The notes beneath the pieces are model-generated. The model saw nothing but the letters and a program-made list of their open reading frames with translations. It did not search any database and was not told the DNA's origin. The position numbers and the translations under genes are program-made. From an uncultured Acidobacteriota bacterium (GTDB lineage Bacteria; Acidobacteriota; Vicinamibacteria; Vicinamibacterales; 2-12-FULL-66-21), in assembly GCA_963697775.1 (NCBI GenBank), contig CAVOPH010000010.1, positions 11,136 through 75,135 on the forward strand: 64,000 nt of DNA. Direction: 5' to 3'. Below are positions 1-64,000 of this stretch, one piece after another (position 1 is the stretch's first letter; every line of letters starts with the position of its first letter).

Positions 1-815
1 GGTATCCGCGCGGCGACGCGGAGCTGGAACAGATTCTCTACGTGCGATCGGGCGCAGCGCTTCAGCGCATCACGCTGTCGTTCGATGCGGTGGCCGCCGA
101 CGTCTACTGGATCCGCGCGATTCAGCATTATGGCGGTGACCGTCTGTCGGGCCCGAGGGCGCACACCAAGTATCAGTTGCTGTTCCCTCTGCTCGACCTC
201 ACCACCACGCTGGATCCGTACTTCAACATTGCCTATCGGTTCGGCGCGATCTTCCTGAGTGAGGCGTATCCGGGCGGCCCCGGGCGCCCCGATCAGTCGG
301 TGGCGCTCCTCCAGAAGGCCATCACGGTCATGCCACAGAAGTGGCAGTATTACCACGACATCGGATTCGTCTATTACTGGCGGATGCGCGATTACAAGAC
401 GGCGGCAACGTGGTTCCAGCAGGCAGCGGACCAGCCGAACGCGCCGAACTGGCTCCAGCCGTTGGCGGCGTCGATGCTCGTGCGCGGCAACGATCGGGCT
501 GCCGCGCGGTTCCTCTGGCAGCAGATTGCGAAATCGGAGGAAGCCTGGCTCAGGAGAAATGCCGAGCACTCGCTGCTGCAGCTTCAAGCGCTGGATCAGA
601 TCGATCAGCTCGAAGCCGTGATTCAACGGTTCCCGCCGGCGGCCGGCGAGCAGTACTCCTGGAATGATCTGATGCGTCGACGTATCTTGATTCGCGAGCC
701 GGTCGATCCTGCCGGCGCCCCGTATGTCATCGACCCTGCCACTGGCCGCGTGCAGGTGTCGGGACAGTCGCCGCTTTTCCCGATGCCGGAAGAGCCCCGG
801 CGCTTTCCGCAGTGA
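1..815 (+). CDS. TPR-like type IV pilus-associated protein (Myxococcus PilG / Geobacter XapA-like), 5'-truncated by window edge
   Basis: Frame is open from the window start (YPRGDAELEQILYVRSG...). Contains ADVYWIRAIQHYG, TPR-like helices (WQYYHDIGFVYY..YKTAATWFQQAA) and C-terminal DPAGAPY. Lies directly upstream of pilD. Confidence 0.6.
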   Translation, partial: YPRGDAELEQILYVRSGAALQRITLSFDAVAADVYWIRAIQHYGGDRLSGPRAHTKYQLLFPLLDLTTTLDPYFNIAYRFGAIFLSEAYPGGPGRPDQSVALLQKAITVMPQKWQYYHDIGFVYYWRMRDYKTAATWFQQAADQPNAPNWLQPLAASMLVRGNDRAAARFLWQQIAKSEEAWLRRNAEHSLLQLQALDQIDQLEAVIQRFPPAAGEQYSWNDLMRRRILIREPVDPAGAPYVIDPATGRVQVSGQSPLFPMPEEPRRFPQ

Positions 816-1582
816 ATCTCGAAGCGCCCCAGCTCGCGATTCTCGTCCTGCTCGGGCTGGCCGTCGGAAGCTTTCTCAACGTCTGCATCCATCGGCTGCC
901 GCGCGATCAGTCGCTCAACTCGCCCCCGTCGCGCTGTCCGTCGTGCGAGTACCGGCTTCGGTGGTTCGACAACATCCCGGTACTCAGCTACGTTCTCCTC
1001 GGCGGCCGCTGCCGGAAATGCCGCGCACGGATCTCGATCCGCTACCCGGTGGTCGAATTGATCACGATGGTGCTGTTTATCATCCATGGTGTCGTGTTTG
1101 GCTGGAGCGCACTGCTGGTCCCGCGCCTGGTGTTTGCGTGCGCGATGGTCGTGCTCTTCGCCATCGATCTGGAACATCAGCTGCTGCCAAACGTCATCAC
1201 GTTACCCGGAATCGTGGTTGGCCTGATCGCCAGCGCCGTGCTGCCACCGGGGATCGTGGACGCGCTCATTGGCGTGCTGATCGGCGGCGGTGTGCTGTGG
1301 CTGATTGGCGAGGCGTATTTCCGCTACTCGGGTCACGAAGGCATGGGCGGAGGAGACGTCAAGATGCTCGCCATGATTGGCGCGTTTCTCGGCTGGAAGC
1401 TGGTGCTCGTCACGCTCGTGTTGTCGTCAATCGCGGGATCCGTGATTGGGCTGCTCGTCATCGCCATTCGAAAGGGCGGGATGAAGTACGCACTGCCGTA
1501 CGGGACGTTTCTGGCGCTGGGCGCGCTGGTCGCGTCGCTCGCCGGTGATGCGATCGTGAATTGGTATGTGGGACTCTACTGA
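812..1582 (+). CDS. pilD: Prepilin peptidase / N-methyltransferase (A24)
   Basis: GSFLNVCIHRLP, two CxxC pairs, IDLEHQLLP and GMGGGDVKM catalytic Asp motifs, LPYGTFLALG. Confidence 0.95.
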   Translation: MNLEAPQLAILVLLGLAVGSFLNVCIHRLPRDQSLNSPPSRCPSCEYRLRWFDNIPVLSYVLLGGRCRKCRARISIRYPVVELITMVLFIIHGVVFGWSALLVPRLVFACAMVVLFAIDLEHQLLPNVITLPGIVVGLIASAVLPPGIVDALIGVLIGGGVLWLIGEAYFRYSGHEGMGGGDVKMLAMIGAFLGWKLVLVTLVLSSIAGSVIGLLVIAIRKGGMKYALPYGTFLALGALVASLAGDAIVNWYVGLY

Positions 1583-1587
1583 ACTGT

Positions 1588-1676
1588 GGAATTGCTGAAT
1601 GCTGAATGCTGATTTGATCTTTCAATCAGCAATCAGCGATCAGCAATCAGCAATCAGAATCGACAATCAACAATTG
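1588..1676. repeat. Inverted heptamer array (TGCTGAA x3 facing AATCAGC x~7, partly degenerate)
   Basis: ttgctgaatgctgaatgctgatt then caatcagcaatcagcgatcagcaatcagcaatcag, between pilD and the kinase gene. Confidence 0.85.
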
Positions 1677-1690
1677 CGGATCCTCACCCA

Positions 1691-2944
1691 ATGACTAGGG
1701 CCGGCTCCCTTCTCCTTCTGCTCACCGCGATCGTCGCGGCGCTGGCGGGCATCCTCGCCTTCGCAGTCAGCAAGTTCTTTGCGGCGGCGCGCACGGCAAC
1801 GAAAGCGGGACGCGAAGGGGGAGCGGAAACGGCGTTCATGGCCGCCGCGATGGAAGAGGCGTTGCAGAAGATGCGCACGCAGGAGCGTGCAATGCAGGCG
1901 CGCGCCGAGGCGTCCGAGCGCTTGAGCGGCGAGATCATCGCGAGCATGACATCCGGCCTCCTGGTCGTCAGCCAGGAAGGCATTGTGCGCACGCTGAACC
2001 CGGCGGGCCAGCAACTCCTCGGTCTCCCCGATTCCGACTGGATGCGCAATTACCGCGACGTACTCGCCGATTCGGCGCCGCTCGCCGACGTCATCAAGGA
2101 ATGCCTCATCGGCCGCCGGCCCATCGTCCGGCGAACGGTGAAAATGGATCGCGGCGCCGGAGCCTCACATCTGGGGATTACCGTTTCGCCCATCAGGGAC
2201 GTCGAGGGGCACGAGCACGGGGCAATCTGCCTGTTCAGCGATCTCAGTGAGGTCGCCGATCTCGAGGACCAGCTGCGGCTCAAGGACAGTCTGGCCCGGC
2301 TGGGCGAGCTGACCGCAGGCATTGCCCACGAATTCCGCAACGGCCTGGCGACCATCCATGGGTACAGCCGGCTCTTGGACCTGCAACGGCTTCCCGCGGA
2401 TTTCAAACCCTACGTTCAGGGAATCCGCGAGGAGACCGAAGAGCTCGGCCAGGTCGTCACCAACTTTCTCAATTTTGCCAAGCCCACTGAATTGCTCCTG
2501 GTGCCCGTGGACGTTGGCATCCTCGCCGAAAAGGCCGCCGAGGAGATTCGGACCGAGGCTCGGGCCCGAGGCGGCGAGGTGACGGTAACCGGTCACTTCG
2601 GCATCGTCGAGGGAGACGAAGTGCTGCTGCGGCAGGCGCTCAGTAATCTGTGCCGGAATGCCCTCGAGGCCTGCACTGACGTTGCCCCCCGCATCACCGT
2701 CGAGGGGGGGACCGACGCCGCGGGGATGCTGCGGGTGAGTGTGACCGACAACGGGCGGGGAGTGGATCCAGCGATCGGGGACCGGATTTTCCGCCCGTTC
2801 TTCACCACCAAGGCTCGAGGGACCGGCCTGGGACTGGCCCTGGTCCAGAAGATTATCGTGACCCACAACGGGCGGGTGAGCGCCGCAAACGTCGACGGCG
2901 GTGGCGCCTGTCTGACGGTGGTTTTGCCCCTCCGCACGGCCTGA
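1691..2944 (+). CDS. PAS-domain sensor histidine kinase, PilS/NtrB-like
   Basis: N-terminal TM, PAS region, H-box AGIAHEFRNGL, N-box LSNLCRNA, DNGRG, PFFTTK, GTGLGL. Confidence 0.9.
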   Translation: MTRAGSLLLLLTAIVAALAGILAFAVSKFFAAARTATKAGREGGAETAFMAAAMEEALQKMRTQERAMQARAEASERLSGEIIASMTSGLLVVSQEGIVRTLNPAGQQLLGLPDSDWMRNYRDVLADSAPLADVIKECLIGRRPIVRRTVKMDRGAGASHLGITVSPIRDVEGHEHGAICLFSDLSEVADLEDQLRLKDSLARLGELTAGIAHEFRNGLATIHGYSRLLDLQRLPADFKPYVQGIREETEELGQVVTNFLNFAKPTELLLVPVDVGILAEKAAEEIRTEARARGGEVTVTGHFGIVEGDEVLLRQALSNLCRNALEACTDVAPRITVEGGTDAAGMLRVSVTDNGRGVDPAIGDRIFRPFFTTKARGTGLGLALVQKIIVTHNGRVSAANVDGGGACLTVVLPLRTA

Positions 2945-3091
2945 TTTCGGCCCTCTCACCAGAAATGTTAGGGCCGTGCCAGAACTGCACACCATTCTTG
3001 ACGACCGGTCTGACCCCCGGCCCTCTTCCGGCCGAATAAATACAGTAGGAATACCCACTTAACCCAACTCGTTCAACGACATAACCCACCG

Positions 3092-3107
3092 TGGCAGCCC
3101 TATTGCT
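3092..3107 (+). promoter_or_regulatory. sigma54 -24/-12 promoter for minor-pilin cassette 1
   Basis: TGGCAGCCCTATTGCT (GG-N10-GC) just upstream of the FimT-like gene; a sigma54 activator is encoded in the locus. Confidence 0.65.
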
Positions 3108-3123
3108 GAAGTGGGGGTTACAG

Positions 3124-3672
3124 ATGTTTTTCCGCGCTCGCCACGATCGTGGGTTCTCGGTTATCGAGCTGATGATGGTCGTGTTGATGATCGGCACGCT
3201 CGCCGCCATCGCCGTGCCGGTCATGACCGACATGACGGCCAGCATCAAGCTCAATGAGGCGGCGCGGATCGTCGAGCGCGAGATGCAGGACGCTCGTTTG
3301 AAGGCCGTGTCGTCGAACCGGGTGATTCGAGTCCGGCTCAATTGTCCTGCTGCCGGCTATATCCGCAGCGTGGAGGTGCTCGGCACCGCCGCCGACAACG
3401 CATCGAACCGCTGCATGACGACGCCCTATCCGTTTCCGCCGCCAGACGACGACATCATGACCCGGCCGAATTTCGACGGACCGGTTCGAGTGCTGCCCAA
3501 CGCCGCCACGGTCACCAACGAGGTGTTGCAGTTCAGCCCTGACGGCACAGCCGTCAGCGTCATCAACGGGACGCCAACGACGATCGCGACGCCGGTGACG
3601 GTGACGATCTCGCGCCACGGGAAATCAAAAACAGTGACGGTCAACAGTGTCGGCAAAGTTCAACTCCAATAA
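3124..3672 (+). CDS. GspH/FimT-like minor pilin
   Basis: Class III signal peptide RG|FSVIELMMVV; C-terminal FSPDG...VTVNSVGKV. Confidence 0.85.
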   Translation: MFFRARHDRGFSVIELMMVVLMIGTLAAIAVPVMTDMTASIKLNEAARIVEREMQDARLKAVSSNRVIRVRLNCPAAGYIRSVEVLGTAADNASNRCMTTPYPFPPPDDDIMTRPNFDGPVRVLPNAATVTNEVLQFSPDGTAVSVINGTPTTIATPVTVTISRHGKSKTVTVNSVGKVQLQ

Positions 3673-4225
3673 CCGCGGATTCAGCCTCATCGAGGTGCTC
3701 GTCGCGATGGGCCTGCTGACGGTCGTGTCGCTCGGCGTGGCGCAGCTGTTTGCGCTGTCGACGCGCGCCAACGTGATCGCCAAGGGGCAGACCTCGACGA
3801 CCGCGATGGCGGAGCAGAAACTCGAACAGCTGCGCGGGCTCACCTGGGGTTTCGACCTGGCGGGACAGGGCTTACCGTTGTCGGATACCACGACGAACCT
3901 GACGGTGACGCCGCCGACGCACAACGGCACCGGCTTGAACCCGTCGCCAGCCGACACGCTTGAGCAGAACACCGACGGCTTCGTTGATTTTCTGGACGGC
4001 AACGGCTCATGGGTTGGCACCGGGTCGACGCCGCCCGGTTCCGCCGTCTACATTCGCCGCTGGTCGATTACGCCGCTGCCCACGAACCCGAACAACACGC
4101 TGGTGATTGAGGTTCTGGTGACACCGGTGACGAACGAGCTCGCACGGGTACAGTCCGCCTTCAGCCGTACCCGGATGGCTGGCGACGCGTTGCTCGTGAC
4201 GGTCAGGACGAGGAAGGCATCATGA
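3647..4225 (+). CDS. PilV-like minor pilin (copy 1)
   Basis: RG|FSLIEVLVAM, AEQKLEQLR, YIRRWSI. Confidence 0.85.
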   Translation: MSAKFNSNNRGFSLIEVLVAMGLLTVVSLGVAQLFALSTRANVIAKGQTSTTAMAEQKLEQLRGLTWGFDLAGQGLPLSDTTTNLTVTPPTHNGTGLNPSPADTLEQNTDGFVDFLDGNGSWVGTGSTPPGSAVYIRRWSITPLPTNPNNTLVIEVLVTPVTNELARVQSAFSRTRMAGDALLVTVRTRKAS

Positions 4226-5333
4226 CGTCCACCCGCCCCGTCACTCGGTACGCATGAAGCCGGTTACACGCTGATCGAGCTACTCGTGTCGACCGCGATT
4301 ATGGTCACGGTCACCGGGGCGATCTTCTCGCTGATGAACCCGGCGCAGGGAAATGCGCAGACGCAACCAGAAGTCGCCGACATGCAGCAGCGGATGCGTG
4401 TCGGAAACGACATGCTGTTCAAGGAAGTCATGATGGCGGGTGCCGGACCCTATCAGGGGAATATTACGGGTTCGCTGATCAAATACTTCGCGCCGATCAT
4501 TCCCCGGCGGGTTGGGGATATCGCCCCGGATCCGGCGGTCGGTGCAGGTAGTTTCACGACCGATCGCCTCACACTCCAGTACATCCCGAACACCTATTCG
4601 CAGACCACCATCAGTCAGGCGATGCCGCCGCAGTCGGCGGAGTTGAAAGTCACGCCGCAGATCAACTGTCCGGCCGACGCCAACAACCTCTGTGGTTTCA
4701 CACAGGGCATGGAAGTCATCATCTTCGATGACTCGGGAAACTATGACACGTTCACCATCACCAATGTGCAGGATGCCGCCGTCCACGTTCAGCACCGTGG
4801 CACTGATCTCAACTACAAGTACTCGGCCGGGGCATCCATCACGCAACTGGTCAGCTACACCTACTATCTCGATCGCACGACGAACCAGCTAAAGCGGTAC
4901 GACGGCCATGCCAAGGAGGAAGCCATCGTCGACAATGTGGTCGATCTTCGCTTCACCTACTTCGGCGATCCGAATCCTCCGATGGCTCCAAAGCCAAAAC
5001 TGGGCGTGGACAACTGCTTGTACGACGCGGCTGGAAACTACTCCGACTCTGCCGGTGTTGTCCGCCACCGACGGTTCACTCGCGGAACTGACCGCGGGGC
5101 AGCTGACCGACGGCCCGATGTGCGGTACCGGCGACAACCAGTACGACGCGGATCTCCTGCGCATCCGGAAGATCCGGGTCACGATGCGCGTCCAGGCCGC
5201 GACGGCCAGCCTGCGCGGCACGGATACCACACTGTTCAGGAATCCTGGAACCGCCAGGGGCGGCGAACGCTACGTGCCGGACTACCAGCTGTCCTTCGAT
5301 ATTTCGCCCCGTAACCTCAACCTCACACGGTGA
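4222..5333 (+). CDS. PilW-like minor pilin (copy 1); apparent frameshifts near 4250 and 5040
   Basis: AG|YTLIELLVST recoverable upstream of ORF 4286. The C-terminus DADLLRIRKIRVTMRV...PRNL lies in ORF 4908..5333 and matches the paralog at 11795. Confidence 0.8.
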
Positions 5334-6115
5334 TGGAGAACATGAACCGCTTTCGCGCCCGGCTCGCCGACGAACGTGGCGTAGCGCTCATCATCGCGCT
5401 GATGGCGATGATGCTGTTGACAGCGCTTGGGGCTGCGATCGTCATGGTCAGCAACACCGAGACGCACATCGCCGGCAACTACCGCAACAGTCAGGAAGCG
5501 CTGTATGCGGCCGATGCCGGGGTCGAGCGTGTCGTGCAGGACCTGCTGCTCATCCCGCGATGGAACGACATTCTGGCCGGCACTACCCAGTCCGGATTCG
5601 TTGACGGCGCGATGACGTCGGCCAAGACGCTGCCGGGCGGCGGACACATGACGCTCTGCTGCGGAACGAACACCGCCACCGCTCAGCTCCAGGCGGAAAC
5701 CGACACGGCAAACCTGTGGGGCGCAAACAACCCGCAATGGAAGCTCTTTGCCTGGGGTCCGCTCGCGGACATGCTCCCGAACAGCCAGATCGACAGCCCG
5801 ATGTATCTCGCGGTCTGGATAGCCGACGATCCAGCCGACGGCCCCGACCTCAACACCGCCGACGGCAATCCTGTCGTCGACACCAACGGCACGCTGACGC
5901 TGCACGCCGAGGCGATTGGACCGAGCGGCACGCGCAAGGTGGTCGAGATAACCGTTGCGCGGACGTCGAGCACCGAAATCGAGCGCGGCCAGATCGCGCA
6001 GCGCGGTCAGGAAGAGCTGAACCAGCGCGCGCGCAAGGCCGCCGTGCAGACTCCCGGCAAGGGCCTGACGAACATGCGGATGAACAACTCGACTGGCAAC
6101 CTGGTCGTGCAGTGA
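5330..6115 (+). CDS. PilX-like minor pilin (copy 1)
   Basis: ERG|VALIIALM lacks Glu5, typical of PilX; ALYAADAGVER. Confidence 0.85.
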   Translation: MMENMNRFRARLADERGVALIIALMAMMLLTALGAAIVMVSNTETHIAGNYRNSQEALYAADAGVERVVQDLLLIPRWNDILAGTTQSGFVDGAMTSAKTLPGGGHMTLCCGTNTATAQLQAETDTANLWGANNPQWKLFAWGPLADMLPNSQIDSPMYLAVWIADDPADGPDLNTADGNPVVDTNGTLTLHAEAIGPSGTRKVVEITVARTSSTEIERGQIAQRGQEELNQRARKAAVQTPGKGLTNMRMNNSTGNLVVQ

Positions 6116-9100
6116 TGACTGAACAGACTGAGATAAAGCCCCGCCGGCGCAGCGCGCCACGTTCGCCGCGCCGGCGTTCACGCAGCCTGTTGCGCCGCCG
6201 TGCCAGCGCCACGGTGCTGCTTGCCGTCCTTGCGACCTTCTGGTGGTCGACGACCGCGTTCGCGCAGCTGGATCCGCTGCTGTTCATCAAGCGCGTGCCG
6301 CCGACGGTCATCGTCGTGTTCGACACGTCGATGCGCATGCTCGAGGACGGCAGCGGCAACTGGTACGATCCGAACTTCTACGTCGTCGCTGACGATCCCG
6401 GTGTCATGCCGGCATTCTCGGGCATTGGTGCGGCAAAGACCTACCGACGGGTCTACCGCAACTTGCAGTCCGCGTCAGCGCCTGGCAAATACACGGCGGA
6501 CACGATCGCGACGACCGCCGCGGTGTGGGATCCGGCGAACGCGCTGACATCGAACGCGGCGGCGGATCTGCTGTTCTTGAATCCAACCCGCTACAACATC
6601 GCGAAGCAGGGGCTTTCTGCCGCCGTGGCTGAGAACACCAGCAGCCGATGGGGGGTCGTCAAGCTGCGTCAGAACCTGCCGCAATGGCGAACCAGTGCGA
6701 ACTGCGACAAGCCCGTGCAGGTCTCGGACTTGAGCCAGTCTCTTTATAAGGATGCCAACCCCTGCAACACGGGCGTGTGGGGGAGCTACGGGATTGACGC
6801 TCCGTCGGTCGCGGTTCCGAACTACTCATTGGGTTCAGCGCCGGCCGGAACCGTCGTGGTGACGCCTGCCGCGAACACCGCGAATACGGTGACCACGCTG
6901 CTGGCGCGGAATCCGAACGATCCCAGCGCATTGATTCCAGCCAGCATGCCGAGCCTCGGAGTCGTCGACCGTCCGATCGATTTCGCGCTGACCGATGCAC
7001 GCGCGGCGGCGGTTGCGGCGATGACCGCGGACTCGGCCGCCAATCGCACGTGCCGTAATACGATCGTGGTCCTGATTACCGGCGGCAGGGACAACGGCGA
7101 CGCTGGCTACAACGGCTCGCACAACACCGCGACGACCGCCTCGTCGTTTTTGTCGGTCACGGCGAGCGGCGTGACCAAGCGGGTGCCGATCGCGGTGATC
7201 GCGGTCAAACCAAATGTTGCCGACGTGGCGCCACTGCAGGCGATTGCGACCAATAGCGGCGGGTTCTACTTCAGCGCGTCGACTGCCTTCGAGGTCACCG
7301 CCGCCGTCGATCGTGCGGTGCAGCAGGCCTTTGCCCGGTCAGCCGATTTCGATACCAGCACGACGAGCGAGTTCTCGCCCGTCAGCCCGATTGTCGGAAC
7401 GGTGAACTTGAAGAACGCCCGCGACGCGAACGGCAGCTCGCTGCCGAACACCGACATCACCGCCAATCCTGGCGGTCAGGATCTTCCACAGCGCAGCAAT
7501 TTCCTGCTGACGGGCGGTTTCACGCTGCCCGGATTCGACGGCGTTTTACGCGCGTTCCGTACCTATAAGCCGGTTGCGGATTCGACCAAGCCGACCGGAT
7601 GGAAATTCGTGAATGACGGCACCCGCCTCTGGCCCGATCTGGATGGGCGTCCGTCAATGGCCGGCAAGGCCCGGATCCCATTGGATCCGAACACGCGCAA
7701 CATCTATACATACATCCCCACCGGCGGCGGCGGGGGCTCCATGATTCCGTTCACGACGGCGAACGCGGCGGTGCTGTCTCCGCATATGGGAACCAACGCG
7801 ACGACCGCCGCGCTCATCACGGCGATTCGGGCCCAGGGCATCGGCGCGATCATCGGCTCAACGCCGGCGGTCATGGACGTCCCCTCGCTCGATCCGCCGC
7901 CCGACGACGACTACGGACGGGCGGATGTACCCGACGTCGTTTGCCGGACTCCACAAGGATCGCCGGGCGCTGATCTTCGTCGGCGCCAACGACGGCATGG
8001 TCCACGCAATCGACGCGCGGACCGGGTACGAGGTGTGGGCGTTCATCCCGTATAACCTCCTGCCGAAGCTGAAGACGTTCCGCGATGGACAGGGGATCGA
8101 TCAGTTCGATTACTTCGTCGACAGTTCGCCCAAGATCGCCGAGGTCAAGTTGGCCGGCGTGTGGAGGAGCCTGCTGCTCATCGGAGAGGGCCCTGGCGGC
8201 ACGTTCTACCAGACCTTCGACGTCACCGAAGCGGGCATGGGACTGGCTCCGGAGCAGGACAATCTTGGGGCGGTCAACACCATGCTGAGCATGTTCGATA
8301 CGCCGAACGAGTCGATCGTGTTCAAGTGGGCCTTTCCGAACTACGACAGCTTCGATCCGACCTACTCGGCGACGTTCACCGTGACGGACGCAACACCAGG
8401 CGGCAAACAGCGCATTTACGGCGACCTCAAGGCGTCGGCGACGTTTGCGGAAAAGACCGTTGGATATACGTGGTCAGACCCGGCCATCGGCGCGCTGACG
8501 TCGGACCGCTCCGTCACCGCGGTCATCGTCGGGTCCGGCTATTTCCCGGACATCGAGGCATCGATCCCCAACCGCGGTGCGGCGGCGCCGAAGGCGGGAC
8601 GCGCGATGTATCTCATCGATGCCAACACCGGGTTGCTGCTCGGAAACAGCTCAGGCGGATCGTGCCCAGCCATCTCGAGCGGCTCCGGCTCCGGAACCGG
8701 CTGTGTCATCGTCCCGGAACTGGCGGGGAACAATCGAAAGAATGCGCTCCAGGCAGATCCGACGGCCGCGGGTGAGAGTGGTTCGGTCGCCGTATCGAAG
8801 GCTTACGTCGGCGATATCGATGGCAAGTACTGGAGATTCACGTTCACGCCCACCGGCACCATCACCGCCAACGAGATGGTCGATACCGGCCAGCCGATTT
8901 TCGCTTCGTCGGCGCTCTTGTTTGTTGGGACGACTGACGTGTACATGTTTTTTGCCACCGGCAGCGATCTGTTGCCTGCCAGCGCGCCCGGAGGAGCCGA
9001 TACGTTCAAGTTGTATGGCTTGAAGGACAACGCGCCCGGCGGTGGCGCGAGCACGAAGTTCGCGGTCGATCTGACAAAGGTGACCAATTCGGGCGGCCTG

Positions 9101-9463
9101 GCGACGGGCGAGCGGCCATCGACATCGCCGTCGGTTGCCGGCGATATCGTGTTCTATACGACGACAACCGAGACCGCGTCAACGCCGTGCGCGGACTTCA
9201 GCGCGAATCTGTATGCGTTGACGTATGCCGGTGGCGCGGCGTACGACGCGAACAACAACGGCAAGATTGAGAACAACGAGAGCCCGATCGCGAAGACCGT
9301 TGCCGGTCGCGCGACGGCGCCGTTCATCGTCGATCAGCACCTCTATACGGCCACAAGCGGTGCAAACGGGGCTCGCGTCGAGGCGTTCGGCGATCCGGAA
9401 GACTTCAACAACGGTATCGGACAGGTCGGCGTTCGCATCCTGTCGTGGCGGGAAATTCGTTAG
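6115..9463 (+). CDS. pilY1: PilY1/PilC-like tip adhesin (vWA-like domain plus beta-propeller); one frameshift near 7925
   Basis: Signal peptide ..TAFA|Q; vWA-like VIVVFDTS and TIVVLITGG; propeller motifs IFVGANDGMVHA, EVWAFIP, YFVDSSP, YTWSDP, AYVGDIDG; terminal RILSWREI. Confidence 0.85.
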
Positions 9464-10374
9464 TGACGGCAGCCATCGTCTGTCAGAAGTGCGGCGCCAA
9501 GCTCCGTCCCGGGCGGGATCGGTGTCCGCGCTGTCGTGCGTTCATTACGGCGCCGGATCCCGCGCGTGCTGCCGCCGAGAGCCGGAAGCTGATGAAGATG
9601 ACGGCTGTCCTGATGGGCATGTTCGTGCTGCTGCTGGCAGGTCTCTGGCTGCGGCGCGGAGCCGCACCGGTCGCGTCGTCAGCGCGACCCGTGACTGCGG
9701 CGGTGCGGCCGCGCGCTACGGGGGCCGATGCCGCGCAACCGGTTCAGACTCGGCAGGTCGGACGGGATCGTCCTTTTCTGGACGCTGCGGATGAGGGAGC
9801 TCTTGCCTACGAGGCCGGCGATCTTGCCTCGGCGCTTGCCAAATACCAGGCCGCGATTGAACAGAACCCTCAGGACACCGATTCGCTGAGCAACCTCGGG
9901 CAGGTCCTCGTCAAGATGAATCGTCCGGCGGATGCCATCCCCTATCTTTCGAAGGCCGTCGGGCTGGCACCTGACCGCTGGGCCTACCAGTTCAATCTGG
10001 CGCGGGCGCTCGGTCTGGTCGGACGTCTCGACGAATCGATCCAGGGCTACCGGGTCGCGCAGCAGCTCTTTCCCAACGACTACGTGACGACGTTCAACCT
10101 GGCGCTTGCGCTGCACAAGCAGGGCGATGAGGCAGCCGCGGTCGAGCAGTATCAGAAGGCGATCACATTGCAGCCCGACGACGCGTCGTTCCGGAAGGCG
10201 CTGGCGATCAGCTACGAGCGGCTTCAGAAGTCCGCTGAGGCGGCAGCGGCGTATCAAGAGTACCTGCGGCTGTCGCCAGCAGCGCCTGACGCCGATAACG
10301 TGCGTGTACGGATAGCCGAACTGACCGGAGCAGCCGCGCCGTCCCCATCGTCGGGCGACACAGGTCGGCTCTGA
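9463..10374 (+). CDS. Zinc-ribbon / TM / TPR-repeat protein
   Basis: CQKC..CPRC, hydrophobic helix, about 5 TPRs (SNLGQVL, FNLARAL, FNLALAL). Confidence 0.8.
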   Translation: MTAAIVCQKCGAKLRPGRDRCPRCRAFITAPDPARAAAESRKLMKMTAVLMGMFVLLLAGLWLRRGAAPVASSARPVTAAVRPRATGADAAQPVQTRQVGRDRPFLDAADEGALAYEAGDLASALAKYQAAIEQNPQDTDSLSNLGQVLVKMNRPADAIPYLSKAVGLAPDRWAYQFNLARALGLVGRLDESIQGYRVAQQLFPNDYVTTFNLALALHKQGDEAAAVEQYQKAITLQPDDASFRKALAISYERLQKSAEAAAAYQEYLRLSPAAPDADNVRVRIAELTGAAAPSPSSGDTGRL

Positions 10375-10512
10375 GAACTTCGAACGGCGGCTCGCGGGAC
10401 CTATTTTTGCATTCGTGCGACGTTCGCAGTAAGAACTCCGGGCGTTTGTCTCTGTTACACTGAAAGGTGTCGGGCTTTCCCCGGGAAGTGCGAGCCACTT
10501 TCTTGAAGCGTT

Positions 10513-11070
10513 ATGAACGTCAAAGCCTCTAAGCGGATTGTGGCGACGGGCCTCGGGCTTTTGTTCTGTCTTCGAGCGGCTGTTGCGCTCGCACAGACGC
10601 CGCCGCCACTCGCGGACCTCGCGCAAAAGGAACAGGAACGCCGCAAGGCGCTCAAAGGCGCTGCCGGCAAGGTCTATTCGGACAAGGACCTTCCCAAGGC
10701 AGCGACGCCACCGATCGCGTCGACAGTGCCGTCGCCGACAGTCGTCCCGGCTGAAGCCAAGCCCGCGGAAACCAAGCCGGACGATCAGAAGGACGAAACG
10801 TGGTGGCGCAACCGGATGGCGCAGGCGCGGGAAGCGCAGCGGCGCGGCGAGGCGTTTGCCGCCGCGCTCCAAAGTCAAATCAACGGCCTCACGACGGATG
10901 TCGTCAACCGCGACGACCCCTATCAGCGCGCGAAGCTCGCCGACAATCGACTGAAGGCGGTCTCCGAGCTGCAGCGTGTCACCGGCGAGATTGAACAGGC
11001 CAAGAAGGACATCACCGATATCGAAGAAGAGGCACGTCGGGCCAACGTCCCTCCGGGCTGGCTTCGCTGA
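10513..11070 (+). CDS. Secreted coiled-coil hypothetical protein
   Basis: Signal peptide ..ALA|Q, KVYSDKDL, Pro-rich linker, helical C-terminus ending VPPGWLR. Confidence 0.7.
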   Translation: MNVKASKRIVATGLGLLFCLRAAVALAQTPPPLADLAQKEQERRKALKGAAGKVYSDKDLPKAATPPIASTVPSPTVVPAEAKPAETKPDDQKDETWWRNRMAQAREAQRRGEAFAAALQSQINGLTTDVVNRDDPYQRAKLADNRLKAVSELQRVTGEIEQAKKDITDIEEEARRANVPPGWLR

Positions 11071-11200
11071 CGCGAGGGTCCGCAGTTTCTGAATCACCCC
11101 GCGCTTTTCTCGATCTCGAATTCTGCGCTATTTCCTGAGTCGGTTTAGAAGTCCTTCCGCATTTACGCCGGTTTTCACCCAATCCATCTGACGACACCCG

Positions 11201-11216
11201 TGGAGCGCCGGTTGCA
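11201..11216 (+). promoter_or_regulatory. sigma54 -24/-12 promoter for minor-pilin cassette 2
   Basis: TGGAGCGCCGGTTGCA (GG-N10-GC); upstream context ACGACA..CCGTGG is shared with the 3092 site. Confidence 0.6.
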
Positions 11217-11237
11217 CTGATCACCGGCGGAGGGTGG

Positions 11238-11798
11238 TTGATGTTCGCTGGTCCGAAGGTCATGAGCGCGCCCGGATTTGCGCTGCTCGAAGTACTGATT
11301 GCCTCCGCTCTGATTGCGACGATCGCCGCAGGCGCAACGGCGCTCATATCGACGGCGTTGAAGGCGAACCGTCAGTCGCGCGTTCGCACGATGGCGACCA
11401 TGCTTGCGGCGAAGAAGATGGAGCAGCTTCGATCGCTGACGTGGACGCACATGGCTACGAGCGGACCAGCGATCAGCCTGTCGATTTCCGATCTGACGAC
11501 CGACTTGAGCCATGACCCGGCCACAGACGACGGGCCGGGACTCCTGGCATCGCCAGGTGGCACGCTCACCTCCAACGTCGTCGGGTACGTGGACTATCTC
11601 GATGTGAACGGGCGTTGGATCGGTCGCGGGCCCTCCGCGCCCGCTCCTGCGGTCTACATCCGGCGGTGGGCCGTACGGCCACTGGCCAGCGATCCGGACA
11701 ATATGCTCATTCTCGAAGTCGTGGCGGGCACACGAGGACCAAACGGTGCACTGTTGTCCGACGCGGCTCACCTGATCACGATCGAGGCCAGAAAATGA
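11238..11798 (+). CDS. PilV-like minor pilin (copy 2)
   Basis: PG|FALLEVLIA, KKMEQLRSLTW, YVDYLD, YIRRWAV; paralog of 3647..4225. Confidence 0.8.
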   Translation: MMFAGPKVMSAPGFALLEVLIASALIATIAAGATALISTALKANRQSRVRTMATMLAAKKMEQLRSLTWTHMATSGPAISLSISDLTTDLSHDPATDDGPGLLASPGGTLTSNVVGYVDYLDVNGRWIGRGPSAPAPAVYIRRWAVRPLASDPDNMLILEVVAGTRGPNGALLSDAAHLITIEARK

Positions 11799-12886
11799 TC
11801 CGATGTTCAGGCTGGCGTCGATCGGTTGACACGCGTGGGTTTGGACTGATCGAGATGGTGATTGCCACCGCGATCGGCTGTGTCCTTCTGGGCGTGCTCC
11901 TGCAGTTTGCCGTGTCCGCCCACGCCTCCGCAGGCGTGCAGTCCGAGATGGCGGACCTTCAACAGCGGCTCCGTGTCGGTCTCGAATCGATGCGGCACGA
12001 CATCATGCTGGCGGGCGCCGGGCCGTCGAGAGGACCCGGCCGCGGACCACTCGCGAATACATTTGCTGCGATCGTGCCTGCACGCGCCGGCGCTGCTGGC
12101 GCCGATCCTGAGCTTTCTTTCTACTCGGATCGAATCAGCGTGTTGTACGTCCCGGACGATGGTGCGCAAGCGAAGCTGTCGGCCGACATGCCTACCGCGG
12201 CATCACCGATAGCTATCGACGGCACGGGCGCCGGTTGTCGGCCGGCGACGGCCTGCGATTTCGTGGCCGGCACGGACGCGCTGATCTACGAGCCGTCTGG
12301 CGCGGGCGGAGCGCACGAAGTATTCACGGTGAGCTCCGTGGACATTGCGACGAGCAGCCTGACGCCGGCCGCGTCGCTCTCCCGGGCCTATTCCGGGAGC
12401 GCACGCGTTGCTGCGGTCGTGCAGCGTGTCTACTACCTGGACACCACCGGCAAACGACTGATGGTGTATGACGGAGCGCGGTCTGACGTTCCCCTCGTCG
12501 ATCACGTCGTCGATCTTCGTGTTGCCTACTACGCGGACCCGCGACCCGACTCGGTGGCTGCACCGGCTCCGGGCGAGTCCAATTGCGCGTACGCCGGCTC
12601 TCCACCCGTCTCGCTGCTGACGAATCTGGGAGGAGCCGCGCCGCGGCTTCTCAGCGCGGCGCTTCTCACCGATGGACCGGTCTGTGGCGAGAGTCCGCAC
12701 CGGTTCGATGCCGACCTTCTCCGCATCCGTCGCGTGTCCGTCACGATGCGCGTGGAGGCGGAGTCGGCAGAGTTCAGAGGCAGGGGCGGTGCGTTCACGA
12801 CTGCCGGTCTGTCTCGCGGTGGCGTCAAGTTCGTCCCCGATCTGGAAACGACGATCGATGTGACGCCCCGGAACATGATTCGATGA
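11795..12886 (+). CDS. PilW-like minor pilin (copy 2)
   Basis: RG|FGLIEMVIA, ADLQQRLRVG, LAGAGP, DADLLRIRRV, PRNM. Confidence 0.85.
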   Translation: MIRCSGWRRSVDTRGFGLIEMVIATAIGCVLLGVLLQFAVSAHASAGVQSEMADLQQRLRVGLESMRHDIMLAGAGPSRGPGRGPLANTFAAIVPARAGAAGADPELSFYSDRISVLYVPDDGAQAKLSADMPTAASPIAIDGTGAGCRPATACDFVAGTDALIYEPSGAGGAHEVFTVSSVDIATSSLTPAASLSRAYSGSARVAAVVQRVYYLDTTGKRLMVYDGARSDVPLVDHVVDLRVAYYADPRPDSVAAPAPGESNCAYAGSPPVSLLTNLGGAAPRLLSAALLTDGPVCGESPHRFDADLLRIRRVSVTMRVEAESAEFRGRGGAFTTAGLSRGGVKFVPDLETTIDVTPRNMIR

Positions 12887-13560
12887 GGAGTCAGCGGGTG
12901 GGTCCTGTTCGGTACGTTCGTCTCTCGGAACGCGGCACCGTTCTGCTTGCCACGCTGATGGTCATGACGCTCCTTGCGGCGCTTGGCGCCGCTCTGGCTC
13001 TCGTCGTGTCCACCGAGAGCGTGACCGCAGGGAATTACGAGTCCGCCCAGCAGAGTCTCTATGCCGCCGACGCGGGGGTCGAGCGGACGGTGGGTCAGTT
13101 GCGCCTCCTCGCCAGCTGGCGAAACGTTCCCGCGAGCCTGTCAGCGTGGAGCGACTTCAACGACGGGCTGACGATCGCGCGCGCCGGCGATGGGGCCAGC
13201 CTGGATCTGGCGCAGCTGACACTACGCCGGCAGACGGAGAGTAATTCGATGTATCCGACGTCGCCGGACCGTCCCGTCTGGCACGTGTTCGGCCACGCGC
13301 CAATGAACCAGATGATCGCCGGCAGCGCGGTTGCACCACCGTACGTGGTTGCCTGGATCGCCGACGATCCGGACGACCTCGATGGCGATCCCGCGACCGA
13401 CACGAACGACGTGGTCATCATTCACGCCGAGGCGTTCGGTGTCCGCGGCAGCCGTCGTGCGATTGAAGCAACGATTCGCCGCGAGGAAGCGATGGACGCG
13501 GGGCTTCCCGGGATCACGAGAAGCGATGTCCGCCTGATTGCGTGGCACGAGGTGCGGTAG
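12883..13560 (+). CDS. PilX-like minor pilin (copy 2)
   Basis: ERG|TVLLATLM, SLYAADAGVER, WIADDPDD; paralog of 5330..6115. Confidence 0.85.
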   Translation: MRSQRVGPVRYVRLSERGTVLLATLMVMTLLAALGAALALVVSTESVTAGNYESAQQSLYAADAGVERTVGQLRLLASWRNVPASLSAWSDFNDGLTIARAGDGASLDLAQLTLRRQTESNSMYPTSPDRPVWHVFGHAPMNQMIAGSAVAPPYVVAWIADDPDDLDGDPATDTNDVVIIHAEAFGVRGSRRAIEATIRREEAMDAGLPGITRSDVRLIAWHEVR

Positions 13561-13570
13561 CGATTCGCTG

Positions 13571-13606
13571 TTCGGGTCACCGAATCCCGGATCCCGGATC
13601 CCGGAT
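13571..13606. repeat. Short heptamer array (ATCCCGG x3)
   Basis: ttcgggtcaccgaatcccggatcccggatcccggat just after the pilX copy 2 stop. Confidence 0.6.
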
Positions 13607-13680
13607 GGCAGAATCGCGGCCACGACCATAACCGCAGTCATCGTCGGTTGCGGGGTGAATGATGCTAGACTGAAGCGCGC

Positions 13681-15076
<1,396 letters not shown>

Positions 15077-16232
15077 TCCGGTCTACTGCTTTCAAGCCGA
15101 TCGCCAGCAGCGCGCGCGTCAGTTCCTCCGTCGTCACATCTGTGACGGTCGTCGCCGCGCCGATCTTCGTCGGCAGGACGAAGTGCAGCCGGCCGTCGAT
15201 CACCTTCTTGTCGCGCCGGGTCGCCTCGACGATGTCGGCGGCGGAGAGATCGCTGACCGGCGGCAGCGGCCCCATCTGCATGATGTGCGCCGACAAGCGC
15301 GTCGCGATCGGCCTCTGGCAGCGCGCCGCGCGCGGCGGCCAATTCCGCGGCGGCCAGCATTCCATAGGCCACCGCCTCGCCGTGCAGGAACCGCCGGTAC
15401 TTCGTGACCGCTTCGAGCGCATGGCCGGCGGTGTGGCCGAAGTTCAGCGTGCCGCCTGATCCCCGACTCCCGCTCGTCCTGTTCGACGATGTCGGCTTTG
15501 ATGCGGCACGATTCGCGACACGATCGGCAGCAGCGCCGCGGGTTCGCGCGCGAAGAGCGCGGTCAAGTCGCGCCGCGGTTCGATCGAACAGTTCACGGCT
15601 CGCGATCACGCCGTACTTCACGACCTCGTACAGGCCCGCGCGAAACTCGCGGCGCGGCAGCGTCGACAGCAGCGATGGATCGACGACGACGGCCGCTGGC
15701 GGGTGAAATGCGCCGATGAGGTTCTTGCCCATCGGGTGGTTCACGCCGACCTTGCCGCCGACGGCGCTGTCCACCTGCGCGAGCAGCGTTGTCGGCACCT
15801 GGACCACCGGGATGCCGCGGAGGTAGGTGGCGGCGGCAAAGCCGGCGACGTCGCCGGTCACGCCGCCGCCGATGGCGATGATGGCGCTCGACCGATCGGC
15901 GTTCGCGCGGATGAGCGCATCGTAGATCCGGCCGACGGTCGCCAGTTGTTTGTAGCGCTCGCCGTCGGGCAGCAGGATCGGCTCTTCGTCGGCGGCGCGG
16001 CGCAGTGCATCGCCGTGGAACCGCCACACCGTCTGGCTCGAGACGATGAAGCGGCGGGCCGGCACGCCGAGCGGCATCGAGGATGTCGCGCAGGCGCGTC
16101 GGACGATCCGGCAGCGATCTCGATCGTGTAGCTTCCGGTCGATGTGCGCACCGGGAGTCGGACGGCTTCTGTCTGCGGCTGCCTGGAACGCATCGTCTTT
16201 TGGGATGGTAGGATAGCAGCATCAGGAGCGGC

Positions 16233-19378
<3,146 letters not shown>

Positions 19379-21116
19379 GTGCCTAAGCGCCGGATCGTGC
19401 GGGGAGCGCCGTCACGTCACCCCCGACGGTCCGGCTGGCTCGTGCCGCTGCTGGCCGCGGCGCTCGCCTGCGTCGCGTACCTCAACGCGCTCGACAATCC
19501 ATTCGTCTACGACGATCACGATACCGTCCTCGGCAATCGGTCTCTCGCCGATCTGTCCAACATCCGCTTCATTCTCGTCTACACGCCGTTCCGTCCGCTG
19601 GTCAACGCGTCGTACGCGCTCGATCGCTGGCTGTGGGATTACCGTCCGTTCGGCTATCACCTGACGAACGTCGCCCTTCACGCCGTGACGGTCGTGCTGC
19701 TGTACCTGCTGGATCCGCAGAGTGCTTGGCGACGTCATGCCGGCGGTTGACGCCACGCTGCCCGCGTTTGCCGGAGCCGCACTGTTTGCCGTCCATCCGA
19801 TCCAGAGCGAGGCGGTCGCGTACATGTCCGGGCGATCCGAGGTGTTGAGCGCCGTCTGGTTCCTCGCCGCGCTTCTTTTCGGCGCGGGCGGCAATCCTTT
19901 CGGGAGCGTGCCGCGCCTGCGGTTCTCGGCGGCCGCGTGCGGGTTTCTCGCACTCGCATCGAAGGAGACGGCGCTGGCGCTTCCGGTCGTGTTCCTCGCG
20001 TACGACTGGCTGCTTCGGCCAGGCCCGGACGACGCGTCGGCGGAGGCTGTGGGCGGTCGCTGATCCCGTTGATGGTTCTGTTTGCGCTCGCCGGACTGTA
20101 TCGCTTCCTGGCGATCGATGGTTGGTCGAACGGACTGACGGTGCCGTTTCTGAACGTGCTGACCCAGTCACTCGTGATCTGGCGCTACGTCGGCCTGATT
20201 CTGTGGCCGTTCGGGCAGTCGGTCATGCACTCGGTGCATCACGTGACGCATCCGTCGGATCCATTCGCGTGGATTGCCGATCGCCGGCTCTCGTGTTCGC
20301 TGTGCGTGGTGGCTTTCGACTCCGGCGCGTCGATCCGGTGACCGCATTGGGACTTGTCTGGTTCCTTGCCGTTCTGGCCCCCTCATCGAGCGTGCTTCCG
20401 CTTCGCGAAGGCATGGCGGAACATCGGGTGTATCTCGCCAGCGCGGGCCTGTTCATGGCGGTTGCGTCGATTGTCCAACGGGGGGCCGCGCGGGTCCGGG
20501 CGCCGTCCTACTATCCGCGTCTGGCACTTGCCGTCGTCGTCACCGTCCTGTGCGCTCTCACGGTGATGCGCAATCGGGTGTGGTCGGATCCGATAGCGCT
20601 CTGGAGCGAGGCGACGCTGCACGCCGAGGGCATGTGGGAGCCGCATTACGCGCTCGCGGATTCACTGCGGGAAGCAGGTCAATGCGCGGCCGCGGTGCCG
20701 GAGTACCAGAAGGTCGTCGCTCTTCGTCCGCAGCACCGCGACGCACACACCAATCTCGGAATCTGCCTCGCACAGATCGGTCGCCTGGACGAAGCGGAAC
20801 GGGAGTTCCGCCGGGCGCTGACAATCGATCCGTCGTTCGCTCGCGGATACACGAACCTGGGAGCGCTGGCGCTCCTCGCCGGGGACACGACTCGGGCCCG
20901 CGATTTTTATCTCGAGGCCATCGTCACGGATCAAGAACAACGTTCTCGCCCGCATGCAGCTGGCAAGCCTCTACGAGAAGACCTTTCACGACTACCACGC
21001 AGCCGCGAGGATGTGCGGCGAAGCCCGACTGCTTGCCCCCGCGACCCCCGGCGTCGTCGATTGCGTCGAACGCAATCAGCGGCTCGCTGCGTCCGATGGA
21101 CGCTGACGCGCTCTGA
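19379..21116 (+). CDS. TMTC-like GT-C membrane glycosyltransferase with C-terminal TPRs (frameshifted)
   Basis: FVYDD, FRPL, GYHLTNVALH, FAVHPIQSEAVAYMSGRSE, SKETA, MAEHRVYL, RNRVW and TPRs, across ORFs 19379, 19722, 19937 and 20122. Confidence 0.8.
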
Positions 21117-22471
21117 TGAGGATCCTCCACGCGATTCATGATTTTCTGCCGCGTCATCGCGCGGGATCGGAGATTTATGCCTTCGAACTGGCCCGCGAGC
21201 TGAGTCGCGAGGCGACGTGTTTCGTTCTGGCAGCGGAATACGATCCTGCAGTTGCCCACGGTACGTTGCGGTGGCGGTGGCACGAGGGGCTGACGGTCAT
21301 CGAGGTCGTGAACAACTGGGAATTCGGCAGTTTCGACGAAACGTATTCGTCTGACCGCATCAACGCGCAGCTGCGGCACGTCCTCGACGCGACCACCCCG
21401 GACGTCTTGCACGTGCACAACCTGCTGAACCTGTCGTTCGATCTGCCACGGATCGCCAGGGAGCGCGGGATCGCGGTGGTCGCTACGCTGCACGATTACA
21501 CGCTGGTCTGTCCATCCGGAGGTCAGCGCGTTCATGTCTCCGAATCGCATGTGTGCGAAACGATCGACGCCGAGCGCTGCGCACGCTGTTTCGGCGAGTC
21601 CGCGTTGTCGCGACAGATGCGTGCCGGAAGCGTCGCTCGGAGAGTGCCTGGTCGCGTGCTTGGGCGTGTTGCGCGAATGGTGCATCGCCTGGCCCCCGCG
21701 ATAGCCGTCTCTGCCGTTCGTTCGATCGATGGTCCATCCGTGCATGCGGATGACATCCGCCGTCGCCTCGCGTACGGGAAGCATGTGTTCGAGGCAATCG
21801 ATCTCTTCGTGGCACCTTCAGCCTCCATGGCCCGCGAGTTCGTTCGCCTCGGAATTCCCAGCGACCGGATCCACGTCTCGGATTATGGCTTCAGGCTGAG
21901 CGCCGACAACCCGGCCGCAGAGTGGCCCGGGAAAGGACCACTGCGAGTTGGATTCGTTGGAACGCTCGTCTGGCACAAAGGGGTGCACGTCCTCATCGAG
22001 GCGGCACGCGCCCTGCGCGGAGCCTTCGAAGTGGTGATTCACGGCGATACCAATGTGTTTCCAGACTACGTCGCCGGACTGCGAACGGCTGCGACAGGTC
22101 TGCCGATAACTTTTGCGGGAGGATTCGATCGCGATGGGGTCGAGGCCGTTTATGGCGCCTTCGACGTGCTGGTCGTGCCTTCGCTGTGGCTCGAGAACTC
22201 GCCTCTGGTGATTCATGAAGCCTTCATGCGTGGGGTACCGGTCGTCGGTGCGCGGACAGGCGGTATTCCGGAACTGGTTGAGGACGGCGTCAACGGTTTG
22301 CTTTACGATCCGTTCTCCGCCGAATCGCTTCGCTCGGCACTGCAACGGCTCATCGAGGATCGTGCCCTGTTGAGGTCGCTGTCGCGTCAGGTCCCAGAGG
22401 TCAAGACTATTCACGACGATGCGCGGGAATGGGAGCGCCCGGTATCATCGCGTCTGCAGCCGTCCAACTGA
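21116..22471 (+). CDS. Glycosyltransferase family 4
   Basis: MRILHAIHDFLP..GSEIY, TLHDY, HKGVHVL, PSLWLENSPLVIHEA. Confidence 0.9.
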   Translation: MRILHAIHDFLPRHRAGSEIYAFELARELSREATCFVLAAEYDPAVAHGTLRWRWHEGLTVIEVVNNWEFGSFDETYSSDRINAQLRHVLDATTPDVLHVHNLLNLSFDLPRIARERGIAVVATLHDYTLVCPSGGQRVHVSESHVCETIDAERCARCFGESALSRQMRAGSVARRVPGRVLGRVARMVHRLAPAIAVSAVRSIDGPSVHADDIRRRLAYGKHVFEAIDLFVAPSASMAREFVRLGIPSDRIHVSDYGFRLSADNPAAEWPGKGPLRVGFVGTLVWHKGVHVLIEAARALRGAFEVVIHGDTNVFPDYVAGLRTAATGLPITFAGGFDRDGVEAVYGAFDVLVVPSLWLENSPLVIHEAFMRGVPVVGARTGGIPELVEDGVNGLLYDPFSAESLRSALQRLIEDRALLRSLSRQVPEVKTIHDDAREWERPVSSRLQPSN

Positions 22472-22489
22472 GGCCGTGCGAGTAGGCTC

Positions 22490-23429
22490 ATGACCCGCAG
22501 CCGTATCGCAATCATCATTCCCACGCGTAATGCGGGGCCAGATCTGGACCGTGTGCTGTCAGCAATCGTCACGCAGACGGGACGGTACGAGCCTGAAATC
22601 ATTGCCATTGATTCCGGATCGACTGACGGTACGGTGGAAAGGCTGCAGCGGGCCGGCGCCAGGGTTCTCGGCGTCGCACCCGGACAGTTCAATCACGGCA
22701 CAACCCGAAACGATGCGCTGCGCCACGCAGGCGGTGACTATGCGGTCCTGCTCGTGCAGGATGCAGTACCCGTCTCAACCGCGTGGCTTACGGCGTTGGT
22801 GCAGCCGCTCCTGGACGACCATTCCATCGCCGGAACGTTCGCGCGGCAGGTGCCGCACGCACGCGCCAGCCGGGTCACTGCGCACTATCTTTCGCAATGG
22901 GTCGCCGCGCAGCCGAGCGGCACGGACGGCGGGCCCGTTGACCACAGAAGTCTTCGATCGAATGTCTCCAGCGGATCGTCACGTCGCTTGCGCGTTCGAT
23001 AACGTCTGCTCGTGCATCCGCCTGGGCGTGTGGAACGATCACCCGTTTCCGGCGACGCCGATTGGCGAGGATCTCGAATGGGCGCGCGACGTGCTGCTTG
23101 CCGGCTACAAGCTCGCGTACGTGCCTGGCGCAGTCGTCGAGCATTCACACGAGCGCTCTATTGCCTACGAACTGCAACGGACGTATCTCGTCCACCAGCG
23201 ACTGAAAGCGTTGTTCGGTTTGACAACGGTGCCGACCATCGGCTCGCTCGTTCGCTCCATTGCGGCGACGGTGCCGGCCAACGCGAGAATGGCGGCAAAC
23301 GAGCCGTACGGGCGAGCCCGAGCCGTTCTTCGCGCCGCCGCTCTTGGCGTTGCACAGCCGGTCGGTCAGTACCTCGGCGCGCGATCAGCACGCGAGGGGC
23401 GCGAGCTGCTGAGAACCGACGGCATCTGA
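22490..23429 (+). CDS. Glycosyltransferase family 2, rhamnosyltransferase-like (frameshift near 22920)
   Basis: IIIPTRNAG, IDSGSTDGT, FNHGTTRN, VQDA, FDNVCS, GEDLEW, VEHSH. Confidence 0.85.
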
Positions 23430-25724
23430 ATGCGGATCCTTCAAGTCGTTCACGGCCTTCCCCCCGCCGCAAACGGTGGCACCGAGGTCTACACGCGGGA
23501 TCTCGCCGTGGCGCTCGCGTCCAGGGCCAGCGACGACGTTGCCGTCTTCACCCGGCATGCCGAACCGTACGCTCGCGAGCTCTCGATTCATCCCTCGAGC
23601 GCGGGTAGGGCCCAGGTCTTCAGCATCAACAACACGTTCCAGTCATGTGACTCGTTCGAAGCGAGCTACGCCCACCCCGCAATCGAACGCCTTGCGGGGC
23701 AGCTCCTTGATGACTGGAACCCGGACATCGTGCACATTCAGCATCTGACGTGTCTTTCGACCGGGATTCCTCGTCAGGCCGCCAGACGGCGGCTGCCGGT
23801 CGTCATGACGCTCAACGACTATTGGCTGATTTGTCACCGCGGTCAGCTGGTCGATCGCGATGGGCGCCGGTGCAACGGGCCCGAGACCAACGGATGCGCG
23901 CGGTGCCTGCCTCCTGGCGCGTTCGCGACCGGCGCGGCTGTTCAGTCCGGAAGATGGGTGCGTGCCTTGCCGGTGCCAGGAGCGTCGGCCGCCGTCGATC
24001 TCGCGGCACGCGCCCTGGACTTGCTCATGCCCGGCGATGGGTCGCGGGCGGCGACGGTGGCCCGGCTGCGCCATATGCAGGCCGCCGTGGCTGACGTCAG
24101 TCTGTTCCTCGCGCCGTCGGACACGCTGGCTGCCCATTTCTCGGCGTTTGGAATTCCCGGGGATCGACTAATCCGCTGCAATCAGGGTATCGCATTGACC
24201 CCTCTTGAAAGCCTCTGTCGCCCGTCATCGAGCCGGCTGCGGCTTGGCTTCGTCGGGGGGCTTCTGCCGACCAAAGGATGCGATGTCCTGCTCGACGCGA
24301 TCGATCGGCTGCCGTCAGGTTCGGTTGTCGTAGATCTCCTGGGAAGCGATGGCGCGTACCATGGCGAGTCCGGCTTTGCCGACTCGATCAAGTCGCGCCT
24401 TGGTCATCCTTCGATCCGAAGGCTGGGTGTCATCTCCCACGATCGCATGCCCGCCGTTCTTGCCGATCTCGACGTCCTCGTCGTGCCGTCGATATGGATT
24501 GAGAATGCGCCGTTCATCATCCGGGAAGCCTTCGCCGCCGGCGTGCCGGTGGTCGCATCCGATCTTGGCGGCATGGCCGAGATGGTTCGACACGACGTCG
24601 ATGGCCTTCTGTTTGCCGCCGGAAACTCGGACGGATTGAGCGCCGCGTTGCGCCGGCTGCTGGACGAACCGGGATTGCTGAACAGGCTCAGAGCGGCGAT
24701 CACGAGACCAATGTCGATCGAAGAGGATGCCGACTGGCTGCGAACCAACGTTTACCGTCGATTGTGCTCGAGCCGTCCCGCGACGCCAGGCGTCAAGATC
24801 GCTGGACAATCGCCTACGACTGCTCGCGAAGCGGCTGGACTATCGAGTGTCGTCCTGAACTATCGCACTCCCGATCAGACATCGCTTGCGATCAATTCGC
24901 TGAGGACCTCCAGCACACCGCCGGCCGAGATTCTTGTCGTCGACAATCACTCGTGCGATGGTTCTGCAGCAATCCTGCGCTCGGCCTTCCAGGACGTCCG
25001 CGTGATTGAGTCGGCCGCAAACCTCGGCTTTTCTGGCGGATGCAACCTCGGCATCCGGGACGCCCTCGAACGACCGGCGCGGTTTGTTCTGCTGGTGAAC
25101 AGCGATGCCGTTCTTGCGCCAGACGCGGCGACTCATCTGCTTGCGGCAATGGAACAGAATCCATTGCTCGGCATTGCCGCGCCAGTGCTTCTGTCCCGGG
25201 AAGAGCCGGACCACGTATCCTCGGCCGGTATCTTCTTCTCGGAACGCACCGGCCGCATGCGTCATCGGGCCGCTGGTGGCCGCTTTGCCGTGCTTGGTTC
25301 GGACGAGGTCCGCCTCGTTGACGCGGTCAGCGGGTGCGTGATGCTGATCAGGCGCGAAGTATTCGAGAGAATTGGCTTGCTCGACGAGGCCTATTTCTTT
25401 TCATTCGAAGATATCGACTTCTGTCTTCGCGCGAGAGATGCAGGCTTTCAAGTCGGGTGCGTCCAGGACGCGCGCGCATACCATGAGGGCGGTCGCACAA
25501 TCGGGCGGCGGTCTTCCAGGCGAGTGTACTTCGGCACCCGCAACCACCTTCGCCTGGCAGCCCGCGTCGGTCAACCGTCCACTCGCCCGGTTCGCCTGGG
25601 GCTGGTTGCTGGATTCAATGCCGCCTACGTACTACTGTCTCCCGAATCGTCGCTCATCGGCGGGCTCGCCGCGTTTTTCCGCGGCGTGTGGGATCACTCG
25701 CATGGTCGATACGGCCCGGGGTGA
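23430..25724 (+). CDS. GT4-GT2 fusion glycosyltransferase
   Basis: N-terminal GT4 (GGTEVY, PSIWIENAPFIIREA); C-terminal GT2 (VVDNHSCDGS, NLGFSGGCN, EDIDFC). Confidence 0.88.
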   Translation: MRILQVVHGLPPAANGGTEVYTRDLAVALASRASDDVAVFTRHAEPYARELSIHPSSAGRAQVFSINNTFQSCDSFEASYAHPAIERLAGQLLDDWNPDIVHIQHLTCLSTGIPRQAARRRLPVVMTLNDYWLICHRGQLVDRDGRRCNGPETNGCARCLPPGAFATGAAVQSGRWVRALPVPGASAAVDLAARALDLLMPGDGSRAATVARLRHMQAAVADVSLFLAPSDTLAAHFSAFGIPGDRLIRCNQGIALTPLESLCRPSSSRLRLGFVGGLLPTKGCDVLLDAIDRLPSGSVVVDLLGSDGAYHGESGFADSIKSRLGHPSIRRLGVISHDRMPAVLADLDVLVVPSIWIENAPFIIREAFAAGVPVVASDLGGMAEMVRHDVDGLLFAAGNSDGLSAALRRLLDEPGLLNRLRAAITRPMSIEEDADWLRTNVYRRLCSSRPATPGVKIAGQSPTTAREAAGLSSVVLNYRTPDQTSLAINSLRTSSTPPAEILVVDNHSCDGSAAILRSAFQDVRVIESAANLGFSGGCNLGIRDALERPARFVLLVNSDAVLAPDAATHLLAAMEQNPLLGIAAPVLLSREEPDHVSSAGIFFSERTGRMRHRAAGGRFAVLGSDEVRLVDAVSGCVMLIRREVFERIGLLDEAYFFSFEDIDFCLRARDAGFQVGCVQDARAYHEGGRTIGRRSSRRVYFGTRNHLRLAARVGQPSTRPVRLGLVAGFNAAYVLLSPESSLIGGLAAFFRGVWDHSHGRYGPG

Positions 25725-26069
25725 GTCACGCAGGGCGCGGATGTCCGCCTCGAGCAACGCCACTTCTTCAACGAGTTTCTCGATTTCCTTTCGATGGCGT
25801 GAGACGACGACCGAAAAGTAGAGCGACACGAGGACGACGAAGAAGGTCAGGACCAGCAGCAGCACGGCCGGCGGGTAGTGGACGCCCAGCGCTGCCGCGG
25901 CCAGGTCGAGAAGATTGCGCCACAGGGACAGCACAAGCAGCGCGCCGGCGGAAACGATCCAGATGAACGAGTACTCCTCGGTCAGCCGCCCGCGCCGCAC
26001 CAGCTCGATCACACCGACCAGCAGCCCACCGCTGACGACGATCGAGACCAGCTGGACGACGTCAGTCAT
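25632..26069 (-). CDS. DUF2304-family small membrane protein
   Basis: VRRGRLTEEYSFIW, LGVHYPP, LVEEVALLE; follows a GT2 gene. Confidence 0.8.
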   Translation of the reverse strand: MTDVVQLVSIVVSGGLLVGVIELVRRGRLTEEYSFIWIVSAGALLVLSLWRNLLDLAAAALGVHYPPAVLLLVLTFFVVLVSLYFSVVVSRHRKEIEKLVEEVALLEADIRALRDSPRAVSTMRVIPHAAEKRGEPADERRFGRQ

Positions 26070-27858
26070 GAGCCTGTCCTTCGACCAGCCGCCTGAAGGG
26101 CACCACGACGAAGGCGAGCGCGGTTCGCGCCAGCGCGAGCACCGTCCGGGACATCGTCAGCGACGTGCGACCAGCGATGCGCGGACGCATCCTGATGGGA
26201 ACCTCGGTGACCCGCAGCCCATTGCGGCTCAGGAACAGGAGCAGTTCCGGCTCGGCATAGCCGGCTGGATGATGTCCGCTCAGCAGGCGGAGCGCACGGG
26301 GCCCGAAGAGCCAGAAGCCTGACGTCGGGTCCGTCACCGATCTCCTCGTGACGGTACTGAGGCACGCCGCCAGGAAGGCCTGGCTGAACCTGCGAAGCCC
26401 TCTGGTTTCACCGCGCCGGTGAAGAAAGCGTGACCCCATCGCTGCGTCTGCCCGGCCCGTTACCACGGGCGCGAGCAGCCGACCGATGTCGCAGGCGCGG
26501 TGCTGACCGTCGCCATCCACGCGGACGACGTAGTCATACCCGCCGCGTTTCGCGTAGCGGATGCCCGCTCGAACCGCGCCTCCGACGCCAAGCCGCTGCG
26601 ACAGCGTGATCCATCGTACACCGAGCTGCGGCAGCATGTCCTCCGTGCCATCCGTCGAACAGTCGTCGACGACCAGGATGTTGCCAGGCGGCATGACTCT
26701 CGACAGATCGGCAACTACGCGCTCAAGATTCTCGCGCTCGTTGAACGCAGGCACGACAGCCAGAACCGGGACCTGACGCGCATCGACGGGCATGAGGTGT
26801 TCCCCCACGCGCGCGTGCGAGAACATGGAATGTCCAGGGTCGCGCTCGTGGTTCAGTGCCCATCGGGTGATCCACGTCACGATTGCGGCTGACCAGGCGA
26901 TATCGCGGACGAGGTGTGTAACCGGGAAGGCGAGGGCGGTGAGATCGCCGGTGTGCCGCCACGCCTGAATGCCCGCGGCGAAACGTTCGGCGGCAAGGAC
27001 TCCAATGATCAGCAGGCCGGCAATTGCCAGCGGCGCACTCCAGGAAGCGCCAATGACCGCCATCGGGCCGGCGAGCGCGAGCAATACGATCGCCACCGTC
27101 ATTGCCGGCGCATGCAGCATCATCGCCGTTCTGGACACGTCGTCACCTGTGACGCGGTGCGGATGCCGGGCAACGACATCCAACCGGCCGTAGCCGACGC
27201 CGAACTGCTGTCGAAGGTAGCCACGGAGCCCCTCGCGCCAGTGATGAACGCTGACGGCATTGCGGCAGAACGCCAGCTTGTATCCGCTGTTCCTGAGCCG
27301 ATAACTCAAATCGTTGTCGTACCCGTATCCCATGCGTTCATCGAGGAGTCCGACCTGATGGAGTGCGCGAGCGAGGTAAGCCGTGTTGCCGGTGCAAACG
27401 TGGTCGATAAACTGGCTACGAATGCGCGAATACCGGTGTTCGAGGTCACGACCAGTGGCTCGTGCCCAGACACCGGCCTCTGAATGAGTGATGTAGTGTC
27501 CCTGTGCGGCCGCGACCTCCGGATCCGAGAACAGTGGCAGTAATTCTCTCAGCCACCCAGCGTGAAGAATGACGTCCTGATCAACCTGGCAGATGATCGA
27601 ATGAGCGGCTTCACGGATGCCTGCGTTGATTGCGGACGCTGCTCCGCGGCCGGGACCGTGCAGGAGCCTCAAGACGCCGTCACCGGCCAGCTTCTGGAGC
27701 AGCCGCAACGATCCGTCGGTGCTGCCGTCGTCGATCGCGACGATCTCAAACGGCCGCCCGTCCTGCTGGGCGACGATGCTTGCCAGGGATCGCCGCAGCA
27801 TCGGGCCCCCGTTCAGGACGGGGATGACGAAGGTGACGCCAGTCGTCGGCGAGGTCAC
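26062..27858 (-). CDS. Double GT2 glycosyltransferase; C-terminal domain is DPM-synthase-like
   Basis: DDGSTDGS / VDQD domain, TM helices, then VPAFNE, DDCSTDGT, LGVGGA, VDGDGQH, DPTSGF. Confidence 0.85.
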   Translation of the reverse strand: MTSPTTGVTFVIPVLNGGPMLRRSLASIVAQQDGRPFEIVAIDDGSTDGSLRLLQKLAGDGVLRLLHGPGRGAASAINAGIREAAHSIICQVDQDVILHAGWLRELLPLFSDPEVAAAQGHYITHSEAGVWARATGRDLEHRYSRIRSQFIDHVCTGNTAYLARALHQVGLLDERMGYGYDNDLSYRLRNSGYKLAFCRNAVSVHHWREGLRGYLRQQFGVGYGRLDVVARHPHRVTGDDVSRTAMMLHAPAMTVAIVLLALAGPMAVIGASWSAPLAIAGLLIIGVLAAERFAAGIQAWRHTGDLTALAFPVTHLVRDIAWSAAIVTWITRWALNHERDPGHSMFSHARVGEHLMPVDARQVPVLAVVPAFNERENLERVVADLSRVMPPGNILVVDDCSTDGTEDMLPQLGVRWITLSQRLGVGGAVRAGIRYAKRGGYDYVVRVDGDGQHRACDIGRLLAPVVTGRADAAMGSRFLHRRGETRGLRRFSQAFLAACLSTVTRRSVTDPTSGFWLFGPRALRLLSGHHPAGYAEPELLLFLSRNGLRVTEVPIRMRPRIAGRTSLTMSRTVLALARTALAFVVVPFRRLVEGQAHD

Positions 27859-29054
27859 GCGCCGATCCTCCTTGAGACGGAGTTTTCCGCGACGACAGCG
27901 GCATACAGCAATTCGAGCTGATCGCAGATGACGTCAGACCCGAACTGCTGACGGGCGATCGTGGCTCCGGACCTCGCGCGTTCGCGCCACACCGCATCAT
28001 TGGCGAGCACGGTCGTGATTGCGTCCGCCAGCCGGCCGACGTCGCCGTAAGGCACGGCCTGCCCACCGCCGGTGATGGCGATCACCTCGCTGCAGCCACT
28101 GTCGTTGCAAACGACCACCGGGGTGCCACAGAGAATTGCCTCCAGCGGAACCAGGCCGAAGATCTCGTCGCGAGACGGGTAGACGACGACGGTGGCAGCG
28201 GCAAGCGCATCGAGGCGCGCTTGTGCTGAAAGCAGTCCGGTGAAGATGAGGCGCTCGCGAAGTCGCAGTTTCAGCGCCAGCGCCTCGACCGCTCGCCGCG
28301 TGCCCATGTCGTTGCCGGCGATGACGAGCAGCGCTCCGGGTGCGTCGAGCTGAGCGAATGCCTTCACCAGATGGTCCACGCCCTTTCGCGGCGTGAGTTT
28401 TCCCAGGAAGAGCACGATCGGCACGTCGCCGACGCGCATCCGTGTCCGAAACGCCTCCGCGTCAGGAGGGCAGTCGAATTCGCGGTCGTCGATCGGATTT
28501 GCGATTCGAACAATGGCGGATTCGGCAATGCCCATTGCGCGAAGCTGGCCGGCTTCAGCGCGAGAGACCGCAACGACCCGCGCTGCCGCCGGCACCATGG
28601 AGCGGCCAACGGTGAGCGCGAACAGCCGCTTGGCCATGATTCGGCGCTCGATGGGTAGAGCCGTACCGTTTGGCGAGACCACGTACGGGACGCCAGCGCG
28701 GGACAACTCCGCCGCTGCAATCACGCCCGGCAGATTGTGGCAGGCGTGGATATGCGCGACGTCGAAGGTGGACGCGGCGCGCCTCATGTACTGACGCAGG
28801 CCCAGCGGCGTGAAGAACTGCAGGTGGTAGGCCAGCGAGTTGGACACGTTGCGAAACATCCGAACGTCGATGCCGTGAGCGTGGGCTGGCCGTGAGGCTG
28901 CTCGAGTGCGCTCGTCGCGCACGTCGGTCGTACACACAGTGACGTGGTGTCCCCTGCGCGCGAGCGCGCGCGTCATCGTCGTGGTCAGCCGCGGGATGCC
29001 ACCGTACGCCCACGCTTGCTCGTAGTAAGGAACGACGTGCAGGAGTCGCAGCAT
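27855..29054 (-). CDS. Glycosyltransferase family 4
   Basis: AWAYGG, FLGKLTPRKG, PSRDEIFGLVPLEA. Confidence 0.9.
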   Translation of the reverse strand: MLRLLHVVPYYEQAWAYGGIPRLTTTMTRALARRGHHVTVCTTDVRDERTRAASRPAHAHGIDVRMFRNVSNSLAYHLQFFTPLGLRQYMRRAASTFDVAHIHACHNLPGVIAAAELSRAGVPYVVSPNGTALPIERRIMAKRLFALTVGRSMVPAAARVVAVSRAEAGQLRAMGIAESAIVRIANPIDDREFDCPPDAEAFRTRMRVGDVPIVLFLGKLTPRKGVDHLVKAFAQLDAPGALLVIAGNDMGTRRAVEALALKLRLRERLIFTGLLSAQARLDALAAATVVVYPSRDEIFGLVPLEAILCGTPVVVCNDSGCSEVIAITGGGQAVPYGDVGRLADAITTVLANDAVWRERARSGATIARQQFGSDVICDQLELLYAAVVAENSVSRRIGA

Positions 29055-29060
29055 CGAGAT

Positions 29061-29222
29061 CAGGTTCTACATGGTTCTACTGGGTTCTACAGGGTTCTGC
29101 AGGGTTCTGGTTCTACAGGTTCTGGAAGGTTCTGCCAGGTTCAGAAGTTCGGCGAGATCGCGAACCTGATGGAACCCGGCAGAACCCAGCAGAACCCAGC
29201 AGAACCTAGTAGAACCTTTAGG
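29061..29222. repeat. Inverted decamer array (GGTTCTAC.. x~8 facing ..AGAACC x~6)
   Basis: aggttctacatggttctactgggttctacagggttctgc... and ...gaacccggcagaacccagcagaacccagcagaacctagtagaacc in a divergent intergenic region. Confidence 0.85.
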
Positions 29223-29258
29223 TTGTGGCGTGCCGTATAGTATCAGGGTTCCCCACCG

Positions 29259-30050
29259 ATGGTGTCAGCGGCGACAACACGCGTTCAGCAGGGTCGCGGG
29301 CAATTCGCCGGCCTTGTCTGGACTCTCATTCGCACCGATTTCAAAACTCGCTATCACGGGACGATCGGTGGCTTTGTGTGGGCCCTGCTCAAGCCGCTGA
29401 CGATGTTCCTCGTCCTTCTCGCGGTGTTCTCGTATGTGTTTGCCAGTGAGCCGCAGTACAAGCTGGATCTGATTATCGGCCTGTTCTTGTACGAATTCTT
29501 CCAGGAGTCAACGAAGGCGGGCCTGCTGTCGATTCGCGCGAAGGGGTACCTTCTGACCAAGGCACGGTTCCCATCCTGGATTGTCGTGGTGACGTCGGCG
29601 TCGAATGCCGTGATTACGCTTGCGCTGTTCTCTCTCGTGCTGGTGACGTTCTTGAGCCTGACCGGACGCGCCCCGACTCCCGCGGGCGTCGTCCTCTACA
29701 CGCTGTATCAGGCGCTCTTTTTTCTAATGGTTGCGGGATTTTCGCTCGCGGCGAGCGTGCTGTTCATGCGCTACCGCGATCTGAATCAAGTCTGGGAAGT
29801 CGTGACGCACGCGGGGTTTTTCATCGCGCCGATCATCTACCCGATCGGCATCCTTCCAGAGCGCGTGCACGCGTATCTGTATGTCTGGCCGCCGACGCCG
29901 ATCATCCTGTTTTCCCGCAGCGTGCTGCTCGACGGCCGGATACCGTCTCCCTTCGCACATTTGTTGTTGGTGGCGGAGACTGCGATCGTATTTGGCACAG
30001 GCGCGCTGATCTATCGAGCACGCGCGCCGCGCGTGGCGGAGGAATTGTAG
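29259..30050 (+). CDS. wzm: ABC-2 polysaccharide export permease
   Basis: DFKTRYHGTIGGFVWALLKP, YRDLNQVW, PIIYP. Confidence 0.9.
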   Translation: MVSAATTRVQQGRGQFAGLVWTLIRTDFKTRYHGTIGGFVWALLKPLTMFLVLLAVFSYVFASEPQYKLDLIIGLFLYEFFQESTKAGLLSIRAKGYLLTKARFPSWIVVVTSASNAVITLALFSLVLVTFLSLTGRAPTPAGVVLYTLYQALFFLMVAGFSLAASVLFMRYRDLNQVWEVVTHAGFFIAPIIYPIGILPERVHAYLYVWPPTPIILFSRSVLLDGRIPSPFAHLLLVAETAIVFGTGALIYRARAPRVAEEL

Positions 30051-30821
30051 GTGCGGGCTCCTGTCGTCGAAGTCTCCGGCGTGTCGAAGAGCTTCACGAT
30101 TCCAAGCGTCCGCCGTGATACCGTCCGCGAGCACGCGCTCGATCTGTTCCGGCGTCGCCCTCAGGAGCGCCTGGCGGTGCTCGAATCGGTCAGCTTCGAG
30201 CTCGGCCGCGGCGAGAGTCTGGGCCTGATGGGCCGGAACGGCTCGGGCAAGAGCACGCTGCTCAAAATCGTGTCGGGCATCTACCCGGCCGATGCCGGAC
30301 GCGTTCAGGTGCAGGCGGCGATCACCCCGATTCTCGAGCTGGGCGTCGGATGGAATCCCGATTTGGACGCGATCGACAATATCGAGCTGCTCGGCACCGT
30401 CATGGGGATGACCTTGAAGGAACTGCGCTCGGCGACGCGCGAGATCCTCGAATTCGCCGAGCTCGAGAAGTTTGCGCACCTGGAGCTTCGTCACTATTCG
30501 AGTGGCATGGCCGCGCGGCTGGCTTACGCGGTCGCTTTCCGCGCCGTGCGCGACGTTCTCATCCTCGACGAGATTTTCGCCGTCGGTGATGCGGGATTCA
30601 AGGACCGTTGTCAGGCGCGATACCGCGAGCTGCACCGGGCTGGCCACTCGATGCTGCTCGTCAGCCACGAACCCCGTACGATTGCAGCCTTTTGCGATCG
30701 CGCCCTTCTGCTGGAAGGCGGGCGTATCGTGTTCGCCGGCCCCGCCGACGCCGTCGCCTCCCGGTATCTGGCCCTCCTCACCGAGGAACCCCCGGATCTC
30801 GCGCGCCCGCTGGCTCGATGA
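30051..30821 (+). CDS. wzt: Polysaccharide ABC exporter ATPase, no C-terminal CBM
   Basis: GRNGSGKST, YSSGMAARL, ILDEIFAVGD, LVSH. Confidence 0.9.
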   Translation: MRAPVVEVSGVSKSFTIPSVRRDTVREHALDLFRRRPQERLAVLESVSFELGRGESLGLMGRNGSGKSTLLKIVSGIYPADAGRVQVQAAITPILELGVGWNPDLDAIDNIELLGTVMGMTLKELRSATREILEFAELEKFAHLELRHYSSGMAARLAYAVAFRAVRDVLILDEIFAVGDAGFKDRCQARYRELHRAGHSMLLVSHEPRTIAAFCDRALLLEGGRIVFAGPADAVASRYLALLTEEPPDLARPLAR

Positions 30822-31816
30822 TGGCTCCCCGCATCTCCGTCCTGATGCCGTGTTTCAACCATGGCGCGTTCATCGGGGAAGCCCTCGACAGCGTGCGCAG
30901 CCAGACATGGCAGGACTTCGAGATCATCGTCGTGGATGACGGCTCGACGGATCAGGCAACCCTCGAGGTGCTTTCGCGCCTGACCTCACCGATTCGCGTG
31001 CTGACGACCTCGAACCAGGGGTTGCCGGCTGCGCGCAATCACGCCGCCGCCCACGCGTCTGGCGCGGTGTTCTGTGCGCTCGATGCCGACGACAAGCTGG
31101 CGTCCACGTGGTTCGAAAAAGGGATGCGTCTGCTCGACGAACAAGCCGACATTGCTTTTGTGTCGCACTGGCTCGAAACGTTCGGCGACGAGCACTGGAC
31201 GTGGAAACCCGCCAAGTGTGATCTGCTGTCGCTGCTCGCGCGAAACGCCGTGAACGGCGCCGCGCTCGTCCGACGTGAAGCGTTCGAGGCCGTCGGTGGC
31301 TACGATGCCGCGATGCGTGAAGGCTGCGAGGACTGGGATTTCTGGCTGCGGCTGGTCGAACGTGGCTTCGAGGGAGCCATTATCCCGGAGGTGCTCTTCT
31401 ACTACCGGCGACGCCAGGATTCGATGAGCCGCATGATGCTCGAGGACGCGCGTTACGAGCGTCCGCTCGAAACCCTCGTCGCGAAGCACGATGCTGCATA
31501 TCGTCGGCATCTGGCCGACGTCATCGTCGCGAAGGAGGCAGAAACCCAGGGGCTGACGAGAGAGATTGCCCTTCTCGAACGCGATCGGATCCTGACGCTC
31601 GAGCCGGCTCTTCGCCGCGCTCGCGAAGAACTCCACGCTGTGGCAGCGAAAGCCGAGCGGGTACGAAGGCTCCGTGCTGTAGAAGAGGAGAATGAGCGGC
31701 TTGCCTGGAAGGCCGCCGATCTCGAGCGCCGGGTGAACGACCTTCATGCGTCATGGAGCTGGCGGATCACCGCTCCGCTTCGGAAGCTGTATTCGCTTGC
31801 GCGGATCGGCAGATGA
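30818..31816 (+). CDS. GT2 glycosyltransferase with C-terminal coiled coil
   Basis: MPCFNHG, DDGSTD, LDADD, EDWDFW; tail ASWSWRITAPLR. Confidence 0.88.
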   Translation: MMAPRISVLMPCFNHGAFIGEALDSVRSQTWQDFEIIVVDDGSTDQATLEVLSRLTSPIRVLTTSNQGLPAARNHAAAHASGAVFCALDADDKLASTWFEKGMRLLDEQADIAFVSHWLETFGDEHWTWKPAKCDLLSLLARNAVNGAALVRREAFEAVGGYDAAMREGCEDWDFWLRLVERGFEGAIIPEVLFYYRRRQDSMSRMMLEDARYERPLETLVAKHDAAYRRHLADVIVAKEAETQGLTREIALLERDRILTLEPALRRAREELHAVAAKAERVRRLRAVEEENERLAWKAADLERRVNDLHASWSWRITAPLRKLYSLARIGR

Positions 31817-34251
31817 CGAGCTCGGCCGACGTGATCGTCCATGTTGGGGCAGGAGGACGCGCGCTGCTGAGAACGGCAGACTCCCTTCGCCGTCAGCGTG
31901 TCGCGCCGGCGTCTGTCGCTTTGATCAAGTCCGTCACAGATCCGAACGCCCCTCTCGTGAAATCCGTAGCCGATCGGCTGTCGGCGATTGTTCTCGACGG
32001 GAGTCCGTATCCGGGCGTATCCATGAACGCCGCAGTCCGAACCGGCAACGGCCGGTTCTTCGTCGTACTACCAGCCGGTCCGCTTCTCGAAGACGGATTC
32101 CTCGAACGCTGCGAGGCTGCTTTCACCAGCGACGAAGGATTGGCGGCGATTGCGCCAGCAATCGCGTTGCGGACGCCTGATGGCTCTGGCGAGCTCGTGT
32201 GGACTCCCAACCTGAACTCGGTCGTATCGATCCTGTCCGACACTCTCAGCGCTCCGCCAGTTTTTGCGATTCAGCGAAAGGCGTGGGACAGCCTTGCAGG
32301 CTTCGATGAGGGCCTCAACGGCCTTGTCGAATCCGCCTTCTGGTTGCGGCTGATCAGTGAGGGGTTGCCGGTCGGCACCGTTCCCGAACCTCTCATCGTT
32401 CGTGAGCTCGATGAACGCCCAACGGCTACCTCCGAACAAGACGACGAGCAGCGGTTGCGGTTCCTTGGCGCGGTTCTGGATCGGTACCCCACCCTGCTCA
32501 CCCGAGACATGGTCCCACTGCTCGTGTCGCGTGAGGTGCGCTTCGGTCGCCTGCGTCAGATCCATCGCGAGCTGCTGATCCAGCGCGATCGCGATCTGGC
32601 AGAGCTCGATCGTATCCGGGCAGACGCGGCTCACCATCGGGCGTACTTGAAGCACCATGGCCGCGACGGGTTCGACTGGGGTGACCTCCGGCGTACCGAC
32701 CCCGTCAGCCGCGACTGGGGCTACGACCGCGGTACGCCGATCGACCGGCGCTACATCGAGGATTTCCTGTTCGCTCACTCGTCCGATATTCGTGGATCGG
32801 TGCTCGAAATCCAGGAAGACGACTACACGCGAACCTGCGGCGGTCGTCGGGTCATCGACCACGACATCCTGGACATCGATGCGTCCAACAGCGGATCAAC
32901 GATCCGGGCAGACCTTCGCAAGGCGCCCGAACTTGCTTCGGATCGGTTCGACTGCATCATCCTGACCCAGACGCTCCATGTCATCGACGACATGTCCGCG
33001 GCGCTGGCCGAGTGTCATCGAATCCTCAGCCCAGGTGGCGTGCTGCTCGCGACGTTCCCATCAGCCAGCCGTGTCTGCCTTGAGTACGGACAATCTGGCG
33101 ATTACTGGCGGATGACGCCGGCCGGTGCGCGTGCTCTGGTCGAGTCCGCCTTTGCGCCGTCGGAAGTTTCGTGCGACGCGTTCGGAAACGTACTCACCCA
33201 GACGGCCTTTCTCCAGGGCCTCAGCGCCGAAGAGGTCACCGACGCAGAATTCGACGAGCGGGATGCCTACTTTCCGATGTTGACCGGCGTACGCGCACGC
33301 AAGACGTCGGCGCCGCGGCGTACGACCGCTCGAGGTGTGGTGCTGCTTTATCACCGGGTCGATGACACACCGGACGCCTATGGCCTCGCCGTTCCGCCGG
33401 CGATTTTCGAGTCGCAGCTGCAGTGGCTCCAAGCCGAGTGTCAGATCGTCGGACTGGACGAACTCCTCAGCACGCCGGCGGAGCGATTGCCCTCCCGCGC
33501 GGTTGCCGTGACGTTCGATGACGGCTATGAGGACAATCTCCGCACTGGCGTACCGCTTTTGCAGCAATTCGGGGCGCCGGCCACGTTCTTTCTCACTACA
33601 CGTTGGCTCGAAGCGTACGGTGAGTACTGGTGGGACACGCTCGAACGCGTTCTTCTGGTGCAGCCGTCGACCCCAGCCTCGCTCGACCTGGCGCGCGCAG
33701 GGCTATCGATCGTTCTTCCAACGAAGACCGACGATGAGCGCCGGGCCGCGCACCTGCGGCTTCACGAGCTGCTGGTCCACGCATCGCTCGATCAGCGAGA
33801 ACGAGCGGTCCAGGAGCTGGCGGGGTGGAGCGGCGGCGGTCCGGTCAGGCGACGGCCCATGATCGCAGACGAGGTGAGGCATCTGGCGGTGCAACCGGGA
33901 GTCACTATCGGCGCCCACTCAGTGAATCATGTGTCGCTGCCGGATAATGCCGGTTCGCGCTTGTTGGAATTGACCGATTGTCAGGCCGACCTGCGTCGTG
34001 TCACCGGCCAACCGGTGGATCTGTTTGCGTATCCCTATGGTGCTGTCGACCGCGAAGCGCTCGCGCTTGTCCGACGATCGTGGAAGTGGGGGCTGTCGTG
34101 CGACCAACGAGTACTTGGCGACTCGTTCGACGCGGCCCGGGTTCCTCGACTTGATGTGAAAGCCTGGACGGCGTCGGACTTTGCCGAACGCGTGTCACGG
34201 CTGTTTGACCCGTCGCTGGTTCGCCGCGCCGCGCTCACCCTCGCGCCGTAA
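31813..34251 (+). CDS. Fusion: degenerate GT2-like domain + SAM methyltransferase + NodB polysaccharide deacetylase
   Basis: WGYDRGTPIDRRYIE..FDCIILTQTL..DYWRMT (methyltransferase); LLYHRV, TFDDGY, IGAHSVNH, FAYPYG (deacetylase). Confidence 0.8.
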   Translation: MTSSADVIVHVGAGGRALLRTADSLRRQRVAPASVALIKSVTDPNAPLVKSVADRLSAIVLDGSPYPGVSMNAAVRTGNGRFFVVLPAGPLLEDGFLERCEAAFTSDEGLAAIAPAIALRTPDGSGELVWTPNLNSVVSILSDTLSAPPVFAIQRKAWDSLAGFDEGLNGLVESAFWLRLISEGLPVGTVPEPLIVRELDERPTATSEQDDEQRLRFLGAVLDRYPTLLTRDMVPLLVSREVRFGRLRQIHRELLIQRDRDLAELDRIRADAAHHRAYLKHHGRDGFDWGDLRRTDPVSRDWGYDRGTPIDRRYIEDFLFAHSSDIRGSVLEIQEDDYTRTCGGRRVIDHDILDIDASNSGSTIRADLRKAPELASDRFDCIILTQTLHVIDDMSAALAECHRILSPGGVLLATFPSASRVCLEYGQSGDYWRMTPAGARALVESAFAPSEVSCDAFGNVLTQTAFLQGLSAEEVTDAEFDERDAYFPMLTGVRARKTSAPRRTTARGVVLLYHRVDDTPDAYGLAVPPAIFESQLQWLQAECQIVGLDELLSTPAERLPSRAVAVTFDDGYEDNLRTGVPLLQQFGAPATFFLTTRWLEAYGEYWWDTLERVLLVQPSTPASLDLARAGLSIVLPTKTDDERRAAHLRLHELLVHASLDQRERAVQELAGWSGGGPVRRRPMIADEVRHLAVQPGVTIGAHSVNHVSLPDNAGSRLLELTDCQADLRRVTGQPVDLFAYPYGAVDREALALVRRSWKWGLSCDQRVLGDSFDAARVPRLDVKAWTASDFAERVSRLFDPSLVRRAALTLAP

Positions 34252-35251
34252 GCTCGCGTGCCGCGTCCGGCCACCGCGCTTCGATGCGCTTCAGCAAGGA
34301 ATGGCGGCGCGTGATCCGTTCCCGGCGCGCAATCGCGCGAAACGCTCCCGCCAGTTGCGTTCTCCACCACGCGTCCGCAGGATCGGCCCTCGCGTAAGCA
34401 GCCGCGAGCGCCTCCAGGCACGACTGATCGCCGACGACGTGGAAGGCGGCGAGGAATGATGTGGGCAGGTGCTCCTTGGCGTCCTGAAGGGACTCGCGAA
34501 GATCATAGACCGCGACGGGGCTGCCGCGCAGAGCGAGCGCCTGGTGAAGGGCTCCCCGAAGCGCTTCCCACTCCGGACGCTTCGCACGCGACACCGTGCC
34601 CTCGTGTGCGCGGCACGCGTCGATCATCTTTTGCAGTGAACTGAGCGCGGCGGAAGCGGAGCGGGTCGCGGCAGCAGCGCGTAAGGCTGCAGGCGAATCA
34701 GGAAGCCTGCCCTCCAGGGCATCCTGCCACACATCGTCTGCAGTAGCCGCCTCGTGCGAGGCGTCGGCCACACGCGCCTTGAGCCGCTCATCGGGATCGT
34801 TCCGCAGGGCCTCGGCCACTCGTGCCCGCACGCCTTCCGGAATTCCCTGCAGAGCGTCAAATGCGGCAAGCCGGACGATTCGTCCGGTCGTGCGGTCGAG
34901 CGTCGTTGAGACGAGCACATCGAGTGCTTCCGTCGATGTCGGAGCATGTGGCGAGTCGAGCAGGCCGCGAAGCGCCGCCGCGCCCGCGACCGCGACGTCA
35001 CCGCCATCGACGATCGCTTGCCGCGCGATGGCGATCGTGCGCCGGTCGCCTGTGGATTCGAGTGCTCGGAGCACGGCGACCTTGGTGTCGCGATCCTCTG
35101 CTCCCGCATAGGCCTTGCGGAGACCGTCCACCGCGCGGGCCCCAATCACGGCCAGCCGGGCGATGGCTGCCTCACGACCCACTTCGTCCGTGCCGCCGAG
35201 TGCCGCGATGAGTTGCCGAATTTCCAACGCGGCCGAGGCTTTGATCACCAT
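34235..35251 (-). CDS. HEAT-repeat-like alpha-helical protein
   Basis: Ala/Leu-rich repeated helices (REAAIARLAVIG, VRLAAFDAL). Confidence 0.65.
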   Translation of the reverse strand: MVIKASAALEIRQLIAALGGTDEVGREAAIARLAVIGARAVDGLRKAYAGAEDRDTKVAVLRALESTGDRRTIAIARQAIVDGGDVAVAGAAALRGLLDSPHAPTSTEALDVLVSTTLDRTTGRIVRLAAFDALQGIPEGVRARVAEALRNDPDERLKARVADASHEAATADDVWQDALEGRLPDSPAALRAAAATRSASAALSSLQKMIDACRAHEGTVSRAKRPEWEALRGALHQALALRGSPVAVYDLRESLQDAKEHLPTSFLAAFHVVGDQSCLEALAAAYARADPADAWWRTQLAGAFRAIARRERITRRHSLLKRIEARWPDAARELTARG

Positions 35252-35256
35252 CAACG

Positions 35257-35407
35257 AAAGTTAAAAGTTAAAAGTTAGAAGTACAAAGGCGAAAGACAAA
35301 AGGGACAAAGAGTCAAAAAAAGAAAGGGACAAAGGGATTTTAGTCCCCTTGCCCCTCGTCTCTCCGAACTTTTAACTTCTAACTTTTAACTTTTAACTTC
35401 TAACTTT
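35257..35407. repeat. Inverted heptamer array (AAAGTTA / TAACTTT) around a central hairpin
   Basis: aaagttaaaagttaaaagttagaagt ... agggacaaagggattttagtccccttgcccct ... acttttaacttctaacttttaacttttaacttctaacttt. Confidence 0.9.
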
Positions 35408-35426
35408 GCGTGTCGACTCACGAGCG

Positions 35427-37149
35427 TTAACGCGTGAGTCGAACCACCATCGCGGCGCGGCGGTTGAGACGCCGGGTCTCCTCACGGCTGTTGTCGTACT
35501 TCGGCCGCTCTTCGCCGTAGCTCACCGTGCGCAACCGGTTCGCGCCAATCCCCCGGCTCGTCAGGTAGTCGCGCACCGCGGTGGCGCGCCGTTCGCCGAG
35601 CGCCAGGTTGTATTCCGCCGTCCCGATGTTGCAGGTGTGCCCTTCGATTTCGATGTTCAACTCCGGGTTCGCCTGCAGCGTCGCAATCGCCTCGTCCAGC
35701 GTCCGCGTCGCTTCCGGCCGCAGCGAATACCGGTCGAAGTCGAAGTGCACGTCTTCGAACGTGAACTCCCGCACCGGCCGCGCCGTCACCTGGATGTTGA
35801 CCGTGTCGCTCGCCGTCTTGCCGTCCTGCGGGCACGTCACCGTCACCGTCACCGGCACCGTCCCCGGCTGCTGCGGCGCCGTCCACGGCGTCTGCCGGCC
35901 CGTCCGATCCGAGAACGTCCCGGTCGGCGCGCTCCAGCTATACGTCACCGCGCACCCGATCGAGTCCACCGCCGTCGCCGTCACCGTCGACACCTGGCCG
36001 ACTTCCACCGTGCACGGGTTGCACTGCGCCCGCACCGTCAGAGTGTGCTGCGGGGCCGCGGCCACCGGCGCGGCCGCCGGCGGTGCGGGCGGCGGCGGCG
36101 GCACATAGACTCGCACCCCCGGGTGATACCCGAGCCGGAACTGCCAGCCGGCCGCATCCCCCGTCCGATCCTCGAAGCCGCTCATCAAACTGCTGCGGCT
36201 GTCCATGTGCAGGTTCCAGGTGATGCCGGCCCCCGCAAACACCCCGTTCTTCCCCTGCCACGTCAACCCGAACGTCGCGTTCACCGGCGAGGTCAGATCC
36301 GTTGTCGTCGGCGGCAGGCTCCCGTCTTCGGCCACCAGCGGCGACGGCGTCGGCGCCGTGATCGTCACCGTGTCGCTCAGATAGCTCTCGCCGTGCAGTT
36401 CCGCCGTGAAGCGCAGGCTCTTGCGCGACGGCACCCCGACGCCGAATCCCCAGCGCAGCCCGTTGGCCAGATCGATCGCGTCCGGGTCCCCGCGGATGAT
36501 GAACCCGCCATACCCCGACACCTCGACCCGCTGGTTCACTTCCTTGCTGACGATGGCGTCGAGGGCAAAGTCCATCTTGCCGGTCCCGACTCCTTCATCC
36601 TCCGTCTTCGCGGTCGGCAGCTTGATCATCCCGCGCACCGCGATCGCCGCCGGCTGCTGCCGCCACTGCGACGTCAGGTTGATCTTCGCGCCCAGCCACA
36701 GATCGCCGAGCTGATTGTCCGACCACCCCTGCCGCACGAACGGCGCCTCGTTGACCAGCCCGCCGGCCACCGCATTGCGTCGGCACGAACAGCGGCCGCA
36801 CGTCGCGATCGATCCGGCGCACCAGCGTCCACGCGCCGAAAATCTCGGCCCGGTCGCCGGCGCCGAACGCGAACGTCACTGGCCAGTCCGACACGTCGGT
36901 GAACCCCTGATCGCGATCGAAGTTCACCCGATACACGCTCACCGCATATTTCTTCGCGGGCACGATTTCGCCCGTCGGCACGAACCACAACCCCGTATCG
37001 CCATTCGTAGTGGTCGTGGCCGGACGGGTTTCCGTCGGTGGTGTGGCTGGTGGAGCGGTCTGTCCGGTTGAAGACTGAGCAAAAACCGGTGCGGCTACTG
37101 CGGACAGAAGAATCGCGAAGGGTACGGTCTTGAGCAATCGACTCTGCAT
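35427..37149 (-). CDS. OmpA/Pal-family outer-membrane protein (barrel-like domain, Pro linker, PKD/Ig-like domain, OmpA domain); frameshift near 36775
   Basis: Signal peptide ..VFA|Q; VHFDFDRYSL, IEGHTC, YNLALGERRA, SYGEERP, NRRA. Confidence 0.88.
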
Positions 37150-37256
37150 CGCCAACTACCTCTACAGACGCCAAGTGTACGGCCTGGCCGACAAGGCGTC
37201 AATGTGACCAAAGACCTACGACGGGCCGTGGGCCCTCCGCGAAACGCTGCGCGGAT

Positions 37257-38087
37257 TTACGCGAAATTGCGCGGTTTCGCAAACGCCCAAGCAACCAGAA
37301 TGCTCACGCCGTACAGCGCAAGCATGGGGCCTGCCATAAGGCATTGCGATACGACGTCGGTGCCCGGGCTGATGACGGCGGCAATGATGAAGATGATCAG
37401 GATGGCGTATTTGGTGTGCCGCAGCAGGAACCTGGCTGAAACGAGGCCCAGTCGGGCGAGGAAGAACACGATCGTGGGCATCTGAAAAATCAGACCGAAC
37501 CCGAGAAGCATTTTCACATAGAGGCCGAACGCCTCACCGATCGACGGCCGGAACTCCATGTACTCGGTCTGCCAGCCGAGGAAGAACTTCCACGTCCACG
37601 GAAATGCCACGTAGTGCGAGAAGGTCGCGCCGAGCGCGAAAAACGTCGTGCAGAACACCACGAACGGCACGGCCATCTTCTTCTCGTGCGAGTAGAGGCC
37701 GGGCGCGATGAAGAGCCACAGCTGATAAAGAATGAAGGGAATCGACAGCATCAGCCCGGCCAGCGCGCCGATCTTCATGGTCAACATGAACGGCTCGAAG
37801 CCAGACGTGTACATGAACTTCACGCCGCTCGTGTTCTGCAGATCGTGATAGAGCGGGAGCCAGATGAAGTCCTGGATGCGACGAACGAAGATGAACGCAA
37901 TCGAGCAGCCGATGACGAGTCCCCAGACGCAGGCGATCAGTCGTTTCCGGAGCTCGTCAAGATGGTCCAGAAACGACATCTTCGCGCCGGCGTCTTCGTC
38001 GGACGCGTCGGCGTCGGTCAGCTGAATATCTCGATCGTCGTCGTCTCGGGCCGGCTTCGCGGCACCTGGGAAAGGCACGAGCGCCAT
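37257..38087 (-). CDS. tatC: Twin-arginine translocase subunit TatC
   Basis: MSFLDHLDELRKRL, QLWLFIAPGLYSHEK, FQMP, ISPGTD. Confidence 0.95.
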   Translation of the reverse strand: MALVPFPGAAKPARDDDDRDIQLTDADASDEDAGAKMSFLDHLDELRKRLIACVWGLVIGCSIAFIFVRRIQDFIWLPLYHDLQNTSGVKFMYTSGFEPFMLTMKIGALAGLMLSIPFILYQLWLFIAPGLYSHEKKMAVPFVVFCTTFFALGATFSHYVAFPWTWKFFLGWQTEYMEFRPSIGEAFGLYVKMLLGFGLIFQMPTIVFFLARLGLVSARFLLRHTKYAILIIFIIAAVISPGTDVVSQCLMAGPMLALYGVSILVAWAFAKPRNFA

Positions 38088-38096
38088 AGCGCGGGT

Positions 38097-38384
38097 TTAC
38101 GCGTCGCCGGCGGAGCGGCGCGGCACACTCTGGTCGTCGTCTTCGTGAGTCCCGACCGGCTGCGGGCGGGCGGGTTCGGGCGTGCGTTGCCTCTCGGTGC
38201 TGCGCTGCTCCTCGATCCGGATCTCCTCGTCGAGGGTGTTCTTCAGCTCATTCGACGCACGCTTGAATTCATTGATACTTTTGCCCAGCGAACGGCCCAG
38301 CTCGGGCAGCTTTCGGGGCCCGAAAATGATGAGCGCGATCACGAAGATGATGATCAGCTCGGGCATCCCGATCGAACCGAACAT
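38097..38384 (-). CDS. tatA: TatA/TatB-family subunit
   Basis: [41 protein letters not shown]. Confidence 0.9.
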
Positions 38385-38548
38385 ATAGAAATCCTTGAAT
38401 TTATGAGAGTTAACGACCGGTCGTTCCGGGCCCCGTGGACCCACCTTGCATTATAGAAACCGCCCCGCGGCTGGTCAAGGAAAAGGGCGCGGCCCGATTG
38501 CCGGAAGTCATTGCCGCACCGATACTTCGTCTGTTACGATCAGAGAAT

Positions 38549-40187
38549 ATGCGAAACCCTCGTTTCTTGCCGGTGGCAGTTCTTGCGATCGCGTTGTCGG
38601 CACTCGCGGGCGGGCTCTTTGGCAGCCGGGCCCTCGCACGCCAGGACGAGGTCACGCAGCAGTATCGAGTGTTTACGGCAGCCCTCGACGCGATCGATCG
38701 CGAGTACGTCGACGATGTGCCGTCGGACCGGGTGATTTACAGCGCGATCGACGGGATGCTGCACACGCTCGATCCCCATTCGAGTTTTTTCGATCCCAAA
38801 TCGTACGCGCAGATGCGCGAACGCCAGGAGGGCCGCTACTACGGCCTCGGCATCACGATTCAGTCGATCGACGGCGACATCACGGTGATGTCGATTTTCG
38901 AGGGTTCGCCCGCGTACAAGAAGGGGCTGCGACGCGGCGACATCCTGTCGAAGGTCGGCGATCTCGACATGAAGGGCTGGACGACCGATCAGGCCGTCAA
39001 GAAGCTCAAAGGGCCCAAGGGCACGCTGGTCAACGTCAGCATCAAGCGCCGCGGGTATGACGGACTGATCAACATGGACGTCGTGCGTGATGAAGTGAAC
39101 ATCACCACCGTGCAAGCCGCCTTCATGATCGACAAGGAAACCGGCTACGTGAAGCTGGATCAGTTCACGGAGACATCCGATCGCGAATTGGGAGATGCGC
39201 TCCAGAAGCTGGGCACGAGCGGGATGAAGCGCCTCGTCTTCGATCTGCGCGAGAACCCGGGCGGCGCGCTCGACCAGGCCATTCGCATCGCCAATCGCTT
39301 CCTGCCCCGTGGCGACATGATCGTCTACACGCGCGGCCGTGTGCCTAACGCGAATCAAAACTACGTCGCCACCGAGCAGAGCGACTTCACGCATCTGCCG
39401 ATCGTGGCGCTCGTCAATCGCAACAGCGCGAGCGCGTCGGAGATTGTCAGCGGCGCGCTCCAGGATCACGATCGCGCGTTGATCGTCGGCGAGACGACGT
39501 TCGGCAAGGCGCTGGTGCAGTCGGTCTATCCGATCAGCGAGCAAGCCGGCGTGGCGGTGACCACCGGGCGGTACTACACGCCGTCGGGCCGGCTGATTCA
39601 GCGTCCGTGGGACGGGACGTTTGACGAGTACCTCACCTACACGCTGCGCGATCAGACGTCAGCGGAGCGTCAACACAAGGCATCGGATCTCAAGTACACC
39701 GACGCGGGGCGGAAGGTGTACAGCGGCGGCGGCATTGATCCCGACAAGTTCGTGGTGGGTGCCGGCATGGAAGGCTTCAATCCGACCCGCTTCGGTCGCC
39801 TGCTCTACGCACGGCAGGAGTTCGAGAATTTCGCCGATCAGTTCCGGGCGGAAGGGGACACGCGCCTGAGCGACGCGAACAAGAACAAGAAACCGATCGC
39901 CCGCGGGTTCGTGGTGGACGACGCGATGCTCAACGATTTCAAGTCGACGATTACGGCGCGCAAGGTCAAGATCGATCAGGAGAGCTTGGCGAAAGACGAC
40001 ACGTTCATCCGGGCGATGATTCACTTCGAGATCGATCAGGTCGCTTTTCAGCATGGAAGAGGCGCGCCACAATCTGATCGCGAAGGATCCGCAGGCGCAG
40101 TTTGCGCTGGCGCAGTTCGGCGAGGCCGAGCATCTGATCGAACTCGCGTCGACCAGGTCGACGCGAAACGCAAAAGGCGGTCAGTGA
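38549..40187 (+). CDS. ctpA: S41 carboxy-terminal processing protease (frameshift near 40045)
   Basis: LDPHS, PDZ GLGITI, DLRENPGG, SASASEIVSGALQD, TFGKALVQ, YYTPSGR. Confidence 0.9.
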
Positions 40188-40233
40188 TCGCTGGTAGGGC
40201 ATTTGGCCCTACATTTTGCGTTTCACTTTAGTA

Positions 40234-40263
40234 TTGCCCCTAGGTATGGGGGCTTGTTAGACT
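40234..40263 (+). promoter_or_regulatory. sigma70-type promoter
   Basis: TTGCCC-N18-TAGACT with extended -10 TGn. Confidence 0.5.
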
Positions 40264-40269
40264 GACGCC

Positions 40270-40435
40270 CGTTCGCTGCGTCCAGGGGCCATCCCGCTTT
40301 GGGTGGGGTGTGGACACGGCCGCACGGTCTTTGTCGTCACGTCACAGCCTCCAAATAGACGAAGGTTTCCGAAGCGAACCCAGCCGCTTCCGGGTCGAGG
40401 CTTGTCAGCCTGGCCCCCGGAGCGGCTTTTCTTTT
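40270..40435 (+). ncRNA. Candidate structured small RNA or leader upstream of smc
   Basis: Closing stem GTTCGCT/AGCGAAC encloses three hairpins, followed by a terminator; family not recognised. Confidence 0.45.
40382..40435 (+). terminator. Intrinsic terminator
   Basis: agccgcttccggg...cccggagcggct followed by ttttctttt. Confidence 0.7.
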
Positions 40436-40463
40436 GTCGAGCCATGGGAAGGGACTGGACCGC

Positions 40464-43400
40464 ATGCGGCTTCAACGCCTGGAAATTGTCGGGTTCAAGA
40501 GTTTTCCAGATCGATCCGAGCTGACGTTCGACGATGGTGTCACCGCGATCGTCGGCCCGAACGGCTGCGGCAAGAGCAACGTCGTCGACGCGCTGACGTG
40601 GGTGCTCGGGGAACAGAGCGCCAAGAGCCTGCGCGGCGATCGCATGGAGGACGTGATCTTCGGAGGCAGCGATGCGCGGAAACCGACCGGCGCGGCGGAA
40701 GTCCGGCTGAAGCTGGCGGGCGTCGCGTCGCGGATCCCGGGTAATCAACCGCGTGAGCTCAGCGGAGCGCATGCGCTGGTTGGCGGCAACGGGGAACTGG
40801 CCGCAGCGGCCGCGGTGGCGCTCGAAGAAGAGCCGCTCATGGTGCGTGACGTCGAGGTCATGCGGCGGTTGTACCGATCGGGGGAAAGCGAATACCTGAT
40901 CGACGGCGAATCCGTCCGGCTGCGGGACGTGCAGGACCTGCTCATGGATGCCGGCCTCGGTGTGAAGGCCTATGCGGTCATCGAGCAGGGCAAGATCGGC
41001 CAGATCCTGAGCGCGCGTCCAACCGATCGACGGCAGCTGATCGAAGAGGCCGCCGGCGTCACGAAGTACAAGACCCGGCGCCGCGCCGCCGAGCTGAAGC
41101 TCGAAGCTGCCCAGCAGAACCTCACCCGCGTGGACGACATCGTGTTCGAGGTCGAGAAGCAGCGTGGCGCGCTCAAGCGTCAAGCGGCAAAAGCGCGGCG
41201 GTACCGCAGGCTGCGCGACGAATTACGACGCTGGGAGAAGGTGCAGTTCGCCGAACGGTATCGGCTGCTCGGCGACGCCATCGAGGCGGCGCGCGCCCGG
41301 CTGGCAGACGCGCGCGCCCGCGAAACCGCAGCCGCGGCTCACGTCGCGGAACTCGAAGCCTCGCTGGAACGCCTCCGCCTCGAGCTGACGGAAGCGGACG
41401 GCCGAACCACCGCGGCCCGCGAAGCGGCGCACGTCCGGGAGCTCGAAATCGGCCGGTTGCAGCAGCAAATCGCGTTCGACCAGCAACAGGTCGAATCGCT
41501 GGCGGCGACAGTGTCGGATATTGACGCTGAGGTCCGCACGCTGGATGCGAGGCGCGAGCCCGCCGCGCCTGGAACTCGCGTCCCGGCGCGAAGCGGGCGC
41601 ACGCGCGATCGCCGAACGCGACGCGGCCGCCGAGACATTGCAGGGCGAGGAATCCGCGTACGCGGATCTGCAACGGCACATCGAGGGGCTCGAAGCCGAC
41701 GTCGAAGCCGCACGGAGCGAGGTCTTCGCCGCGGTCAATGCCGCCACGGCGCTTCGTCATGCGATGGAGCACGCCGCCGCCGCGCGATCGCGGATGGCGG
41801 AACAGATCGGCCGTCTCGACATCGAGCGCGACGATCTCGACATCGAGGTCGAACGGGCCACGGCTGAGCGCAACGAAGCCGAGAACGCGATGCGTCGCGC
41901 CGTCGAGTCGATGGACGGGCTTCGTCTCGATCGGGCCGCCCGAGACTCGGAGCTTGCCGGCGCCCGGGGCGACCGCGAAGCCCGATCGACCGAGCTTCGT
42001 TTGCGCGAGCGCGAGCTGTCGGGCCTTCAGGCGCGTCTGCTGTCGCTCGAAGAACTGGAGGCGGCCCGTGCCGAATACGGCGACGGTGCCCGCCGCGTGC
42101 TCGCCGAGTCGAACGGCAACGTCTCGCAGATGGGTTCGGTCGCGGACTATCTCGACGTCGTCAACGGCTATGAGCGAGCCGTCGAGGCCTGTCTGGGCGA
42201 TCTTCTCCAGCACGTCGTGGTCCCGTCGCACGACGCGGCTGCGGCCGGCTTGCAGTTCGCGCGCGAGCACGACGCCGGCCGCGTCGGCTTCCTGGTGGCG
42301 GGCAACGTCGGCCGGTGCGGTCGATGTCCCGACGCCCGTCGCCGATCTGACACCGCTTCTGGACGTCGTCCAAATCAACGGCCCGGCAGCTGCAGCCATC
42401 CGTGGAGCGATCTCGACTGGCGTGGATTGCTCCGGGCTACCAGGCCGCGCTCAGCGCCGCCGAAGCCTCGCCCGCCGCGGTCGTGACGCTCGACGGCGAA
42501 GTCTTCCGCGGACCGCACGTCGTCCAGGGCGGAATGCGCGCCGAGTCGCGCGGGATCCTGACCACCCGTCGCGAGATCAAGGAACTCCGGGATCGTGTCG
42601 AAAGCGAGACTGCGGCCGTTGAACGGCTCCGGGACGAAACCGCTTCGCTGGACGTGTCGATTGCGGCGCTCGAATCAGCCATCGTGTCCCTGCAGGGCGA
42701 GGTTCATCGCCTGGAGAAGTCGAGCGTGGGGTTCGATCTGCAGGCGGCTGCCGGGGCGGAGTCGATCGAGCGGATCCGACGAAAGCAGGATCAGATTGCG
42801 ACCGAGCGTCGATCGGCGGCGGAGGAGCTTCGAGCGCAGGATGCCCGGCAGGATGAAGCCCGCGAATCCATCGCGCGAATCCAGGCGGAACAGCTGACTG
42901 CCGACGAACAGCTGAACGCGGCCCAGCGCCGGCTGTTCGAAGCGCGTGAGGCGATGCAGATCCAGGCCGCGCGGACGTCAGAAGCGAAGGCCACGCATGC
43001 CGCTCTGGTCGAGCGCTCGAGCGCGCTTGCGTCGGAGGTGCAGCGGCTCGATGAGTCCGCGAAGGAATTGGAGGAGCGAATCGCGACGCGTCGCGAGGAT
43101 CTGCAGCGCACCGAATCGCGTCGTGCAGGTCTTCTCGACACCATCGCAACCTCGGAGTCGAACCTGGACGCAGGGCTGCGCGCGTTCGACGAACTTCGTG
43201 ACAGCGTGCGGGTTGCGGACGAAGCCTCGCAGTCGCTGAGGGCGGGCTTCGAGGAGGCCGAAGCGCGCATTCGTGATGCGAGACGTTCACTCGAAACGGT
43301 CCGCTCTGAGGCGGCGCAGCTCGATGTCACGCGCGCCACCGCGGAATCCGATCTCACGCACCTCGCGTCCTCCTGCGTCGAGGCTCTTCAAGCATCCCTC

Positions 43401-44205
43401 GACGAGGTGGCGGCGGAAGTGGTGGAGCTGGAGCGACAGGGCATGCTGGCGAGTCCCAGGCCCGTGGACGACGCGCCTGACGCCGCGGAGATCGAAGATG
43501 ACGCCGCGTCCGGTTCGGCCGCGGTCCAAGTCGAGCAGGCCGTGCCGCCTGCGGCGCGTGCGATGACGCCCGACGAGATGGTCGCCGACCTCCGAGCCAA
43601 GATCGAGCGGATGGGCGCGGTCAACATGATGGCGATCGATCAGTTCGACGATCTCGAGTCGAGGCATGCGTTCCTGACCACGCAGCGCAAGGATCTCGAT
43701 TGATTCAATCGCGGCGACAGGGGAAGCGATTCGCCGGATCGACAAGACGACCAAGGAGCGGTTCAGGGAAGCCTTTACCGTCATCAATCAGAACTTCGAG
43801 CAGACCTTCACGACGCTCTTCGGCGGCGGGCGAGCCGGCCTGGTCATGCTCGACGAAAGCGACCAGCTCGAAAGCGGCATCGACATCATCGCGCAACCGC
43901 CGGGGAAGCGACTTCAGAGCGTGCAACTGCTGTCCGGCGGCGAGAAGGCGCTCACCGCCATGGCGCTGATGTTCGCCATCTTCAAGTACCGGCCCAGCCC
44001 CTTCTGCCTGCTCGACGAAATCGACGCGCCGTTGGACGATGCCAACATCGGGCGGTTCGTCGAGATGCTGCAGGGCATGCAGGACCAAACCCAGTTCATC
44101 CTGATCACCCACAACCGGAAAACGATGGAAATTGCCGACCGGTTGTATGGAGTGACGATGGAGGAGCCAGGGGTGTCGAAGCTGATCTCGGTTCAATTGA
44201 ACTGA
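40464..44205 (+). CDS. smc: Chromosome segregation ATPase SMC (about 3 frameshifts)
   Basis: GFKSF, GPNGCGKSN, LRGDRMEDVIF, coiled coils and hinge, LSGGEK, LLDEIDAPLD, ITHN. Confidence 0.95.
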
Positions 44206-44207
44206 AC

Positions 44208-44288
44208 GAAAAAGTTTCCAGTTTCCGGTTCCCAGTTTCCAGCACTTGTTTAAACTGGCAACTGGAGACTGGAGACTGGAAACTTTCC
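44208..44288. repeat. Inverted heptamer array (AGTTTCC / ACTGGAR)
   Basis: aaagtttccagtttccggttcccagtttccag ... aactggcaactggagactggagactggaaacttt right after the smc stop. Confidence 0.85.
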
Positions 44289-44289
44289 G

Positions 44290-45402
44290 TTGAACGAGAC
44301 CAAGTCCGTCCGCTATCACCGGCTCAAACGACGGTCCGCGGTTGCGTCGGTTGCGATCACGGCGACGCTGCTGGCGGCTCTTCTCGCGACCGGACTCTCG
44401 TCGTCCATGGCTGACGTCGCGCACCGTCTGGCGCACGCGCCGGATTCGCGCGACTCACCACTCGCGATCGGCATTTACGTGACGATGCTCATGTTTCTCC
44501 ACGAGTCGCTCACGTTCCCGCTCTTGCTGTATCAGGGTTTCCTGCTCGAACGCCGCTACGGGCTGTCGCTGGAGCGGTTCGGCGGCTGGCTGCGCGACCA
44601 CCTCAAAGCCGTCGGTCTCGGATTCATCCTGAGCGTCGCCGCCGCGGAGGGAGTTTATCTGGCGCTGCGGCTGGCGCCGACCTGGTGGTGGCTGTTCTCG
44701 GCTGCCGCGTTCCTCCTGGTCACGGCCGGCCTTGCCAGGATTGCGCCGATTGTTCTGCTGCCGATGTTCTACCGGTTTACGCCGCTCGAGCGCGAATCGC
44801 TCCGGAGCCGGCTCGTCTCGCTGTCGGCCCGCGCCGGCGTGCCGGTGCTCGGTGTCTACGAGTGGGGCCTTGGCGAGAAAAGCCGCCGGGCGAACGCGGC
44901 GCTGGTTGGCACCGGCACCACGCGGCGCATCATCATTTCCGATACGCTGCTGGCCGAGTACTCGGACGATGAGATCGAAGTGATCCTGGCGCACGAGATC
45001 GGCCACCACGTCCACCACGACATCCTTGCCGGACTTGTCGCCGAATCCGTCCTGGTGCTGATCGCGTTCTCCAGTGCCGCGGCTGTACTTCATGCCTGGG
45101 GGCCTCGGCTCGGCCTCTCAAATGAGGCGGATGTCGCCGGACTCCCACTCCTGCTGCTGGTTGGCGGAGCGGTGAGCATGCTGGCGACGCCGCTCGTCCA
45201 TGCGCTCTCGCGCTGGAACGAGCGACGGGCCGATCGATACGCTCTGGCACTCACTGGCCATGCCGCACCGTTTATCTCGGCGATGCGGCGCCTGGGCAAT
45301 CAGAACCTGGCGGAGGAGCAACCGTCGAGGATCGCGCTCTGGCTGTTTCACAGCCATCCTCCGATCGAGCAGCGCATCGAGGCTGCCCGGACATTCCTGT
45401 GA
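44290..45402 (+). CDS. M48 (Ste24/HtpX-like) membrane metalloprotease
   Basis: ANAALVG, LAHEIGHH (HExxH), ERRAD, FHSHPP. Confidence 0.9.
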   Translation: MNETKSVRYHRLKRRSAVASVAITATLLAALLATGLSSSMADVAHRLAHAPDSRDSPLAIGIYVTMLMFLHESLTFPLLLYQGFLLERRYGLSLERFGGWLRDHLKAVGLGFILSVAAAEGVYLALRLAPTWWWLFSAAAFLLVTAGLARIAPIVLLPMFYRFTPLERESLRSRLVSLSARAGVPVLGVYEWGLGEKSRRANAALVGTGTTRRIIISDTLLAEYSDDEIEVILAHEIGHHVHHDILAGLVAESVLVLIAFSSAAAVLHAWGPRLGLSNEADVAGLPLLLLVGGAVSMLATPLVHALSRWNERRADRYALALTGHAAPFISAMRRLGNQNLAEEQPSRIALWLFHSHPPIEQRIEAARTFL

Positions 45403-46340
45403 CCCTCGCGCTCAGCTTCGTCGTGCCGATGTACAACGCCGCACCGACGATTGCCGCGCTGGTCCGCGATATCGAGAGCCTCGTCGTCGAGGGCGGTCAC
45501 GAGATTGTGCTGGTGAACGACGGCGGGTCCGACAACACGCTGGACGTGTGTCGCGGTCTGGCGCGGACGACGCGGGTTCCGCTCACCGTCATCGATCACG
45601 CGCGCAACTTCGGCGAACACAACGCCGTGCTGACCGGATGGCGCCACGCGCGCGGCGCCCACATCGTCAATCTCGACGACGACGGGCAGAATCCTCCGCG
45701 TGAGGCGCTCCGCCTGTGGCTGCGTGCGAAGGCCACCGGCGCCGATGTCGTGTTCGGACACTATGAAACCAAACAGCACTCGGCCTGGCGGAACTTCGGC
45801 AGCTGGCTGACGAATCGTTTCACCGACTGGGCGCTCGACAAGCCTTCGGGTTTCTACCTCTCGAGTTTCCGCTGCGTCAGCGCCTTCGCGGCTCGGGAAG
45901 TCGTGACCTATGCCGGCCCCTATCCCTACATCGACGGACTTCTGCTCCAGGTCACGCAACGATTCGATTCGCTGGTCGTCGAGCACGAGCCGCGCCGTCA
46001 GGGGCGGAGCGGTTACACGTGGCGGCGGCTTCTTCGTCTGTGGTTGAGCGCGTGGCTGAACTTTTCGCTGCTGCCGCTCCGGCTCGCGACGTTTGCCGGT
46101 CTGACGACGGCGGCGCTGGGCCTCGTGGCATTCTTCGCGGTTTTGTGGCTGTGGTTCGTGAATCGCGGTCCGGGTTACGGCTTTGGCTGGCTGATGGCCG
46201 CGTTCCTGATCTTTTCCGGTACGCAGCTCGTGATCCTCGGATTGATTGGTGAATATCTTGGGCGGATGTTCCTGACCGTCAACCAGCGGCCGCAGGCGGT
46301 GATCCGTGAGGTCATCTCCAGCGAGAGAGTCAATCAATGA
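45399..46340 (+). CDS. GtrB/ArnC-like polyprenyl-phosphate glycosyltransferase (GT2)
   Basis: VPMYN, RNFGEHNA, LDDDGQNPP, two C-terminal TM helices, GLIGEYLGR. Confidence 0.88.
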   Translation: MTLALSFVVPMYNAAPTIAALVRDIESLVVEGGHEIVLVNDGGSDNTLDVCRGLARTTRVPLTVIDHARNFGEHNAVLTGWRHARGAHIVNLDDDGQNPPREALRLWLRAKATGADVVFGHYETKQHSAWRNFGSWLTNRFTDWALDKPSGFYLSSFRCVSAFAAREVVTYAGPYPYIDGLLLQVTQRFDSLVVEHEPRRQGRSGYTWRRLLRLWLSAWLNFSLLPLRLATFAGLTTAALGLVAFFAVLWLWFVNRGPGYGFGWLMAAFLIFSGTQLVILGLIGEYLGRMFLTVNQRPQAVIREVISSERVNQ

Positions 46341-47872
46341 TCTCCATCCGTCTTCGCTGCATCGCAACCGTGCTGGTGACATTTGTCATCTGGATACCCA
46401 GCCTTGTCGCTCAGGAGAAGCCGAACATCGTCCTGATCGTGACCGACGATCTCGGCTACGGTGACGTCTCCTCGTATGGCGCGACAGCCGTGCAGACGCC
46501 GAACATCGATCGTCTCGCCAAGGCCGGCCTGCGGTTTACGGATGCACACTCGTCGGCGGCAACCTGCACGCCATCACGGTATGCGCTCCTCACTGGTGAG
46601 TACGCGTGGCGCAAGCCCGGCACGGCGTTCTTCCCGGCGATGCCGCCCTGATTATCGAGTCTGGACGAACGACTCTGCCGTCGATGCTCAAGGGTGCTGG
46701 CTACGCGACGGGCGTCGTGGGGAAGTGGCATCTTGGTCTCGGGCCCAAGGGTGGCCCTGATTGGAACGGCGCTGTGACCCCGGGACCGAACGCCGTCGGA
46801 TTCGACTCGGCGTTCATCATGGCGGCGACTGGCGACCGTGTCCCGACGGTCTACATCGAGGATCAGCGCACGTCCGGCCTGGAAGCCGCCGATCCGATCT
46901 CCGTCAGCTACGGCACACCGGTCGGCGACTGGCCAACCGGGAAGGATCATCCGGAGCTTCTGAAGATGCACCCGAGCCATGGCCACGATCAGACGATCGT
47001 GAACGGGATCAGCCGGATCGGCTACATGACCGGCGGGCGAGGTGCACTGTGGAAAGACGAAGACATGGCGGACGTCTTCACGTCCAAGGCTGTATCCTTC
47101 ATCGAAACGCACAAGGACCGCCCGTTCTTCCTCTATTTCGCCACGCACGATCCGCACGTCCCGCGGGTGCCGCATCCTCGCTTCGCGGGCAGGACGACGA
47201 TGGGCCCGAGGGGTGATGCGATTGTCGAAGCCGATTGGTCGGTGGGCGAGGTGCTCAACGCCCTCGATCGGCTCAAGCTCACGAACAACACGTTGGTGAT
47301 CTTCACGAGCGACAATGGTCCGGTGGTAGATGATGGCTACAAAGACGATGCCGTGGCAAAGCTTGGGCAGCACAAGCCGGCCGGTCCTTACCGCGGTGGG
47401 AAGTACAGCAACTTCGAAGGCGGCACGCGAGTGTCGTTCATCGTGCGGTGGCCTGGGCACGTTAACGCCGGGACGTCGGACGCGCTGGTGTGCCAGGTCG
47501 ATCTCCTGGCGTCGCTTGCGACGTTAACCGGTCAATCCGTCGCCGGCGCGGATCTTCACGACAGCGCTGATGTGTTGAACGCGCTCATCGGGAAATCGAA
47601 ATCAGGCCGCAGTGAGCTCGTCGAGGAAGCGGGCGCGCTGTCGCTGCGGCAGGGTAACTGGAAGTACATCGAGCCGAACAACAAGCAGAAGGTCAACACC
47701 AACACGAACACGGAGCTTGGCAACGACAGCGTGCCTCAGCTGTACGATTTGAGTCGTGATCCTGGCGAGAAACGAAACCTCGCGTCTGGCGATCCCGATC
47801 GCGTGAAGTCAATGGCGGCCGCGCTCGATCGGCATCCGCGCGGCCAAAGCCCGAGCGTCATACAATCATTGA
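46337..47872 (+). CDS. Secreted arylsulfatase, formylglycine-dependent (frameshifts near 46622 and 47830)
   Basis: KPNIVLIVTDDLGYGD, CTPSRYALLTG, GKWHLG, FTSDNG, EGGTRV, QLYDLSRDPGE. Confidence 0.9.
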
Positions 47873-47886
47873 GATTCAGCCATCAG

Positions 47887-48604
47887 ATGAAATGGATTCT
47901 CCGGGCAGTCGTCGTGTTGGTGCTCGTCTACGGCGTGCTGTTCAGCGCGGTCGCCATGGCGATGATCCAGACGCCGGAGCGTTTCGGTGCGTTCATGAAG
48001 CGAATGCCGGCTGCTGTTGTGTGGGGCGGACTGCCTGCCAGGCGCATGTGGCTGTGGGCTCGTCGCGGCGATCTCGCCGAGGGCGATCTGGCTCCCGACT
48101 TCAGCCTGCGCACGACGCAGGATCGTGCCCGACGCGTCTCGCTTTCGTCCTATCGTCGTGATCGGCCGGTTGTCCTCGTCTTCGGCAGCTACACTTGACC
48201 GCCATTTCGCCGGGCGGTGCCCGCGCTCAATCGTCTCTATCGCGATTATCGCGATCGGGCCGCATTCCACGTCGTCTATATCGAGGAGGCGCACCCGATC
48301 GATGCGTGGCAACTCGATGACAACGTCGAGGATGGCGTCCTGGTCAAGACGTACGCAAACCGCGGAGGAGCGTGACGAGGTCGCTCACCTCTGCGTCGTG
48401 AAGCTCGGCATCGAAATGCCTGCGCTCGTTGATGACCCAGACAACCGAGTGGAGCGTGCCTACACGGCGTGGCCCGATCGCCTCTACGTGATCGATTCAG
48501 CTGGCCGAATCGCCTATAAAAGTCTCGCGGGCCCGTTTGGGTTCAAGCCGGATGAGCTTGAAGCGGTGCTGAAGCGGATCGTGCCGATGACCATGACGAA
48601 GTAG
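47887..48604 (+). CDS. Iodothyronine-deiodinase-like thioredoxin-fold protein; probable selenoprotein (TGA 48196-48198 = Sec); one frameshift near 48352
   Basis: APDFSL...RPVVLVFGSYT-TGA-PPFR...VYIEEAHPIDAW...LVDDPDNRVERAYTAWPDRLYVI; the frame continues with deiodinase motifs past the TGA. Confidence 0.85.
48208..48226 (+). promoter_or_regulatory. Putative bacterial SECIS hairpin
   Basis: CGGGC-GGT-GCCCG stem-loop; the loop G begins 17 nt after the UGA. Confidence 0.6.
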
Positions 48605-48642
48605 GCCTGCGCAGTGGCTCACGAACCAGCCGTCGACGGGCA

Positions 48643-49044
48643 CTACGTGCGCTTCGGGTCTTCGACACGGGTGAGCCGCTTCTCGTGGTCGTCCAGGCGC
48701 ACCGCGTGGTGAGCCGTTGCTTCGGCAACGAGTTTGACGGACTCCTGCATTTTCTCGACCATCACGTCGAAATGACGACGAGTCTTCACGCCTTCTGCCT
48801 GCATTTCGGCTCGAAGCTTGACGCCTTCAGCCTTCATTTCCGTGCGAAGCTTCTCGAACTCACCGTCGATGCGGTTGAAGCGTTCATCCACAATGTTGAA
48901 GCGTTCATCCACAGCGTTGAAGCGTTCATCCACAGCGTTGAAGCGTTCATCCACAGTGGTGAAGCGTTCATCCACAGTGGTGAAGCGTTCATAAACTTTC
49001 TTGAACTGCTTACGCATCTCGGTTCGCAGATCGTCGGTCGCCAT
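48643..49044 (-). CDS. Small coiled-coil protein with VDERFxx heptad repeats
   Basis: (V)DERF(T/N)(T/A/I) x5-6 and KLRxEMxAEGV x2; extended -10 TGCTAGGAT just upstream. Confidence 0.7.
   Translation of the reverse strand: MATDDLRTEMRKQFKKVYERFTTVDERFTTVDERFNAVDERFNAVDERFNIVDERFNRIDGEFEKLRTEMKAEGVKLRAEMQAEGVKTRRHFDVMVEKMQESVKLVAEATAHHAVRLDDHEKRLTRVEDPKRT
48874..48992. repeat. 21-bp coding tandem repeat, about 5.6 copies
   Basis: Unit g(t/g)tgaagcgttcatccaca(at/gc/gt). Confidence 0.95.
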
Positions 49045-49238
49045 GGCGCCCCCATCCTAGCATCGTCACTCGTGGTGCGTGAACCATGCCAGACGATTGG
49101 GTCCCTGCGCAGTCAGGAGAATTCGCTTGTTTGTGGAACTGCCTGAGTGGACTGTACAAACAAGTACGCAGGCGCTGAGTACGAGCTCTGTAGGGCACGT
49201 GCAAGAAACTGCGCGACAGGTGACCGCCCTCGCAGCTC

Positions 49239-51383
49239 TTACCGCGGCAGCGCTGTGGCAGGCGGGCCCAGGATCCGCTGCAGCTCCCGCGACCACTCGA
49301 GAGTGAGCACCGCGTGCGCGGGCGGCGCCTCGCCACCGACGCGCGCGAGCATCCGGTCGCCGGCGATCGCAACGACGGTGGCGCCTGCCGGCGTGGGGAT
49401 CAGGATTGGCGCACCAACCGGATGGCCCGATTCGTCAATGGCCACGCGCATCGTTGCATGTCCCACCCGATAAACGAGCGAATTGCCGCTCGCCGACCAC
49501 ATTGGCTCGCGTCCGCCGGACGACGACACCGGAATGCGCTGACGATCGATGAGCTTCAACAAATAGATCTCCCACCGACCAGATTCATCGGATTGATAGG
49601 CGAGCCAGCGGCTATCCGGCGACAGCACGCCGTTGGTCTCGTCAAACGCCGTCTCGATCGACGCGACCGTCGCTCCGTTCGAGAGCTCTGCCACCTTGAC
49701 GTCGCCGCGTGCCGGGCCACCGCTCTCTGTGTACGCCATCAGTCTTCCGTCGAGCGAGATGGAAGTCGGAAAGACATGTCCATGAACGGCGGTCGCCGAC
49801 AGCGCCAGCCTGGCGGGTGCGGCGCCGGATCCGTCGCGCATCCACGCTTCAAAGCGGCCGCCATTTCTCGCCGCGTAGTAGACGCTCGCGCCGTCCCTGC
49901 TCCACACCGGATTGACGTTCGTGCCGCCATGCGTCAATCGCGTCGTCGTGCCCCGGCTGACGTCGCCAACCCAGAGGTCGCCGTTCGTGACGCCAGCGAC
50001 GCGCGAACCGTCCGACGTGGCCGTGAGATCCGCGAATGCTGCCAGGTCGCCGGAGACCGCCGCGCCAGTCGCGGGTATCCAGGTCAATGATGGCCGCGTG
50101 CTGTCGTTCGTCAGCGCATAAGCCAGGGCGCCGGACGAACCGACCGCGAACTGCGCTCGGGGCACGTTGTTGACCACAGTTTCGTCGGTGCCGGCAATCG
50201 CTTGACGCGCGCGGTCGAAGGCGACGGCGTGGATCTCCGTCCCGCGTGAGAACGCGAGGTAGTCCTGCGACGCGGCTCGGGCGATGTCGGCGTTGTCCAG
50301 AATCGTCTGCCATGCCGTGCGTTGGCCGATCGGCATCAATGCGATGCGCGCCGGGGCTTCGTCATGCGGCGCCGTCGCCACGGTGAAGAGCAGCGCCCGG
50401 CCGCCTGGCGCGAGCGCGGGCCAGCAGTGTCGCACCTCGCCCGTATCTGCCGACGGGAGCGTGAGCGGCTCCGCCTCGCCGCCGCCTTCAATCACCCGCA
50501 TCAACCCGCCTCGCTCCGAAGCAGCAAAAACGATGTGACCATCGGGCAGCCAGACCGCGCCGAACGGCTGCGACGCTTCAGCAATCACGACCGGCATGCC
50601 GCCGGCGACGGCGACCCTTCGCAGCTTGCCCGCGGCGAAGAAACCAATCCATCGTCCGTCCGGAGAGAAGAACGGCGCACTCGCATCCTCGGTGCCGGGA
50701 ATCGCGCGCGGGTCGAGCTGATCCAGCGCGCGAACATACAATCGGCACGCGGCATCGCATGCCGACCATGCGAGGACCTGACCGTCAGGGGACAGCGCCA
50801 GCGCGGGCGCGCGGGTATCGAAGGCGGTGCCCGCCACCGGTTCGATGCGCATTCTGACAACCGGGGCGAGCGGCGCCCGGAAGTGCGTGTACTGCCAGAC
50901 CGCGATGACCGCCAGCACCGTGCACAGCGCCGCGATTGCCCACGGCAGGAGCTGACGGCCGATCGAGGGCGCGTTCTCTTCCTCTCCAGTCCTGCGAGGC
51001 GGCGCGATTGCCGCAGCCTCGGGTGGAGTCGAGGGAAGGGGCACGACAGGGGCCACGAACCGGTAGCCCCGGCGATGCACGGTCTGGATGTACCGAGGCG
51101 CCTGCGGATCGTCGCCAAGCGTCTGACGCAGGACGCTGATGGCTTCCGCCAGCGAGGTGTCCGTGACGAACGCATCCTTCCAGACCGTGTCGATAAGGGC
51201 CTGCCGGGACACGATGGCTCCAGCTCGCGAGACGAGGAACTCGAGCACACCGAGCACACGCGGGGGAAGCGGGAGCTCGCGTCCTTCGTTGCGCAGCAGA
51301 CCATTCGTGCGGTCGAAGACGAAAGGACCGAAGCCCACCGTTGCGGGGACAGGTGGAACCGGGTCGGTTTCGGCCGGAAGCAT
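49239..51383 (-). CDS. CadC/ToxR-type winged-helix regulator + TM + TolB-like (PD40) beta-propellers
   Basis: FGPFVFD..LIDTVWKDAFVTDTSL..YIQTVHRRGYRF; TM helix; repeated SPDG motifs, YQSDESGRWEIY. Confidence 0.85.
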   Translation of the reverse strand: MLPAETDPVPPVPATVGFGPFVFDRTNGLLRNEGRELPLPPRVLGVLEFLVSRAGAIVSRQALIDTVWKDAFVTDTSLAEAISVLRQTLGDDPQAPRYIQTVHRRGYRFVAPVVPLPSTPPEAAAIAPPRRTGEEENAPSIGRQLLPWAIAALCTVLAVIAVWQYTHFRAPLAPVVRMRIEPVAGTAFDTRAPALALSPDGQVLAWSACDAACRLYVRALDQLDPRAIPGTEDASAPFFSPDGRWIGFFAAGKLRRVAVAGGMPVVIAEASQPFGAVWLPDGHIVFAASERGGLMRVIEGGGEAEPLTLPSADTGEVRHCWPALAPGGRALLFTVATAPHDEAPARIALMPIGQRTAWQTILDNADIARAASQDYLAFSRGTEIHAVAFDRARQAIAGTDETVVNNVPRAQFAVGSSGALAYALTNDSTRPSLTWIPATGAAVSGDLAAFADLTATSDGSRVAGVTNGDLWVGDVSRGTTTRLTHGGTNVNPVWSRDGASVYYAARNGGRFEAWMRDGSGAAPARLALSATAVHGHVFPTSISLDGRLMAYTESGGPARGDVKVAELSNGATVASIETAFDETNGVLSPDSRWLAYQSDESGRWEIYLLKLIDRQRIPVSSSGGREPMWSASGNSLVYRVGHATMRVAIDESGHPVGAPILIPTPAGATVVAIAGDRMLARVGGEAPPAHAVLTLEWSRELQRILGPPATALPR

Positions 51384-51452
51384 CGTAAAAGCTGGATGTT
51401 ATCCGCGCGCGCGAACAAGCGCTAGCTGATCGCAACAGCTAGCGCAGAAGCA

Positions 51453-51665
51453 TCACTTAGAGGTTTCGGGCTGCGGCGACAGCGGGAAGTTTCGCGTGCG
51501 GGGATTTGTGCGTCCAGTCTTACGTCGGTCTGCCATCGTCCATCTGGCGCCACACCCCGGGCAGTTCACGAGAACGACACCGGACTCCGTGACGGTTCTC
51601 ACGGACGTAGAGCTGCACTTATCGCACCGAAGGAATTCCGGCTTGTTCGCCGACGAGTTGTCCAT
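51453..51665 (-). CDS. Small zinc-ribbon protein (putative)
   Basis: CDKC..CPGCGARW in a 70-aa ORF. Confidence 0.45.
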   Translation of the reverse strand: MDNSSANKPEFLRCDKCSSTSVRTVTESGVVLVNCPGCGARWTMADRRKTGRTNPRTRNFPLSPQPETSK

Positions 51666-51765
51666 TGGAACCCCAACGATGACACAAACGGTCGAGGTTA
51701 TGCAATTTAGGGAAGGAAAGAAAGAAGATGACGCGCACGTCAACGTCTCATCGCTCAGGCAGGTG

Positions 51766-51781
51766 CGGCACTGCTCTTGCT
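51766..51781 (+). promoter_or_regulatory. sigma54 -24/-12 promoter for the PEP-CTERM cluster
   Basis: CGGCACTGCTCTTGCT (GG-N10-GC), about 55 nt before ATG 51836. Confidence 0.65.
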
Positions 51782-51835
51782 CGAACGGCTGGCTGGCCGC
51801 CTCCGTCAGCCCGAAACCAATCCGAGGGAGCGCTC

Positions 51836-52165
51836 ATGGTCAAAGCTTTTCCGACTCTCACGATTCGATGGGGATTGTGTGCCACGGCGGTGGCGTGTTT
51901 CCCGTCTGTGGTTTTTGCCGATCCGATCGTGCTCACCAACAGGAGTGCAGCGCGCGGCGCTGTGGCGATCTCCGACGGCGCGCAGGTTCTGGCGACGTCC
52001 GGGTTCGTCAGTCCGCCGGCGACCCCCAGCGGGACGTTTTCATTCGCCGATAGCGCGACCGTCAACACTGGCGGAGCCACCAGCACCACAACAGCCAACA
52101 TCATGACGGCGATTTCTTCCACGGGCGGGATGGTGCTGAACAGAGGAAACCGAGGTTCCAGATGA
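51836..52165 (+). pseudogene. Truncated secreted protein, probably a PEP-CTERM-type N-terminal fragment
   Basis: Signal peptide ..VFA|DPIV and Thr/Ser-rich body; ends abruptly at the next gene without a sorting signal. Confidence 0.45.
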
Positions 52166-52901
52166 AGCGAAATTCTGTGGCTGTGATTGTCCTGGCTCTG
52201 GCGTTCGCGTTCTGCCGCTCGGCTTCTGCCGAACCCAGTCACCGCGGGCAACATAGCTGTACACCGGCCCCCCCACGCCGCCCGTAAGCATGACCATCTC
52301 GGTCAGCGGCGACCGGTTCACGTTTGATGGCGGCTTCCGCCTCTCAGAACGCATTTTTGGTCCTAACGAGACATGCCGGTTTGGCCTCTGCAATCCAGGA
52401 CAATCCCTAAACTTCGGCGGTGCCTTTGATGGTGCACCTGAAATATTCGGAACCTTCGCCCTGGACGGCCGACCGTTTCCCATTACAGGAGGCATTGCTA
52501 ATGAGCGCCTCAACCTCCATGTCAGCTTCAGTGCCGCCCTGGTGTCACCATTGAATTTGTCTCCGGGTCCGGTGACCCTGACAGCCCCTTTCTCATTCAC
52601 CGGTTCATTCCTGTGGTTTGACATCTTCGCGTTCGACCCGTCGAATCCGCACATCGACTTTTCCGGAAACGGCATCCTTACCGCGAACTTCGATTACCGC
52701 AACTTCGAGTTCCCTGGGCAAAGCCAGTTGTTTCTCCACAGCGCGCGATATGACTTCGCGGAGCCTACACCGGAGCCTGCCACCCTGCTGCTCTTTGCGA
52801 CAGGTCTCGCTGGCGTCGTTAGCGCGCGTCGCGCTCGACTGGTCCGCTCGGGAGCGTCTGGGAACAGTTCGGGAACTGATGCACCGTCTGTTCCGGGCTA
52901 A
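52162..52901 (+). CDS. PEP-CTERM sorting-domain protein (frameshift near 52236)
   Basis: Signal MKRNSVAVIVLALAFAFCRSASA|EP; PTPEPATLLLFATGLAGVVSARRAR. Confidence 0.8.
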
Positions 52902-53094
52902 GGCAGGCCAAAGGGACTCCGGCTTCTGGCTCCAGTCCGGCCCGTAGCAGCCGGAAGGCAGCCCGAACGCATTCGGGGGAAGGGAAAGCCCTCGCGCTCA
53001 GCGCTCGGACAGTGAGGCATCTGCCTTGCACAGCCGTCGCCCTTTCGTCCAGGCACGGAGTTCGTTTGCCGGAAAGGTGGCCGCCGTGACCGCT

Positions 53095-53706
53095 ATGCGT
53101 ACCCTGATTACGCTCTTCGTGTTGCTCTGCGGCAACAAACTGTGGGCTGAGCCAGTCCGCATCGTCGATACGGGCCCCGGCCCTGCTGATGGCTCTACCG
53201 GTCTGCTGCTGGATTCTACTTCTTGGCGGGCCGCCGGCTTTACGACCGACCAGCCCTACAACATCCAGTCGATTGAGGCATGGATGCGGGTTTTTAGAGC
53301 AGGAGTACTCACCATTCGGCTGTACAGCGGCGACGAACTGTCGGACACGCCACTCTTTGAGAATGGCGTCTTTTTGCCTCTTGACGTCGTCCCGGTTGCC
53401 GACTGGAAGGGAGTGCACGGGTTGAACTGGACGATCGAGCCGGGACGGTATTGGGCAGCGTTCGAAGTTTCGAGAGTATCAACGTTCCAAGCTGCGCTTC
53501 CGTTTCCGAGTGCAGGTGGGATTCCGTTCGCGTTTCGCGACCTGACACTTCCAGGCAGCGACTATGTTCATTTTCCTGTTGGAAGGGTGTCGCCCTGGGG
53601 CGTTCGCGTCGACGCGGAACCGCTGAGCCAGACGCCCGAACCCTCAACCATGCTGCTCGTCGGAACTGGAGCCCTTGCTTTGGCGCGACGAAGGCTCCAC
53701 GTTTGA
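53095..53706 (+). CDS. PEP-CTERM sorting-domain protein
   Basis: Signal ..LWA|EP; QTPEPSTMLLVGTGALALARRR. Confidence 0.85.
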   Translation: MRTLITLFVLLCGNKLWAEPVRIVDTGPGPADGSTGLLLDSTSWRAAGFTTDQPYNIQSIEAWMRVFRAGVLTIRLYSGDELSDTPLFENGVFLPLDVVPVADWKGVHGLNWTIEPGRYWAAFEVSRVSTFQAALPFPSAGGIPFAFRDLTLPGSDYVHFPVGRVSPWGVRVDAEPLSQTPEPSTMLLVGTGALALARRRLHV

Positions 53707-53723
53707 ACGTGACCGGCTTCCAA

Positions 53724-53750
53724 GGGAGGCCCAGATTTACTGGGCCTTCC
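53724..53750 (+). terminator. Hairpin after the PEP-CTERM gene (terminator-like, no clear U tract)
   Basis: ggaggcccag-attta-ctgggccttcc. Confidence 0.45.
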
Positions 53751-53843
53751 TCGAATCTCACTTTAAGAACAACTTAAAGGTTTTCCTGTCACAGATTGAG
53801 CCGGCGTTAAAGACTCCATCGGCCCCATCCGCCACGCTTCGGC

Positions 53844-55355
53844 ATGTCCATATTCGCGACGAAGTCGATCGAACAGATCAAGGACGAGCAGCTGGGGGAC
53901 GGGAGTGGCGGGCTCAAGCGCGTCCTTGGCGTCTGGCAGCTCGTCACCCTCGGCGTCGGCGCCATCATCGGCACTGGCATTTTCGTTCTGACCGGACAGG
54001 CGGCAGCGGCGAATGCCGGCCCCGCGATCGTCATCTCGATGGTGATTGCCGGTGTCACCAGCGTCCTGGCGGCGTTTTGCTACTCCGAGTTCGCTTCAAC
54101 GGTTCCGGTTGCAGGTTCCGCCTACACCTATGCCTATGCCACCCTCGGTGAGTTCATCGCGTGGGTCATCGGGTGGGATCTCATCCTCGAGTATGCGCTG
54201 GGAGCTGCAACCGTCGCCGTCGGGTGGTCGGGAATCCTGGTGACCCTGCTCAATCAGCTCGGCGTCGCTGCCATGCCCGCAGCGTTGAGCGCTGCTCCGG
54301 GGACGGTCGTTCCTGTCGTCGGCGGCGACCCGGTTACGGCGGTCGTGAACCTGCCAGCGATTCTCGTCACCATCGCGGTGACGCTGCTTCTCATCATCGG
54401 TGTCAGCGAAGCGGCCTCGGTCAACGCGGCGATCGTCGTCACCAAGGTCGTCGTCCTCCTTATCGTGATTGCCGCGGGCGCCCTCTTCATCAACGCGAGC
54501 TACTGGCACCCCTTCATTCCGCCGAACACCGGAACATTCGGCGAGTACGGCTGGAGTGGTGTTCTGCGAGGGGCCGGTGTGATCTTCTTCGCCTACATCG
54601 GCTTCGATGCGGTCTCGACGTCGGCGCAGGAGGCGCGCAACCCGCAACGCGACATGCCGCGAGGCATCCTTGGCTCCCTCGCCATCTGCACGGTTCTCTT
54701 CGTGCTCGTGTCGGGCGTGATGGTCGGCCTGGTTCCATACAAGTCGATGCTGAACCAGGCCGCGCCGCTGGTGCTCACGATTGAAGCGGCTGCCGATCGA
54801 TCGGTCGGCACACCATGGCAAAACACGATGGCCCTCGTGAAAGTGCTCGTGACGGTTGGCGGTCTGGCCGCGCTCAGCTCGGTGATGGTTGTGATGATGC
54901 TGGCGCAGCCGCGGATCTTCCTGTCGATGTCAAAGGACGGTTTGCTGCCCGGGTGGGCCGGCCGCATCCACCCGCGTTTTCATACGCCTTACGTCTCCAC
55001 CATCGTCACCGGTATCGTCGTCGCGCTCGCCGCAGGGTTCACGCCGATCGGCACGCTCGGCTCGCTCGTCAGCATCGGCACGCTGATGGCGTTCGTGATC
55101 GTGTCGTTCGGCGTGATTGTGCTGCGCCGCACGCGCCCCGACCTGCCGCGTCCATTCCGGATGCCGTGGGTGCCGGTCCTGCCGCTGCTGTCGGCCGCAG
55201 TCAGCTTCGTCTTGATGCTGGGGCTACCGCGCGCTACCTGGGAGCGCCTTATCATCTGGATGCTGATCGGCGTCGTCCTGTACTTCGCTTATGGACGACG
55301 CCACAGTCGACTCCGTACGCAGGTTCATCGAGCCGAACCCGGTAGAACCCAGTAG
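53844..55355 (+). CDS. APC-family amino acid permease
   Basis: GVGAIIGTGIF, GSAYTY, FFAYIGFDAVST, many TM helices. Confidence 0.92.
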   Translation: MSIFATKSIEQIKDEQLGDGSGGLKRVLGVWQLVTLGVGAIIGTGIFVLTGQAAAANAGPAIVISMVIAGVTSVLAAFCYSEFASTVPVAGSAYTYAYATLGEFIAWVIGWDLILEYALGAATVAVGWSGILVTLLNQLGVAAMPAALSAAPGTVVPVVGGDPVTAVVNLPAILVTIAVTLLLIIGVSEAASVNAAIVVTKVVVLLIVIAAGALFINASYWHPFIPPNTGTFGEYGWSGVLRGAGVIFFAYIGFDAVSTSAQEARNPQRDMPRGILGSLAICTVLFVLVSGVMVGLVPYKSMLNQAAPLVLTIEAAADRSVGTPWQNTMALVKVLVTVGGLAALSSVMVVMMLAQPRIFLSMSKDGLLPGWAGRIHPRFHTPYVSTIVTGIVVALAAGFTPIGTLGSLVSIGTLMAFVIVSFGVIVLRRTRPDLPRPFRMPWVPVLPLLSAAVSFVLMLGLPRATWERLIIWMLIGVVLYFAYGRRHSRLRTQVHRAEPGRTQ

Positions 55356-55388
55356 AACATGGCAGAAACCCTGTAGAACCTGAACTCT
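55321..55388. repeat. Decamer array ..AGAACC (same family as 17788 and 29061)
   Basis: gaacccggtagaacccagtagaacatggcagaaaccctgtagaacctgaac between convergent genes. Confidence 0.75.
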
Positions 55389-55764
55389 AGTGGACGATGA
55401 GCTCGCCTTCCATGCGGCGGCAGCGCTCGTCGGTGGTGAGGTTGCAGTAGAAGCGGTGAGTGCCGACCTGGTCGGCGCGGAACTCGAAGACGACGGTCTG
55501 ACCGGCTGCCGCGCGCTTGGCGATGCGGTACTGGTCGATGGTGAAGCTGTGCGCGATGTCCTTGGCGGTGAAGGTGATCTTGACGAGATCGTCCTTCTGC
55601 ACTTCGATGCGCAGGGGCTTAAAGGCGAACTGATCACCAGTGATCGTGAACTCGCGCGTCGATCCCTGCGCGGCAGGCTTCAGTGTGAACGTCGAGACAC
55701 CCACTAGCAACACGCCGCTGGCAAACAGCGACGCCACGACGGTGCGGTGCGGGATGCTGATCAT
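55387..55764 (-). CDS. Secreted cupredoxin-domain protein
   Basis: FAFKPLRIEVQKDDLVKITF, HSF, FYC......C..MEGELIV. Confidence 0.8.
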   Translation of the reverse strand: MISIPHRTVVASLFASGVLLVGVSTFTLKPAAQGSTREFTITGDQFAFKPLRIEVQKDDLVKITFTAKDIAHSFTIDQYRIAKRAAAGQTVVFEFRADQVGTHRFYCNLTTDERCRRMEGELIVH

Positions 55765-55817
55765 TGGGCCCCCAGGCTCGCAGGCCCCGACCCAGCCGTG
55801 ACGCCAGGGTTGAGGTC

Positions 55818-55858
55818 AAAAATAAGACGCCGGGGCGGCGGCTTTGGTTCGCCGCCCC
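55818..55858 (-). terminator. Intrinsic terminator after pnp
   Basis: Minus strand ggggcggcg-aaccaaagc-cgccgcccc followed by ggcgtcttattttt. Confidence 0.7.
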
Positions 55859-55866
55859 ATCCGTTC

Positions 55867-57993
55867 TTATCGGCGCCCTTCGGCCTTCTCCGTAGCCTTC
55901 GCCTGTCCCTCTTCGGGAGTGAGCAGGGCTTTTCGGCTCAGTCGGATTTTTCCGGACGGATCGATGTTGATCACCTTGACCATCACCTGATCCCCTTCCT
56001 TCAGTTCGTCGCGCACGTCCTTCACGCGGTAGTGCGCGATCTCCGACACGTGCAGCAGGCCGTCGAGTCCCGGCATGATCTCGACGAACGCGCCGAAATC
56101 GGTGATTCGCTGCACCTTGCCCATGTAGGTCTTGTTGAGCTCGGGTGTAGCCGTCAGCTCCTGGATGATGCCGATGGCTTTCGCCGCGGACGCCTCGTCG
56201 GCTGACGCGACATTCACGCGGCCATCGTCCTCGACATCGATCTTCACGCCGGTGCGCTCGATGATGCTGCGGATCATCTTGCCGCCCGGCCCGATGACGT
56301 CGCGGATCTTGTCGACCGGTATGCGAATCGTGACGATGCGCGGGGCGTGCTGCGAGACGTTCGATCGCGATTGCGCCAGCGTCTCCTGCATCTTGCCAAG
56401 AATGAACAGGCGTCCTTCGCGAGCCTGGGCGAGCGCCTTGCGCATGATCTCCATGGTGACGCCGGAGATCTTGATGTCCATCTGCAGGGCCGTGATGCCG
56501 TCGGCAGTGCCGGCGACCTTGAAGTCCATGTCGCCGTAATGATCTTCGGCGCCGGCAATGTCGGAGAGTACGGCGTACTTGCCGTTCTCCTCGTTCATCA
56601 CCAGGCCCATCGCGACGCCGGCGACCGGTGCTTTCAACGGCACCCCGGCGTCCATCATCGACAGTGAGCCGCCGCAGACGGAGGCCATCGAAGACGAGCC
56701 GTTGGATTCGAGGATGTCGGAAACGACGCGGACGGTGTAAGGGAACTTTTCTTCGGCGGGCATCATCGACGCCAGCGCGCGCTCGGCGAGAGCGCCGTGG
56801 CCGATCTCACGGCGGCCGGGACCGCGCATGAACGCGACTTCACCGACCGAAAACGGCGGGAAGTTGTAGTGGAGCATGAAGCGCTTCCACGTTTCCCCGT
56901 CAACCGTCTCGACCTTCTGTTGATCGTCCGCGGTGCCAAGCGTGGCGGTCACGAGCGCTTGTGTTTCGCCGCGGGTAAAGACCGCGGACCCGTGCACGCG
57001 CGGCAGCACGCCGACTTCAATCGTAATCTGGCGAATTTGGTTGAAGGCGCGTCCGTCGAGGCGCTTGCCCCGCTCCAGAATCTCGTCGCGCAGGACCTTC
57101 TCTTTGAGTTCCTTGAAGATGGTCTTCGCCTCCACCTTGCGCTCGACTTCACCTTCCGGGATGCCCGCGATCAGGTCGGCGAGGACCTGGTCCACGGTGC
57201 CGTAGTTCTCGAGCTTGTCCTGGATGCGCATCGCGTCGGCGAGCGGAACGAGGACCTTCTCTTCGACCTCGCGGTAGAACTCCCGGCCGATCTCTTTCTT
57301 CGCAGTCGCCGTCTTTTTCTTGCCCGCCTGCTGCGCCAGCGCATCGATGTCTGCCACGATGTCCCTGATCGCGGCGTGCGCACGATCGAGCGCCTGCACC
57401 ATCTCCTCTTCCGTCACTTCCTTGGCGCCCGCTTCGACCATGACGATGCCGTCTTTGCTGCCGGCGACGATCAGGTCCAGGCGGCTGCGCTTGCGCTGCT
57501 CGAACGTCGGGTTGATGACGAATTCGCCGTCAACGTGACCGACGCGGACGCCGGCGATTGTTCGAGTGAAGGGAATGCTGGAGACGGCCAACGCCGCAGA
57601 CGCGCCGGTGATGGCCAGCACGTCCGAATCGTTCTCGTCGTCGGCCGAGAGGACGAGCGCGATGACCTGCGTCTCGTGGCGCCAGCCGGAGGGGAACAGC
57701 GGACGGATCGGCCGATCGATCAGCCGGCTCGTCAGCACTTCCTTCTCGGTCGGCTTGCCCTCGCGCTTGAAGAATCCACCGGGAATCCGCCCGGAAGCGT
57801 AGGTGTATTCCTTGTAATCGACGGTGAGCGGCAAAAAATCGATGCCTTCTCTTGGTGTTGGGGCGGTGCAGGCGGTGACGAGGACCATGGTGTCACCCGA
57901 TCGAACGACAACGGCGCCGTCCGCCTGTTTGGCCAGGCGCCCCGTCTCGATCGAGATGGTGTGCCCGCCTGCGGAAATATTGCGTGTATGCAT
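55867..57993 (-). CDS. pnp: Polyribonucleotide nucleotidyltransferase
   Basis: DFLPLTVDY, RIPGGFFKREG, FTRGETQ, ESNGSSSMA, GDMDFKVAG, KH and S1 domains. Confidence 0.98.
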   Translation of the reverse strand: MHTRNISAGGHTISIETGRLAKQADGAVVVRSGDTMVLVTACTAPTPREGIDFLPLTVDYKEYTYASGRIPGGFFKREGKPTEKEVLTSRLIDRPIRPLFPSGWRHETQVIALVLSADDENDSDVLAITGASAALAVSSIPFTRTIAGVRVGHVDGEFVINPTFEQRKRSRLDLIVAGSKDGIVMVEAGAKEVTEEEMVQALDRAHAAIRDIVADIDALAQQAGKKKTATAKKEIGREFYREVEEKVLVPLADAMRIQDKLENYGTVDQVLADLIAGIPEGEVERKVEAKTIFKELKEKVLRDEILERGKRLDGRAFNQIRQITIEVGVLPRVHGSAVFTRGETQALVTATLGTADDQQKVETVDGETWKRFMLHYNFPPFSVGEVAFMRGPGRREIGHGALAERALASMMPAEEKFPYTVRVVSDILESNGSSSMASVCGGSLSMMDAGVPLKAPVAGVAMGLVMNEENGKYAVLSDIAGAEDHYGDMDFKVAGTADGITALQMDIKISGVTMEIMRKALAQAREGRLFILGKMQETLAQSRSNVSQHAPRIVTIRIPVDKIRDVIGPGGKMIRSIIERTGVKIDVEDDGRVNVASADEASAAKAIGIIQELTATPELNKTYMGKVQRITDFGAFVEIMPGLDGLLHVSEIAHYRVKDVRDELKEGDQVMVKVINIDPSGKIRLSRKALLTPEEGQAKATEKAEGRR

Positions 57994-58125
57994 GTCTGTC
58001 TTTCTGTCGTTGTGAGCTGCGCCAGCTTCTCGCGGTGCGAATTGATTAGGCTCCGGGCTCGAGGTTCGCGACTCCGGCCCTGGCAATCAGGCCAGACGCG
58101 CCGAAGCCGGCGACCACGGGCCTGC

Positions 58126-58395
58126 TTACTTACGAATACCGAGCCGCTTGATCAGCTCGGCGTAACGATCGGTGTCCTTCCGTTTGAGGTAGTCCAGCAG
58201 GCGTCGCCGCTGACCGACCAGCTTTAGAAGGCCGCGGCGCGAGTGATGATCTTTCGCGTGGGTCTTGAAATGCTCGGTGAGGTAATTGATGCGCTCGCTG
58301 AGAAGCGCAACTTGTACCTCAGGGGATCCGGTATCGCCGGTGTGGGTCTTGTAGGTTCCGATGACTTCTGACTTGCGATCTTTCGTAAACGCCAC
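58126..58395 (-). CDS. rpsO: 30S ribosomal protein S15
   Basis: [32 protein letters not shown]; GGAGG RBS before GTG. Confidence 0.98.
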
Positions 58396-58508
58396 GCCTT
58401 GTCCTCCACGCACGGCCCAGATGCCGGGTGCTTCAACTGAGAAGTCCCGCTCCAAACCGCCGTTGCTACTGTCTGAACTGAATTGACAATTCCAAGCGAC
58501 TCAACATT

Positions 58509-59396
58509 TTACACCAGAACAGTGACCGGATGCAAAAGCCCGCCGGGACGGCTTTTCGCGATGGCAATCAGTCGTCCGGATGAGTCGAGCAGGCGATATG
58601 TCGGTGAGTCCCATGGCGTTCCGGCTTTGCTATCTTCCGCGATGATTTCGTTGCCGTGGGTGGCACGCCGTACCGCGCGTTCGTCCAGGACCACCGCGGG
58701 GATTTCCGGAAGGAGCTGATCAATTGAAATGATCCGGCTGGCCGCGCCGACCCCGTCCCGCTCGACGTCGTCCAGTGGAATGGCCGAAGCCTCGGCGTAG
58801 CTGCCCGCCCGAACCCGACGCAAAGCTTCCAGGTACGCTCCGCAGCCAAGTCTCTGTCCGAGATCGTGGGCGAGCGAGCGGACGTAGAAACCCGCGGACG
58901 CGGTCAGTCGAACACGGGCCAGCCCGTCCTCGTACGCCTCGAGCGTCAACGTTCGCACTGTGACGCTGACCGGCGCCGGCTGCACGGGCCTCTTTCGCCG
59001 AGCAAGCTTGTAGGCGGGAACGCCGCCGATCTTCTTCGCCGAAAATGGCGGCGGCAGCTGCTCAAACGTGCCGCGAAAATGATGGAGATTTGCCTCGACG
59101 CGGCCGGCGTCTATGCCGTGCGGCGGCTCCGGGCAAGGGCCATCCGCGCCAGCGGCATCGTACGTGTCCGTTGAGCGGCCCAATCTGATCGCCGCGACGT
59201 ATTCCTTGTCCACGCCGCTCAGAAGCGAGGCCAATCGAGTAGCGCTGCCGACGACGAGCGGCAGTACCCCGGTTGCCAAGGGGTCGAGAGTCCCGGTGTG
59301 ACCGATGCGTGGGGTTCCGAGCGCGCGCCGGACCCGAGCGACGACGTCGTGTGAGGTCGGGCCGGCGGGTTTGTCGATAATCAGGAGCCCGTTCAT
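58509..59396 (-). CDS. truB: tRNA pseudouridine(55) synthase
   Basis: DKPAGPTSHDVV, GHTGTLDPLATGVL, PPPFSAKK, GFYVRSL. Confidence 0.97.
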   Translation of the reverse strand: MNGLLIIDKPAGPTSHDVVARVRRALGTPRIGHTGTLDPLATGVLPLVVGSATRLASLLSGVDKEYVAAIRLGRSTDTYDAAGADGPCPEPPHGIDAGRVEANLHHFRGTFEQLPPPFSAKKIGGVPAYKLARRKRPVQPAPVSVTVRTLTLEAYEDGLARVRLTASAGFYVRSLAHDLGQRLGCGAYLEALRRVRAGSYAEASAIPLDDVERDGVGAASRIISIDQLLPEIPAVVLDERAVRRATHGNEIIAEDSKAGTPWDSPTYRLLDSSGRLIAIAKSRPGGLLHPVTVLV

Positions 59397-59406
59397 CAGA
59401 GTCGTT

Positions 59407-59522
59407 GGAATTGCTGAATGCTGATGGTTGAATGCTGATTGAAGAACGTCAGCGAAGCCTCGATTCTCCCATGTCACGCGGATGGAACCCGCTCTTCAAT
59501 CAGCAATAACAATCAGCAATTT
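59407..59522. repeat. Inverted heptamer array (TGCTGA / AATCAGC), same family as 1588
   Basis: ggaattgctgaatgctgatggttgaatgctgattgaaga ...~50 nt... tcttcaatcagcaataacaatcagcaatt. Confidence 0.8.
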
Positions 59523-60526
59523 CATTGCGGTCGGCTTCTCAGGCCCCGCTCGATCGCATCGACGATCAGCTGAATGATCCGGGGCCGCACCTGGTCGAGC
59601 GGCTCGGTCACCGTGAATCCTGAAGCATTCTTGTGACCGCCGCCGCCGAACACGCTCGCGACGCTCCGGACGTCGACGTCGTACTTCGAGCGCAGGCTCA
59701 CGCGCACGTCTCCGGTCGGACCGACCTTGAAGAAGACGACGGCTTGAATCTCGCGCGCGGTCAGCGGCAGGTTGATCAATCCCTCGGTGTCGTTGTGCGT
59801 GCATCCGCAGCTGGAGAGCATCGCCTCGTCCATGTACAGGATCGCCAGCCGGCCTTCGTCGGCCAGCTCCATCGAATCGAGCAGCGCGCCGATCAGCTTC
59901 AACTTGCCGAAGCTGTTGCTGTCGAACACACGGCGCGCCATCGCCGCCGGGTTGACGCCGGCTTCGACCGTCTGCCGGCAGATGTCGAACGTCCGCGGCG
60001 TGATATTCGAGTGATGGAACGATCCGGTGTCGGTCAGGATGGCGAGGTAGATGTGAGTCGCGATCTCCAGTCGCAGGGGCACGCCGAGCTCGCGGATCAC
60101 GTCGAACACCATCTCGCCGCACGCCGCTGCCGATTCGTCGTGCCAGTTGACCGCGCCGTACATCCGGTTGCCGGCGTGGTGATCGATGTTGATCAGGAAC
60201 TGGTTCTCGAGGCCGTCGACACCGGCGCGGCTCAGGTCGCTGCACTCCATCACGATCACCGCGTCGACATTGGCATCAACCCGGGTCGCGATTTCGATGC
60301 GGTCCATTCCGGGGAAATCCTGGTAATGATCCGGCGCAGGATCCGCGTTGACGATGCGGACGTCCTTGCCGAGGGCGTCGAGCGCGAACGACATGGCCAG
60401 CTGTGAGCCGATTGAGTCGCCGTCCGGTCTGGCGTGCGAGGTGAGCAGGAAGCGCTGCCGGCGGAAGATTTCTTCGGCGATTCGTCGGACCGCCGCGCTC
60501 GCGGCGTCTACGGATTCATTGATCAT
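59522..60526 (-). CDS. nrnA: DHH/DHHA1 phosphoesterase (nanoRNase/pAp phosphatase)
   Basis: HARPDGDSIGS, IDHH, TDTGSF, GGGGHKNASG; position between rbfA and truB. Confidence 0.9.
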   Translation of the reverse strand: MINESVDAASAAVRRIAEEIFRRQRFLLTSHARPDGDSIGSQLAMSFALDALGKDVRIVNADPAPDHYQDFPGMDRIEIATRVDANVDAVIVMECSDLSRAGVDGLENQFLINIDHHAGNRMYGAVNWHDESAAACGEMVFDVIRELGVPLRLEIATHIYLAILTDTGSFHHSNITPRTFDICRQTVEAGVNPAAMARRVFDSNSFGKLKLIGALLDSMELADEGRLAILYMDEAMLSSCGCTHNDTEGLINLPLTAREIQAVVFFKVGPTGDVRVSLRSKYDVDVRSVASVFGGGGHKNASGFTVTEPLDQVRPRIIQLIVDAIERGLRSRPQ

Positions 60527-60917
60527 CGTCACCCGGCTCGGCCGGTTTGCCGCTGTCGGCGCGGCCCGTCCGCTCCAGCTGGAGCTCCTGGAGGATTCGC
60601 TCCAGCCGATCGCCCTGTTCGATCGACTGGTCGTAGAAGAAGGTGAGCTCAGGCACACGCTTCAATCGCAGGCGCTGTCCGACCTGGCGTCGGAGGAACG
60701 GAGTGGCGCGGTCGAGCGCGCGCGCCGATTCCCGGCGCGCCGTGTCGTCACCGATGGACGTGTAATACACCCGCGCCTGCTGCAGATCCGGCGAGACCTT
60801 GACCTGCGTGATGGTCAGGAAGCCGATGCCCGGATCGTGCACGTCTCTCGTCAGGAGCGACGCGAGCTCCGCGCGGATTTGGTCGCCGACACGTGAAGGT
60901 CGAGAGCCCTGAGGCAT
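60516..60917 (-). CDS. rbfA: Ribosome-binding factor A
   Basis: RVGDQIR, DPGIGFLTIT, SPDL, VPELTFFYDQS. Confidence 0.95.
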   Translation of the reverse strand: MPQGSRPSRVGDQIRAELASLLTRDVHDPGIGFLTITQVKVSPDLQQARVYYTSIGDDTARRESARALDRATPFLRRQVGQRLRLKRVPELTFFYDQSIEQGDRLERILQELQLERTGRADSGKPAEPGDDDQ

Positions 60918-60925
60918 GACAAATC

Positions 60926-61015
60926 AAAGTTAAAAGTCAAAAGTTAGAAGTAAAAAGTTAAAAGGTAAGAGTAAGAATTCACTCTTACCTTTTAACTTTT
61001 TACTTTCGACTTTCT
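60926..61015. repeat. Inverted heptamer array (AAAGTTA family), same as 35257
   Basis: aaagttaaaagtcaaaagttagaagtaaaaagttaaaaggtaagagt-aagaattc-actcttaccttttaactttttactttcgacttt. Confidence 0.9.
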
Positions 61016-63794
61016 AGACGGGTGTCGCCACTCTTTCGACGACGAACGCTTCGATGATGTCGCCGACCTTGATGTCGTTATAGCGGTCGAAGCCGATGCC
61101 GCACTCGAAGCCGGCCTTGACCTCCGAGACGTCGTCTTTGAACCGGCGCAGCGAGCCGATCTTGCCTTCGTGGACGACGACGTTGTCGCGCAACAGTCGC
61201 GCCTGAGTTTCGCCGGCGCGGCTGATTCGACCGTCGAGCACCATGCACCCGGCAATCGTGCCGAATTTCGGTGTCTTGAACGTGTCGCGGACCTCCGCGG
61301 TTCCGATCCGTACTTCCTTGAACGTCGGGTCGAGCAGTCCGGCCATCGCCTTCTTCATCTCGTCGACGACGTTGTAGATGACCGAGTGCAGCCGGATGTC
61401 GACCTTCTCGCGGTCGGCGACGTCGGCGGCGTTTCGATCGGGCCGCACGTTGAAGCCGATGATGATCGCGTTCGACGCCGACGCGAGCAGCACGTCGGAC
61501 TCGTTGATCGCGCCGACGCCGCTGTGGATGATCCGGCTCTTGACCTTCTGGTCGGTCAGCTTGGTCAAGGTATCCGCGAGCACTTCGGCCGAACCCTGCA
61601 CGTCGGCCTTGATGATGATCGGCAGCTCCTTCATGTCGCCTTCGGCGATCTGCTGCTGCAGCGATTCGAGCGTCAGCCGCGTGCCCTTGCCGCCGAGCGC
61701 CTTCTCCTTCGCCTGGGTCTGGCGGAAGAGCGCGATCTGACGCGCCTTGGCGGCATCGGTCAGCGCCTGGAATGCATCGCCCGGCGCCGGGAGGCCGCCG
61801 AGGCCGAGCACTTCGACCGGCGTTGCCGGTCCCGCGCCCTTGATTTGCCGGCCGCGATCGTCGATGAGCGCGCGAACCTTCCCGACGATCGTGCCGGCGA
61901 TGAACGTGTCGCCGACGCGAAGCGTGCCGTCCTGCACGAGAATGGTCGCCACCGGGCCGCGGCCCTTGTCGAGTTTGGCTTCGAGTACGGTTCCCGACGC
62001 ATTCCGCTTCGGATTGGCTTTCAGCTCGCTGAGCTCGGTCACGAGCAGGATCATCTCGAGCAGAAGATCGAGGTTTTCCTTCTTCTTGGCCGAGACCTCC
62101 ACCATGACGGTCGAGCCGCCCCACGCCTCCGGCGTGAGACCAAGGTCGGCCAGTTCCTTCTTCACCCGCTCCGGGTTCGCGTTGGGCTTGTCGATCTTGT
62201 TGATCGCCACGAGAATCGGAACGTTCGCGGCTTTCGCGTGATCGATCGCTTCCCGCGTCTGCGGCATGACGCCGTCGTCGGCAGCCACGACCAGGATGAC
62301 GACGTCGGTGACTCGCGCGCCGCGCGCGCGCATCATCGTGAAGGCCTCGTGGCCCGGCGTATCGAGGAAGACCACGTTGCGATCGTTGACGGTGACCGCA
62401 TAGGCGCCGATGTGCTGGGTGATACCGCCCGCTTCGCGTTCGGCCACACGGGCCGACCGAATCGCATCGAGGAGCGTCGTCTTGCCATGGTCGACGTGAC
62501 CCATGACGGTGACGACGGGCGCTCGCGTGGCGAGATCGGCCGGATCGATATCCTCCGCCTCGACCTGCAGCATCTCCTCTTCGAACGTCTGCATCTTCAC
62601 GTCGGCGCCGAACTCGCGCGCAATCATCGCCGCCGTCTCGTCGTCGAGCGTGCTGTTGATCGTCATCATCAGACGACGATCCATCAGCTTCTTGAGTACG
62701 TCCTTCGCCTTGACATCGAGCTTGGTGGCCAGATCGGCGACCGTCATGCCCTCGGCCAGTGTAATCGTGCGCGTGACCGGGGGCGGAGCCATCTGGGTCG
62801 GCGCCGGGGCGGATACGCGGACGATGTCCTTTCGCGCTCCCGGACGCGGAGACCCTGGCCGGTGATGCATGGGTGGCCGATAGGCCGGCGCGCCAGGACG
62901 TGGCGGAGTGGCCGGCCGCACCGGCTGTGACGGCAGCGGTCGTGGTCCGCCAATCGGCGTTCCCGGGCGCGGCGGAAGTGCGCCGCCTGGTCGTGGGCCC
63001 GCGGGTCGCGCTGTGGCTCCCGGAGCGCCTGGTTTCGGAGCCGCCGGCCGGCTCAGATTGCCCGTCGGCGCCTGTGACGCTGACGACGGTGTCGGCACCG
63101 GCGGCCGCACGAGCATGGGACGACGCGGCGGCGCCGGCGGCGCTTGACCGGTTCGTGGGTCTTCGACACGGAGCCGAATCGTCGGCGGCACGACACGCCC
63201 AGTCAGCGTGGGTCCCGCGGGTCGCTGCTGCGGTGGGGCTGGTGCCGGGCTGGCCGCAGCCGGTGCGGCCGCGGGTGTTTCCGGCGCGGCTGGTGCCGGC
63301 GCCTCCGCGACCACGGGCTCTTCACGCAGCGGAGACGCGACTGGCGGCGGCTCGGGAACGGCTTCGACCACCGGCGGCTCGATCACCGGTTCCGGTTCCG
63401 GCTCGACGACCGGCGGCGGTGGCACGGGCGGCGGCACGAGCACCGCTTCAGCAGCGGCTGGCGGAGCGACCACAACTTCAGCCGGCGGCTTGGCCGACTT
63501 GACCAGGCGCGGCGGCGGAAGCGAAGGCGCTGCCGGCTTGGCAGGTTCTGGTGCCTTGCCGGCCGGTTTCTTTCCTTTCACTGCTGCGGGCGTGTCCGCA
63601 AACGACGCGTTCGAGGGGACGTTGAGTCCGCGCTGTCGCGCCATGCGCGACACGAATTCACGCGCCACGACTTCTTCGATTGTGCTCGACGCGCTTTTTA
63701 CCTCGATGCCGTGGTCGCGCTTGAGCAGCGCCATCACTTCCTGGCTCGAGGTGTTCAGCAGCTCAGCGACTTTGTAGATCCGGACTGTTGCCAT
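61014..63794 (-). CDS. infB: Translation initiation factor IF-2
   Basis: [39 protein letters not shown]; long Pro/Ala-rich N-region. Confidence 0.98.
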
Positions 63795-63815
63795 TCAGTT
63801 CTATATGTGTCTCGA

Positions 63816-63849
63816 AGGGTTGCGGCGAGGTCTCGAGACCCCGCCCTAC
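63816..63849 (-). repeat. GTAG-type REP-like palindrome
   Basis: Minus strand GTAG-ggcggggtc-tcga-gacctcgcc overlapping the upstream stop codon. Confidence 0.45.
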
Positions 63850-64000
63850 GTCGTTTTACTGTCCTCGGCGACTGCTGCTGCTTCTCCTGTCTCTTCCTCC
63901 GCCTTGGCAGCCACATCCACGTCTGTCGCGGACGCCGGTTCCGCCGCGGCGACCTCCGGTGCCTCCGACTCCGTCGATGATTCGGCTCCGTCGTCGATCG
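63846..64000 (-). CDS. Acidic Ala/Glu-rich C-terminal tail, probably NusA (partial)
   Basis: ..EAPEVAAAEPASATDVDVAAKAEEETGEAAAVAEDSKTT*; assignment rests only on position upstream of infB. Confidence 0.5.
   Translation of the reverse strand, partial: IDDGAESSTESEAPEVAAAEPASATDVDVAAKAEEETGEAAAVAEDSKTT

Follow-up and report, generated by a model that had tools for sequence, protein, structure and literature searches.

A deiodinase-like gene with a predicted in-frame selenocysteine codon and a SECIS hairpin in an Acidobacteriota genome

Introduction

Bacterial deiodinase-like selenoproteins were catalogued in 2005, when four Sec-containing and six Cys-containing members were recorded from the Sargasso Sea (Zhang, Fomenko & Gladyshev 2005, PMC1088965), and the GOS survey lists 22 Sec members. 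The described members come from marine metagenomes; the family (PF00837; NCBIfam NF038285, 'deiodinase family protein') has Sec or Cys at one active-site column and a SECIS element, with a G in its small apical loop, just 3′ of the UGA. The model of the bacterial element (bSECIS) outlined in PMC13188914 comprises an apical loop of 3-9 nt with a G at loop position 1 or 2, an upper stem of 4-16 bp, a distance of 16-37 nt from the UGA and a minimum free energy of -7.5 kcal/mol or below. The vertebrate enzymes DIO1-3, for which structures of Dio3 (4TR3) and Dio2 (9H48) are available, combine a single N-terminal helix with a thioredoxin/peroxiredoxin domain and a deiodinase insertion.

Here we describe a gene of this kind within a 64,000-nt stretch of Acidobacteriota DNA, referred to as the window, in whose coordinates all positions are given; the features discussed lie on the + strand. 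A first-pass annotation made from the letters alone had proposed a membrane-anchored, deiodinase-like selenoprotein at this site. The gene belongs to the bacterial deiodinase-like family, with which it shares PF00837, an active-site column that holds Sec in some members and Cys in others, and a SECIS just 3′ of the UGA with a G in a small apical loop. It differs from the described members in carrying an N-terminal membrane helix and in its origin, a clade of soil Acidobacteriota that is almost always Sec-dependent; moreover, two reviews label the bacterial family 'UxxC' (the label alone was compared), whereas the motif here is U-P-P-F, as in animals. With DIO1-3 the protein shares the single N-terminal helix, the domain fold, the insertion, the motifs FGSxT-U-PPF and YI(E/D)EAHPxDxW, and the Ser, Thr, Tyr, Glu, His and Trp residues of a proposed proton relay and stacking network (PMC11592359). 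In contrast to the 3′-UTR element of animals, its SECIS is a hairpin within the coding region. The topology of the bacterial protein may be extracytoplasmic, unlike that of DIO, and thyroid hormones are not expected as substrates. A wider set of peroxiredoxins and membrane-anchored thioredoxin-fold oxidoreductases (AhpE, BCP/PrxQ, ResA and DsbE/CcmG) shares the fold, the matches to the AhpC-TSA and Redoxin profiles and a Ser three residues ahead of the reactive residue; a distal resolving Cys is a further possible likeness, and ResA and CcmG have an N-terminal anchor in common with the window protein. Unlike these proteins, the window protein is without CxxC, has Sec as its reactive residue and contains the deiodinase-specific insertion. 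We put the probability that the window holds an intact and functional member of the deiodinase-like selenoprotein family, with the UGA read as Sec, a SECIS at 48209-48226, a membrane helix and a thioredoxin/peroxiredoxin fold, at about 0.87.

Results

The gene extends from the ATG at 47887 to the TAG at 48602-48604 and, without an extra base at 48350, would encode a product of about 238 residues. Frame 1 begins MKW and runs to a TGA at 48196-48198, with FGSYT directly before it. The first-pass annotation held that the open reading frame stops there while the same frame goes on, and both are seen in the translation: read-through of the TGA yields PPFRRAVPALNRLY...VYIEEAHPIDAW, that is, PPFRR...YIEEAHPIDAW. 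The indel that it placed ahead of the C-terminal part proved to be the single extra base at 48350, past which a frame-2 ORF reads ...LVDDPDNRVERAYTAWPDRLYVI... as far as the TAG. The two halves of the gene are 92% and 90% identical to an intact orthologue (L025).

A search with the Pfam T4_deiodinase profile (PF00837, gathering score 27 bits), which had been suggested as a check on the read-through product, matched both window halves above that score (57.5 and 34.5 bits in one search, 64.3 and 36.4 bits in another) and the intact orthologue at 107.1 bits. This is about twice the orthologue's score of 50 bits against AhpC-TSA (PF00578, cut-off 26 bits), a profile that the N-terminal half of the window gene matched at 37.2 bits; the Redoxin profile, at 35.8 bits, was also over its cut-off. 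The NCBIfam model NF038285 (deiodinase_rel) scored 191.7 bits, below its cut-off of 250, in a match that spans only profile positions 179-339 of 347 and differs in architecture. Relatives from Vicinamibacteria carry the NCBI name 'deiodinase-like protein'. Among PDB sequences the matches were to Dio3 (4tr3, E 5.8e-21) and Dio2 (9h48, E 1.1e-17), at 27-32% identity. An AlphaFold2 model was made of the orthologue rather than of the window's broken ORF (pLDDT 92.2), and Foldseek ranked 9h48 (TMt 0.83) and 4tr3 (TMt 0.78) first and second for it, followed by ResA, DsbE and AhpE as the next-best folds. As modelled, the fold and active site are nearest to those of mouse Dio2 and Dio3.

On comparative sequence evidence, the UGA at 48196-48198 is a selenocysteine codon (Sec104). 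The first-pass annotation had called for homologues to be aligned at this column, and across 80 homologous loci it holds TGA in 59, Cys in 20 and an Arg codon (CGA) in one, with TAA or TAG in none; the alignment keeps its frame on both sides of the TGA. All four congeneric orthologues have the TGA, and within the order (201 genomes) each of the 14 full-length copies carries exactly one; together with the 59 of 80 loci, this shows a family that is common in soil Acidobacteriota and nearly always dependent on Sec there. The genes of the Sec pathway, likewise named as a check, were all found. In this genome selA is intact (536.7 bits) and a tRNA-Sec with anticodon tca scores 62.6 bits, while selB (299 bits) and selD, which has a conserved TGA of its own, are frame-broken in the assembly, selB over two frames and selD with at least three frame changes. 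Relatives with the TGA form had selA in five of five cases. One of the Cys-form loci (L087, of the 20 counted) comes from an unpublished genome, G041, which is also among the three Cys-form genomes with selA and enters no other count.

The hairpin that would serve as the SECIS lies at 48209-48226 and comprises a 5-bp G+C stem, a 1-nt bulge and 2 bp more. Its core is the CGGGC-GGU-GCCCG element described earlier, found with CGGGC at 48211-48215, the apical loop GGU at 48216-48218 and GCCCG at 48219-48223; the first base of the loop is the 18th past the final A of the UGA, leaving 17 nt between. Set beside the bSECIS model as given in PMC13188914, the GGU loop, the stem of 5 + 2 bp, the 17-nt spacing and the folding energy of -11.3 kcal/mol all fall within its ranges. 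On its own, however, the hairpin does not stand out in stability (z = 0.38): of 200 shuffled sequences, 122 folded as well or better, and since the single-sequence fold gave no signal above shuffles, we relied on comparison across genomes. There, 93.3% of cells are paired, as against at most 67.5% with slid partners; compensatory changes occur in five of the seven pairs, and none of 500 shuffles came up to the values observed. The loop residues G21 and G22 are invariant in 64 sequences. Synonymous sites are constrained as well: the +5 codon reads CGG in all 59 cases and the +6 codon GAG in all 55, in contrast to a Glu at +30, where GAG and GAA stand at 41 to 20. The Pro codon at +8 is CCC or CCT only, both of which pair in the hairpin. 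When Cys-form loci were folded, the hairpin was absent at that place in eight of nine; parts of it are retained in L083, a recent conversion to Cys, and in the Arg locus (L069). It is this comparison between genomes that shows the hairpin to be real.

The active-site motif F-G-S-Y-T-U-P-P-F occupies 48181-48207, and in an alignment of 36 sequences G100, S101, U/C104, P105 and F107 are invariant, as is the deiodinase-specific insertion together with its edges, YIEEAHPxDxW and N146. The window's YIEEAHPIDAW segment (48277-48309) supplies the edge of deiodinase loop D and, for the proton relay, Tyr, Glu, His and Trp. The claim that SYTU stands in place of SCTU holds: the residue before Thr-Sec is Tyr here, against Cys or Ala in DIO (SCT-U in mouse Dio3, SAT-U in Dio2). 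Five of the six residues of the relay set reported in PMC11592359 are conserved, S101, T103, Y131, E134 and H136 corresponding to Dio2 S127, T129, Y157, E160 and H162; the second relay His of Dio2, His182, falls on Thr156 when positions are counted through the alignment. By the same count, the carboxylate clamp described in the same source (Dio3 Arg275, Dio2 Lys241) is not kept, its place being taken by the Ala of ...YKSLAGPFGF.... Cys169, whose codon lies at 48392-48394 in frame 2, is present in at least 90% of the 36 sequences and is a candidate resolving cysteine. At the N-terminus, the proposed membrane anchor, or signal-anchor, was borne out as a 19-residue hydrophobic stretch with a mean Kyte-Doolittle value of 2.66; 59 of 64 aligned rows score at least 1.9, and the orthologue model has a helix at residues 2-26 (about 47890-47964 in the window). 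Typically two to five Lys/Arg residues precede the helix and one to three follow it, a distribution that points clearly to neither orientation.

Other readings of the gene turn on its TGA and its extra base. Were the TGA a true stop, the locus would hold a 103-residue membrane peptide and a separately started C-terminal ORF, as many gene callers annotate it, and public protein sets do contain 130-residue fragments starting VPALN just past the TGA. Yet the GTG start chosen by the gene callers lies within the conserved hairpin, and the TGA falls in the middle of a fold domain, at the catalytic residue; together with the frame conserved across it, the Cys codons and the lack of TAA or TAG at this column, and the covariation in the SECIS, this makes a true stop very improbable. 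Barely credible is the reading that TGC or TGT was miscalled as TGA and the protein is an ordinary Cys enzyme: the assembly is error-prone, but the errors seen are indels and not substitutions, and the TGA recurs in the congeneric orthologues and in every full-length copy of the order. A look at the reads had also been proposed, and contigs from four metagenome runs span the codon, with no other letter among the matches listed.

The extra base raises the possibility of decay. In all four metagenome runs the contig that spans this site lacks base 48350, one such contig, of 173 nt, having 0 mismatches to the window apart from it, and the four congeneric orthologues lack the base too; an error of the assembly, rather than biology, therefore almost certainly accounts for the frameshift. 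The run that matches best could itself be the source sample, and so does not count as independent support, and the contigs could stem from sister strains. Should the frameshift be real, the gene would be a pseudogene in a strain losing selenocysteine use, and in this genome (G000) the deiodinase-like gene, selD and selB are all broken while rpoB and rpoC (8.5 kb) are intact. With rpoB and rpoC intact, indel noise must be patchy, which leaves a small probability that this strain is truly losing its Sec trait. We nevertheless hold it to be quite improbable, given that both halves of the deiodinase-like gene are open but for one base, that selA and the tRNA-Sec are intact and that the adjoining sulfatase gene, unrelated to the Sec trait, shows similar 1-nt indels, including an extra G at 47831. 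Relative to the intact selD of G007, an assembly of many contigs, selD here has about six scattered 1-nt indels; the set of indels is different again in G015, an assembly of few contigs, which points to consensus noise rather than inherited lesions. The G000 assembly is in 17 contigs, but at 67% marker completeness.

If the gene is read as an intact selenoprotein gene, the mRNA hairpin, with its GGU loop past the UGA, would act as a bacterial SECIS and recruit SelB with Sec-tRNA(Sec), and the product would consist of one N-terminal membrane helix and a thioredoxin/peroxiredoxin-fold domain. Sec104 would be the nucleophile in a deiodinase-type pocket of S101, T103, Y131, E134, H136 and W141, and the oxidised selenium would probably be resolved by Cys169 or by an external thiol. 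Given a Sec enzyme, we tentatively favor, at somewhat less than even odds, a chemistry in which a small aromatic substrate is attacked reductively, the dehalogenation of a halogenated phenolic being the most plausible case. Our second choice, which we consider less likely, is that the protein is no dehalogenase but an extracytoplasmic thiol/selenol oxidoreductase of peroxiredoxin-like or ResA/TlpA-like type that reduces peroxide or disulfides. The AhpC-TSA and Redoxin matches over cut-off, the next-best folds, a nearly invariant distal Cys169 that could serve as resolving Cys, an N-terminal anchor resembling that of ResA/TlpA-type proteins, the signal-peptide-like N-termini of two Cys-form homologues (L088 and L090), and the missing second relay His and Arg clamp are all consistent with such an enzyme. 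The lack of that His and of the clamp, the two profile matches and the NF038285 score below cut-off also weigh against a deiodinase-like chemistry. On the other side, CxxC is absent and position +3 from the Sec is an invariant Phe in the 36-sequence alignment; the 30 most frequent motif classes, which cover 90 of the 99 regex-matched representatives (of 150), show no Cys at +3. A peroxide substrate is also hard to square with the invariant deiodinase insertion and its edges.

Discussion

The selenoprotein described here was hidden twice from automated annotation, by its UGA and by an assembly indel. It leaves current understanding unchanged; the clade is, however, abundant and well defined and its active site is intact, and it therefore offers an entry point to deiodinase chemistry outside animals. 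We found no experimental paper on the substrate of a bacterial family member in the literature searched.

Directly upstream lies a sulfatase gene (46337-47872). Its frame in the assembly is disrupted near 46606-46651 and again by the extra G noted above, and its true stop is probably the TGA at 47870-47872, 14 nt before the deiodinase-like ATG. One may speculate that the clade consists of membrane-tethered, extracytoplasmic, Se-dependent reductive dehalogenases that soil Acidobacteriota use to strip I or Br from phenolic organohalogens. In this genus the gene would share a transcript with that of an exported arylsulfatase, such that sulfated halophenols would be desulfated and then dehalogenated. 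We consider this full scheme improbable; if true, it would mirror in bacteria how animals handle iodothyronine sulfates, and deiodinase chemistry might have evolved from it.

Gene neighbourhood proved a weak functional clue, being conserved in the genus only or in few loci. The sulfatase neighbour is kept only within the genus, in four genomes (L023/L029, L024, L025/L028 and, in part, L026/L030), and, of the 85 loci searched, two Cys forms from Opitutaceae are also preceded by a sulfatase, at 28% identity. An all-against-all clustering of flanking ORFs was dropped, as spurious high-GC ORFs dominated it, and a promoter and terminator scan returned nothing relevant and nothing above chance. The Terriglobia locus L035 is flanked by genes for Sel1, CarboxypepD_reg, PAP2 and a pyridine-nucleotide disulfide oxidoreductase; an oxidoreductase of this type occurs in six of the 85 loci, and the other three neighbours in L035 alone.

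Sequence and structure of the deiodinase-like gene

The frame that opens at ATG 47887 on the forward strand runs MKWILRAVVVLVLVYGVLFSAVAMAMI...VLVFGSYT as far as TGA 48196-48198, past which translation goes on as PPFRRAVPALNRLYRDYRDRAAFHVVYIEEAHPIDAWQLDDNVEDGVLVK; the remainder, ...TQTAEERDEVAHLCVVKLGIEMPALVDDPDNRVERAYTAWPDRLYVIDSAGRIAYKSLAGPFGFKPDELEAVLKRIVPMTMTK, is encoded in a second frame that stops at TAG 48602-48604. Translation thus bears out the first-pass annotation, which had described an in-frame TGA with reading resumed after it and a second frame to the end. In a scan of the whole genome (G000; 5.46 Mb, 17 contigs), the Pfam T4_deiodinase profile (PF00837) matched this locus only, where a change of frame splits the match into adjoining pieces of 57.5 bits with one TGA (profile 74-162) and 34.5 bits (profile 161-235). 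L025, the nearest orthologue that is intact, shares 92% and 90% identity with the two halves; it scores 107.1 bits against PF00837, 50 against AhpC-TSA and 35.8 against Redoxin; the score against NCBIfam NF038285 ('deiodinase family protein') was 191.7, below the cut-off of 250. A sequence search of the PDB matched mouse Dio3 (4tr3, E 5.8e-21) and mouse Dio2 (9h48, E 1.1e-17). An AlphaFold2 model of L025 (pLDDT 92.2) consists of a helix at residues 2-26 followed by a Trx-type domain, and its top structural matches are Dio2 (9h48, TMt 0.83) and Dio3 (4tr3, TMt 0.78). The locus is a real selenoprotein gene, correctly spotted, and a member of an already known family.

Conservation of the TGA codon

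Among 40 relatives, full-length copies occur in five genomes (four of the same genus, one of the same order), and every copy has a single in-frame TGA, always in the same column. When 201 genomes of the order were sampled, 22 gave a hit, 17 of them above the cut-off; one TGA was present in 14 of 14 full-length matches, the window counted, and the other hits were partial or weak. A pattern scan of one genome per species yielded 169 relatives, and the best 80 loci were retained, mainly from Acidobacteriota MAGs with a few from Dormibacteria, Gaiellaceae and Opitutaceae. These carry 59 TGA, 20 Cys (TGC or TGT) and one CGA at the active-site column, a TGA:Cys ratio that is not unbiased because one retrieval pattern was back-translated through Cys; TAA and TAG were absent from this column in all 80. 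A more distant group with the motif FGSYTCPNF supplies 16 of the 20 Cys forms. In this paralogous clade (L092-L107) the deiodinase-like domain is preceded, in continuous frame, by a long N-terminal region, an architecture similar to that of NF038285 (347 positions), and in some genomes it occurs together with the Sec form, for example on one contig (L061 and L095).

Three individual homologues depart from the common pattern. The CGA (Arg) codon belongs to a Terriglobia orthologue (L069:3235-3237) that keeps most of the SECIS hairpin; possible explanations are a recent change from TGA to CGA, pseudogene status or an error. In a same-order orthologue without the N-terminal hydrophobic helix (L022:1387-2127, minus strand), TGA appears to serve as both Sec codon and stop. 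A JGI-predicted full-length homologue (P0010) has Trp at the Sec column, presumably a TGA translated under a TGA=Trp code and hence an annotation artefact hiding a selenoprotein.

The SECIS hairpin

The CGGGC-GGU-GCCCG hairpin noted at the outset, with its loop 17 nt past the UGA, is present at 48211-48223; taken alone, its stability is not above that of shuffles (z = 0.38). An alignment of 64 sequences (58 distinct), from the UGA through the next 57 nt, shows a conserved stem (columns 14-20 paired with 24-30) and a conserved loop (columns 21-23), in which G21 and G22 are invariant. Paired cells amount to 93.3%, against 52.7-67.5% with partners slid by 1-3 columns, five of the seven pairs have changes on both sides, and none of 500 shuffles reached any of five pairing measures, figures that come from few covarying lineages in a region that also codes conserved residues. 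The stems of Terriglobia (GGCGGGA-GGU-UCCCGCC), the window's genus (CGGGC-GGU-GCCCG), L022 (GGCGCCA-GGC-UGGCGCC) and another locus, L089 (CCCA-GGU-UGGG), share one register and are independent. Codon usage likewise indicates that synonymous sites over the hairpin are constrained: Arg +5 is CGG in 59 of 59 and Glu +6 is GAG in 55 of 55, compared with 41 GAG and 20 GAA at Glu +30, while Pro +8 is restricted to CCC and CCT, either of which pairs with G17, and Pro +2 uses all four codons. The hairpin is missing at that place in eight of nine Cys-form loci folded; parts of it are kept in L083, a recent conversion to Cys, and in the Arg locus. The published bSECIS model, as given in the accessible text (PMC13188914), sets four constraints, and the element agrees with each.

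Selenocysteine machinery

All four components of the Sec machinery are found in G000. selA is intact (536.7 bits), and tRNA-Sec scores 62.6 bits with an ARAGORN anticodon of tca. selB (C4:75880-77776; L004, L010) is split between two frames, with a match of 299 bits followed by a C-terminal piece, and the two cover profile positions 1-324 and 380-578; the break is probably another assembly indel. selD (C12:3674-4520; L012-L015), whose pieces alternate between two frames, is itself a selenoprotein gene with an in-frame TGA in the context C-A-G-U-A-S-K. This TGA is common to G000 and two relatives (G015 and G007), so this genus conserves a Sec codon in at least one gene besides the deiodinase-like one. 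selA was found in all five relatives with the TGA form and in three of five sampled genomes with the Cys form (G041, flagged unpublished, among the five).

The frameshift at position 48350

The single indel of the first-pass annotation is exactly one extra base, AAGA[C]GTACG, relative to four congeneric orthologues; the count stood, but the base very probably belongs to the assembly and not to the gene. The main rival is a real strain-specific lesion. Logan contigs from four soil and rhizosphere runs were compared over 47600-48900, and in all four the covering contig lacks the letter at 48350; in one run, a covering contig of 173 nt has no other difference. The TGA at 48196-48198 is spanned in all four runs, with no alternative letter among the 40 of 58 rows listed. 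Further indels occur in this assembly, among them those in the upstream sulfatase gene described below. The selD gene of G000 has about six scattered 1-nt indels relative to that of G007, which is intact (354 bits, one TGA), and in G015, also a genome of few contigs, the selD indels are different ones. With rpoB and rpoC both intact in G000, the indel noise is patchy. Such assembly indels, of which we favor the base at 48350 as one, make the gene look broken.

Over the active-site/SECIS segment (48172-48259), metagenome contig depth rises several-fold with many loose ends, which indicates that this highly conserved stretch is common to many other soil organisms.

Active site and possible function

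In a 36-sequence alignment, G100, S101, U/C104, P105, F107, R108, Y131, I132, E134, A135, H136, W141, N146, P178, D182, W195 and P196 are invariant and Cys169 nearly so. Using residue numbers from the accessible text of the Dio2 structure paper (PMC11592359), counted along the PDB-match alignment, we find that the proposed Dio2 proton relay (Ser, Thr, Tyr, Glu, His) and stacking Trp are kept, whereas the second His (Dio2 His182) is replaced by Thr and the carboxylate clamp (Dio3 Arg275, Dio2 Lys241) by Ala. The selenium-centred core and deiodinase-specific insertion are thus retained, and iodothyronine-specific contacts are not. L022 has His at the second relay position (…GQHQDFKER…).

Sec104 could act as nucleophile on a small aromatic substrate, with selenium recycled via Cys169 or an external thiol. 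Halophenolic dehalogenation is our tentative first choice of chemistry. A peroxiredoxin-like or ResA-like redox role, the main functional rival, seems unlikelier still; ResA, DsbE and AhpE do match the L025 model, ranking after Dio2 and Dio3. The N-terminal helix is conserved, with a 19-mer of mean Kyte-Doolittle >=1.9 in 59 of 64 rows, and signal-peptide-like N-termini on two Cys-form homologues and the adjacent sulfatase hint at an extracytoplasmic location.

Relation to known family members

Accessible text of earlier surveys describes bacterial deiodinase-like selenoproteins from the Sargasso Sea in 2005 (four Sec sequences, Cys homologues and a bacterial SECIS, function unknown; PMC1088965) and again from GOS (22 sequences; PMC2398784), and reviews of 2022 and 2026 include them in the parts available. 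In our literature search, no paper connected Acidobacteria with selenoprotein and deiodinase, and none reported an experimental test of a bacterial member. Public protein sets contain 495 relatives (E <= 1e-5, in the length range searched), named peroxiredoxin, thiol-disulfide isomerase, iodothyronine deiodinase or 'deiodinase-like protein [Vicinamibacteria bacterium]', among them 130-aa fragments beginning right after the TGA. When 1.84 billion representatives were searched with a profile, 498 clusters reached E <= 1e-30, many of them with fusions to additional domains. A regex matched 99 of the 150 best representatives, and the 30 commonest active-site classes (90 of the 99) have no Cys at +3; the label 'UxxC', as it stands in the review text available, is therefore not apt for this clade. 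The locus defines a large soil-borne clade, nearly always Sec-dependent and with an animal-like active site, in which the family's bacterial function can be tested.

Genomic neighborhood

Directly upstream lies a sulfatase gene (PF00884; 46337-47886, forward strand) that has an N-terminal signal-like sequence and a CTPSR motif and whose frame changes near 46606-46651. At 47831 it also carries an extra G, which three relatives and the sole run covering the position do not have; this G abolishes its stop (TGA 47870-72), so that the sulfatase ORF is falsely fused in silico to the selenoprotein ORF. A sulfatase precedes the deiodinase-like gene in three other genus genomes; a fourth (L026/L030) has only a sulfatase fragment, downstream. 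On the reverse strand, a 133-aa ORF (48643-49044) contains about six tandem copies of (T/N)xVDERF (…ERFTTVDERFTTVDERFNAVDERFNAVDERFNIVDERFNRID…), with weak, coiled-coil-type Pfam matches; of the four other genus genomes that have the deiodinase-like gene, two (L024, L026/L030) have a relative of this ORF adjoining it. Beyond it, also on the reverse strand, a 714-aa protein (49239-51383) combines an OmpR-type winged-helix DNA-binding domain (Trans_reg_C) with PD40/TolB-like beta-propeller repeats and is a conserved neighbor in the genus.
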